Below are positions 1 to 64,000 of a stretch of 64,000 nt of DNA, one piece after another. The notes under the pieces were generated by a model that made no database searches, was not told the origin of the DNA, and saw only the letters and a list, made by a program, of their open reading frames with translations. Made by a program: the position numbers and the translations under genes. This DNA is from Mobula hypostoma (lineage: Eukaryota): NCBI RefSeq assembly GCF_963921235.1, contig NC_086108.1, positions 85,872,001-85,936,000 of the forward strand. Direction: 5' to 3'. The number at the start of each line of letters is the position of its first letter. Position 1 is the stretch's first letter.

Positions 1-391
1 TTATTACCTGTGTTGCTGCCACCTGTGTCTCACTGTGCTCCACCTATCATCTGCCGCCCTGTTTATTGTTCAGTGTATTTTAGTCCTGTGTTTTGCCAGA
101 TTATTCCAGTGAGTTTTCCTGAGCCTTTCCAGTATTCATATCTAAACTCTGTCCTTCTGAGTATCGACCCTGCCTGTTTGCTGACCCTGATTTCACCTGT
201 TTATCTTGATTATTCTAGTTTTTGACTCTGCCTGTTTCCTGATTCTGATTTTTGGATTTCTCCGGATTTTTTTGATCTCTGCCTGAACTTTGACGCCAAC
301 TTTGTTGCCCCTCTGGATTTGTTTATCAATAAATATCACAGCGTGCACAGTACTTGGTCTGCGATTGGGTCCCTGGTCCAGGGCCCTGACA
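1..391 (+). mobile_element. 3' part of a Gypsy-type LTR (runs off window start)
   Basis: AATAAA at 328-333, then TCTGCGATTGGGTCC and terminal ...TGACA at 391, a layout typical of fish Gypsy LTR ends; Rex1 sequence starts immediately after. Confidence 0.6.
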
Positions 392-830
392 GAGTGAGAG
401 GTGTTGTTATTACACCACTCAGTCAATTTTCATTTTCCCTCCTTTATGTTGATTCACCACCATCGTTGATATGGCCCACAACAGTGGTGTCATCAGCAAA
501 CTTGAATATGGTGCTGGAGCTGAATTTAGCTGCAAAGTCAGAGGTGTATAGCAAGTAGAGCAGGGGTTTAAGTACACATCACTGTGGTGCATCGGTGCTG
601 ACGCAGACTGTGGACCAGATGCTTTGCCAATCTGAATTGACTGGGGACTGAGGTCCAGGTCTTGGAATTTACTGATCTGAGGGGATGATGGTATTAAATG
701 CTAATACTGAGCTATAATTGATAAAGAGCATCCTGATGTTTGCATCTTTTTTGTCCAGATGTCCCAGGGTTGTGCGAAGAGCCAATGAGATCACATCTGC
801 TGTGGATGTGCTGCTTTGGTAGGCAAATTG
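392..830 (-). mobile_element. Rex1/Babar LINE RT fragment
   Basis: Minus strand reads TIFKFADDTTVVGHINDG; degenerate elsewhere. Confidence 0.85.
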
Positions 831-837
831 ATATCAT

Positions 838-1115
838 GGCCACCAGGAAATCCCACTTTTTGTGGCAGATGGAGTGAAGATCCTTGACGAAGTGATCAGC
901 AGTCTATACTAGGTCTCACCAATGTAGCGGAGGCGACATTGGGAGCATTCGATAGAGAAGATGACCCTGGCAGACTTGCAAATGATGTGTCACCTCACCC
1001 GGAAATTTGGGGCTCTGAATGGTGGTGAGGGAGGAGGTATATGGACCGTTGACTGTTTATTCCCCTCCATAGATGTCGCCTGACTTGCTGAGTTCATCTA
1101 GCATTTTGTGTGTAA
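838..1115. mobile_element. Penelope-like element fragment: GIY-YIG region (- strand) joined to an inverted terminal repeat (+ strand, from ~1047)
   Basis: Minus strand gives CSQCRLRYIGET (GIY-YIG like); 1047-1113 matches the terminal repeat seen at 16700-16760 and 34260-34320 in the opposite orientation. Confidence 0.8.
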
Positions 1116-1149
1116 CTAAAATAGACTTCCTCTTTGAGGTCGGTGCTAG

Positions 1150-1392
1150 ATGAAGATGATGATGATGTCGACTCAGGCCTGAGAGACCAGCGTCAGGCAT
1201 TTTCATGCCTTACAAAGCGCGGATCGGAAGGCTGTGTGGGGCACCACTGCTCGCACTGACATTTCGCAGTATTTTTCTTTATTTTATGAGGTCAAGTTGC
1301 GAGCTCAACACTCAACCTGGCACGACTGGATTCGAACCCGGGAACTTCCGTTCCGGAGTCCGGCGCTGAAGTCACTGCGCCACCAGCCGACC
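1150..1392 (-). mobile_element. tRNA-derived SINE with RTE-like body and (CAT)n tail
   Basis: Box A TGGCGCAGTGA, box B GGTTCGAATCC, then GGTTGAGTGTTGAGCTCGCAACTTGACCTCATAAAA and a CATCATCAT tail; head shared with the copy at 8361-8572. Confidence 0.85.
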
Positions 1393-1419
1393 TAGTCAGT
1401 ACGAGGACCTGAATTAACC

Positions 1420-1580
1420 CCACTGGCCAGACTGAATTAATCACATGCTCAACATCACATTTCCCAAAGTGAGCTTGTACTCCAAACCCTGTCAAGTAAA
1501 GATATTAACATGTAGCCTGAGAGCAAGATTCAAAGATGTTCTTAAGACTTCCCCGATAAAATGCAACATTCCCATTGTGG
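1420..1580 (+). mobile_element. Old RTE-clade LINE C-terminal fragment
   Basis: Translates RFKDVLKTSPIKCNIP, resembling the RTE/BovB C-terminal motif KRFKDTLKASLKKCNIP. Confidence 0.55.
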
Positions 1581-2744
1581 GTATAAAGTAGCAGAGTCAG
1601 TCATTACAAAGTGCTTTGCTTTGCACTGTACTGAACTTCTACTGACTCCATGCTGCAGAGTGAACCACAAAGCAAATATACAATAATGGTTCTACAGTCC
1701 CCTATAACTGCTGTTTAAAATCATCAACAAATCACAAGGGCCTGCACATAAATCCAGATTATTCCTCCAAGAGTCGCTTGAGCTAAAATTAGGGCAATTC
1801 CTTGACCAAAGAAAATTTCCTCTCATTAACATGTGCTAATCATCTATATTAACTGCAATGCCTATAGGAATTTTATCTCCGGCAATATCGTTCTTCCAGC
1901 TGTAAATTTCTTCGGGTAATAATAGAATGGCCTGTTTGTCTTAAACATCGGTTTCTAATAAAAACATCATCCCTGTGCAATGCATATATATAGTAGCACA
2001 GAGACAATTAGTTAAAAAGCTTCCTCTTCAGTGTTATAGACTAAATAATCTATGAGTAATGAAGATATATTGCAATCATGATAAGCCTATTTCCTGTATG
2101 CTTACTGTAGGCTTGAACTTGACCACCTGATATATTTCAATGTTATTGTTAATCAATGGATAACACACTAAATGTGATACCTTGGGGGCAGCTGCATAGT
2201 GATTATGTAACTATACTAGTAATCGAGTGACCTGTATTAATGAGGCCAATCATTTGCTAAATTCCACATGGATCTGTTGGCAGATAGCATTTAACTGTGC
2301 TATAGCTAGGCTTCTCCTTAGCTACCGTTGGCCACTGAACTCAAATCTGCATAGGGAGACTTTTCCTGGAGTCCAACCGGGTTGTGCAAACATCCATGGA
2401 TTTCCCAGCTTTGAGGCTGAAAAATCTTCCTTCTGAACCGGGGGTAGCAAGTCAAACACATTTACAATAATAGTAGCAGATTTGACAGCTGGAGAGCTTG
2501 AAGGCTTCACTGTTTGTTCAAGCTGTTCTCTCAGGGCAGTCAATCAGTTGCACTTGGAAAGTACCTGCAAAGCACTGGGGTTTACCATCCTCCCATAGGA
2601 GCAACAGAAGACACAACATCTTGAGATTACATACAGTCAATGATCTTGTGGGAAATGGAAGCCTTGGTCCATAAGACCAAGACCATAAGACATTGGAGTG
2701 ATATTAGCCTATTCAGCCCATTGAGTCTGCTCCAAAGTACAAAT

Positions 2745-3772
2745 TATTCAAAGTCTCAAAGTGCATTTATTGTCAAAGAATGTATAAATTATACAACTTT
2801 GAGATTTATTTGCTAACAGGCAGTCGCAAAGCAAGGAACCTGAAAGAACCCAACTCAAAAAAGTAAGACCAGCCCTTAGTGCCTTCAGAGAACAAAAAAA
2901 AACACACAAAAAAATCATACAAACAATAAAAGCGAGCAACAACAGCACTCCAAACCAAATTGATTCCTTAGATCCAAATCCCCAGAGCAGCCCCGAGTAG
3001 GCCCAAAGCCTTGGTATTTAATTTATCATATTAGCAGGGCAGATCACTACAAAGTTCACAGACATGAAGCATAGCAGCCAGGGGCAGTCTCACAGCCTTA
3101 GTGTCGCAGAGAAAGAAGCTCTCAGACTATCTGGGCTGGTGTTTAAATTTTCCGAACTTTGCACTGGGACTCAGCCCTGCCACCAGTGAATTGCTTTGGG
3201 CCTAGATTTCACTGCTGAAGGAGCCGTTCTCAACCTCTCCAAATCAGCTCAGCGCCCAGAGCAATCCACACCCCGGATCTTGACACACTGCCTTTCCAGT
3301 CTATATGGGTCGGGACTTAGATTGTCCAAACAGCAGATTGTACGTTGCATTATGACCTAGGCCTCATGCAGAGAATCACTCCGGGTCTTGAACATGCCAC
3401 CCAGTGATTGGCTTTGGACCTGGATTTCGCTGCCGAAGAAGTCTTTCTTGATCCCTCCAAATTGGCTCAGCACTTAGAGTGATCCATCCTTGCACCTGGG
3501 TTAGTTGGACAGGCATCAGAACTCCTCTGACCTGTCTTCTCCTCTCTGAATTGTTAACTTCAACCAGCATAGCTCCAACTCCAAGTGCGTTGATTTTAGA
3601 GCGCACCAGCAGGGCGTATCTCTTGTTTTGCATTCGCTCACTTCGTATTTGTGGTGAGAGTTCAGTACAATTTACTTCAAAAAAGTGTTATTAATAATAT
3701 TTTTAATCAAATTCCTTGGTTCTTGAGCTATCAATAAGCTATCACATGTGTTCAGTAGTGCCACCATGGTTC
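2745..3772 (-). mobile_element. Non-autonomous element with Rex1-type 3' tail and internal tandem duplication
   Basis: Tail ...GACAATAAATGCACTTTGAGACTTTGAA on minus strand resembles tails at 41630 and 46175; diverged repeat units start near 3128 and 3302; 5' end CCATGGTGGC resembles AAGATGGCG. Confidence 0.55.
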
Positions 3773-3774
3773 TT

Positions 3775-5130
3775 CTAAATTCCAGCAGATACGGGCACAG
3801 GGCTATCAAACTTTTCTGATATGTTAAAGCTTTCATTCCAGGAACATTCTCATAAACCTCCTCTGGACTCTCTACAATGCCAACACATCCTTACTTAGAT
3901 CTCAAGTTCAAGGTCAAGTTTATTGTCATTCAACCATACACATGTGTACAGCTAAATGAGCCTTATCAAGCCTCAGCATTATAATATTTGTTCTTATACT
4001 CCAGTCCTCTTTAAAAAAAGTACAGACATTGCACTCTCCTTCTTTACTACTGACTCAACCTGCAAGTTAACCTTTAGGGAATCCAACACGAGAACTCCAA
4101 AGTCCTTTTGCACTTCCAATTCCTGAATTTGCTCCCTGTTGAGTAAATAGTCTATGCCTTTATTAGTTCTACCAAATTTCATGACCGTACACTATGCTAC
4201 CATGAGTGCCACAATCGCACTGTATTTAGTGCGATGCTATTACAGCTCCTAGCAATGGAGTTCGGAATTCAATTCTGGCATCACCTGTGAGGAGTCTTTC
4301 CATTCTCCCCATGAAATGTGTGGGTTTTCTCCAGGTGCCCTGGTTTCCTCCTACAATCCAAAGATGTACCAGTAGTTTAATTGGTCATTATGAATTGTCC
4401 CTTAGTTAGGTTAGTGGTTAAATCAGGATTGTTGGGGGTTGCTGGGGTGGTGCAACTCAAAGGACCAGAAAGGCATACTCCATGCTGTATCACTAAATAA
4501 AAGTAAATAAATTCCTTGTACTGTATTGCATCTGCAAAAAAGCCCATCCTTCTAGTATGTCCAAGTCCTTCTGCAGGCTCCTCAATATTAGCTGCCCCTC
4601 CACCTACCTTTGTATCTTTGCAAACATGGCCACAAAGCCATTAGTACTGTTATCCAGATCATTAACATATAATATTGGAAAGTAGCAGACACTGGCACCC
4701 ACAGAACATCGCTAGTTACTAGCAGACATCCAGAAAATGCCCCCTTCATTCCCATTTTTAGCCTTCTGCCAGTCAGACAATCTTCTGTCTATACTAGCAT
4801 CTTTCCTGTAATACCATGGGATTATTATTTTGTTAAGCAGCCTCATGTGCAACAACTTGTCAAAGGCCCTCTAAAAATCTAAATAAATAACATCCATTGA
4901 TTTTCCTTTGTCAATCCTGCCTGTAATTTATTTAAAGGTTTCCAGCAGAATTGTCAGGAAAAATTTACCCTTAAGGGAACCATGCTGACTTCAGTCTATT
5001 TTATTGTGTACCTTCAAGTAGCCTGAAACCTTGTCCTTAATAATCTTCCCAGCCGCTTCCCAGCTAGCTACCTGGTCAACAATATCCTGATTTTTTGCTT
5101 CCCTCTCTTCTTAGAGAGTGGAGTGACATG
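3775..5130 (-). mobile_element. CR1 LINE ORF2 (RT) fragment, decayed, with nested inserts
   Basis: QKDFGVLVLDSLKVNLQVESVVKK; homologous to the intact ORF2 at 59466-62498. Confidence 0.9.
4200..4511 (+). mobile_element. HE1/V-SINE-like SINE inserted in CR1
   Basis: Degenerate tRNA-like head, V-domain-like core (TTCTCCCCATG...GGTTTCCTCCTACAATCCAAAGA), CR1-type 3' end, TAAA tail. Confidence 0.8.
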
Positions 5131-5202
5131 ATTCGGAGGTAAGAATTCAAATCCCATTGTGGGATCTGGTGAATGATAATGTGGTTAATTAGATATTACT
5201 GA

Positions 5203-5895
5203 GACCATAAGACATAGGAGCAGAATTATGCCATTTGGCCCATCGAGTCTGCTGCGCCATTTCATCATGGCTGATCCATTTCCCTCTGAACCCAAATCTT
5301 CTACCTTCTCCACGTAACCCTTCATACCCTGACTAATCAAGAATCTATCAACCTCTGCCTTAAATATACCCAATGACTTTGAATCCACAGCTGTCTGTGG
5401 CAAAGAATTCCACAAATTCATCATTCTTTGGCTGAAGAAATTCCTCCTCATCTTGGTTCTAAATGGAAGTCCCTCTATTCTGAGGCTGTGTCCTCTGGTC
5501 TTAGACTCCCCATCATAGGAAACATCCTCTCCACATCCACTCTATCAAGGACGTTCACTCAATAGGTTTCAATCAGGTCACCCCTCATTCTTCTAAAATT
5601 CTAGTGAATACAGGCCGAGAGCCATCAAGCACTCTTCATATGACAAGCCATTCAATGCTGGAATCAATTTTGTGAACCTCCTTTGAACCCTATCCAGTTG
5701 CAGCACATCCTTTCTAAAATGAGGGGTCTGAAACTCCAAGTGAGGCTTTATAAAGCCTCAACGTTACATCCTTGCTTTTATATTCTAGTCCTCTTGAAAG
5801 GAGTGCTAGCATTGCATTTGCTTTCCTCACCAACCTGCAAATTAACTCTCAGGGAATCATGTACAAAGGCTCCCAAGTCCCTTTGCACCTCAGAT
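5203..5895 (-). mobile_element. CR1 LINE 3' end
   Basis: MRRNFFSQRMMNLWNSLP, then 3' UTR with (TCTTATGG)-type tail. Confidence 0.92.
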
Positions 5896-6609
5896 TTAAT
5901 TAAAGAGCTAGTGTCAGTAATGCTGACACAGTAAACTCAACTGTTTTGTTAATTTATTTTAGGCAGGGAATCTCAGACTGATCTATCTATAATTCTAGAG
6001 CCCCACAGCATGCTACCGCACTGCCACTCTCATATAGTCCAGCAAAGACAACTAAAGGTGAACAATAAATGCTGGCCTTAATGGCAATATCAGTAAGATA
6101 CAGACAAATAAAATGAGCTCTAACGCTGACCATTGATTTCCTACTGGGTAAAAGAATATTTAACAAAAATTTAACAATGAAACATTTACTTATAATGGAC
6201 AGCAGAGAAGCTATGTAGTTTCTCCTTTTGGACATTGAATTCAGTTGATTGTAGAAAAACAAAACATTCAGTGCTTTATAATTTGACAGTGCTCTGTAAC
6301 ATCATGTACTCAATGTAGTTTTGTTCACTTGAAACAAGACAAACTCATAGTAGATAATTACGCGTATGGTATTTTCATGTTTCCTTGGAAACGTCCGCTG
6401 AGCCTGGTCTTTTTGATATGCGTAACCACTTGTTTCTTTGGTCTAAAATCTAGCATTAGAAGACGTCAAAATGTGACTGCATGGTCATTAAAGCTGAAGT
6501 GAAGCCTTTTTGCTATATCTGTGGTTTACGGATTTGATATATTGATATTAAAATAAAAACTGCAGCACCAGATGGACACCAGGGACCGCTGCGTAATTTG
6601 CTTCACCGA

Positions 6610-7526
6610 GCCATGCCCAAGAAATGCAGGGTGAGCTGCATCAATGTCTATCACACAGTTGCATTCACATCTACTGTGATGTGACAAGCTTTGAGAGGTT
6701 GGTCATGGTTAGAATCAACTCCTGCCTAAGCCAGGACTTGGACCCTTTACAATTTGCCTATCACCACAATAGGTCAACCGCCGAAGCCAATCTCACTGAC
6801 TGTCCGCTTGGCCTTGGTTCACCTGGACAATAGCAATAACTACGTCAGGCTGTTGTTTACTGATTACAGCTCAATTTTCAACACATTCATATCCTCAGTT
6901 CTATTCAACAAGCTCCAAAACCTGTGCCTCTGTACCTCCCTCTGCAACTTCCTCACTGGCAGATTACGGTCGGTATGGATCCGAAATAACGTCTCCTCTC
7001 TGCTGGCAAACAACCCTGGTGCACCTCGGGATGTGTGCTTAGCCCACTGTTTTACTCTCTCTACACCCATGACTGTGTGGCTAGGCACAGCTCAAACACC
7101 ATTTATAAATTTGCTGACGACACAACTATTGTTGGCAGAACTTCAGATGGTGATGAGCAGGTGAACAGGAACAAGGCAGATCAGCTGGTTGAGTGGTGCC
7201 GCGGCAACAACTTGGCACTCAATGTCAATAAGACCAAGGAATTGATCGTGAACTTCAGAAAGGGTAGATCAAGGAAACATGCACCAGTCCTCATCGAGGG
7301 ATCACCAGTGGAAAGACTGAGCCGTTTCAAGTTCCTGGGTGTCAACATCTCTGGAGATCTAACCCGGATCCAACGTATCGATACAATTAAAAAGATGGCA
7401 TGTCAGCCATTATATTTCATTAGGAGCTTGAGGAGACATGGTATGTCACCAAAGACTCATGCAGATTTCTACAAGAGTACCATGGGAAGTATTCTAACAG
7501 ATCGCGTCACCCTCTGGTATGAAGTG
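6610..7526 (+). mobile_element. Rex1/Babar LINE RT fragment
   Basis: LDPLQFAY, YVRLLFTDYSS, IYKFADDTTIVG, LNVNKTKELIV, FKFLGVNIS; frameshifted. Confidence 0.92.
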
Positions 7527-7625
7527 TGCTGTGTACTTAATATTTCAATAATATTTGAGTAAACTGGTAAATACGTTGTTGATGAAGCATTCTTTGTTTG
7601 TTTCGATAATTCATTATGGGCTATG
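7527..7625 (+). mobile_element. Truncated copy of a short LTR-like repeat
   Basis: Matches the first ~100 bp of 18239-18478. Confidence 0.6.
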
Positions 7626-7629
7626 AATT

Positions 7630-7950
7630 AAGGCAGAGGTGGTGGAATTTGTTTCATAATTAATTCATCATGGTGCACAGACAAGGTGGTTGTATTTTAG
7701 TCCTGTCCCTACCAGCCTGGAAAATCTGGTGGTCAAGTGTTGTCCATTCTATTTGCCAAGGGAGATTTAGTCCTGGTACATTCACCACTGGCCAGTATCA
7801 CACTGGCACTCGAGGAGCTGAACACAGTGATCAACAATCATGAAACAGCATGCTCTGATGCCTCCCCAATAATTGTAGAGGACTTCAAGAAGTCCAGCTT
7901 GAAGAAGTCTCTGAACAACTAACACCACATGTCACCTGTGGAACCAAAGG
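7630..7950 (+). mobile_element. Rex1/Babar APE endonuclease fragment
   Basis: GGGICFIINSSWC, KCCPFYLPRE, IIVEDFKKSSLKKSL (GDFN-like motif). Confidence 0.75.
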
Positions 7951-7954
7951 AATT

Positions 7955-9672
7955 AAAACCATAAATTACAATAAAATATATATTTAAAAAAAACAAATTA
8001 ATTAAGTAGTGCAAAGATAGAGGGAGAAATACCAATAAAGTGCTCATGGGTTCATTGTCCATTTAAAAATCTGATGGCAGAGAGGAAGAAGCTGCTCTTG
8101 AATTGTTGAGTGTGTGCCTTTAGGCTCCTGTACCTCCTCACTGATGGCAGCAATGAGAAGAGGGCATATTCTTGGTGCTGGGGGTCCTTAATGATGGATG
8201 CCTTTTGAGGCATGATCTTTTGTATGTGTCCTCATTGCTGGGTAGGCTAGTGCCCATGATGGAGCTGGCTGAATTCCCAAGTTTCTGCAGCTTTTTCTGA
8301 TTCTGAGTACTGGCCCCTCCACATCAAACAGTTTTCCAACCAGTTAGAATGCTCTCCACAATGGAAAGAAGGAAGGAAATAGCCTTTTAAACTCACAGAG
8401 AGCATAGGCCATCGATTTTTTGCAGGTAATTTCTTTTTTACGAGGTCGAGTTGCTAGCTCGACGCTCAACCCAGCACGGATGGAAAGCGTGCCAAGGGAG
8501 CAGGCTGCGTTCGAAATTGGGAGCCTTCGCTCCGAAGTCCGGCGTTGATGTCACTACGCCACCAGCTGGCTGGCTCTCCACAGTACATCTGTGGAAATTT
8601 GCAAGTGTCCATGTTGACATACCAATTCTTCTCCAGCTCTATAGCTGCTGTCATGCCATCTTTGTAATTGTATTTGTAATTTGGGCCCAGGGTAGTTCCT
8701 CAGAGATGTGGACATCCAGAAACGTGAAACTGCTAATTTTTTCCACTTCAGATCTCTTGATGAGGACTGCTCTGTGTTTTCTTGACTTCCCCTTCCTGAA
8801 GTCTACAATCAATTCCTTGGTCTTACTGATGCTGGGTGCAAGGTTATTGCTGCGACACCACTCAGCCAGCTGATCTACTTCACTCTGTATGCCTCATCGC
8901 CATCTAAAGCTCTTCCAACAATAGTTGTGTCATCAGCAAATTTATAGATGGTGTTTGAGCTGTGCCCTGCCTCTCTGTCATGGGAGTAGAAAGCGTAGAG
9001 CAGTTGGCTAAGCATACATCCTTGAGGTGCACCAGTGTTGATTGTCAGTGAGGAGATGTTCTTTCTGATTCACGCAGACTGTGGTTTCCCAGTGAGGAAG
9101 GCAAGGATCCAGTTGCAGAAAGACGTCAAGGCCCAGATTTTGGAGGCTTTTGATTTGAACTGAGGGCATGATTCTGTGAAAGCTGAGCTGTAGTCAATAG
9201 TCAGCAACCTAAAACAAGTATTACTATTGTCCTGGTTATCCAAGACAGAGGGGAGAAACAGTGAGATTGCATCTGCTGCAGACCTATTGTGGTAATAGAC
9301 AAATTGCAGTGGAGTCAGGTCCTTATTTGGGCAGGAGTTGATTCTAGCCATGACCAACTTCTCAAAGCACTTCATCACAGTAGATGTGAGTGCCACTGGG
9401 CGATACTCATTGAGACAGCTGACCCTACTCCTCCGGGGCGCTGGTATGATTGTCACTCTTTTGAAGCAGGTGAGAACTTTTGACTGCTGAAGTGAGAGAT
9501 TGAAGATGCCTTTGAACACTCCTGCCAGTTGGTTGGCTAAGGTTTTTAGAACCCTACCAGGTACTCCACCTGGGCATGATGCCTTGAGAGGGATCACCTT
9601 CTTGAAAGATGTTTTGTTGTCGGCTTCCAAGACAGAGATCACGGGGTCACCAGATGTTGCAGGGATTTGCAT
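7955..9672 (-). mobile_element. Rex1/Babar LINE RT plus 3' UTR
   Basis: ORF 9070-9672: YRPVALTSTVMKCFEKLV, PLQFVY, IDYSSAF; downstream decayed C-terminus. Confidence 0.92.
8361..8572 (-). mobile_element. tRNA-derived SINE with (TTCC)n tail, inserted in Rex1
   Basis: Exact 10-bp TSD GCTCTCCACA (8351-8360, 8573-8582); box A TGGCGTAGTGA; same head and body as 1150-1392. Confidence 0.88.
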
Positions 9673-9984
9673 AGATCTAAAAAAATTCCTGCAGAATTCT
9701 GACTGGTTGCACTACCATCTAGTGTGGAAGCGATAATGAACAGAATTAAAAAAGTTGCGAAGGGTTGTAAACTCAGACAGCTCCATCATGAGCCTAGCCT
9801 CTCCAGAAATGATGAAATTTTCAAAATACAATGCCTCAAGAAGGGCTAAAAACAAGCAGCAAGGTTTTTTTCAGCAGGAGTCGCTGATTGGGGTACTGCA
9901 CAGATGCAGAAGAAATGTTCCCGCACAAATTCGTCGAACAGCTTTACAAACCCAGTCTCCATAAAAGTGAGGTACTATCTAGAG

Positions 9985-12810
9985 GAGTGGTCATCATTCG
10001 AGTGGTCTGAGTCAGAGTGGTAAGGCTTTGCCTCAATGGGGCTTTGGCGAGAACAGGCAGGGGTGAGGTAAGTAGGCAAGTTCATTCCTTATTTCTTATT
10101 TCTGCTTTCTTATTTAACTCTTGAGAGAATAGGGAGTTTGTCTACAGAAGCAGTGTTCTGTTCTAGGTGTCAGATATGGAAATTACAGGAGACTACCAGC
10201 CTCCACAATGGCCACATCTGCACCAGGCGCATTGAGATGTAGTTCTGCAGAGACCATGTTTAAGAACTGGAGCTGCAGCTCGATGATCTCCAGCTTGTTA
10301 GGGAAAGTGAAGAGGTAATAGACGGGAACTACAGGGAGGGAATCACCCCAAGGCTACAGAAGACAGGTACTGTAATTGGGTGACTGTCTGGAATGGGAAG
10401 GGAGAACGTCAGATAGTGGAGAGCACTCCTGTGGCCATCCCCTTCATAAACACACCATTTTGAGTACTTTTGGTGAGGGTGGGGTAGAACCTGCCTGGGG
10501 GAAGAAACAGTGGCTGTGCCTCTGTCTCTGAGTCTGGTCCTGTGGCTCAGAATGATAGGGAATTGAAGAGGATAGAAGCAGTAATAGGTGACTCTATAGT
10601 TAGGGGGACAGATAGGCAATTCTCTGGATGAGAAAAAGAAACATGGGTGGTAGTTTGCCTCTCAGGTGCCAGGGTCCTCAAAGTTTCTGAATGTGTCCAC
10701 AATATCCTGAAAATGGAGGGTAAGTAGCCAGAAGTTGTGGTACATATTGGTACCCATGACATAGGTAGAAAAGGGGAGGAGGTCCTGAAAAAAATACAGG
10801 CAGTTAGGAAGGAAGCTGAGAATCAGGATCGCAAGGGTAGTAATCTCGGGATTGCTGCCGGTGCCACACGACAGTGAGGATAGGAATAGAATGAGGTGAC
10901 AGATAAATGCGTGGCTGAAGAATTGGAGCAGGGGGCAGGGATTCAGATTTCTGGATAATTGGGATCTCTTCTGGGGCAGGTGGGACCTGTGCAAAAAGGG
11001 ATGTGTTGCACTTGAATCCGAGGGGGACCAAAATTCTTGTGGACAAGTTTACTAGAGCTGTTGGGAATGGTTTAAACTAATATGGCAGTGGGATGGGAAC
11101 TAGTATGGTAGATCTGAGGATGAGCTAGCAGGCTTACAAGTAGTTGATGAAACCTGTAATATAAATGTAAGGAAGGACAAGCCAATGACTGGGTACAAAT
11201 GCAGACAGAGCAAAGAGTTAAATTGTACCACAGAGGAAAAATTCAAAAGGGCAAGGAATACAGGAGTGAAGGTGCTGTATTTAAATGAGCATAGCATTCA
11301 GAATAAGGCTGACAAACTTGTGGTGCGATTAGAGATTGGTCAGTAAGACATTGTGGGCATCATTGAGTCATGGCTGAAAGAAGGCCATGGGTGAGAGCTG
11401 TACCTCGAAGAATATACTTTGTATCAAAAAGGCAGGCAGGAAATCATAGGCAGTGGTGTGGCTCTCTTGGTAAGAGATGGGATTACATCTTTAGATAGAG
11501 GTGACATGGGGTCAGAGAATGATGAGTCTTTGTGGGTGGAGTTAAGAACCTGCACTGGTAACAAAACAATTATAGGAATCATATATAAGCCTCCAAATAG
11601 TAGGCAAGATGTGGGGTTGAGATTGCAAAGGGAGTTGGAAAGGGCATGTAATAAGGGCAATGACAGAATTGTAATGGGGGACTTCAATATGCAAGGGAAT
11701 TGGGAAAATCAGGTTGGTGTTGGATTACAAGAGAGAGAATTTGTTGAATGCCTATGAGATGGCTTTCTAGAGCAGCTTATGCTTAAGCCTATTTGGGGAA
11801 AGGCAGTCTTAGTTTGAGTGTTGTGTAATAACCCAGATCTTATTAGGAAGCTTAATGTAAAAGAGCCCTTAGAAGGCAGTGATCATAATATGATTGAATT
11901 CATCCTGCAGTTTGGGAAGTTGGATGATTGGGAAGCTTTTAAAATCCACAAAAGGCAACAACAATCCACAACAAAGGTGTAAGAAGGGAAAAGATGAAGT
12001 ATGAGGGCAGAGTAGCCAATAACATAAAGCAGGATACTAATTTTTTTTTCAGTTATATAAAGAGTAAAAAGGTGACAGTTAATATTGGACCACTGGAAAA
12101 TGATGCTGGTGAGATAGTAATGAGAAATAAAGAAATGGAAGATGAACTTTGCATCAGTCTTCAATGTGGAAGACACTAGCAGTGTGCCAGAGGTCTGTGC
12201 AGGTCAGGGAGCAGGAGCGCCATCGCAATGGAAAAAGTTCTAGACAAGCTGAAGGGTCTCGAGGTGGATAAGTCATCTGGGCCATATGGACTACATCCCA
12301 GAGTCCTGAGAGAGGTTGCTGATGAGATAATGAATGCATTGTTCATGATCTTTCAAGAATCACTTGAATCTGGCATACACCCGGAGGACTAGAAGATCGC
12401 CAGTGTCACTCTATTCTTTAAGAAGGGAGGAACGCAAAAGAAAGGAAATCATAGGCCAGTTAGCCTAACCTCAGTGGTTGGGAAAGTGTTGGAGTCTATT
12501 ATTAAGGATGAGATTTTGGGGTACTTGGAGACTAATGATAAAATAAGCCTAAGTCAGCATGGTTTCTGTAAAGGGAAATCTTGCCTGACAAAACTGTTAG
12601 GGTTCTTCGAGGAAGTAACGAGCAGGATGGACAAAAGAGAGGCAGTGGATATCATTTACTTGTTTTTTTCAGGTCTTTGACAAGGTGCCACATATGAGCA
12701 TACTTAACAAGATAAAATCCTATGGCGTAACAGGAAAGATTCTGGCATGGATAGAGGAATGGCTAACAGGCAGGAGGCAGTAAGAGTTTGACTGCCAGTG
12801 ACTAGTGTGC
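9985..12810 (+). mobile_element. CR1 LINE: 5' UTR, ORF1 (CX2C zinc motif + SGNH esterase) and partial ORF2; decayed with internal deletions
   Basis: ORF1 CSRCQIW...HICTR, VIGDSIVRG, VHIGTHD, ending GNGLN*; ORF2 GIIYKPPN, MGDFN, SQHGFCKGKSCLT. Confidence 0.92.
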
Positions 12811-13259
12811 CTGAGACTTTTGCAGAACACTGTATTTGTCAACAGAGAATGGAGAGTGAGTTTATAAATCTGGTGGGAGCAAAGGATGTTGGGATTCATA
12901 CACCTTAAAACAAAAAATATTCTTTTTGAAATACTGAACTAATAGATCTGCTTAATTATTTATCATATTTCACTCCTTTATTTTAGCCACTGTACAAAAG
13001 TAAAATGATAAACTGCTGCTTTACACCTATTAAACTTTCCATTAATGTTCACAGTTCTCTACTTTGGCAGTTCCCAATCTGAATAAGTCATTAAACCAAG
13101 TAACAGTAAAGGCAGAAGGTGAATGAATGGGCAATTGTACCAGTGTTTGGGCCTGCAACAGAAACATCAGAGAGAGAAGTCTCACAGGGTGTCAGTTACT
13201 ATTTCAGGCTTGACATGGTGAGAAGAGGCCTCAGTAAAAGTTGACAAAATCATTGTCAA

Positions 13260-13992
13260 AATGAGAAGGTTGACCAACTTGGGTTGTGCTATCTGAGACT
13301 GAGGGAAGGTCTGTAGAAGTAGATAAGTTTAGTAGAGGCATAGATGGATGTACAGCCAGTACCTTTTTACCATATTTGCATTGTTCAATACCAGAGGACA
13401 TGCATTTAAAGTGAAAGGGAGTAAAATTCAAAGCAGATGTGTAGGACAAGTTCTTTTTTTACACAGAGATTGATAGGTGTCTGGAATGCATGCCTGGAAT
13501 GGTGATGGAGGCAGATACTACGGTGGCATTCTGTTGGGGCTTGGTTAGGCACAGGAATGTGGCGAAAATGAAAGGATATGCTCAGTGTGAAGGCTGAAGG
13601 GATTTGTAAGTTGGACATTTGATTGCTAATTTAATTATTTCAGCAGAACATTGTGACTCGAGGGGCCTGTTCCTATTTTATGACTTTTCTATGTTCCTAA
13701 AAGAAGTATTTTAGTAATACAGCTGAGGAGAAACGTGGATTTAGACAGCATTAACCGCTGACAGCATAAATGGCTAATATGAGAGAGCATAACTCTAAGA
13801 CAATTGAAGGAAAGTATAAGGAGGATATTAGAGGTAAGATTGTAGATAGAAACATGGGTGAAAGAAAAATGGAGAACTATGTTTGAGGAAAGCATTAGAC
13901 TGATCTTAGAGTAGGATAAAAGGTTGGCACAACATCGTGTGCCTAAAGACCGGTAATATGTTGTAGTGTTCTGTGATTCTATGATTCTATGA
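13260..13992 (+). mobile_element. Two adjacent decayed CR1 3' ends
   Basis: FFTQRLIGVWNACL-like motif; two CR1-type 3' UTRs, the second ending (GATTCTAT)n. Confidence 0.75.
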
Positions 13993-14324
13993 AACCAATG
14001 CCAAATTAAATATTATAAAAACAAAAAAGTACCAGGAATGCTCTTTAATTGGTACTTTCCAACAAAATAATGTGTATACTGTAATTCATCCTTCAAGAAG
14101 AATAAGAAAGGCAACATTTATTGAAGGTGATCCTTCAAGTCCACAAGGAATGGCAAAAAGGTAGTTAGCCACTTGAAATTGCAGGTAGGATTCTTTCATA
14201 ACACTAAATCCACCCCTAAAACAGCAAAGAGCATGACAGTTTTAAGATACATTCTCCAGTGTGTAATGGAGTGGAATGTTAGCATTGAGCTTGGTAGATC
14301 ACAAAGGTTCTTTAAAAGCCAGTG

Positions 14325-15472
14325 GAAGGCTAGAATCAGCTCCTGCCTAAGCAATGACCTGGACCCACTGCCTGACGGCATAATAGGTCTACAGTGGATG
14401 CAAATTCACTGGCTCTCCGCTCGCCCTTGGATTACCTGGACAATAGAAATACATATATTAGGCTGCTATTTACTGACTACAGCTCTGTGTCCCAACACAA
14501 TCATACTCTTAGTTCTAATCAAAAAGTTCCAAAACCTGGGCCTCTGTTCCTCCCTCTGCAAATGGATCTTTGACTTCATCACCAGGAAACCCCAGTGTGC
14601 GCGGATCAGAAATAGCATCTCCTTCTCGCTGGCAATCAGCACTGGCAGAATTTCAGATGGTGACAACGAGGCATAAAGGAGTGAGACAGATCAGCTGGTT
14701 GAGTTGTGTTGCAGAAACAACCTTGCACTCAACCTCAGAAAGACTAAGGAATTGATTGTGGACTTCGGGAAAGGGAGACTGAGGGAAACCACACCAGTCC
14801 TCATTGAGGGATCAGAAGTTGAAAGGTTGGGGTGTTTCAAGTTGCAAGGTGTCAACATCTCTGAGGATCAATCCTGGGCCCAGACTATTGACACAGTTAC
14901 AAAGAAGGCACAACAGTGGCTATACTTCATTAAAAGTTTGGAGAGAATTGGCATGTCACCAAAGTCGCTAGCAAATTTGGACAGATGTACCGTGGAGGGC
15001 ATTCTAACTGGTTGCATCACCACATGGTGTGGAGGGGCCACTGCTCCGGATCGGAAATAGCTGGAGAAAGTTGTAAACTCTGCTAGCTCTATCATGAGCA
15101 CCAGCCTTCCCAGCATCCGGGACGCCTTCTAAAGGCAACACCTCAAAAAGGCGGCATCCATCACTAAGGATCCTCCAACATCCCCATAACGCCCTCCTCT
15201 CCTTACTACCATCAAGGACGTGGCACAGGAGCTGAAAACACACACTCAACATTTCCAGAGCAGCTTCTTCCCCTCTGCTATCAGATTGCTGAATGGGAAA
15301 TGAATCCATGAACAATCTCTCAGTAATTTTTTAATCTCTTTTTGTACTACTTATTTATTTCATATATATATTTCTTATTGTAATTTATAGTTTCTACTAT
15401 TACGCATTGCTGCCACGAAACAACAAATTTCGTGGCATATGCTGGTGATATTAAACTTGATTCTGATTCTGA
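14325..15472 (+). mobile_element. Rex1/Babar LINE 3' fragment
   Basis: NNLALNLRKTKELIVDF, CTVEGILTGCITTW; (GATTCT)n tail. Confidence 0.92.
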
Positions 15473-16677
15473 AGGATACAATGTATGCAGAAGACAGCAG
15501 CAGAAATTAAAAGACTGACAATTTCAGGGTAGTCATGTTTGAATTACTGCTTTCAGGTTTGTTCAGTGCAGAACTAAGAAGATATACACTTGTATTATAT
15601 ATCTTGTGTGTAGTAAGACCAACCCTAAAAATTAATTAAAGTGAGCCATATGATAGAGCAAAAAACCTTCAACTTCAGAGTCTAGAAAGCAGACAGATAA
15701 GCAGAATCTTATCAAAGTAGATGAGATAGTACAGATAACAGAAATTCAGATTATTACTTCAAAGTATGCTAAGAAACGAAACCAGGTATATAAATAATGA
15801 TTTATCAGTAGGAAATATACAAGAGTCAGGAAGAAATTCTCTATTCAGGAGCTGATAACAGTTTGGAATAATTTACATATCAAAGTATTACAGATAAAGC
15901 TATTCTAAACACAGAAGAATGAAAAAAGCAATCATTTTACAGGCATGAGGCAGTCACCTAAGGTACGTTACCATGGAGGTGTGCCAGGCTGCCTTACAGA
16001 TGTCAACCAGAGTTGTTTTTAAAGTCTTGTAATTAAATTAGGAGTTACACAGTTTTTGGGTTATCTGCCTGCCCAGTATTTGACTCACCACATGATAAAC
16101 TCATCCAGCCAATTACAATGCTAACCTTCAGCAAGGGCCCCAAAGGAGCACTATTTAGAAGATGATCAATCTGTTCTACATTTGTTGGTTCATCCTTCTC
16201 TGCACCTTTCTCCATTATACAATTGACTCTTCCTTTGTGAGACAGGTTTTTGCATGTATCAGGTGCTTGAAAAGGGGAAGAAGCAAGGGAACAAGGAGAT
16301 CAAGAAGCAATAGTTAGCAGCAGAGAGGTGTATTGACTGCAGTAGTCAGGCCACACCCAGAGGGAGCTCTCATCCTGGTTTGGCTTCAACCACAGTCATG
16401 TGGGAGGTGCCCACTTTCAGTGAGGTAGATGCTACCAGTGCTCTGTTACGACTGATGCCCAGACCAAGGCATCGTGCCAGTGCCTGCAGCTGACGAAGCT
16501 ACTGCAGCCTTTGGCATTTGTCCTGCAGAATCATTCCAGGCTGGAGCAGATGGCATCTTCTATTATATGCTGCAACAATGTAGCAGGAAGGAGTCTGTGC
16601 TTCTCTACTCAAGCAGCAGCACCTGCATTAAATTCCTCAAGGATGGGGAGTGCCCATGGATTTGACTGGGCTCCAGA

Positions 16678-17853
16678 ATATTGCAGTCTCCATACACTGC
16701 AACACACACAAAACGCTGGCGGAACTTAACGGGTCAGCATCTATGGAAATGAATAAACAATCAACATTTTGGGACGAGACTCTTCTTCAGGACTGAAAAG
16801 CCAGGGGGAGGATGCTAGAATAAAGAGGTGGGTGGAGGGGAATAAGGATAGCTAGAATGTGCTAGATGAAGCCAGGTGGGTAGGAAAGATGAAGGCTGGA
16901 GGGGAAGGAATTTGATAGGAGGGGAGAGTGGACGACAGGAGAAAGGGAAGGAAGGGGAGAAACCAGGGGAGATGATAGGCAGGTAAGAAGGGGTAAGAGG
17001 CCAGAGTGGGGAGTAGAAGGAGAGGGGAGGGGGAGGGAACTTTTTACCAGGAGAATTGATATTCATTTTATCAGGTTGGAGGCGACAGAATATAAGGTAT
17101 TGCTCCTCCACACTGAGGGTGGCCTCATCATGGGACAACAGGAGTCCATAGACCGACATGTGGGAATATGAATGGAAACTGGAATTAAAAAGTTTGGCAA
17201 TTGGGAAGTTCTGCTTTTGGTGGATGGAGCATAGGTGCTCAACAAAGCGGTCCCCCAGTTGACAATGGGTATCACCAATGTAGAGGAGGCCGACTCGGGA
17301 GCACTGGATATAACAGACAACCCCAGCAGATTTGTAGGTGAAGTGTTGCCTCAGCTAGGTGGACTCTTTGGAGTCCTGAATGGAGGTGAGGGAGGAGGTG
17401 AATGGGCAGGTGTAGCACTTTGGCCACTTGCAGGGACAAATGGGGAGGGGCAAATAGACAAGGGAATCATGAAGGGAGTGATCCCTGCAGAAAACAGAGA
17501 GAGGGGGCAGAGGTAAAGATATGTTTGGTGGTAGGATCCCTTTGAAGATGCTGAAAATTGTGGAGAATAATGTGTGGGAAGTGGAGGCTGATGGGATGGT
17601 AGGCAAGGATAAGAGGAACTGTTAAGGTAACAGGAAGATGGGGAGAGCACGGATGTTCAGGAAATGGAGAAGATGCAGGTGAGGGCAGCATCAATGGTGG
17701 AGGAAGGGAAACCCCATTCTTTGAAGAAGGAGAATACCTCTGATGTCCTGGAATGGAAAGCTACCTGCTGGGAACTGATGTGGCAGAGACAAGGGAACTG
17801 AGAAAAGGGAATACCATTTTTATAGGAGGCAGGGTGGGAAGAGATATAGTCAA
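16678..17853 (-). mobile_element. Penelope-like element 3' portion (RT thumb, GIY-YIG, terminal repeat)
   Basis: LDYISSHPASYKNGIPFSQF, CKWPKCYTCPF, LYIGDT, EEQYLIF..LQPDKMNI; pyrimidine-rich UTR and hammerhead-like motif. Confidence 0.92.
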
Positions 17854-18238
17854 GCCTCCATTCTTGATGCTGTGAACTTCCTAGAGAATACAGGATAGAT
17901 GTGAAGCCCTGGAACTTCACATGGGTCCCCAGAGACAAAACAACAGCAGTCAAATCTTTCCTGGAAACATTCTGTGCTTCCATGGAAACAATCAGCTTCA
18001 TAATGAAAGCGGTGCCCTCCTTCAATTTCATAGTCTCTGTTTGATCTACATGGAATAAAATTCCTTACATGCCCCTGATGAAATCCCAGCCTAAGATGAA
18101 GCCTGGCTTGATACTGTATGCAGCCCACAGGCAAGTTCTACAGTGCATACCCTGGTGTAAGTCTCTCCACCTTCATTCATAACTGGACTTGAATTCAAAC
18201 CTATGATTTCTGCAGCAGGATTAGTCCAGCCTCTCCAC

Positions 18239-18478
18239 TGTCGTGTATTTAATATTTCAGTAATATTTGAGTAATGTTGTAAATATATTGCTTGATTAAG
18301 CATTCTTTGTTGTTTGTATAACTCATTATCAGTAGAAGTACATGAATGGCATATGTCACTATGACACTATATCATATGTGCGTGCCTTGCTAAAGAGAGA
18401 ACGAACTTAGGACACGCTATCCCCGCTCCATGTTTTTCTTTTGATTAGTTTTATGTTTTGGAGTTACAAAACAAAACA
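18239..18478 (+). mobile_element. Short (~240 bp) solo LTR-like element
   Basis: TG...CA ends, flanks CCAC/CCCC (4-bp TSD with one mismatch), second copy at 7527. Confidence 0.6.
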
Positions 18479-19236
18479 CCCCCCACCAGCCAGCTGACAT
18501 TCGCAGCATGCTATGCATAAGGTGCTAGAAACAGGTCCGGCAGCATCTGTGGAAAGTGGAAGAGAGTTAAGTAATCTTGCACCTTCTGGTTTTATTACAG
18601 ATTTACACCAGCAGTCATTTTGTTTCCCTGATTTTCACAATATCCTCCAACCTTTTGTTTTGCATATAATGATTCCCCAACCTGCACATGTGTGATTGTT
18701 TGAACTATTGGTTACTGGGTTGGGTTAGTGTAGATATACATTTGGAAAGATCAGTCTCTTCTTCTAACGAGGCAAGCGGTAGCTGGAGAACTCTTTTGCA
18801 GTATACTGTACAAAGCAGATGGACAAGGGATAGTGTTTAGTGTCAGTGCCACACAGCATAGAAACAGGATATTCAGTTCTCAACATCCACAGTGACCAGT
18901 GGGCACCCGTCCAGCACTTGGCCATTAGCTTTCAATGCCTAGACAATTTCAGCAAGTGACAATGCTGTCAGTGACTCTGTTTTCACCACTCTCTCAGGCA
19001 GTGTATTCTAGGTGCTCATCAATCTCCGGGTAAATAAAGATCCCCCTCAAGTTCCCTCTAAATCTCTTACCCCTTATCTTACATCTACGCCCTCTAGTTT
19101 TAATCAACTCTGATAAGGGGAGGAGAAACAGAGTCAGTTTTTTTTATCAGTGACATGCATCATGAACTTTTTTGTTTTGTGGCAGCACTACAGTGCGAGA
19201 CATAAAGAATTACTATAAGTTACAATCAGAAATATA

Positions 19237-19863
19237 CACATTATTGGCTACTTCATTAGTACACCCGTACATGTGGTCATTAATGCAAATACCCAATCAA
19301 CCAGTCACATGGCAGCAACGTAATGTATAAAAGCATGCAGCAATGGTCAAGAGGTTCAGTTATTGTTCAGGCTGAGCATCAGAATAGGGAAGAAATATGA
19401 TCTACGTGACCTTGACCGTGGGATGATAATTGGTGCCAGACAGAGTGACTTGAGTATCTCAGAAACTGCTGATCTCCTGGGATTTTCACATACAACAGAC
19501 TCTAGAGTTTACAGTGTGAAAAACAAAAAAAAAAAAATCTGTCATGGGCAGAAATGCCTTGTTATGGCACCACAGTAGCATAGTGGTTAGCGCAATGCAA
19601 ATACAGCTCGGAGCATCGGAGTTCGGAGTTAGGTGTTCAGTTCTGGCGTCCTCTGTAAGGAGTTTGTACATCCTTCCTGTGAGAGTGTGTGCGTTTCATC
19701 CTGGGGGTCCTGTTTCTTCTCACAGTCCAAAGACAGGAGGGAACAGTAACCCAGTGTTGCAACAGTGGTGTGCAGAACAGCATCTCTGAATACACAGCAC
19801 TTCAAACCTTGAAGTGGATGCGCGTGGTTCCACCCCTCTGCCTAATGAAGTGACTATTGAAAG
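19237..19863 (+). mobile_element. Internally deleted Tc1/mariner DNA transposon
   Basis: TA flanks, degenerate TIRs (GGCTACTTCATTAG / CTAATGAAGTGACT), N-terminal HTH GKKYDLRDLDRGMIIGAR..LSISETADLLGFS. Confidence 0.88.
19565..19735 (+). mobile_element. HE1/V-SINE-like SINE (3' truncated) inside Tc1
   Basis: Box A TAGCATAGTGG; V-domain-like CTGTAAGGAGTTTGTACATCCTTCCTGTG...CACAGTCCAAAGAC. Confidence 0.8.
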
Positions 19864-20939
19864 TATAAAGAATAAACAAGTAGTGTGAAAAAAGAGTGTG
19901 AAGTAGTGAGGTGGTGTTCATGGACCATTCAGAAATCTGATGGCAAAGGGAAATTGTTCCTAAAACATCAAGTTGTGTCTTCAGGCTCCTGTATCTCCTC
20001 CATGATGGTAGTAATTAGAAGGGGGCATGTCCTGGATGGTAAAGGTTGTTAATGATAGATGCCCCCTTCTTTAGGCACCACCTTTTGAAGACACCCTCGA
20101 TAGTGGCACATCGGTGCCTGTGATGGAGCTTCCTGCATCTACTCTGTAGTCTACCTTATCTATACCCCTCATGGTTTTACATGCCTCACTCATATCTCCG
20201 CTGCTCCAAGGGAAACAGGCTTAGCCACTGCAGTCTCTCCACATAATTCAAAAATCTCCATCACAGGAGTATAAACCCTCTGCTATTATATTCAATCCCA
20301 ATGTCTAATACACCATCTTAACCAAGTTATCTATTTGTGCTGACAGCTTCAAGGATCTTTCAACTGCATACCAAGATGTCTCTGTTCCTTAATATTCCCT
20401 GAATCCTGACCATTCATGGCATATGTCATAGCCCCACTAGTGTTCCTAAAAAGCATCTCTTGGCATTTATTTGGATTAAATTTCATCTGGCATTTCGCAG
20501 TCCATTTCATCAACACATCGATACCATCCTATAATCTAATATTATGCTCCGCACTGTCATCAGCTACATAAATATGCTGAATAGGAGGCAAGGATGAACT
20601 GTCAGAAACTGCAACTTGTCATGTGGCATGTATAACACGAGGCAGAATGGGAAGATGTGGAGAAGCCTACTCCAGACCACCCAACCATGGCTGAATGCCA
20701 CAGTTATGAGGCTTTCTTTGTGCTTTGCCCACCTTCCTTCAGAACTCTCAGCAGCAGGGACAGTGCCCTCCCCTCTTGCCACCAGACACCTTGTATTGTG
20801 TTTTCTCTGCCCTGACTGATGGCTGTGTATCACTGTCACCCTTCTGATGGTGTTCTGAAACACCGCCCACCAGCTGTTGCATGAAAGACGCAAGGAAGTG
20901 AGGATTGCATCAGATGATGTAGAATCGTCTAATCATCAA

Positions 20940-21480
20940 ATAATTACAGAGCAGAAAGACATTCACACTGTCAAGGTCAAGCCTGGTATCCAATGAAAAT
21001 TTTATTTGATACCAATCCCTTGCTCCTTCTGTTAGCCTTGCAAGTTATTTTTCCCTCATGTGGTGATAAATTCTCTTTGAAAGCTTTGAGTAACTCTGCT
21101 TCGATCACATTTAGCTGGCAGTCAGTTCTAAAGTATTATCCCTAACTACATGAAAGAATTTTCCTTTACATCCCCTGTACCATTTTCTCTTCACTTTAAG
21201 TTTGTGCCCCCAAGTCTTTGAACTATCTGCCAATGAGATCAGTTTATCTCAATTTATCCTATCTAAATCCATTGGGATTTTGTACATCTATATCAAATAT
21301 CCTTTCCAACCCCTTTGCTCTAAGTACTGTCACAGATTCACAAATCTAACATTGTAAATGAATCCATCTGCCTGGTGAGCATTCTAATGAATCGTCTCTG
21401 CATCCCCTCTAGGGTCCCAACATTTCAAAGTCTTATGCCTAGATGTGAACATAGTGGTGGAACCAGCTGTTTGAAAGGAT
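20940..21480 (-). mobile_element. Old CR1-like 3' fragment
   Basis: Weak similarity to the other CR1 3' ends in the window. Confidence 0.55.
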
Positions 21481-21489
21481 TCAAATTGG

Positions 21490-22085
21490 ACTGAAGATTT
21501 CAATTGGACTGAGAGGTCTGGACTATATACATATATGTTTGTCTGTTTATATTATTTTCTATATATGCCTGGTTATGGGAGGACTGGGCCTCTAAGCCCT
21601 GGTATCACCGGGGCATTGGGCATCAGGGTGGGTGTTGGGGCTAATCAAGAGAAGATCTTGGTGGGCTGGGAGGAATGGACCATGTATATAGATTGTTTCA
21701 TTGTATTTTACTGATATTCTGTATGGGTTTATTGCCATGTATATGTGAGCACTGAGTCTCAAAGCTGCAGTGTTACCTAGTGGGTATCAGGGTGGGTCGA
21801 TAGATGATATCGGTGGTCTGGGAGGTCTGAACTACATACATGCATACTCTGTGTCGTATTTTACTGATATTCTGTAGGGGTTTGGTGACGTGTATGTGGG
21901 AGGACTGGGCATCAAGCTGCGGGAGGCTGTGCATGGGGACTCTTCTATTCTATGTATGAGTTCTTGTGTGTGACTATTGGTAAAGTGTTTTAGCACCTTG
22001 ACCCCATAGTAATGCGGTCTCATTTCTGTATTCATGAGTATTTATGTATGGTTGAATGAAAAATAAACTTGAATTGCATTGAATC
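21490..22085 (+). repeat. Non-autonomous element with ~2.5 diverged tandem units (~155 bp) and (TTGAA)n tail
   Basis: Recurrent GTATTTTACTGATATTCTGTA, ATCAGGGTGGGT and GGGAGGACTGGGC; tail related to minus-strand pieces at ~3901 and ~53575. Confidence 0.6.
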
Positions 22086-22859
22086 TCCATGTTTTATACT
22101 CTCTGCCTCAACTTAAGCATCCCATGATCCCATGTTCTTGATAAGCAGTGATCTCTGTATGAGGCATAGGATGTGAGAGAGGAGTAAGGAAAGGAAATAA
22201 GTTGTGATGCACTACTTATAGGCAGGGGAAGCAAGGGAGAGAGTTGGTGTAGTGAATTATACACCAGAGGACATGAGAAGTGAACAAATATGCTAAGAAA
22301 ACTGATATTGCAAGAGATATTGTTAGAAGCTAAGCTTTTGGCCTAGGGTTCCTTCGTGATTTTTCCCACTTCTGGTAAAGGGAAAATATTCCTTTACTGC
22401 ACGGAAACAGAAGCCCCTGTTCTGAGCCATTGCTCACCACATAACTTCCAACACTGTTACAGCCTCCCTATTCCTTCATATATAATTGCAAGTTGGGTTG
22501 TCAAGTAAAGAAATAAATTTCAGTGTTGCTGTTAGAATAGTTTCCTTATCAGAAAATTGTTGGTCTAGATGACTGACAGACAAGCTGATTGAAAATCACA
22601 TCGGGGAATTCCTGTGAATATTAGAGTATATTCATCAAAGGACTAATTAAGGTCAAGCTCTTTCAATTGAGATGTCAGACTCTTGCTCTCTAACTCTCCC
22701 AATATTGTATTATATTCACTTCTAATAAACTTCATGTGTATTTTTGTCGACATATGTTACTGTATTTGTTTGAATTCTAGAAATGTTCGTCACATATATT
22801 AGAACCGCTGCTATGGAAGTGGAACCTGAAAATTAACTGAAGTGCAAGTCTGAGTGAGG

Positions 22860-25135
22860 TCGGAGGAGACATCATATGTATGTCAACTCTGACAGAGTTT
22901 GCAGGCCATTGCCTCCTACAGAGCAAAACACAGCATCATGAATGGCAGTGATGCTTCAGTCCCAGACGAGATCAACGCCTCTTATGCTTGCTTTGAAAGG
23001 GAGAATAAAACTACAGCTAAAAGGATCCCTGCAGCACCTTGTTACCCTGTGATCTCTGTCTCAAAGGCCGACTTTCAACAGGATGAACCTTCGCAATGCA
23101 CCAGGCCCTGATGGAGTACCTGGTAAGGCTCTGAAAACCTGTGCCAACCAATTGGCAGGGTTGATCAAAAGCATTTTCAAACTCTTGTTGCTACAGTCAG
23201 AAATTCCCAGCTGCTTCAAAAGGGCAACAATTATACCAGTCCCCAAGAAGTGCAGGGCAATCTGCCTTAATGACTTTCATCCAGAGCACTCACGTCTATG
23301 GTGGTGAAGTGCTTTGAGAGGTTGGTCATAACTAGAATCAACTCCTGCCTCAGCAAAGTCCTGGACCCACTGCGATTTGCCTATTGCCACAATAGGTCTA
23401 TGACGGACATGAACTCATTGGCTTTCGACACGGTCTTCGATCACCTGGACAACACAAATGACTGTATCAGTATGCTGTTTATTTACCACAGCTCAGCATT
23501 TAACACCAACATTCCTACAATTCTGATTGAATAACTTCAAAATCTGGGCCTCTGTACCTCCTTCTGCCACTGGACCCTTGGCTTCCTAACCAGAAGACCA
23601 CCATATGCGTGCATTGGATATAACGTCTCCCACTCGCAGACAGTCAACACTCACGGACGTGTGCTTAGCCCACTGCTCTACTCTCTTTACACCCATGACT
23701 ATGTGGCAAGGCACAGCTCAAATCCCATCTGTAAATTTGCTGACAATACAATGTTACGTACCCCGTAACTGGGTTGCCAAACCAGCAGAAATGGATCACT
23801 CAGTTGGAGTCTGGAGTACTAGAACTAAGAAAGTTTTATTAAAGAAACAAGCAACACAGTAATCGAAAGGATAATAAATGCAACAGTTCAGCGATGATAA
23901 ACACACATGTGCACAGAATTAAGATAACAGCATCAATCAAGCTCTATCGTTGTCTAGGGGTAAATGACCAAATTTAAAAGTGACTCAAAGTTCAGTCCAG
24001 TTAGTAGTTCAGTTCGCAGTAATCGTTGCCATGGATGGACAATGTGGGGGAAGAGAGACAGAGAACAGGAACAACTGATCATTCAGAACACTGCTTCACT
24101 CACAGACCGGCGAGATGGCTCACAAGCAACTTTTGGGCGGGTCCTTGGTGATGTCACCTGAGGTCACCGACTGTGACCCCTCCTCCAGATGCGGTCGATC
24201 CTCTGCAGTGAACCCGGCACCCAGGCAAGGGCGGACACACACCGGGTTCCCACTGATCGTACCTTTCCACCCTGTGCGTTGTCCGGTACTTCTCACCACT
24301 CATGAGAGGCGTACCGCTTCCAGGGTCTCGTTACCTCGGGTGGCGTGTGTCCCTGTCTTAGCGAACCTGTCCCTTTTTATCCCCCTGCTGGGGCATTGCC
24401 TGTCCATCACTTCAAACAGTTCAGGGTTCAAAGGGGAAGCCGCTCCAGACAGCTCTCTCTCTCCCACGTCCCTTCATTACACATCTCCAGACGCTGCTCC
24501 ATTGTTCCTTATCTCTCCTTCCCCTGAGGGCAGGTGGCAGACCAACTGCTGATGCCACTGATGCTAGCCCAGGCCAGCAAACATCTTAATTTTATGTGTA
24601 TTCTCGTAACAACAACCATTGTGGAGAGCATTCTAACTGGCTGCATCACCAAGATGGTATGGAGGGGCCAAAGAAAAGCTGCAGGAAGTTGTAAACTCAG
24701 CCAGCTCAATCATTGGCACTTGTGTCCTCAGCATCAAGGACACCCTCAAAAGGCAATGACTCAGAAAGGTGGTGTCCGCCTAAGGACCTCCACCTGCCAG
24801 GATATGGCCTCTTCTCATTGCAATTATCAGGAAAGAGGTAAAATAGCCTGAAGGCAGACACTCAATGATCCAGGAACAGATTCTCCCCCTCTGCCATCCG
24901 ATTTCTGAATGGATATTGAACCCATGAACACTACCTCACTACTTTTTTTGAAATTTCCTATTTTTGCATTACTTATTTTATTTAGTTATTTAATGTATTT
25001 ATATACTTACAATAATTCACACATTTCTTTTTCTCGCTGTTATCGTACATTGCATTGCACTGCTGCAGCAAAGTTAGCAAATTTCATGACATATGCCAGT
25101 GATATTAAACCTGATTATGAAGCTGATTCTGATTC
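22860..25135 (+). mobile_element. Rex1/Babar LINE RT plus 3' end, interrupted by a solo LTR
   Basis: APGPDGVPGKALKTCANQL, IIPVPKK, LDPLRFAY; GATTCT tail. Confidence 0.92.
23752..24611 (-). mobile_element. Solo LTR (860 bp), probably Gypsy
   Basis: Perfect inverted ends TGTTACG...CGTAACA; exact 4-bp TSD ACAA (23748-23751, 24612-24615); minus-strand AATAAA near 23835 and GATAAAAAG TATA-like motif near 24375. Confidence 0.9.
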
Positions 25136-25147
25136 GAAAGAGTTTGA

Positions 25148-25245
25148 TATACAAAAGGCTGGAGGAACTCAGCAGGTCAGGCAACACCTAAGGAAAGGAA
25201 TAAAGAGTTGATGGTTCAGGCCAAGACCCCTCATTAGGACTTGGG
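25148..25245 (-). mobile_element. Penelope terminal-repeat fragment
   Basis: GCTGGAGGAACTCAGCAGGTCAGGCA motif plus decayed hammerhead core. Confidence 0.8.
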
Positions 25246-25689
25246 TGTTTATGAAATGAAGAGTTGTTTGACTTATAGGATGAAATTGACTGAACAAAAT
25301 TTTTTAGATGATTATTTTAAAATTAATATTGGCTTTACAGACAGCAGCAGCATTTGAGTGAAAATGAGAGATATTCTGAGATAGTTGCTTGCCAGTGGAT
25401 AAGGAACGGCAATGTGCCTACAAATTTGACTTTTTTTGGCACATGAAATGGATAGTGCATTCATGCCAGACTGGAGATAATAAAAAATAGAAAATCCCTC
25501 CTGACAGGAATGGGTTTCTTGGTCTGCACTACTTCAGTGGCATTAAAACCCAACCTGCGTGTTTTACAGATGCTTCAGTTGTTTAGGAAAGTTGGTGTTG
25601 CATGACTTACACAATAACGTGAACCAGATCATCGTAGGATGCCACAGAGATGAGGGTGAAGAGGGTTTGAGAATCACGGAAAACAGAAG

Positions 25690-26160
25690 CAGGAGAGTAT
25701 CAAATGAGTTAGGAGAAAATTTACAAGGATGCTGCCAAGACTAGTGAAGGGGAAAGGTTGAATAGGTGAGGACTATTCTATGGAGCATGGAAGAATAAGT
25801 GGGGGGGGATTTGATAGACATAGATAAAAATTATGGGGGGGTATAGATATGGAGGTAAATGCAAACAGGCTTTTTTTTGCACTGAGGTTGGGTGAGACTA
25901 GAACTAGAAGTCATGGGTTAAGTGTGAAATGTGAAACAAAGGAACATGAGAGGGAAATTCTTCACTAAGAGCGCGGTGAGAGTGTGGAACAAGCTGCCAG
26001 CTGAAATGGTGGTTGCGAGTTTGACCGCAACATTTAAGAAAAGTTTGGATAACTACATGGATGGGAGGCATATGGAGGGCTGTGGTCCAAGTGCAGGTCG
26101 AGGGGACTAGGCAAAACTATGGACTAGATGGGCCGAAGGCTGTGCTGTATGACTTTATGA
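25690..26160 (+). mobile_element. CR1 3' end
   Basis: KFFTKSAVRVWNKLP; 3' UTR ATGGGCCGAAGG. Confidence 0.85.
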
Positions 26161-27516
26161 GAGGCATGTGAGAGAGAATATGTTAAGGGAAAAAAATAGA
26201 GGAATGTGATTGATGGGATTGCTAACATAGACATAACTGAATGAATGTTGTCCTTCTACAGTACATGGTGAAAACATATGAGAAGAAATGTGAATGAAGT
26301 GAGCATGGGAGGGTATGAAGTTTCAGTGGGTTAGATCCCATATAGAGTGAACTGATAGTACTTATTGATTGCAGGTAGCCCCAGCACTCTGCAGTTAACA
26401 TTGGGTCCACAGACCAAAGGCTCCGTGGACCATAGTTATCAGCTTGATGCTTCTAGAGTTCTAGGGGATGGGATTACTCTAATTCACATATTGTTCACCA
26501 GTTTCGGCATGATACCCCTGATTTTATTGCAAGTTATTTCTGATGGTTGCAAGCTACAAAGATTTAATTCAATTTCTGTTGTGAACTAGTTAAAACAAGC
26601 TTCAAGCATCAAAGACATCATCATATGTGAGAGGTTTTATCACAAGAAGACATTACATGTGTCAAGATGGGTCACCGTTGGCCCAATTTTCCATGTGCTA
26701 GATTTAACAGGAAATGGATGCAAGGACTTCGGAATTGATGCAAAATTCTGATCACACACAATTTAAAAAAGGGACTGCTCCAAATACGTCCATTTTCTCA
26801 GCAGTGGTGTTTTGATGTACTTTGTGAAAATAATACTGTTCTGTTGGAGAAGGAGCTGGATACTCAACAGTTAAAAAAGTCTATTCACCTTATATCGATC
26901 TACTGGTGTGCAATCAGTTAGTGGAGCCTGCAATAGGAGAAGGAAATGAAGTTGTCAAGTCTTCCTTCTAATAATGTGGTTGAAAATCTGACCTGGATAT
27001 TCTGCAGAATTCCACCTTTTGAACTGAGGATGCAAAAATTTAATTAGAGGTTTGAGTTATGTACATGCGGTCAAACTGTTGTTCCCAGAGTATCCATTAA
27101 ACATAAATATTTTACTTTCGGACTTGAATTCAATATACATTTTAAACCTAAACCAAACCAATTTGTTGAATTCAATAATCGTCAATGTTAGAAGGACTGT
27201 ACTCAATTCCTGATGTGATGGAAACAGACACAAAGAGATTGAAATGCCACCAGAGATGAATTATCGATATTTGTCATATGTCATGTACACATTATTTGGA
27301 AGCAACACAGCTTGTATTTATATTGTGACTTCAACACAAGAGAACATTGAAAAATTCTTCACAGAAATGTGATTAAGCAAAATATGAATACAAGTCTTTC
27401 ACTGAGGTACCTGGACAGATGACAAAATTCTTGGTCAAATTGTATACCCTAAAAAAAGGGTGAGGAGCAGAGAATGTCAAGGACAGAACATCAGAACTTA
27501 TGACCTTGGTGGTCAT

Positions 27517-27600
27517 AAGGTTCTCAGTCAAAACTTTGACTGTCTATTCCCTTCCATAGATGCTGCCTGACTTGCTGAGCTCCTCCAGCATTTTGTTTGC
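27517..27600 (+). mobile_element. Penelope terminal-repeat fragment
   Basis: CCATAGATGCTGCCTGACTTGCTGAGCTCCTCCAGCATTTTG. Confidence 0.8.
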
Positions 27601-28104
27601 CCTGCTAGTAATGATCAGCGTTCAGATTACATGGATTAATGTTGGTCTTTTATTTGAATCCAAAGGTAGAATGCTCCTCTTCCAATCGGGTTAATGGTCT
27701 TTTGCATGGCTACCAAATGCAAGCTGAGCTCAAGTATAATGAATTCCATGCTGCTTTGAAAGTTAATCATTGAATATGCCATCTGTGCTGTGTTTACTGT
27801 GTACAGCATTTAATCACTAATTTGAGCCGCCTTTTCCTGAGGAATGAGTCAATGTGGTGCCTGACTCCTGAGTACCAGCGAAGCTGGCGAGGATTCAGTT
27901 TGTCCTTCGTCTTGTGCTGAATCACCCTGTGTAATTGCTTTCGTCTTATGTTATGATTATGTTTACAGACTGGGCTTGTTTGCTTTCCAGAACAGCAATC
28001 GCATTTTTTTCTGAGGTGACCTGTTCGATTGAACATCATGTAGGGAGGGGAGGTTTGTTTCACCTGTGGCAATTCGGCTGTAGGTGCCATGTAGTTGGAG
28101 CATA

Positions 28105-28545
28105 TTGTATAGTCATAGAGCACTACACCACAGAAACAGGCCCATTGACCCATCTCGTCCGTGTAACCCTGATCTTCTACCTAGTTCCATCTACCACTCC
28201 CCTATCCAGACTTCTGTTGAATGTCACAATTGAACCCACATCTATCACTTCCTCTGGCAGCTCATTTGATACTGGAACCAACCTCTGAGTTAGAAATTCC
28301 TCTTTAACATTTCATATTTCACCCTGAACGTTTGATCTCTGGTACCAGTCTCAGCTAATCCCTCTGGAGATAGTCTGCATTCATTCACCCTATCTAGACC
28401 CCTCATAATTTTGTATGCCTCTGTAAGATCTCTCCTCATTCGCCAGTGCTCCACATAATAAAGTCCTAACCTATTCAACATTTCCTTTTAACTCAGATCG
28501 ACGTTATTGTGAATTTTCTCTGCACTCTTTCAAGCTTATTGAAAG
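28105..28545 (-). mobile_element. CR1 3' end
   Basis: LNRLGLY..RMRRDLTEAYKIMRGLDRV. Confidence 0.85.
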
Positions 28546-28569
28546 CTTGAATTGAATTATTGTGAAAGC

Positions 28570-29330
28570 CTGAAGAAGCGACTTGGATCCGTTCCATTAC
28601 AACAGGTCAGCAGCAGATGATATTTCATTGGCTCACTCAGCCGTGGAGTATCTGGACAGCGAAGATGCATACATCAGGATGCTCTTCATTGACTACAGCT
28701 TGGCATTCAATGCTGTCATCCCCTCAAAACTAACCAATAAGCTTCATGTCCTCGACCTAATACCTCCTTGTTCATCTGGATCCTTGATTTCCTCACTTGC
28801 AGATCCCAGTCAGTTTAGGTTGGTAACAACATTTTCCCCACAATCTCCGTCAGCACGTGTGCACCACAAGGCTGTGTGCTTCGCCTCCTACTCTACTCAC
28901 TTTACACTTATGACTGTGAGGCTAAGCACAGGTCCACTGTCATATTTATATTTGCTGATGACACCACTGTTACTGGCCGTATCAAAGGTGGTGATGAATC
29001 AGCATGTAGGAGGGAAATTGAAAACCTGGCCAAGTGGTACCACAACAACAACCTCTCACTCAATGTCAGCAAGACAAGGAGCTGATTATTGATTTCAGGA
29101 GGGGAAAACTGGAGGTCCATGAGCCAGTCCTCATTGAGTGATCAGAAACGGAGAGGGTTACCAACTTTAAATTCCTCAGTGTTATAATTTCAAAGAATCT
29201 GTCCTGGTTCAGCATGTAGGTGCCAATAGGAAGAAAGCATGGCAGTGTCTTTACTTTCTTACAAGTTTATGAAGGTTTGCCACATCATCTAAAATTTCGA
29301 CAAACTTCTATAAATGTAGAATGGAGAATT
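28570..29330 (+). mobile_element. Rex1/Babar RT fragment
   Basis: YIRMLFIDYSLAFN, FIFADDTTV, LNVSKT. Confidence 0.9.
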
Positions 29331-29379
29331 TCAAAGACCCTTAACTATCTTTATCATGATTTTGAGTCAGATCTTATGA

Positions 29380-29870
29380 CACATAAGAACAGAAGATGAT
29401 AGGAGCAGGAGTTGACCTCCTTATACCTGCCCAGCTGTTCAATAGAATCATGGCTGATCTACTCTTGACTTCAATTCCTACTCTGTACCAGTTCCCAATT
29501 ACCTCAAGGCCCTGATCATTCAAAAACTTATCCATCTCCACTTTAAATACCTTTAATGCATTTGTCTCTACCATTCTCTGGGGCAAAGAATTCTAGAGAC
29601 TTACTCTCTGCATGAAGAAATTACAATGTACTTTAGTTTTATACATCCCATCCTTACCTTGAAACTTTGTCCCTTTGCTTGAGACTCTTTTGTGGCCCGC
29701 TTTGGGATCCTAAATACTTCAATGAGATTCCTACTCATTCTTCTCAACCTAAAAGAATTCAAATCAAAATTGTCTAGCTTCTCTTAATAGTACAACATTT
29801 TGATCCCAAGAATTAGCTAAGTGAAACCATTTTGGACTCTTCCAATTCTACTGCAGTCTTCCTTATAACT
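29380..29870 (-). mobile_element. Old CR1 3' fragment
   Basis: LPQRMVETNALKVFKVEMDKFL and CR1-type 3' UTR. Confidence 0.75.
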
Positions 29871-29982
29871 ATGTCCTTAATAATTAAAGACTACTCAGCT
29901 AAGGTAATCATCCTCAGAACATTCACCCTCTCAAAACCCATTAGGGAATTATCTTTCATTCTAAACTTCCAGAGATTATAGG

Positions 29983-32890
29983 ATCATAAGACTATAAGAC
30001 ATAGGAGCAGAATTACGCCATTAAGCCTATCGAGTCTGCTCTGGCATTCAATCATGGCTGAACCTTTTTTTCCTTCCTCAGTTCTACTCCCTAGCCTTCT
30101 CCCTGTAACCTTTGATGTTGTGGCCAATAATGAACATGTTAACCTCTGCCTTGAATACGCCCAATGACCCAATGACCAAATGGCTTGGCCTCCTGTGGTA
30201 ACAAATTCCACAAATTCACCATCCTTTGGCTAAAGAAATTTCTCCACTTCTCCGTTTTAAATGGACGCCCCTCTATCCTGAGGCTGTGTTCTCTTGTCCT
30301 AGACTCCCCCACCATGGGAAGCATCCTTTCCACATCTATTCTGTCTTGACCTTTCAACATTCGAAAAGTTTCAATGAGATCCCCCCTCATCCTTCTAAAT
30401 TCCAGTAAGTACAGGCTCAGAGCCATCAGGTGCTCCTCATATGATAACCCTTTCATTCCCAGAATCATCCTTGAGAACCTCCTCTGAACCCTCTCCAAGG
30501 CCAGCACATCTTTTATCAGATAAGGAGCCCAAAACCATTCACAATACTCAAGGTGAAGCCTCACCAGTGCCTTATACCCCTGCTCATATTCTAGATCTCT
30601 TGAAATGAATGCTAACCTTGCATTTGCCTTCCTCACCACTGCCTTAACCCTAGAATCAGGATCAGAATCAGGTTTATTATCACTGACATGGGTCATGAAA
30701 TTTGTTAACTCAGCAGCAGCAGTTCAATGCTATACATAATATAGAAGAAGAAAAAAAAGATAAAAATAATAATAAATAAATAACTCAATTACAGAATATG
30801 TATAATGAATAGATTAAAATTGTGCAAAGCAGAAATAATATATATTTAAAAAGTGAGGTTGTGTTCATGGGACTAATGTCCCTTTAGGAATTGGATGCAG
30901 AGGGAACGAAGCTGTTTTTGAGTCGCCGAGTGTGTGCCTTCACGCTTCTGTACCTCCTACCTGATGGTAACAGTGAGGAAAGAGCATGCCCTGCAAGCTA
31001 ACCTTTAGGGTGTTCTGCACAAGGACTCCCAAGCCCCATTGCATCTCAGATTTTTGGATTTTTCTCCCCGTTTAGAAAATAGTCTGCACATTTATTTCTT
31101 CTATCAAAGAACATGACTTTGCATTTTCCAACATTGTATTTTATTTATCACTTTCTTACCCACTCTCCTAATCTGTCTAAGTATTTCTGCAGCCTTCCTG
31201 CTTCATCAACAGTACCTGCCCCTCAACCAATCTTCATATCATCTGAAAACATTGCAAAAAAGCCATCTATTCCATCATCTAACTCATTGATATACAGCAT
31301 AACAAGTAGTGGTCCATACACCGACCCCTGCAGAAAACCACTGGTCATTGGCAGCTAATCAGAAAAGGATCCTTTTATTCTCACTCATCTCTCCTACCAA
31401 TCAGCCAATACTCTAACCATGCCAGTATCTTTCCTGTAATATCATGGTAAGCAGCCTCATGTGTGGTACCCTGTCAAAGGCCTTCTGAAAGTCCCATATA
31501 TAGAACATCCACAGAATCCCCTTTATCTATCCTAATTGTAATCTCTTCAAAGAATTCCAGCAGGTTCATCAGGCAAGCTTTTCACTTAAGGAAACAATGC
31601 TGACTTTGTCCTATCTTGTCCTGTGTCACCAAGTACTCCATAACATTAACAAATGACTCCAACATCTTCCCAACCATGGAGGTCAGGCTAACTGGTCTAT
31701 GATTTCCTTTCTGCTGCCTCCCTCCTTTCTTAAAGAGTGGAGTGACATTTGCAATTTTCCAGTCCTCCGGAACCATGCCGGTGTCCAATGATTTTTGAAA
31801 GATCATTGCTAATGCCAAATTTCAAGTTGAACTCAATCATATTGTGATCACTGGCTCCTAAGGGTTCCTTTACTTTAAGCTCCCTAATCATCTCCAGTTC
31901 AAAATTACATAACACCTCATCCAGTATAGCTGATCACATAGTAGTCTCAATGACAAACTGCCCTGAAAAGCCACCTCAGAGGCATTCAACAAATTCATTC
32001 TCTTGGGATCCATTACCAATCCAATTTTCTCAATATACCTGCATGTTAAAATCTGCCATGACTATAATAACACAGTCCTTTTGACACATAGTTGCTATTT
32101 CCTTTTATAATCTGTAGTCCACATCCCAGCTACTGTTTGGAGGCCTGTATATAACTTCCATCAGGGTCCTTTTATACTGCAGTTTATTAACCTACAAGGA
32201 TTCAACATCTTCCAATTCTATGTCACATCTTTCTAATGATTTGATGCCATTCTTTATCAGTGGAGCCACACTAACCACCTTCCCCCCACTCCACACCTAC
32301 CTTCCTAACCCTCCAATATAATGTGTAACCTCAGCTCCCAACTACAACCACCCTTCAGGCACAATTCAGTGATGGCTACAACGCCATACCTGGCAATCTG
32401 TAAAAATGCAACAAGATCATCTACCTTATTTCTTATACTCCACCCATTAAGCTACAACACTTTGAGTACTGTATTTGCTACACTTACTGTTTCTGCATCC
32501 CTAATGCACTGATACTCACCCTGCTGGCTGCAATTTTGTCCTATCATCTGCCTGCCCTTCCTGACAGTCTGACTGCACACAATCTTTGTATTTGTTTACC
32601 ATCCGTCCTCCCCTGAATCCCTTCACTCGGTTTCCCATCCCCTTGCCAAATTAGTTTAAACCATCCCCAACAGCTCTAGCAAACCTGCCTGCTAGAATAT
32701 TGGTCCCTCTCAGGTTCAGGTGCAACCTGTATAAGTCATGCCTCCCCCAGAAGAGATCCCAGTGATCCAAGAACCTGAAGCCCTGCCCTCTGCACCAGCT
32801 TCTCAGCCGTGCATTTATCTGCCTCTTCATCCTGTTTCTACCCTCACTGGTGCATGGCACAAGTAGCAATCCAGAAATTACTACCCCAGA
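29983..32890 (-). mobile_element. CR1 LINE (ORF1 end plus deleted ORF2 to 3' tail), with a Rex1 3' end inserted at ~30651-30995
   Basis: ORF1 end RFLDHWDLFWGR..LHLN..FARAVGDGLN*; PEDWKIANVTPLFKKG; LVRLHLEYC. Confidence 0.92.
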
Positions 32891-33329
32891 TTACAGCCTT
32901 ATTTTGCTAATCTTTTGTTAGACGATAACTCCCTCATAGGTGAGGCTTCATTGAGCTTTATCGGAGACAAGTAAGTATGTCCTCCTCTCCTTCAGAACAA
33001 AACTGCACATAATAATCTATTCCAAGTCATCCACTATGTGAGGAAATATAAGCTATTGGGTATTGCATTTGAAAGTACTGAGTTTTCTCTGGGTGAGAAT
33101 GGGGGCGCATACTGTATCTTTCTTACTTATGGACTGCAGTGTACCATGTCCCTGAACTGTTGAAGCTCCTCCACATTACTAAATGGAACATTAAACAGGC
33201 AGTAATCATGTCAGAAAGTTGATTCTTCACAATAGCAATATTATTTCATAAACCAGCCCTGAAAATGCTGTAATCTGCAATATAATCATGAACAAAATGT
33301 ATCAATGTGCAGAAGTTGATGAGAGACTG

Positions 33330-36030
33330 GAAATGAGAGGCTGGAAAGTGATGCAGAAGTCAGGGACAGCAAGTTCAGTAGGTATGACAGGCAGGCAGGA
33401 GGATAACGAGGAGTGAGGAAATCCTGTTGGATTCAATTGCATTTATTTCACTGCAAAAAAGTCGACTGGCAAGGTGGATGAAGTAATAGCTTGTAATTGT
33501 ACATGGGTATATGCCTAATGGAGAGACAGGATTGGCATCTTAATGTGCCAGGGTATAAAACTGCCCTTTAGGTATCTTATGCAGGATCGAGGCAGACAAC
33601 AGAGGAGCAGTCGGAGCTGAAATAATCCAGTGAGGCTATGTGAGTAGTAGGTAGGTAGACAAATCTTCAGGGCCTGATGAGGTACATCCAAGTGCACCAT
33701 GGGAGGTCAGAGGAGAAACTGCAAGCTGAGGCATTAGCCACGAGTGAGGTGTCAATAGACTGGAAAGCAGTAAATGTTGTGTCTTGATTTAAAAAAGTGT
33801 GTCAAAGAAAAACCTTGGAACTGTAGGAGAGTAAGTTTAAAATATGTGGTAGATAAGTCACTGGAGAGGATTCAGATTGACAAAATATATGCATAACTGG
33901 AGAGACCGGGGTTCATTGGAGGAGGTGAGCATGGGTTTGTGCATGGAAATTCAAGTCCTACGAACATGACTTCTTTTTGATGAAGTGACCAAGACAGCTG
34001 ATGAAAGCAGGGCAGTAGATGTGGATTTCATTAAAGCCTTTGATAAGGTTCTCCACGATAGGGCAGAGCAGTAGATGTGGTCTTCAGTAAAGCCTTTGAT
34101 AAGGTTCCACATGATAGGTTGCTCTGAAAGGTTAGATCGCATAGAATCTAGGGACAGGGAGAAGGAGTGAATTGGATACACAATTGGCTTGATGGTAGAA
34201 ACCTAAAAGAAATGGTGGAATACAAGAGATTCTGCAGATTATGGAAATTCAGAACAACACATACAAAATGCTAACGGAACTCAGCAGGTCAGGCAGCATC
34301 TATGGAAATGAGTAATCAGTTGACGTGCTCAGCTGAGAACCTTCATCAGGACTGGAAAGGAAGGTGCCAGAATAAGATGGGGGAGGGGAAGGAGTAGAAG
34401 ATTGTGATAGGTGAAGACGAGTGTATGGAAAAGGACTGGGAGGTGATAGGTGGAAAAGGTAAACAGGCTGGAGAAGAAGAATCTGATAGTGGAGGAGAAT
34501 GAACCATGGTAGAAAAGGAAGGTGAGCAGTTTCAGCAGTTCAGGGGGGAAGTGATAGGCAGTTGAGGACAAGAGATAACATAAGGGTCAGAGTAGGGAAA
34601 TAAAGAAAAGAGAAATAGGAGATAAAGATAATTCACTAGAAGTTGGAGAAATCGATGTTCATGCCATCAGGTTGGAGATTACTTAGACCAAATATAAGGT
34701 GCTGCTCCTCCAACCTGAGAATGGCCTCATCATGGCAGGGAAGGAGGCCGTGGACCGATGTGTTGGAAATAAAATGGTTGGCCACTGGGAAACCCCACCT
34801 TTTGCAGAGGGAGTGAAGGTGCTCTACAAAGCGATTCCCCCAGTCTTCATTGGTCTACAATATAGAGAGGCCTCACCAAGAGCACTGTATATAGTAGATG
34901 ATCTCACAGATTTGCAGGTGAAGTGTTGCCTCACATAGAAGGACAGTTTGAAGCTTTGATGCAGGTGAGGGAGCAGGTGAATGGGCAAGTGTAGATACAG
35001 GTGCAGGTGATGATGGAAGTTTGCTTCTCAGATACGAGGTCTTTGACAAGTGGTGTGCCTCAGGGTGCTGGGCCCATTGTTTATCATCTATACCAACAAT
35101 TTGGATAAGAATGTACAAGGCATGGTTTGTAAGTTTGCAGACATAAATAGGTGGTAGAGTGAACAATGAAGAAGGTAATCAAAGATTACAGAGGGGATCT
35201 TAATCAGCTGAATAAGTGGGCTAAGAAACGCAAATGAAATTTAATTTGGGAAAGTATGAGGTGTTATAGTTTGGAAAGATAGGTACAGATTGGAATTGTA
35301 CAGAGAATGAAAGGGCCCTGGGAGCTGTGGAAGAATAGAGGGACCTTGGAGTATAATTAAATATTTCACTGAACCTGGAGCGATAGATAGACATAGTGGT
35401 GAAGCACACTGGCTTTCATAATAAGGGCATAGAGCATAAAAGTTTGAAGAGAGGTCATGTTAGAATTGTCCAGGACAGGAGTGAGGTTGCACTTGGTGTG
35501 TGAGTACAGTTTTCATTGCCTTGCTATAGGAAAGATGTTATTAAATGAGAAAGAGTGCAGAAAGGATTTACAAAACTCTGCTGGGACACAAGGGACAGTT
35601 ATAGGGAGATATTGCAGAGACTAGGACTTTATTCCTTGGACAGAGTAGGAGACAGAGTTGATCTTACAGAAGTGTATAAAATCATGAAGGGTTAGACTGG
35701 GTGAATGTACTCAGTCATTTTCCCAGAACTGGGAACTGGAGGGCACAGATTTAAGTGAGCGGGGAAAAATTTAGTAGGAACTCGAGGGGCAACAACTTTA
35801 TGTGAAGAGAGGTATGTGTTTGGAATGAGTTGCTAGAAGAATTGGTTGAGGCAGGTGCAATGATAACTTTTAAAAGTCAACTGGAGAGGTTAAAAATTGG
35901 GAAAGGCTTAGAAAGTTATGGGCCAATGCTGGCAAATAGGATTAGCTTGGATGGGGCATCTCGGTCAGCTTGGATCAGTTGGGCTGAAGATCCTGAGTTT
36001 TCATGTTGTATGACTCTATGTCTCTAAGTT
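33330..36030 (+). mobile_element. Heavily deleted CR1 ORF2
   Basis: Scattered EN/RT motifs (KAFDKVPH, present twice at 34010-34117) and 3' UTR; split by a Penelope insert. Confidence 0.8.
34221..35005 (-). mobile_element. Penelope-like element 3' portion
   Basis: FTCKSVRSSTIYSA, LEEQHLIFGLSNLQPDGMNIDFSNF; terminal repeat with CTGATGA. Confidence 0.9.
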
Positions 36031-36154
36031 CAACCTCAAACATTTCAAATAATTTTCTTTCACCAGCATTAGAAAGTCAACCTCCAAAATAGTTCATTGC
36101 TTGCAGAGAAATCAAAGCTTTCAGATCTAGGAATCAAGATAAGATTGTGGTCTA

Positions 36155-37175
36155 CACTCAGCGTCCACTTTATTAGGTACACCTGCATCTTACTGCAAAT
36201 ATCTAAGCAGCCAATCATGTGGCAGCAACTTAATGCATAACATGTGGAAATGGTCAAGTCAGGAGATTCAGTTGCTGCGCAGACCAAACATCAGAATGGG
36301 GAAGAAATGTGATCTTCGGTTCTTTGCAGGATTGGGACCCGCTCTCACGGTCTCATGACCGCCTGCTATTCGATACGCCAAGGATGCAGCCTAGAAGATT
36401 AATGTGCCTTCAGGGTTCCAGGATTTTGTGGCTCTGGGGTCAGACTTGAGGTCGGTGCCACTGCAGGAAACTGGTGTGTCGTGGGAGACAGAAGATCGAA
36501 AGCAGCAAAGCAGTGTTCTTTGGGCATAGAGCTCAGAAAAAGCAATGCAACAGACTTTTAACATCGTAAATCAGCGAGTTGTTTATGTCACCCCTCTCAC
36601 GGTGAAATGGGGACATCTCTTTTTCCCTTATTCGGGAGAAAGAGAGAGAGCCTGTGGAACGTCGAATTAGCGGGTGAATGAGTGGTCCGTGGGGTATTGC
36701 AAGTCTGCGTCTTCATTGATGCTTTGCTGCATGCTTGGGTGCTCAGTGGGGGTTGGGTGGTGCTGATGCTTTTTTTTGCTGGTGGGGGGTCTTTCCTTTG
36801 CGCTGCTTATGCATGGGTGGGGGGAGCTGTGGGGGACTTTGGGATTCTAACATGTAACTGTCATTCATTCTTTGGGACACTTCTCTGTTTTCATGAATGT
36901 TTGTGAAGAAAAAGAATTTCAGGATGTATATTGTATACATTTCTCTGACATTAATGTACCTTTGAAACCTTTGATCTAAGTGACTTTAACCATGGAATAA
37001 TTATTGGTGCCAGATTACGTGGTTTAAGCATCTCACAAACTGATGATCTCCTGAGATTTCCATGCACAACACTCTCTAGAGTTTACAGAGGGTGGTGTGA
37101 AAAGCGAAAAAAAAAAGAGTGGCAGTTCTAAGGCCAAAGTCAAAGGAGAATGGCCAGACTAGTTCAGGCTAACAG
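36155..37175 (+). mobile_element. Tc1/mariner 5' fragment (left TIR plus transposase N-terminus), interrupted
   Basis: TA|CACTCAGCGTCCACTTTATTAGGTACACC; MGKKCDL / SDFNHGIIIGAR. Confidence 0.88.
36316..36971 (+). mobile_element. Non-autonomous element with Rex1-type tail, inserted in Tc1
   Basis: TGATCT duplicated at 36310-36315 and 36972-36977; CCTTTGAAACCTTTGA tail. Confidence 0.75.
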
Positions 37176-37385
37176 GTTCGTAGGCTATTGGCTTCTGTAA
37201 ATTGTCCCTAGTCTAGGGTATGGGGAAAGTGCAAAATCAGGGATAAGTTGATAGGAATGTGGGGAAAATAAAAATATTGGGTCAATGCAGGATTGGTGTA
37301 CATGGGTGAATAATTGTCAGCATAGAATTTATGGGCCAAATGGCCTGCTTCCATATTGTTTCTCTCTCCAACTTTCTATGATTAA
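37176..37385 (+). mobile_element. V-SINE/HE1-like 3' part
   Basis: TGTAAATTGTCCCTAG then ATGGGCCAAATGGCCTGCTTCC CR1-type end. Confidence 0.65.
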
Positions 37386-38414
37386 AATAAGTAAGCAATA
37401 AGAGCATACTGGTGCAGACAGAGCTGATTCAGTTTTGTCTGAAACCATTACTTCATCTTAGCTGTCAAAAAATAATGTCAATTTTGATGGAATGCACTGA
37501 ATTGATTTCACTGTTCCATGAAAGTAAGCTAGCGAATCTCCAAAACATGTCCAAGCACATATTCCCAGCAGTCAACATGGCTCTACGTCCTTTCCTACCA
37601 TGCCATTGCACGTTATATCTACAGCTTAATGAGTGTTTATTTTGTACCAACCTCAAGAAATAGTTGATAACAATATAATGTCAAAACTATCTGTTAAAAG
37701 ATTACCGCTAATGTTGGATTCACTGAGTCCAATCAATTAGATAGAGTTAAAGGACAATTGTAACTGGAGGGTGAACAGTCAAAGCTAAAATCTCCAAAAG
37801 CACTATGGGAAAAGAAGTCAGCCTTACATTTACAATGGTGTGTAGCACCATATGAGATACTGTAGGAACAGAATTAAGCTATTTGGTCCATAGAATCTGC
37901 TCTGACATTCAATCATGATTGACTTTTATAAAACCCATTCTCCTAACTCACATCCCTGTACTTTGAAAGAACGAAATGGAAACAGACAGCTGAGTTGCAG
38001 ACATTCAGAGATGGGAAAAGGCTGCAAAATTAAGATGAAGAAGGGAATAATCAAATAAATGTGCCCTGTTTACCAGACTCTTAAACAAATGTTCTTAGTG
38101 TCAAGAGGGCCCTGGGCAGGGAAATGTCAATGAACATTCAGGGACACTAGATGAAACAAATAAAAGGTCTCCTGATGATATTAACAGTGAGGATCCAGGA
38201 GCGACCACTGCAGAAGGAGATCCTGAGCTTGAAACTCAGAGAACTCTATAAAACACCAGACTTAGTCTGGGCTCTTCATCTCATCCACGTAGCATTTAAG
38301 TCCAGGTGGAGTGTTCTTCAATGCCTCTTATGCATGCATAGAATGGGAGAATAAAATTATATCTGTGCAAATCCTTGCAGTATCTGGTTACCCTGTGATC
38401 TCTATCTCAGAGGC

Positions 38415-39900
38415 TGACTTCAGAACCTCTTTCAAGAAGCTGAACCCTTGCAAGGCGTAAGCCCCTGCTGGTGTATCTGGTAGGGCATTGAAAACCTGTC
38501 CCAACCAAATACAGGGGGGTTTAAGGACATTTTAAATCTCTCTCTGCTGCAGTCGGATGTTCCCACATGCTTCAAAAAAGCACTATGGGAAAAGAAGTCA
38601 ACCTTACATGTTGAACTTACACCTAGAAGAGCAGGGTGAGCTGTCTCAATAACTATTACCCAGTTGCACTCACATCTACAGTGAAGAAGTACTTTGAGAG
38701 GTCGGTCATGGCCAGAATCAACTCCTGTCTAATCAAGGATCTGAACTTGCTGCAGTTTGTCTGTAACCACGATAGGTCTACAAGCTGTGCAATCTAATTG
38801 GTGCTCCACTGGACAGTAGCAATGCTTACGTCAGGCTATTATCTATTGACTACAGTTCAGTGTTGAACACCATTGTACCCTCCAACCAACAAGCTGCAAA
38901 TCCTAGGTATCTGTACCTCACTCTCTAAATGGATCCTTGACTTTCTCACCGGGTGACCAGATTAAGTATGAATTGGAAATAACATCTCCTTGCTGACAGT
39001 CGACACTGGCTTAGGTCAAGGATACATGCTTAGCCCATTGCTCTACTCACTCTAAAACCATAAATCAAATGCCATCTATAAATTTGCCAATGACACCACT
39101 ATTGTTGGCAGAATTTCAGACGGTGGTGAGGACGTGTACAGGAACGAGGTAGATCAGCTGGCTGAGTAGCGTTGCAACATAAGCCTTGCACTCAATGTCA
39201 GTAACACCAAAAACTGATCGTGCAGGAGAAATCAATAGAACTCACACTAGTCCTCATCGAGTGATCAGCAGTGGAAAACGTGAGCAGTTTCAAGTTCCTG
39301 GGTGAAATCATCTCTAAAGATCTATCCTGGGTCCAACATATTGATACAATTAAAAGGAAGCCACCACTGCTGCTATATTTCATTAGGAATTTGAGGAGAC
39401 ATGGTATGTCATCAAGAACTCTCACAAATTTCTACAGATGTCCTGTGGAGAGCATTCTAACTCGTTGCATCACTGTCGTATGGAGGGGCCACTGCACAGG
39501 ACTGTTCAGCTCCATCATGGGCACCAGCCTCCCCAGCATCATGGACACCTTCAAAAGGTGATGCCCCAAGAAAGCAGCATCCATCACTAAGAACCTCCAT
39601 CACCCAGGACACGCACCCTTCTCATTGCTACCACCAAGGAGGCTGAAGACTCCCAATCAATATTTCAGGAACAGATCCTTCCTCTCTGCCATCAGATTTC
39701 TGAATGGACAACAAACTCCTCAACACTACCTCGCTACATTGCCTTCTTTTTTTTCACTACCTAATTAACATAATTTTTATATATTAGTATTATTGTAATT
39801 TATAGTATTTTTTGCTATTATGTATTGTTGTGTACTGCTGCCGCAAAACAACAAATTTAATGACATATGCCAATAATATTAAACCTGATTCTGATTCTGA
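38415..39900 (+). mobile_element. Rex1/Babar LINE RT plus 3' end
   Basis: YYPVALTS, IYKFANDTTIVG, SSFKFLG, FYRCPVESIL; (GATTCT)n tail. Confidence 0.92.
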
Positions 39901-40609
39901 TTATTGTGATATAGTCATAAGCCAGAATAGTGAACAAAATGCAAAGTCACTGAGGATTAATTGAATGATAGTGTGTTTTAAGTGATTGAATTCCTATTAA
40001 AGACCAAGTTCTACTGGACTTGAGTTGATGCGCTATTGTCCATCACATCAGTTGACACCCCTTAAAGGTAACTGGGTCAACATAGTTTAGGATTTCTCAA
40101 CTATTAGTGGCACTTCCTACTACCTATAAGAAATATTACACTCTAGAAAAGTTGCTGGAAACACGCAGAAGAAGGGAACTAGACAAAGAAACATAAAGTA
40201 GTACTTTGAGAAGTAAAACAATTTCTGCTGACTTCATGGATTTTAGTACATTACGATCTAGCAAAGTCATTACTTCTACCCTGTAATGTAGTTTTGTCAC
40301 ACTCTAATGGGAATAGGGAGAAGCAATTAGTTAATCCTGCATCAAGGTCCCTTTTTAGAAGTGAAATATTACTCATGATTAGACGCAGAACCTGGCTGTC
40401 TTCCACAGAGTGACAAAGTTCTCCAAGTATGTGTAAAACTATAATCTTATAGCTTTAATGAACCACAAGGCTCTGCAGAGTATTTTTGGTGAATCTCAGT
40501 CAGAGCGTAGAGTTAAATACAGTATTGATTTTGGCAGCACACAATTGCATTGTGGGAATCAAGAATAGGTGGAAAAAAAACAGTATGTGAATTTCCTGTG
40601 TCATCTCAC

Positions 40610-40761
40610 CTTCATGTGAAACATTAGTACAAAATGAGATGGTGTCAACGCTGGAATTCACTAACAGAACACCTGTCACAATCCCACCATCAGGGGGATG
40701 TACGGATACATGTCTATGAATGAGAGGGTGAATGTGAAGATGCCTCATTTTTACCATATTA
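40610..40761 (-). other. Candidate 152-bp exon of an unidentified transcript
   Basis: TTCAG acceptor, GAAG|GTGAGA donor, one open frame, no TE similarity seen; peptide not recognised. Confidence 0.25.
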
Positions 40762-41219
40762 CTGAATAATATATAAAATAACAATCTGGAATGCTTAGAG
40801 ATCTACACATGGATGAGCAGTCTTTCTGAAGTCATTGCATGAAGGGCACCCAAAGTTGGTCCAGCAACTGTAAATTTATGAAAAGCGAGAGCTCATTATG
40901 AAGATCTGGAAGCAGTGACAAAGATATCGCAAAGACTAGCAATAGCTCCATTCAAACCTTTGTCCTAGTAGTTGCAAGTCCTTTTATGGAAAGAATCATG
41001 ACTATGGTAGATGCACATATCATGTGAATATTGTTCATAAATGCTTATTATTCATCTTTTCTGCTATTTATTTATTTTGCAACTTATTGTAATCTTTCTG
41101 TCTTGCACTGTACTGCTGCCACAAAACCACAAATTTCACAACATATGCCAGTGATATTAAACCTGCTGTTGAGAATCTGATAAAAGAAACTCCTCTTGCA
41201 TAACCTCTACATCTTGAGT

Positions 41220-41885
41220 AACCTATAGAACATTGAATGGCCCAGATAGAGTGGAAGTGGAGAGGATATTTCCTATAGCGGGGGAGTCTAGGACCAACGG
41301 GAACAGTCTTAGAATAAAAGAACATTCCTCTATACTCCGTGCTGGGGCCAGAAAATGTTAACCAGGTTTTTTGTGTTTTGGATATGGACTTGGACTATAG
41401 ACTTTTTTTCATTCTTGTAGCTTTTTATATTCTGTGTTTTCTGCCCTATCTTTCTCGCTTTTTTTGTGAGCGGGGGCGGGGGATTTGGAGCCGAGGTGCC
41501 TGTTCTGCTTTTGTGCAGGGAAGAGGGATTTGGGGGTTGATGACTGTGCTGTCATACTTCTCTTTCTTGGTTTCATGCCTATCTGGAGAAGAAGAATTTC
41601 AGAGTTGTATACTTTGAACCTTTGAACTTTCCTTTAGAACAGAGATGAGGAGAAATTTCTTTCACCAGGGGTTGGTGAATCTGTGGAATTCATTGCTGCA
41701 AATGGCCATGGAGGCCAAGTTATTGTGTATATATAAAGCAGAGGTTGATAGGTTCTTAAATAGTAAGGACATCAAAGGTTATGGGGAGAAGGCAGAAGAA
41801 TGTGGTTGAGGGGAATAATGATGTAATGACGGAACAAACTTGATGAGCCTAATGACTTAATTCTGCTCATATTCCTTATCATCTT
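41220..41885 (+). mobile_element. CR1 3' end interrupted by a Rex1-tailed non-autonomous element (~41331-41628)
   Basis: CR1 sequence resumes after a TTCCT duplication; insert ends CTTTGAACCTTTGAAC. Confidence 0.8.
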
Positions 41886-43171
41886 CTGAACTTATAGAGT
41901 AGAGATTTCAATATAGAAAGCAATCTTGATTACATACAGTCTTCTAATCATTGAAAATTACTTCAACAGTGTTCAATCTGTTGAATTCCTCATATGGAAT
42001 GATGTTTAGCAAGTGAACACCACTCTATACCATCTTGCCTCACATGATATAGAGAAAGAGGAGCCTAGGCTGTGATAACTGAAATGACATTTCACATTTC
42101 TTACTTCACAAATGGAAATCAATAAAGACAACTACAGGGTAAAAGAAAATAAAAATAACTGTAGGGAAATCCAAAAGAAAAATACCAAACATGAATTTGG
42201 AAGATTCTGTGGAGGCTGCAGTGATATCTCTCTGGTGCTTGTGATCCCTCCTGAAATTAGTCCATGTTTGAGAATAAACAAAGGGCAGGAATCACTGCTG
42301 GTTGTTTGGTGCGAAGTTGTAAACTTTTCCTCACACAGCTTAAGCTATTCTGGTGTATTGAAGGCCAAGATGAATCCTACCTTTGATAACTGCCTTCACT
42401 GAGAGGTAGCTCCTAAATCATGTGGAATGGCCAGTGGCTTCCATGCTTGTTTTGTGGACATTTATAAAAAATGTGGGATAACATTGTGTTGTAGTTGCAG
42501 GTTAATAGAGGACTTCTATTTCATGGTGGTTAATTATAAGGCTTATTATCCTATATGTTTCACTAATGGGTCAGCAAGGAGCAGTAGAAGATGAAGTGGA
42601 CTTCTTTACTAACTATTTCACCATCTTCATTCACATTAAAGTCAAAGTGTACAAGTACAATGAAAACTTGCAGCAGTATAACAGGCACATAGCATTATAT
42701 AATCAGCATTGACAAGAAAACCATGAATTAAACATAAAATTTACATAATTTTTACAAGAAAAACTACAATGAGAACAAAAAGAAACAAAGTCAAATTTAG
42801 TGTAAAATGGTCACAGCGTTAGTAAGCTAGTGCTGATTGGGGTTTTGTCAGTTGATAAGAGATGTGCCTACTCCTGACATATGCTAGTCTCCCTTCACTC
42901 TGGATCACTGCAGTCCAGCTACTAGGTTCTTCCCATGGCCTAGCTCTGATTTTCCAGACACTGAAATATCATCTTGGTAACTTACATTTAGAAAATCCAG
43001 GCAAGGATTATCCATTGTCATCTGGAAAATGTGCACAGATGATGTCATTCCAAATAGAAGTCTTTTCATTTTTGGAACTGATTAACTTGGGTACTTATCA
43101 TTAGGTAGACTTATGAACTTTTGACTCTTGTGACTTACTGGTCAATATGTGCTATAGCAAGGATTGTGTAG

Positions 43172-44031
43172 ATTGTAGGGTGTCCAAGGGACAGTTCACT
43201 ACCTTTGCACCCCACTGGACATTCAGTTCTCACCTGTGACTCCAAGTAGCTGTTTGCATGTGCCATTTTCAAAGTTCACGGTAAAATTTATTACCAGAGT
43301 ACATGCACATCACCACATATAACTCTGAGATTCCTTTTCTGTGGGCATACTTAGCAAACTTATAGAACTGTAAGCAGGATCAATGGGCAACAATAAATAT
43401 CAAGCACAAGATAATAAGATAAAGGAGTGGTTAAATGAATGCAGCTATCCCCTTTTGTTCAAGTGCCTGATGGTTGAAGTAACTGTTCTTGAACCTTGTG
43501 GTACGAGTCCTGAGGTTCTCGTATCTCTGCCTGAGACATGACATGAAGAAAGAGCATGACGTGAGAAAACGTGTTGTGCTTCCTTCGCAATTATCCAGGA
43601 CAGGTTTTGACAAGTGGGCTAAACCAGGTGAGGACAGCTGGAGGGCCTCATACCCCAGTGAGATAGAGACATGCCTGTCATAGCATGCAACGTCAGCTCT
43701 GGTGTACTGGGTGAATGAGATTGACAGTGGGATCCAATGGCCAGGAAGTCAGTTCTCAAATGTTTTGTGGAGAGTGAAGGGGCATGACAAGGCACAGAAA
43801 AAGTTATGGTTATCCACAGCAATAAAGGAAGACCCTAATTATCATGATTACTCATACCCATCCACTGCAATCAAGGAAGATCCCAGTTGTCATGATTACT
43901 TATACTACCTGGACCTGGATTTCTGAGATCGAGAGAGTGGAAGTGCCCGAGTGCAATCGCCTTTACATTTTAAAACTCTTCCGCACAGGTTTGAAAATCT
44001 ATCATCATCAGATATGACAGACAACAAATCA
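43172..44031 (+). mobile_element. Non-autonomous retroelement (RTE-like, tentative) with 22-bp TSD; Rex1 3' end inserted at ~43268-43565 (- strand)
   Basis: TGCTATAGCAAGGATTGTGTAG (43150-43171) vs TGCTACAGCAAGGATTGTGTAG (44032-44053). Confidence 0.7.
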
Positions 44032-44639
44032 TGCTACAGCAAGGATTGTGTAGGTCTTTCTCTCTTCAAGCAGAGCAAACAAAATATCAGTTTTAAGGAA
44101 TATACCTCCTCCTTTGCTTCTCCATTCATGGTTATAATCTCCACAGAAGCTAATGATGCCATCTGGTGTAACCTAATCAAAAAAGCTTAGCTAGTACTAT
44201 GACATTTATTGCCTCTTTATCCCTTTCTCATCAAAGCTGCAAGGGCAGATGAGCTTTGAAGAACTGAGGTGCAGTGTTCTGTGTTCAGTGAATACAGGCT
44301 TTTATACCATGAATGCATATGGATAAATAACAAAACTCTCAGGGGTACTTGTCAAGCATAGCTGATACAGTTTCTTCGTGCGCTTGATCTTTTATATCAA
44401 ATAAGATTTGTGCTCTGGAACAATCAGAAGACAGAGCTTTGCTCCATTTTCACCACTCATAACTCAAACTTAACCCATCCCTTTCACCTTGATCCATGCC
44501 CTTTTGTGCTATGAAGGAAGGTTCACAGTACCATCTTCCCACTGTCACTTACATTCTTACTTATCAAAACTGCAGCCACAGCATTAAGTTCCATGGACAC
44601 TCTCTTTCTTTCAATAGATACAGACAAATATTGATAAAT

Positions 44640-45270
44640 TAATTAGTATTCATTTTGAAAGGACTAGAATATAAAAACAGGGATGTAATGCTGAGGCTTT
44701 ATGAGGCATTGGTCAGACCATACTTAGAGTACTGTGAGCACTTTTTGTCCTTTTACCTATGAAAGGGTGTGCTGACATTGGACAAGGTCCAGAGGATGTT
44801 CATGTGAATAGAAGGGTTAACATATGAAGAGTGTCTGATGGCTTTGGGCCTGTAGCCACTGGTGTTTAGAAGAATGAAGAGGGGGGATGTAATTGAAACC
44901 TAGCAAATATTAAAAGGCCTAGATAGAGTGGATATGGAGAGGATGTTTCCTTCAGTCAGGGAGTCCAGACCAGAGGATACAGACTCAGAATAGAAGGACA
45001 TCCCTTTAGAACCGAGATGAGAAGGAATTTCTTTAGCCAGATGGTGATGAATCTGTGGATTTCGTTGCCACAGATGGCTCTGGATGCCAAGTAATTGGGT
45101 ATACTTAAAGTGGAGGTTGTTGGGTTCTTAATTAGTAAGGGCATCAAAGGTTACAGGGAGAAGGCAAGAGAATGGGGTTGAGAGGTATAATAAATCAGCC
45201 ATGATTGAATAGTGGAGCGGTCTTAATGGGTTGAATGGCCTAATTCTGCTCCTATGGTCTTATGGACTAA
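44640..45270 (+). mobile_element. CR1 3' end
   Basis: ALVRPYLEYCE, RRNFFSQMVMNLW, TCTTATGG tail. Confidence 0.9.
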
Positions 45271-45699
45271 AGGAAAATAAAATTCTGATAGTGTGAAGAG
45301 TGTTTACAATTCATTTTGGGGTTGCCAACCTCTTCATCAGGTTCTTATTTACTAATCTACTCAAACAGACCTCACATTGCTCAGTTACCTGAAGTTCAGT
45401 GGTCTTGTTTTGATTTTAAACAAGATGCTGAGAGATATCCCTGGATAGCACATTATAACATATACACTCTGGCTCTGTGCTCATTGGCCTGATATCAAAT
45501 ACAGCCACAATGATGATATCTCCCTTCATCTGATTCCACCCTCTCCCAAGGTCACCGTGGAGATGGACCTCCACTTGTTAAAACTTTTAAGTCATTGCAA
45601 AGATTGATGTTGAAATCCAGTGCGTGCCTGACTGTTACCTGCTTTTGCTGGATAATATTAACTGGGATTTTGGTGGCTGGTATGAATGCCTTCTCACCA

Positions 45700-46177
45700 C
45701 ATATACCCCTCAATCCTTTCAGCTTCTTCGCTACTGGAGAATATAACATGAAAATTGCAGGTTTTGCATGGGTGCTTGAGTTACCGGTTTCTCTCTCGCT
45801 CTTGTTAGCTGCTCCTGGAGGAAGGTGGGCCTTGTGCAATGTTTAATGCATATGGTTTGTGATTGGACTCTGTCGTTCATGTTAAGAAGTGCTTCTGGTT
45901 TCTGGTTGCCTCCCTGAAGTGAGCTGAGTTGAACTGAACATTTCTGGACTGTTTCAATGACTTGTGGTTTGATATCTTATATTCTGTGTTATGCACTCGT
46001 GTTTTTTGTGCTGTTTGTGTGATTTGTTCTTTGTGCATTGGTGGTTTGATGCTTTTCTTTGAATAGTTTACATAGTTTTTTTTTTGTTTTGTGGCTATCT
46101 GTGGGAAGACGAATCTTAGGGTTGTATACTGCATTCATATTTTGATAACAAATGTACTTTCAATCTTTGAATCTTTG
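45700..46177 (+). mobile_element. Non-autonomous element with Rex1-type 3' tail (5' limit uncertain)
   Basis: GAATCTTAGGGTTGTATACTGC...ATCTTTGAATCTTTG, as at 41590-41628. Confidence 0.6.
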
Positions 46178-46344
46178 GCCTCAGATTTGCAGTGTAATTA
46201 CAATGAACAGTCATTTCCCTGCATCAGTGACTCAGGTTTGACCACCGTCTCATTATTACTGAAGATCAAATACAGTATATTGTCAATAAATGCAAAGTTA
46301 CCTGTATCAGTTACCTTCGAGGGACAAAGCTCCATTAGGAGATG

Positions 46345-46550
46345 AAGGCAGAAGAGACTGCAGATGCTGTGATCCAGAGCAAAGAACAAATTGCTGGAGG
46401 AGCTCAGCTGATCGGACAGCATCTGTGGGGGCAGAGGGATGGTCAGATGAGGTATCTCATTACACTTTCATTCTGATGCAGGATATTAGCTCCAAATGAT
46501 GATAATCCCACTGCCTCCACAGATGCTGCCTAAACCACTGTGGTACCTGC
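46345..46550. mobile_element. Inverted pair of Penelope terminal repeats
   Basis: CAGCATCTGTGGGGGCAGAGGGA ... TCCCACTGCCTCCACAGATGCTG. Confidence 0.75.
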
Positions 46551-48747
46551 GGTTCTGCAGGTGAGAACAAAATTCCCAGATGGCATGTTGCCTCCCAGTC
46601 CTCAGCATTTATAAGTGGGAGGGTGAACAGCCAGAAGTCGAGGTCCAGGTAGGTAACAATGACATGGGTCAGACGAGTGACGAGGTTCTGCATAAGGAGT
46701 TCAAAGAGTTAGATGCTAAGTTAAAGGGCAGGACCTCCAGTGTTGTGATCTCAGGATTGCTACTCATGTCAATAGATATTGATGCCAGAACTAGGAAGAT
46801 TATACAGTTTAATATGTGACTAAAGAGTTGGTGCAGGAGGAAGAGCATAAGATTTTTGGATTATTGGGCTCTCTTCCAGGGAAGGTGGGACCTGTGCAGA
46901 AGGGGTGGTTTGCACCTGAACTGGAGAAAGACTGATATCCTAGTGGGAAGGTTTGTTAATGCTTCGCCGTGGGGTTTAAACTAGAGTTGCAGCGGATGGG
47001 GACCAGAATGCCAGAACAGTTACTGGAGAGGTTGTGGAGGCAGATGTTGGTAAGACCTCAGACAAAGTTAGGAATCAAAAGGTTGAGCATGGTGCATCTA
47101 GTGTCCTGTGCTGTCTATACTTCAATGCAAGAAATATCATAGGAAAGGCTGATAATAGTGATCAAGATGAGATAGCTGGTTTTCAAACAAAAGCAATGTG
47201 TAGTGAAGAGATAGGACAAAATTGCAATGAACAGGATGAGTTGCAACATAAAAGGTGGACAAAATCTAAAAGGGTCAGAGAGGACTGAAGGTGTTGTATC
47301 TGAATGCATGCAGCATATGGAATCAGGTGGATGAACTTGCAGCACAGTTACAGATTGGCAGGTATGATGTTGTAGGCATCACTGAATCATGGCTGAAAGA
47401 TTATAGCTGGGAGCTTAATGTCCAACGATACACGTTGTATCAAAATGACAGGCAGGAAGGCGGTGGAGAGGGGCGGCATTGCTGTGTTGATAAAAAAAAT
47501 GAAACCCAATCATTAGAAAGAGGTGACATAGGGTCGGAAGCTGTTGAATCATTGTGGATAGAACTAAGGAAATGCAAGGGTAAAATGACCCTGATGGGAG
47601 TTGTATATAGACCCCCAAATAGTAGTAAGGATGTGGCCTACAAATTACAATGGGAAATAGAAAATGCATGTCAAAAGGGCAATGTTACAATAGTCCTGGG
47701 CTCTTCAATATGCAGGTACACTGGGAGAATCAGGTTGGTACTAGATTACAGGAGGGGAGGTTTCTAGAGTGCCTATTAAATGGCCTTTTAGATCAGCACG
47801 TGGCTGAGCCCACTAGAGGATTGGGTGTTGTGCAATGAACCAGAATTGATTAGAGAGCACGAGGTAAAAGAACCTTTAGGGGCAAGTAATCATAATATGA
47901 TCAAATTCACCTTGAAATTGGAGAAGAAGAAGTAAATGTCAGGTTTGAAAGGCACAGGATATATATATCCCAAAGAGGAAGAGGTATTCTAAAGGAAAGA
48001 TGACACAACTGTGACCAACAAGAGAAATCAAACCCAACATAAAATCCAAAGAGAGGGTATATAAAAGAGCAAGAATAATTGTGAAGTTAGAGGATTGGGA
48101 AGCTTTTAAATCCAAAAGAAGACAACTAAAAGTATAATAAGAAGGTAAAGATGGAAAACAAAATTAAGCTAGCCAATAATATTAAAGAAGATACCAGAAG
48201 TTTCTTCAGATAAATAAAGTGTAAAAGAGAGGCGAGAATGGATATCAGACCGCTGGAAAACAATTCTGGAGAGGTAGTAATGGGGGTCAAGGAAATGGCA
48301 GATGAACTGAATAAGTATTTTGCATCAGTCTACACTGTGGAAGACACTAGCAGTATGGTGGAAGTTCCAGGTGTCAGGGGTATGAAGTGTGTGAAGATTT
48401 TATAATCAGATAATAACCAGATAGAAGGTTCTTGGGAAACTGCAAGGTCTGAAGGTAAATCAGTCATCTGGACCAGGTGGTGAACACCCCAGACTTCTGA
48501 AAGAGATGGCTGAAGAGATTGTGTTGGCATTAGTAATGATTCTTCAAGAACCACTAGATTCTGGAATGGTTCCAGAAGACTGTAAACTTGCACATGTCAT
48601 TCCACTCATCAAGAAGGGAGAGGAGGTTGAAGAAAGGAAACTATAGGCCAGTTAGTCAGAATTCAATGGTTAGGAGATGTTGGAGTCAATTATTAATTAT
48701 GAGGTCTCAGGGTACTTGGAGGCACATGATAAAATAGGCTGTAGTCT

Positions 48748-49326
48748 GACCACAAACAAGAGAAAATCTACAGATGCTGGAAATCTGAGCAACATACACA
48801 AAATGCTGAAGGAATTCTGCAGGCCAGGCAGCATCTATGGAAAAAAGTACAGTCAACGTTTAGATTAGATTAGATTAGATTAGATTAGATTAGATTAGAT
48901 TAGATTCAACTTTATTGTCATTGTGCCGAGTACAGATACAAAGCCAACAAAATGCATTTAGCATTTAGAAATGCAAAGAATAGTCTTATTTACAAAATAA
49001 CCGCATAAAAAAGTGCTACAGCACACAAATATATAAGTACTGAGACAGTACAATATGGGTGAAATACTGCTTAGCGTTGTGATGAGAGGTTCAGCAGGGT
49101 CACAGCCTCAGGGAAGAAGCTCTTCCTGTGCCTGCTGGTGCAGGAGCGGAGGCTCCTGTAGCGCCTACTGGATGGAAGGAGAGTAAAAAGTCCATGGCTA
49201 GGGTAAGATGCATCCCTGATAATGCTTTTTGCCCTGCCCAGGAGCTTATAATGCTTTTCGACCCGACTGTACTTTTTTCCATAGATGCTGCCTGGCCTGC
49301 TGAGTTCCTCCAGCACTTTGTGTGTG
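48748..49326. mobile_element. Inverted Penelope terminal repeats enclosing a Rex1-type 3' end (48859-~49254, - strand)
   Basis: 48795-48856 is the reverse complement of 49265-49322; inner piece reads LFTLLPSSRRYRSLRSCTSRHRKSFFPEAV. Confidence 0.88.
48859..48906. repeat. (TTAGA)n microsatellite = (TCTAA)n LINE tail
   Basis: About nine perfect units at the 3' end of the nested Rex1-type element. Confidence 0.95.
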
Positions 49327-51079
49327 TAGGATGCAGTCAGCATGGTTTCCTCAAGGGAAAAATTTTACCTGACAAATCTTTTGGAATTCTTTGAAGAAAT
49401 AACAAGCAGGATATATAAAGGAGAATCAGTTGATGTTGTGACTTGGATTCTCAGAAGGCCTTTGACAAAGTGCCACATATGAAGATGCTTAACAAGCAAC
49501 AAGACAATGGCATTACAGGAAAGATTCTAGCATGGATAAAACATTGGCTGATTGGCAGGAGGCAGAGTGGGAATAAAGGGGGCCTTTTCTGACTGGCTGA
49601 CACTGTCTAGTGGTGTTCCATAGATGTCTGTGTTGGGACCGATTCTTTTTACGTCATATGTCAATGATTTGGATGATGGAATTGATGGTTTTGTTGTAAA
49701 GTTTGAAGATAATATAAAGATAGGTGGAGGAGCAGGTGGTTTTGAGGAAGCAGAGATGCTACAGAAGGACTTAGACAGATTAGGAGAATGGGCAAAGAAC
49801 GAGCAAATGGAATACAGTGATGGGAAGTATATGGTCATGCACTCTGGTAAAAGAAGTGAAAGGATTGACTATTTTCCAAATGGAAAGAAAATACAAAAAA
49901 CTGGAAGTGCAAAGAGACTTGGGAGTCTTAGTGCAGGATTTTCTTAAGGTTAATTTGCAGGTTGAGTCTGTGGTGAGGAAGGCAAAGGCAATGTTAGCAT
50001 TCATTTCAAGAGGACTAAAATACAAGAGCAAGGATGTAATGTTGAAACTTTATAAAGCACTGGTAAGGCCTCATTTGGACTATTGTGAGCAGGCTTGTAC
50101 CTCTTATCTTAGAAAAGATGTGCTGAAACTGAAAAGGGTTCAAAGAAGCTTCACAAAAATGATTGCAGGATTGAATGGCTTCTCAGTGAAGAGCGTTTGA
50201 TGGGTTTAGGTTTGTATTCACTCGAATTCAGAAGGCAGGAGTTTGGGGATGAGAGGAAAATTGGATCAACGTGATGAAATTGTGGAGCTGCCTCAATGGG
50301 CCAAATGATCTATTTCTGCTCCTATATTTTATGGTTTTATGGCCCCATAGCAGTTTGTTTTTCTCTGTTCCTTTTAAGTTCCATTTGGTGGCTAGACAAT
50401 AACTGAACATAAAGTAACTTTGCACATGCAGTCACTTGTGATATTATATATCGTGAGTATTTTTAAGTGATAATTGCAGACACTAAATGCTGCCATTGTG
50501 ATAGATGGTGACAGGGGATGAAACAACATTAGTCACTTCTGTTCAAGGAGTAAGTGCTACTTGCCCTTCATGACAGATGAGATTTTAGAGCTGCTGAGCA
50601 GCATGTTTATTGAGGCTAAGTTGGATTTCACCAAATCAGTTTCAACGTGTTGGATTGAGGTACAGCATAAACTATGGCAACATTGAATAGTTCCTTAGAT
50701 TCTTTCAATAGCTCAATTTAATCATGGGTTGAATATGTAATGAGGAGGAAATATGTCTTGCTGCAAATGACATTGCTGAAGCGGAGAAGAAATGCATTTT
50801 GCTCATATCTTTCGGTGCTAGGATATAGAAGTTGATAAAAAACAAAAGCATTCTGGGTTTAGCCTGATTGGTGCCTAATGTTTCTCTACCACATTCAACC
50901 CACTACTCTCTCAACCATTGGAGAGTATAACATGGAAGTTTTGCATTGGTCCCAGTTTCGCAGAATAATGACAATTTTATTGTATTAGTGACTCAGTTTT
51001 GTGATCTCTATACAGACATGGAAATTGAGGAGTTGTCAGCAAGTCTGAATTCCTCAACTAGGAAAGGGATCTTTAGTAA

Positions 51080-53526
51080 TGGGACCCATAGTTTTTTAAG
51101 AAATATAAAAATGGATAAGTCTCCAGATCCAGACAAGATATTCCCTAGGACCTTGAGGGAAGTTAATGTGGAAATAGCAGGGGCTCTGACAGAAATATTT
51201 CAAATGTCGTTAGAGACGGGGATGGTGCCGGAGGATTGGCGTGTTGCTCATGTTGTTCCATTGTTTGAAAATGGTTCTAAGAGTAAACCTGGCAATTATC
51301 GGCCTGTGAGTTTGACATCACTGGTGGGTAAATTGATGGAAAGTGTTCTTAGAGATGGTATATATAATATAGACGGGGTCTGATTAGGAACAGTCAACAT
51401 GGATTTGTGGTTGGAAGGTCATGTTTGACAAATCTTATTGAATTTTTTCAAGAGGTTACTAGGATAGTTGACGAGGGTAAAGCAGTGGATGTTGTCCATA
51501 TGGACTTCAGTAAGGCCTTTGACAAGGTTCCACATGAAAGGTTAGTTAGGAAGGTTCAATCATTAGGCATTAATATCGAAGTAGTGAAATGGATTCAGCA
51601 GTGGCTGGATGGGAGAGGCCAGAGAGTAGTGGGTGATAACTGTTTGTCAGATTGGAGGCTGGTGACTAGTAGTGTCCCTTCGGGGTCTGTACTGGGTCCA
51701 ATGTTGTTTGTCATATATATTAATGATCTGGATGATGGGGTGGTAAATTGGATTAGTAAGTGTGCAGATGATACTAAGATAGGTGGCGTTGTGGATAATG
51801 AAACAGGTTTTCAATGCTTGCAGAGAGATTTAGGCCAGTTAGAAGAGTGGGCTGAAAGATGGCAGATGGAGTTTAATGCTGAAAAATGTGAGGTGCTACA
51901 TTTTGGTAGGACTAATCAAAATAGGACATACATGGTAAATGGTAGGGCATTGAAAAATGCAGTAGAACAGAGGAATCTAGGAATAATGGTGCATAGTTCC
52001 CTGAAGGTGGGATCTCATGTGGATAGGGTGGTAAAGAAAGCTTTTGGTATGCTGGCCTTTATAAATCAGAGCATTAAGTATAGGAGTTGGGATGTAATGT
52101 TGAAATTGTATAAGGCATTGGTGAGGCCAAATTTAGAGTATTGTGTACAGTTCTGGTCACCGAATTATAGTCATAGTCATAGTCATACTTTATTGATCCC
52201 AGGGGAAATTGGTTTTTGTTACAGTTGCACCATAAATAATAAATTGGAATATAGCCATAATAGTTAAATAGTAATATGTAAATTATGCCAGTAAATTATG
52301 AAATAAGTCCAGGACTAGCCTATTGGCTCAGGGTGTCTGACCCTCCAAGGGAGGAGTTGTAAAGTTTGATGGCCACAGGCAGGAATGACTTCCTATGATG
52401 CTCAGTGCTGCATCTTGGTGGAATGAGTCTCTGGCTGAATGTACTCCTGTGCCCACCCAGTACATTATGTAGTGGATGGGAAACATTGACCAAGATGGCA
52501 AACAACTTAGACAGCATCCTCTTTTCAGATACCACCGTGAGAGAGTCCAGTTCCATCCCCACAACATCACTGGCCTTACGGATGGGTTCGTTGATCCTGT
52601 TGGTGTCTGTTACCCTCAGCCTGCTGTCCCAGCACACAACAGCAAACATGATAGCACTGGCCACCACAGACTCGTAGAACATCCTCAGCATCGTCCAGCA
52701 GATGTTAAAGGACCTCAGTCTCCTCAGGAAATAGAGATGGCTCTGACCCTTCTTGTAGACAGCCTCAGTGTTCTTTGACCAGTCCAGTTTATTGTCAATT
52801 CGTATCCCCAGGTATTTGTAATCCTCCACCATGTCCACACTGACCCCCTGGATGGAAACAGGGGTCACCGGTACCTTAGCTCTCCTGAGGTCTACCACCA
52901 GCTCCTTAGTCTTTTTCACATTAAGCTGCAGATAATTCTGCTCACACCATGTGACAAAGTTTCCTACCGTAGCCCTGTACTCAGCCTCATCTCCCTTGCT
53001 GATGCATCCAACTATAGGAAAGATGTCAATAAAATTGAGAGAGTACAGAGGAGGTTTACTAAAATGTTGCCTGGATTTCATCTCCTAAGTTACAGAGAAA
53101 TGTTGAACAAGTTAGGTCTTTACTCTTTGGAGCGTAGAAGGTTAAGGGGGGACTTGATAGAGGTATTTAGAATTATAAGGGGGATAGATAGAGTTGACAT
53201 GGATAGGCTTTTTCCATTGAGAGTGGGGGAGATTCAAACAGGAGGACATGAGTTGAGAGTTAAAGGGTAAAAGTTCAGGGGTAACATGAGGGGGAACTTC
53301 TTTACTCAGAGAGTGGTAGCTGTGTGGAACGAGCTTCCAGCAGAAGTGGTTGAGGCAGGTTCGATGTTGTTGTTTAAAGTTAAATTGGATAGATATATGG
53401 ACAGGAAAGGAATGGAGGGTTATGGGCTGAGTGCAGGTCGGTGGGACTAGGTGAGAGTAAGAGTTCGGCATGGACTAGAAGGGCCAGATGGCCTGTTTCC
53501 GTGCTGTAATTGTTATATGGTTATAT
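51080..53526 (+). mobile_element. CR1 LINE RT plus 3' end, split by a Rex1 insertion
   Basis: NYRPVSL, DFSKAFDKVPH, GSVLGP, KCADDTK; resumes at ~53013; (GTTATATG) tail. Confidence 0.95.
52171..53012 (-). mobile_element. Young 5'-truncated Rex1/Babar LINE
   Basis: Open frame IVGCISKGDE..LNVKKTKELVVD..YKYLG..SFLPVAIKLYN; (GACTAT)n tail; TATAG at both junctions. Confidence 0.93.
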
Positions 53527-53534
53527 AGAAACAC

Positions 53535-53930
53535 TCATCAGTTGAGGCAGCATCAGTGGAAAGAGAAACCAAGTTCAATTCAATTCAAGACTAATTATCA
53601 TTCAACCATATATGACTACTCATGAATACAGCCAAACAAGGCAGCATCACCCTGGGGTCAAGATACAAAACACAGTACCAACAGTCCCACACAGCCAGCA
53701 CAAAATAGCAAGCACAAATGGTATCACAATCACGCAATAAAAGAGTCTAAACTCACGCCATCAATCTAATATCTAATAATATTGTAGGTGGAAGATTTTT
53801 AAGACTTAAAATTAACTTATTTTTTTCTCTGACCTGAAATATTAACTCTGTTTCTCTGTTCACAGATGCTGTTTCATTGATTGAGCTTTTCTAGTCATTT
53901 CTATTTTCATTCAAGATATATGTTTGCAAG
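53535..53930. mobile_element. Old inverted Penelope repeat pair with a (TTGAA)-tailed insert (~53575-53760)
   Basis: GCAGCATCAGTGGAAAGAGAAAC ... GTTTCTCTGTTCACAGATGCTG. Confidence 0.55.
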
Positions 53931-56174
53931 TTTTAAATTATTTATGAATGTGTAATTAATTTAAAATATTTTAAGCATGTTCAAAGAATTGTTCTCACAC
54001 CAATAAAGACTTCTTAATGTGTATGTATTTATTAAAGCATTTAAAGCTATTTGGAATTGCTTGAAAGAGTTTTTAAATAACTTAAAATGTTATAAGATTT
54101 TTCTAAGTCTTTATGACATTCATGAACATGATAATTTGGAGATGCAAACAGCCGATGATTAAATTTCATCTCATTTTGTGGGCAGGACTTTTTTTAAAAA
54201 TCACAATGAGATCACATGATGCCCTGTTGCTATGTGAAGCTCGATTGCCCACAGTCCCTCCCTACAGAGAATTCATTTGGTTTCTTCTGCAATTTCCCTT
54301 TGCGGGATTACTATAGGCAAGTTTTGTATATTATTAAACCAAGGGTGAATAGCTGTATAATATGCTGAAATGTGTCTGTCTCAGTGAGAAAGCCCATTTC
54401 TCATTTACACTTTACCCACAGTAACTTAGGCGAAAGGAGGTTGTGGCCTCAATCATATTCCCAGATCTGCAACAAATGGAAAAAGTAGAAAGCACCTTGA
54501 TGGATCATTTTCCCATTTTACCACTCCATTGACCAAAAAGGTCTGATGCAGACAAGCAAGATTTTCAGATCAATTCTCAGCTATGATATCAGAACAGGTC
54601 TCGTTTAGTTTGAACCACAGAGCCAGTCCTAATGATACTTATAAGTATGGGGCATAGTGTCAACTGGTCCTGAACTGTGTATGGAAGTTTAAAAGACCAG
54701 GTTAGAGAACTGATACAAAAACTGCTTCTGCACTAATGTTTATTTTCATCTCTTGCTCCTGTCATTCTGAATTTCAGCAGCCTTTTAGCTAACTACCTTG
54801 CTGCTCAGTTTCCCCCTAGTTAACTTCAGGTTATTTTTAATACTCGTCCTTCCATTTCATTCAATTATAAGTGGAAAAATCAGATTTATAAAGGGAATCC
54901 AATAATGATTATAATGAACCAGAGTGTTGTCTCTGCCACTGACGCTCAACCACCTGTAGGTAGTGATGAATATACAATACTCTGCTCAATCAATTCTCCA
55001 GAGACACCTATTAGGATAATTCCTATTAATATTAGGCTGGATGATATAGGTGTGATGTTCTTACCAGAAACTTCAAAATTCCATGGTTGAATAAATAAAT
55101 TAAGAGTTTTAATATTTCAAGGCCAGGCCATTTATTGGAAGCACCTCAGATGTAGGATGACATGTTTTCCAAGTTGCTGAATGCAACGTAGGACAGCATA
55201 ATGTCAAACTTGCCAGAGTTTTAAAGGTGACCTCAGCCACAACTTGCAACAACTTCTATTGATAACCATATTGCAAGGCCCATGTCTTCAGAGAACAGGA
55301 AACAAAACTGTGTTGCCTGCTGTAAACGCTTACAATCAGCACAGTGAATAGCAAAACCTATTAACCTCAAGCCTGCCTACATCTCCTTGCAATCATGTCA
55401 AAGTCGCTGCAATGTAAAATATTTGGCCACAATCCATGCCATTTCAGCAACTCTTGTACAGCCATCAAACTCTGACAGGTACTGAGATGCTCTGTCAACT
55501 TTCTACAGTCTCACATCTTCCTTTATGGATGCCTTTATGCTTGTTTTATTTGGTCTTTATTGCATTTAATCTTACCAGGGTGTTGAAATGCCACTGGAAT
55601 TCCTTTTTCCTCCAAGGCTTCATGATTATGAGTTTTCTGCCTTCCTTCTATATTTAACTGCCGCCATTTTTTTTCACTCAAACCTCTGGCATGCCTTCTG
55701 AACTCAGTGATGAAGTGATGACTAATCATCTGCAAGACCACAGAGCAGAAACAACTGAGGGCTCCAAGCACACAACCATCCTGGTGAGATTGGCACCAGT
55801 TCCCAGCCACTTAGAAGTAATTGACATCAGTACAGGATAATTGGCTGCTCATGGAGAATTACTTAATGGGGCTAATTTTTCTGTCCCTTTCTCAAACTGT
55901 GCTGCAGCTGTTTGAACATTGTCATCCAGACCAACATAACTTTTTGGTTGGCACACCAACGAGATATATCAAACATGAGCAGCTGCAATAAAGCAGCACA
56001 AAGATTTGGCTGAATCCCTGAGTATCTTTGTACTTAGAATCACTTTGACTTTTTGCCAGCACCCTCCTGCTACCCCTTCTTACAAAATCAAGGCCAGGAC
56101 TGAGTGCTGCTCAGACCAGGATTGAAGAAATATTTGCTGGCATGAAAAGTCTTCGAGAGACAAAGGGAATTTCA

Positions 56175-56505
56175 TAATGTAGAGAAGATATTTCCTATAG
56201 TGGGGAAGTCTAGGACCAGAGAACACAGCCCTCAGAACAGAGGATGTCCCTTTAGAACAAAGATGAGGAGGAAACCAGAGGGTGGTGAATCTGTGGAATT
56301 CTTTGCCAAAGATGGCTGTGGAGGCCAATCCATTGGGTATATTTAAAGCAGAGGTTGACAGGTTTTTGATTAGTAAGGGCATCAAATGGTTACGAGAAGC
56401 AAGAGAATGGGGTTGAGAGGGATAATAAATCAGCCATGATGGAAAGGCAGAGCAGACTTGATGGGTTGAATGGCTTAATTCTGCTCCAATGTTTATTGTC
56501 TTATA
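56175..56505 (+). mobile_element. CR1 3' end
   Basis: QRVVNLWNSLP and 3' UTR. Confidence 0.88.
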
Positions 56506-56759
56506 ATTAGAATGGATTCTGAAGGAGGAGTTTGCAATGGCATTCTAACTCTTCCTGGTACCTTAAACAATGCCTTAAGAAGTAAAGTGTAGCTGCTAAG
56601 GATCTTCTGTTTCAATTTTTCTTCTCCCTGTCTTCACAATAAAAAAAACAACAATTACTTTGACAAACAGCCCGCTTTTGTTCATTATTCCTTCAACACC
56701 TTCAACAACACCTGTGCAGCACAAAGAAGGACTTTGTTTAGGTAAATATTCTTGTCTGA

Positions 56760-57130
56760 CAGATGAGGGGAATCTCAGTGAAATCTACCAAATCATGAAA
56801 TATCTGGATAAAGAAGATTTGTTTCCATTAGAAGGAGAGTTGAGGATCTGATGAAACAGAATAAAGGAACATCTCTTTGGAACTGAGATGAGAAGGCACT
56901 TTTTCAGCCAGAGGCCAATGAGCCTGTGGAATTCCTTGTCAGAGACAGCTGCGAAGGCCCAGTCACTGGGTGTATTTAAGGCAGAGATTGATAGGTTCTT
57001 CACTGGTATGTGAGTTAAGGGAGAACGTAGGAGAATGACATTGAAAAATTCAACCATGATTGAATGGCAGAGCAGAATAAAAGGGGTGAATGGCTTATTT
57101 GTTCTTCTATACCTGATGGTCTTCTGCTCA
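56760..57130 (+). mobile_element. Older CR1 3' end
   Basis: MRRHFFSQRPMSLWNSL and 3' UTR. Confidence 0.8.
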
Positions 57131-58954
57131 TAAGGACAGATTAAAATATAAGGAAATGGGAAGGTGACCAAATCAAAAGTCAATAAAGCCACAAGCAATT
57201 CTAAATGCCTAAACACGGAAAGACTGAAACACAGTTGAAAATGAACTTCAATACCACTACGCAATTGAACTCTAATCTACAGTACTCTCTAGATCCTGTT
57301 GGAATTCAGCTGTGCCTCAGATAATAGCTTAATCACTGATCAGCAAAGGCCTAGTATATATGGGCAATAGTGGAACTTCGGACTGTAACACATAAAGCTG
57401 ACAATGCACATTCAACCCAGCTGAAATTACCTACTCAATCACTGAATATCTGATTCCTTCTGACTGATAGTTATTTAATCACGTAGCCTGATTTTCCAGC
57501 AGCCAGTGTTAAGTTCAGCAGTTACAAGGCACAAGAATTGTCCTTTCCCTTTAATCTTTGCTTTTATTTCAGATTTGGCTGTAAGTGACAATGGCAGTAA
57601 GTGACAAGTGACAGTATTGTTAAATATTAGATGGAATCGGTTGCAGTGCAATGTTGATACTCAGCTGAAAGTGACTGGTGTTAAGCTAATGTGAAAAAAA
57701 ATCCCGCATTAAATAAAATGTAATTACAATTCAGACTAGGCCATGCATAACAATTCAATCACTTTCTCATTAGCCATGCAGTCAACACTCAGAAAACTAA
57801 CAGGGCAATTTTATTTTTCTTACCAACTAAATATGACAAGTTAAACCCTGAAGGTTCTTATTCTACCTATTCATTCATTTGAAAACACTTCACAGCACAG
57901 TCATCAGCCTTTTCAGCAGGGCATGAATCCCTAAGATCCAGCGATGTGTGTCGTGTTTCTTTTTTGCAAAATCATAAAAACAGAAACAAAGTTTCCCTGA
58001 GGGATATCAAGTGATTCAAGATTTAATTGTTTCATATTAGTGGGTGAAGCAGGGTCACTGGATGATTATTGTTGAAATAGATGGGAGGTAGAGTGAAGAA
58101 AAGAGTTTGCTTTCGTTACAATTAAACGTGGCACCTTAGTTCAACTAGTGTGGGAAGAAGAAGCCGTGGTATTGCCAGGAGTGAGCCAAAGAGCGTTCAC
58201 CAGCATTCACACACTTCACTCAGAAGCTGGTTGATTTATGAGGCATAAGTGAAGCACAGCTATTGTTACCTTGGAACTAGTCAAATTATTATAGATCATA
58301 GAGTGTGGGAGGATTGCTCTTGTCTCTGAATTTTGAGAAGTTATTATTTATTTCATTTTCAGCTCATGAAAAATGATTCTGGGACGGAATAAAGCATGTT
58401 TCCATTTACACTTTGTGGTCATGTCAGCACCTACTAAAAGCATAACCAGATCTGGTGATAGATCAGCAAAAGTTTACCGCACAAAGATTGTAGCCTTGAC
58501 CACTCACATGTACCAAGCTATCACAATCACTTCTACCTTGTTTTAGAAACTCGCGTTACCACTGATGGTTTACAGTTCCACATTTTAGTCTTTTGCACAT
58601 TCAGCTATCTGTTCTGTTTGTTCTTCAGTTCTTTTTCTATTGTTTATATCCCTGTTGTTCCTTTTACCCTTCGAGAAATCTTAAGGTAATATATTTTAAA
58701 TTAAATTGGACCTCTGAACTCCCTTTGTCACCCTTACTGTTTGAAAAATCTGTTCCATATCTTCAAGCTGCTTATCAAATCACTAAAACTTGTGCCATCT
58801 GCAAAATTTAAGTCACCTCTAAATATTGGAAACTCCATGCATTAACTGATTGATTAAGTTAAATTCTAAAAAACTCCCTAAACACAACACTTTACTGTAC
58901 ATACATATCTAGGTTCTGGTTCAGTTGAAAAGCTAATTAATTGTCATTGATTCA

Positions 58955-59426
58955 TTAGACCATATGAACTGGACCATTCAGCCCATCAAATCTTCTCCAC
59001 CATTTCATCATGGTGGATCCATTTCCCCTTCAACCCCATTCTCCTGCCTTCTCCCCATAACCTTGCATGCCCTGACTAATCAAGAACCTATTAACCTCTG
59101 CCTTAAATGCACCTAGTGACTCAGTAACCATTGCCTGTGGCAACGAATTCCACAGATTCACCACCCTCTGACTGAAGAAATACCTCTTCATTTCTTTTCT
59201 AAATGGATGTTTCTCTATTTCGAGGCTGTGTCCTCTGGTTCGAGACTCCCCCACCAAAGGAAACGTCATCTTCGCATCCACTCTATCGAGACCTTTTAAC
59301 ATTCAGTAAGTTCCAATGAGATCCCCCCTCACTCTAATAAATTCCAGTAAGTACAGGTCCAGAGCCTTTAATCAATGTTCATATGATAAAGCTTTCTTTC
59401 CTGGAATCATTCTCATAAACCTCCTC
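58955..59426 (-). mobile_element. CR1 3' fragment (continues at 62596-62740)
   Basis: FFSQRVVNLWNSLP; AACCTCCTC|TGAACCCTCTCC rejoins across the 59427-62597 insert. Confidence 0.92.
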
Positions 59427-62400
59427 ATTAGCGGGGGCTACTGAGGTGACTTTAAACTAGAATGGTTGGGGGGTGGGAATCAAATTAAAGAGGCTAGGCG
59501 TGAGGAAGTTAGTTCACAACAGGGGGATGGGAACCAGTGCAGAGAGACAGAGGGGTGTAAAGTGAGGGTAGAAGCAAAAAGTACTAAGGAGAAAAGTAAA
59601 AGTGGCAGGCCGACAAATCCAGGGCAAGCATTAAAAAGGGCCACTTTTCAACATAATTGTATAAGGGCTAAGAGAGTTGTAAAAGAGCGCCTGAAGGCTT
59701 TGTGTTTCAATGCAAGAGGCATTCGTAATAAAGTGGATGAATTGAAAGTGCAGATTGTTATTAATGATTATGATATAGTTGGGATCACAGAGACATGGCT
59801 CCAGGGTGACCAGGGATGGGAGCTCAACGTTCAGGGATATTCAATATTCAGGAGGGATAGACATGAAGGAAGGGGAGGTGGGGTGGCGCTGCTGGTTAAA
59901 GAAGAGATTAACGCAATAGAAAGGAAGGACATAAGCCGGGAAGATGTGGAATCGATATGGGTAGAGCTGCGTAACACTAAGGGGCAGAAGACGCTGGTGG
60001 GAGTTGTGTTCAGGCCACCTAACAGTAGTAGTGAGGTTGGAGATGGTATTAAACAGGGAATTAGAAATGTGTGCAATAAAGGAACAGCAGTTATAATGGG
60101 TGACTTCAATCTACATGTAGATTGGGTGAACCAAATTGGTAAAGGTGCTGAGGAAGAGGATTTCTTGGAATGTATGCGGGATGGTTTTTTGAACCAACAT
60201 GTCGAGGAACCAACTAGAGAGCAGGCTATTCTGGACTGGGTTTTCAGCAATGAGGAAGGGTTAATTAGCGATCTTGTCGTGAGAGGCCCCTTGGGTAAGA
60301 GTGACCATAATATGGTGGAATTCTTCATTAAGATGGAGAGTGACATAGTTAATTCAGAAACAAAGGTTCTGAACTTAAAGAGGGGTAACTTTCAAGGTAT
60401 GAGACGTGAATTAGCTAAGATAGACTGGCAAATAACACTTAAAGGATTGACAGTGGATATGCAATGGCAAGCATTTAAAGGTTGCATGGATGAACTACAA
60501 CAATTGTTCATCCCAGTTTGGCAAAAGAATAAATCAAGGAAGGTAGTGCACCCGTGGCTGACAAGAGAAATTAGGGATAGTATCAATTCCAAAGAAGAAG
60601 CATACAAATTAGCCAGAGAAAGTGGCTCACCTGAGGACTGGGAGAAATTCAGAGTTCAGCAGAGGAGGACAAAGGGCTTAATTAGGAAGGGGAAAAAAGA
60701 TTATGAGATAAAACTGGCAGGGAACATAAAAACGGACTGTAAAAGCTTTTATAGATATGTAAAAAGGAAAAGACTGGTAAAGACAAATGTAGGTCCCCTG
60801 CAGACAGAAAAAGGTGAATTGATTATGGGGAGCAAGGACATGGCAGACCAATTGAATAATTACTTTGGTTCTATCTTCACTAGGGAGGACATAAATAATC
60901 TTCCAGAAATAGTAGGGGACAGAGGGTCCAGTGAGATGGAGGAACTGAGTGAAATACATGTTAGTAGGGAAGTGGTGTTAGGTAAATTGAAGGGATTGAA
61001 GGCAGATAAATCCCCCGGGCCAGATGGTCTGCATCCTAGAGTGCTTAAGGAAGTAGCCCAAGAAATAGTGGATGCATTAGTGATAATTTTTCAAAACTCG
61101 TTAGATTCTGGACTAGTTCCTGAGGATTGGAGGGTGGCTAATGTAACTCCACTTTTTAAAAAAGGAGGGAGAGAGAAACCGGGGAATTATAGACCGGTTA
61201 GCCTAATGTCGGTGGTGGGGAAACTGCTGGAGTCAGTTATCAAGGATGTGATAACAGCACATTTGGAAAGCGGTGAAATGATCGGACAAAGTCAGCATGG
61301 ATTTGTGAAAGGAAAATCATGTCTGACGAATCTCATAGAATTTTTTGAGGATGTAACTAGTAGAGTGGATAGGGGAGAACCAGTGGATGTGGTATATTTG
61401 GATTTTCAAAAGGCTTTTGACAAGATCCCACACAGGAGATTAGTGTGCAAACTTAAAGCACACGGTATTGGGGGTAAGGTATTGGTGTGGGTGGAGAATT
61501 GGTTAGCAGACAGGAAACAAAGAATGGGAATAAACGGGACCTTTTCAGAATGGCAGGCGGTGACTAGTGGGGTACCGCAAGGCTCAGTGCTGGGACCCCA
61601 GTTGTTTGCAATATATATTAATGACTTGGATGAGGGAATTAAATGCAGCATCTCCAAGTTTGTGGATGACACGAAGCTGGGTGGCAGTGTTAGCTGTGAG
61701 GAGGATGCTAAGAGGATGCAGGGTGACTTGGATAGGTTGGGTGAGTGGGCAAATTCATGGCAGATACAATTTAATGTGGATAAATGTGAAGTTATCCACT
61801 TTGGTTGCAAAAATAGGAAAACAGATTATTATCTGAACGGTGGCCGATTAGGAAAAGGGGAGGTGCAACGAGACCTGGGTGTCATTATACACCAGTCATT
61901 GAAAGTGGGCATGCAGGTACAGCAGGCGGTGAAAAAGGCGAATGGTATGCTGGCATTCATAGTGAGAGGATTCGAGTACAGGAGCAGGGAGGTACTACTG
62001 CAGTTGTACAGGGCCTTGGTGAGACCACACCTGGAGTATTGTGTGCAGTTTTGGTCCCCTAATCTGAGGAAAGACATCCTTGCCATAGAGGGAGTACAAA
62101 GAAAGTTCACCAGATTGATTCCTGGGATGGCAGGACTTTCATATGAAGAAAGACTGGATGAACTGGGATTGTACTCGTTGGAATTTAGAAGATTGAGGGG
62201 GGATCTGATTGAAACATATAAGATCCTAAAGGGATTGGACAGGCTAGATGCAGGAAGATTGTTCCCGATGTTGGGGAAGTCCAGAACGAGGGACCACAGT
62301 TTGAGGATAGAGGGGAAGCCTTTTAGGACCGAGATTAGGAAAAACTTCTTCACACAGAGAGTGGTGAATCTGTGGAATTCTCTGCCACAGGAAACAGTTG

Positions 62401-62597
62401 AGGCCAGTTCATTGGCTATATTTAAGAGGGAGTTAGATATGGCCATTGTGGCTACGGGGATCAGGGGGTATGGAGGGAAGGCTGGGGCGGGGTTCTGAGT
62501 TGGATGATCAGCCATGATCATAATAAATGGCGGTGCAGGCTCAAAGGGCCAAATGGCCTACTCCTGCACCTATTTTCTATGTTTCTATGTTTCTATG
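59427..62597 (+). mobile_element. Young 5'-truncated CR1 LINE (last 10 codons of ORF1, full ORF2, 3' UTR, (TTTCTATG)n tail)
   Basis: Clean junctions within an opposite-strand CR1; no TSD, TG microhomology at the tail. Confidence 0.97.
59466..62498 (+). CDS. CR1 ORF2: APE-type endonuclease + non-LTR reverse transcriptase (frame open from 59445; true start unknown)
   Basis: FNARGI, GITETWL, GDFN, ILDWVF, SDHN; NYRPVSL, QHGF, DFQKAFD, GVPQGSVLGP, KFVDD, RDLGV; no stops. Confidence 0.95.
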   Translation: MGGGNQIKEARREEVSSQQGDGNQCRETEGCKVRVEAKSTKEKSKSGRPTNPGQALKRATFQHNCIRAKRVVKERLKALCFNARGIRNKVDELKVQIVINDYDIVGITETWLQGDQGWELNVQGYSIFRRDRHEGRGGGVALLVKEEINAIERKDISREDVESIWVELRNTKGQKTLVGVVFRPPNSSSEVGDGIKQGIRNVCNKGTAVIMGDFNLHVDWVNQIGKGAEEEDFLECMRDGFLNQHVEEPTREQAILDWVFSNEEGLISDLVVRGPLGKSDHNMVEFFIKMESDIVNSETKVLNLKRGNFQGMRRELAKIDWQITLKGLTVDMQWQAFKGCMDELQQLFIPVWQKNKSRKVVHPWLTREIRDSINSKEEAYKLARESGSPEDWEKFRVQQRRTKGLIRKGKKDYEIKLAGNIKTDCKSFYRYVKRKRLVKTNVGPLQTEKGELIMGSKDMADQLNNYFGSIFTREDINNLPEIVGDRGSSEMEELSEIHVSREVVLGKLKGLKADKSPGPDGLHPRVLKEVAQEIVDALVIIFQNSLDSGLVPEDWRVANVTPLFKKGGREKPGNYRPVSLMSVVGKLLESVIKDVITAHLESGEMIGQSQHGFVKGKSCLTNLIEFFEDVTSRVDRGEPVDVVYLDFQKAFDKIPHRRLVCKLKAHGIGGKVLVWVENWLADRKQRMGINGTFSEWQAVTSGVPQGSVLGPQLFAIYINDLDEGIKCSISKFVDDTKLGGSVSCEEDAKRMQGDLDRLGEWANSWQIQFNVDKCEVIHFGCKNRKTDYYLNGGRLGKGEVQRDLGVIIHQSLKVGMQVQQAVKKANGMLAFIVRGFEYRSREVLLQLYRALVRPHLEYCVQFWSPNLRKDILAIEGVQRKFTRLIPGMAGLSYEERLDELGLYSLEFRRLRGDLIETYKILKGLDRLDAGRLFPMLGKSRTRDHSLRIEGKPFRTEIRKNFFTQRVVNLWNSLPQETVEASSLAIFKRELDMAIVATGIRGYGGKAGAGF

Positions 62598-62742
62598 AAC
62601 CCTCTCCAATGTAAGCACATTCCTTTTTAAATAAGTGGCCCAAGACTGCTCACAATACTCCAAGTGAGGCCTCACCAGTGCCTTATACAACCTTAACATT
62701 ACATCATTGCTATTTAATTCTAGGCCTCTTGAAATTAATACT

Positions 62743-64000
62743 ATAAGACCATAAGATATAGGAACAGAAGCAGGCCATTCAGCCCATCAAATCTGCTTTG
62801 CCATTTAATCATGAGCTGATCCAATTCTTCCAGTCATCCCCACTCCCCTGCCTTCTCCCCATACCCTTTGATGCCCGGGCTAATAAAGAACTTATCTGTC
62901 TCTGCCTTAAATACACCCAATGACTTGGCCTCCACAGCTGCCCGTGGCAAAAAATTCCACGGATTTACCACCCTCTGACCAATGTAATTTCTCCGCATCT
63001 CTGTTCTCAACAGATGTCCTTCAATCCTGAAGTTGTATCTTCTTGTCCTAGACTCCCCTACCATGGAAAATAACTTTAGCATATCTAATCTGTTCAGGCC
63101 TTTTAACATTCAGAATGTTTCAATAAGATCCCCCCCTCATTCTCCTGAAATCCAGGGAATACAGCCCAAGAGCTGCCAGACATTCCTCATACGGTAACCC
63201 TTTCATTCTTGGAATCATCCTCATGAATCTTCTCTGAACCTCCCAATGTCACTATATCCTTTCTAAAACAAGGAGCCCAAAACTGCACACAATACTCCAA
63301 GTGTGGTCTCATGAGTGCCTTATCAAACCTCAACATCACATCCCTGCTCTTATATTCTATACCTCTAGAAATAAATGCCAACATTGCATTCACCTTCTTC
63401 ACAACTGACTTAACCTTTAGGATATCTTGCACAATGACTCCCAGGTCCCTTTGCATCTCTGCATTTTGAATTCTTTCCCCAACTAAATAATAGTCTGCCT
63501 GTTTATTTGTTCCAGCAAAGTGCATGACCATACACTTTCCAACATTGTATTTCATTTGCCACTTCTTTGCCCATTCCTCTAAACTATCTAAGTCTCTCTG
63601 GAGGCTCTCTGTTTCCTCAATGCAACCAACTGCTCCACCCATCTTTGTATCATCAGCAAATTTAGCCACAAATCCATTAATCCTATAGTCCAAATCATTG
63701 ACATACATCGTAAAAGCAGCGGTCCCAACACCGACCTCTGTGGAACTCCACTGGTAACCAGCAGCCAGCCAGATACCCATGTTAGTAACTCCCCTGTAAT
63801 TCCATGGGCTCTTATCTTGCTAAGCAGCCTCCTGTGTGGCACCTTGTCAAAGGCCTTCTGAAAATCCAAGTACACCACATCTACTGCATCTCCTTTCTCT
63901 ACCCTGCTTGTAATTTCCTTAAAAAATTGCATTAGGGTAGTCAAGCAAGATTTTTCTTTCAGGAAATTATGTTGGCTTTGGCCTATTTTGTCATGTGCCT
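62743..64000 (-). mobile_element. CR1 RT plus 3' end (runs off window end), frameshifted
   Basis: VYLDFQKAFDKVPH, KFADDTK, RPHLEYCVQFW. Confidence 0.95.

Follow-up and report, generated by a model that had tools for sequence, protein, structure and literature searches.

CR1 elements are the dominant retrotransposons of most non-mammalian vertebrates, and their 3′ end consists of short tandem octamer repeats without poly(A). Papers from 1997 on the chicken and turtle elements reportedly describe closely spaced or overlapping ORFs. According to the available passages of later reports (PMC13343379; PMC3905857), vertebrate CR1 encodes an SGNH esterase in ORF1 and an APE endonuclease together with a reverse transcriptase (RT) in ORF2, shows strong 5′ truncation and ends in the octamer; the anatomy of the element described here is alike. 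CR1 is described as having two ORFs without a programmed frameshift in the available passages of PMC2734521, PMC11835228, PMC4255032, PMC6609765 and PMC3905857, and those of a 2026 CR1 survey (PMC13343379) contain no treatment of ORF2 translation. For LINEs in general, initiation at ORF2 has been called an open question, in a text whose available part does not mention frameshifting (PMC3894237). A frameshifting review puts LINE ORF2 down to unusual initiation and, in its available part, does not include CR1 (PMC5009743). L1 is a two-ORF LINE as CR1 is, but it has an inter-ORF spacer and uses unconventional reinitiation (PMC5009743; PMC1965478, both in part). Neither this arrangement nor the stop-start UAAUG of SART1 (PMC3894237, in part) is conserved in CR1, and for Paramecium elements +1 frameshifting or reinitiation is given (PMC5405496, in part).

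Frameshifts have been stated for other retroelements. The Dictyostelium elements TRE5-A and TRE3-A are APE-type non-LTR retrotransposons that are stated to need a −1 frameshift for ORF2; they differ from CR1 in clade and host and have no esterase ORF1 (PMC5911963, in part), and the available part of an experimental paper on TRE5-A does not mention a frameshift (PMC3159450). In two-ORF Penelope-like elements, some of which carry the same esterase, a frameshift with a pseudoknot may set ORF1 apart; they differ from CR1 in belonging to another retroelement order, in their GIY-YIG endonuclease and in the presence of the pseudoknot (PMC8557442, in part). The preliminary description of the locus studied here had taken frameshifting as typical of retroviruses and LTR elements, with studied LINEs such as L1 using reinitiation; the Dictyostelium elements are precedents among non-LTR retrotransposons.

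There is also a likeness to viral sites. The CR1 junction shares with coronavirus 1a/1b and retroviral gag-pol the heptamer U_UUA_AAC, its phase and a polymerase encoded at −1 relative to an upstream protein of higher abundance (PMC5009743, in part). It differs from these sites in that a pseudoknot or hairpin 5–9 nt downstream is absent, that the stop codon adjoins the heptamer and that CR1 is a non-LTR retrotransposon in which Pfam shows no protease domain. The arterivirus PRRSV likewise has a short unstructured motif that starts 11 nt 3′ of the slippery site; there it is the C-rich CCCANCUCC, to which nsp1beta and PCBP bind, and −2 shifting occurs, whereas in CR1 it is a G-run that is a candidate for this role (PMC5009743, in part). 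The CR1 site would be a variant of a known mechanism. In the accessible parts of the literature searched no proposal of CR1 frameshifting was found, and the 1997 CR1 papers may already suggest it.

The window, a stretch of 64,000 nucleotides from Mobula hypostoma, contains a CR1 copy on the plus strand (59427..62597) that is nested in an older minus-strand CR1; its flanks rejoin as minus-strand CR1, which can be read directly from the sequence. The copy is 5′-truncated: similarity to sister copies starts at approximately 59427, and the 5′ UTR and the start of ORF1 are missing. What is left of ORF1 are the last 10 codons (LAGATEVTLN) and TAG (59428..59460). As reported in the preliminary description, this remnant ends with ACT TTA AAC TAG (59449-59460), in which the slippery heptamer TTTAAAC in X_XXY_YYZ phase (59451..59457) is directly followed by the stop codon TAG (59458..59460). 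The same description had placed an esterase ORF1 upstream of the junction, which is true for sister copies but not for the window copy. Its statements about the downstream frame could all be reproduced: the ORF2 frame is open from 59445, lies at −1 relative to ORF1, reads FKLEW and continues for 1017 codons to the stop at 62498. The first in-frame ATG (60096-60098) is found in VIMGDFN, approximately 130 residues into the endonuclease and past the N-terminal motifs.

The −1 frame enters an AUG-less linker, which is open from the heptamer to the endonuclease (59457..59705). An out-of-frame AUG opens an 8-codon ORF in the +1 frame (59462..59488) and is unable to start ORF2. The G-run GGGGGG-T-GGG (59468..59477) begins 11 nt 3′ of the heptamer and is a candidate unstructured stimulator. 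The linker is followed by the APE-type endonuclease domain (59706..60308; PF03372, E 1e-11; residues 88-288) and the reverse transcriptase domain (61167..61820; PF00078, E 1.2e-32; residues 575-792). The RT motif at 61662-61670 is FVDD in the window copy and FADD in sister fragments in the window. The element ends with three copies of a terminal octamer, (TTTCTATG)x3 (62574..62597), as is usual for CR1. With an ORF2 containing APE endonuclease and RT and the SGNH esterase ORF1 found in sister copies, the anatomy and the relatives of ORF1 assign the element to the canonical esterase-type CR1 LINEs. Because only 10 ORF1 codons and no promoter are left, the window copy is a dead product that is unable to frameshift itself, and the claim concerns the family.

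Near-identical junctions are numerous in the 3.5 Gb genome (97-100% identity, 40 scored of 181 candidates). Sister copies are 97-98% identical to the window copy over the junction. TTTAAAC is present in 29 of 30 fetched copies of the family, and ORF1 is open for at least 317 codons in seven of the 30. The complete ORF1 codes for an SGNH esterase of 311 amino acids (Lipase_GDSL_2 in Pfam, E 2.5e-16; sister copy L013:598-1530), the nearest named relatives of which are labelled as ray proteins, with 94% identity to a Mobula protein. In three long sister copies ORF1 is open, ORF2 is open for 663-860 codons and the first Met is located at codon 215 from the heptamer. The window contains further CR1 junctions with heptamer and stop codon: those of two older families, B (46975..46984, plus strand) and C (11071..11080, plus strand), each with TTTAAAC in 24 of 30 copies, and that of a fourth, decayed copy (32651..32660, minus strand). 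Allowing one mismatch, the 10-mer occurs 7 times in the window against an expectation of 6.2, which is no enrichment, and four of the seven matches are CR1 ORF1 ends (59451+, 46975+, 11071+, 32651-), all with TTTAAAC-TAR. The argument is built on the position of the motif, its phase and its conservation.

Conservation was determined with a junction profile built without the last nine ORF1 residues. It yielded 153 distinct junctions, of which 111 were kept and 42, with the first in-frame stop codon away from the expected place, were dropped. Clustering produced 23 groups; five damaged singletons (heptamers TTTAAAC three times, TTTCAAC and TTTAAAT) were dropped and one group was split, resulting in 20 lineages, nine from the Mobula genome and 11 from metagenomes, where they lie on host contigs; several are bird-type by similarity. 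The lineages are related by descent, and all but one of the 11 from outside are represented by a single copy. Two further copies, shifted by an indel in an upstream G-run, were dropped, and of the 41 metagenome loci fetched, those that were damaged or ended before the junction were left unscored.

Among the 111 junctions, ORF1 ends with TTTAAAC in 92 and TTTAAAT in six. The alignment proposed in the preliminary description as a check of synonymous positions turned out in favour of conservation: the modal last codons of ORF1 are TTA in 20/20 lineages and AAC in 20/20. The 14 other conserved degenerate columns all vary, with modal-codon shares of 0.375-0.83, and in the rest of the ORF1 tail TTA accounts for 17 of 169 Leu codons and AAC for 25 of 78 Asn codons. 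Fourfold sites are close to saturation between the lineage representatives (median identity 0.37; three of them have branch-lengthening indels), and two lineages have the same codon at a rate of 0.34 for Leu and 0.54 for Asn. In 19/20 lineages TTA is preceded by T, although the amino acid encoded there differs. The exception is L091 with G_TTA_AAC; G_UU(A) is given as the first triplet of equine arteritis virus (PMC5009743, in part). This variant is found in an intact-looking metagenome element (L091:680-800), in which both frames stay open as far as the contig reaches. A later retrieval of thirty loci, based on a distant query, showed TTTAAAC in 25 of 28 scorable copies. The ORF1 stop codon is TAA in 60, TAG in 50 and TGA in one of the 111 copies, and the lineage mode is always TAG or TAA; TGA is never the mode, though both readings would be Leu in the −1 frame. 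The junction signal is real and strongly conserved beyond coding needs. A role as TTTAAA palindrome or TATA-like element was set aside, since it leaves the phase and the fixed C unexplained, as was transcriptional slippage, for which there is no long homopolymer.

The first endonuclease motif is located 110-323 nt 3′ of the heptamer, and its modal frame is −1 in 15 of 17 scorable lineages; the two others are old indel-rich families, and the cleanest copies (L032, L046, L219) read −1. Upstream, the −1 frame closes within 1-5 codons of the heptamer in most lineages, without an ATG, so the conservation is not due to F-K-L being coded in two frames. The downstream frame is open at −1 without a conserved start codon, and some lineages have non-conserved AUGs in the linker. 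In six lineages the stretch up to the first endonuclease motif is free of Met, and eight have an in-frame Met in the linker before it, in three of them 2 nt after the stop codon. An in-frame ATG not more than 12 codons from the stop codon is present in 5/20 representatives and absent from the window family. A conserved in-frame AUG at or next to the ORF1 stop codon, as in a SART1-type stop-start, was not found in the 20 representatives. Shared variants in the linker of the window family fall into 5 synonymous, 3 non-synonymous and 0 stop changes in the −1 frame versus 1/6/1 in other frames. In two other families they do not favour the −1 frame (5/11/0 and 5/15/0), and a fourth family had too few linker variants. 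Three proteins (P0036, P0056, P0179) are annotated as in-frame fusions of esterase and ORF2 with FKL at the junction; they were set aside as support for a fusion, since each appears to be a single copy carrying an indel.

Downstream of the stop codon a second conserved signal was found. Counted from the stop, G stands at +8 to +12 in 20, 19, 18, 20 and 19 of 20 lineages; the two invariant sites, +8 and +11, are third codon positions of ORF2. The Gly codon at the G-run is GGG in 18/18 cases, whereas the other Gly codons of ORF2 are GGG in 92 of 325. At the level of copies, GGGGG is present exactly at the site in 70/104, and a run of at least four G is found nearby in 90/104. The start of the run 11 nt after the heptamer corresponds to the spacing of the protein-bound PRRSV motif, and a distance of 11-14 nt 3′ of the shift site is given for the protein-stimulated class (PMC5009743, in part). 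The G-run is a putative unstructured frameshift stimulator; it could also have a role in reinitiation.

A folded stimulator was not detected. Single-sequence folds of the 3′ region gave a mean z of 0.07 with 0/20 lineages below −2, and those of the 5′ region a mean z of −0.2 with nothing conserved. Folding of the alignment gave no consensus fold, with 2 pseudoknots seen and 1.6 expected. The likeness to coronavirus 1a/1b drawn in the preliminary description lies in heptamer and phase; a pseudoknot or stem-loop of the coronavirus or retrovirus type 5-9 nt 3′ of the site was not found. In a scan for long-range duplexes of the luteovirus type in 16 elements (seven of them partial), the best duplexes lie at non-homologous places, and an Rfam search matched no family. 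G-quadruplex potential is not conserved either: G4Hunter-like scores are 0.84-1.64, and a two-tier pattern is present in 7/20 lineages and a three-tier pattern in 0/20.

We regard programmed −1 frameshifting as the best reading for full-length family members, and as a probable one. It is supported by the invariant synonymous sites, the phase, the fixed −1 relation, the lack of a conserved AUG and the swaps of the final residue pair described below. A minority of ribosomes would slip back one base on U_UUA_AAC and thus bypass the adjacent stop codon. The tRNAs for Leu and Asn would re-pair from UUA/AAC to UUU/AAA; such tandem slippage skips F and K of FKLEW, and the predicted junction peptide is T-L-N-L-E-W. 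The predicted product is a fusion of ORF1, linker, endonuclease and RT of approximately 1,320 residues (about 311 + 1013). Most ribosomes would stop and release ORF1p, which would result in a high ratio of ORF1p to RT as in gag-pol. Less firmly, the pause may come from the adjacent UAG or UAA and the G-run 11 nt downstream and not from folded RNA. The fusion by −1 slippage that the preliminary description had ascribed to these CR1s is backed for the family by the comparative data (heptamer, phase, no conserved AUG) and does not apply to the window copy.

Several other explanations have to be weighed. As has been proposed for L1, ribosomes could terminate at the ORF1 UAG or UAA and begin again close by in the −1 frame, whether at an AUG, at a near-cognate or at any codon, which would give a free ORF2 protein. 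For L1 ORF2 an AUG-independent initiation is assumed (PMC5009743; PMC1965478, both in part), SART1 uses UAAUG coupling (PMC3894237, in part), and a classical frameshift stimulator was not found here. What keeps termination-reinitiation alive is the codon 2 nt after the stop, which is ATG (3), GTG (2) or TTG (4) in 9/20 representatives; in the remaining 11, including the window family, it is a non-start codon (TGG, TCG, GCG, GCA or another). UGGGA, a TURBS-like motif, is absent upstream in 6/20 and is elsewhere found on Trp codons or at varying places. Moreover, reinitiation leaves the invariant TTA and AAC, the preceding T and the GN/KN/GF/FL swaps unexplained, and we consider it unlikely. Both routes might also be used, with frameshifting ancestral and selected and with additional free ORF2 protein, made by reinitiation or leaky internal initiation, in the lineages with linker AUGs (bird-type and some ray families). 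The eight lineages with an in-frame linker Met still keep the heptamer, which would fit. The positions of this Met differ (codon 4, 7, 18, 22, 28, 29), as expected of chance, close relatives have none (L104 versus L093/L095), and the reading overlaps with frameshifting; as a separate explanation it appears quite improbable.

A spliced or internally started RNA would turn TTTAAAC-TAR and the G-run into splice or promoter signals. TAG is a possible 3′ splice acceptor, and splicing is known to be enhanced by G-runs. However, the AG is not conserved (TAA in 60/111 copies), a polypyrimidine tract is lacking (pyrimidine share 0.28-0.56), and an internal transcript would still be without an AUG in six lineages. 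None of the 12 listed joints in four runs is of the GT..AG type, in contigs that are RNA only by guess; single contigs in the runs X3 and X9, the RNA status of which is likewise a guess, bridge the junction colinearly, which has no bearing on expression. Such an RNA seems very improbable to us. Two joints near the junction, 1222-1592 and 1554-1802, were rejected as introns, as they have no splice ends and look like deleted copies. The remaining explanation treats the motif as incidental, resulting from protein constraint on a C-terminal Leu-Asn of the esterase and from shared ancestry; it could refer to the invariant L and N in the ORF1 alignment and to the relatedness of the lineages in the tree. 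Against this, codon choice is diverse in the other columns with invariant Leu or Asn, the same-codon rates between lineages are low as given above, distant relatives have GN, KN, GF or FL in place of the pair, and ORF2 would still need a translation route; the probability of this explanation is close to nil.

The residue-pair swaps come from the ORF1 proteins themselves. The DGxH motif is present in 80 of 121 ORF1 proteins, and 71 of these 80 end in LN; the LN-ending proteins are labelled as shark, ray, coelacanth, frog, turtle, squamate and bird. More distant proteins were clustered at 50%, and 108 of 150 were scorable, 42 being left out because the motif was missing or the tail atypical. A slippery-encodable final pair was found in 48/108, led by GN, LN, KN, FL and GF, and one residue earlier such a pair is present in 26/108, with a background of 4.4%. 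In a smaller set of distant proteins 15/30 have a slippery-encodable final pair. Such pairs are the translations of the heptamers that are most shifty on mammalian ribosomes (PMC5009743, in part). The swaps fit slippery sites and are suggestive only, as they were read from protein sequences; some of these relatives may derive from Penelope-like elements. Searches of a viral contig collection gave no relative; a genome contig collection gave none either, apart from a weak Prevotella match (E 4e-4) that came up later and was not used.

Taken further, the data could mean that esterase CR1 LINEs of all jawed vertebrates, and esterase-ORF1 retroelements more widely (by swaps between U_UUA_AAC, G_GGA_AAC, A_AAA_AAC and G_GGU_UUU), make RT only as a Gag-Pol-like fusion, and that in vertebrate CR1 the shift occurs without folded RNA, through the adjacent stop codon together with the G-run that starts 11 nt 3′ of the heptamer, which would either be bound by a protein (ORF1p itself or a G-run binder of the host) or form a G-quadruplex. 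This wider reading is tentative, and we hold it to be rather doubtful as a whole. If true, it would be a natural cellular counterpart of protein-stimulated viral frameshifting, and the structure-free G-run would be a new kind of natural −1 stimulator; natural use of G-quadruplexes in frameshifting was not known according to the available part of a 2016 review (PMC5009743). The ten-letter signal is conserved from rays to birds. If CR1 frameshifts, ORF2 annotations that start at the first AUG are wrong, which in the copy described here removes the first 130 residues of the endonuclease. RT would also be delivered fused to the esterase, and ORF1 could not simply be dropped or supplied in trans.

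Further observations concern single copies and records. An abundant contig in run X3 skips 247 nt comprising linker and endonuclease start (L013:1554-1802) and is probably an internally deleted, non-autonomous derivative. A 16-nt deletion in the linker is common to L200 and L201. The protein P0023, labelled as SGNH hydrolase of Pseudomonas aeruginosa, shares 59% identity with the ORF1 of the ray CR1 and has LN at its C terminus; the record is likely contaminated with vertebrate sequence. In family B (window 46975-47330; loci L031-L060) the N-terminal endonuclease motif is duplicated in the linker. Both motif copies lie in the −1 frame in the cleanest members, and L049 and L060 are unduplicated.
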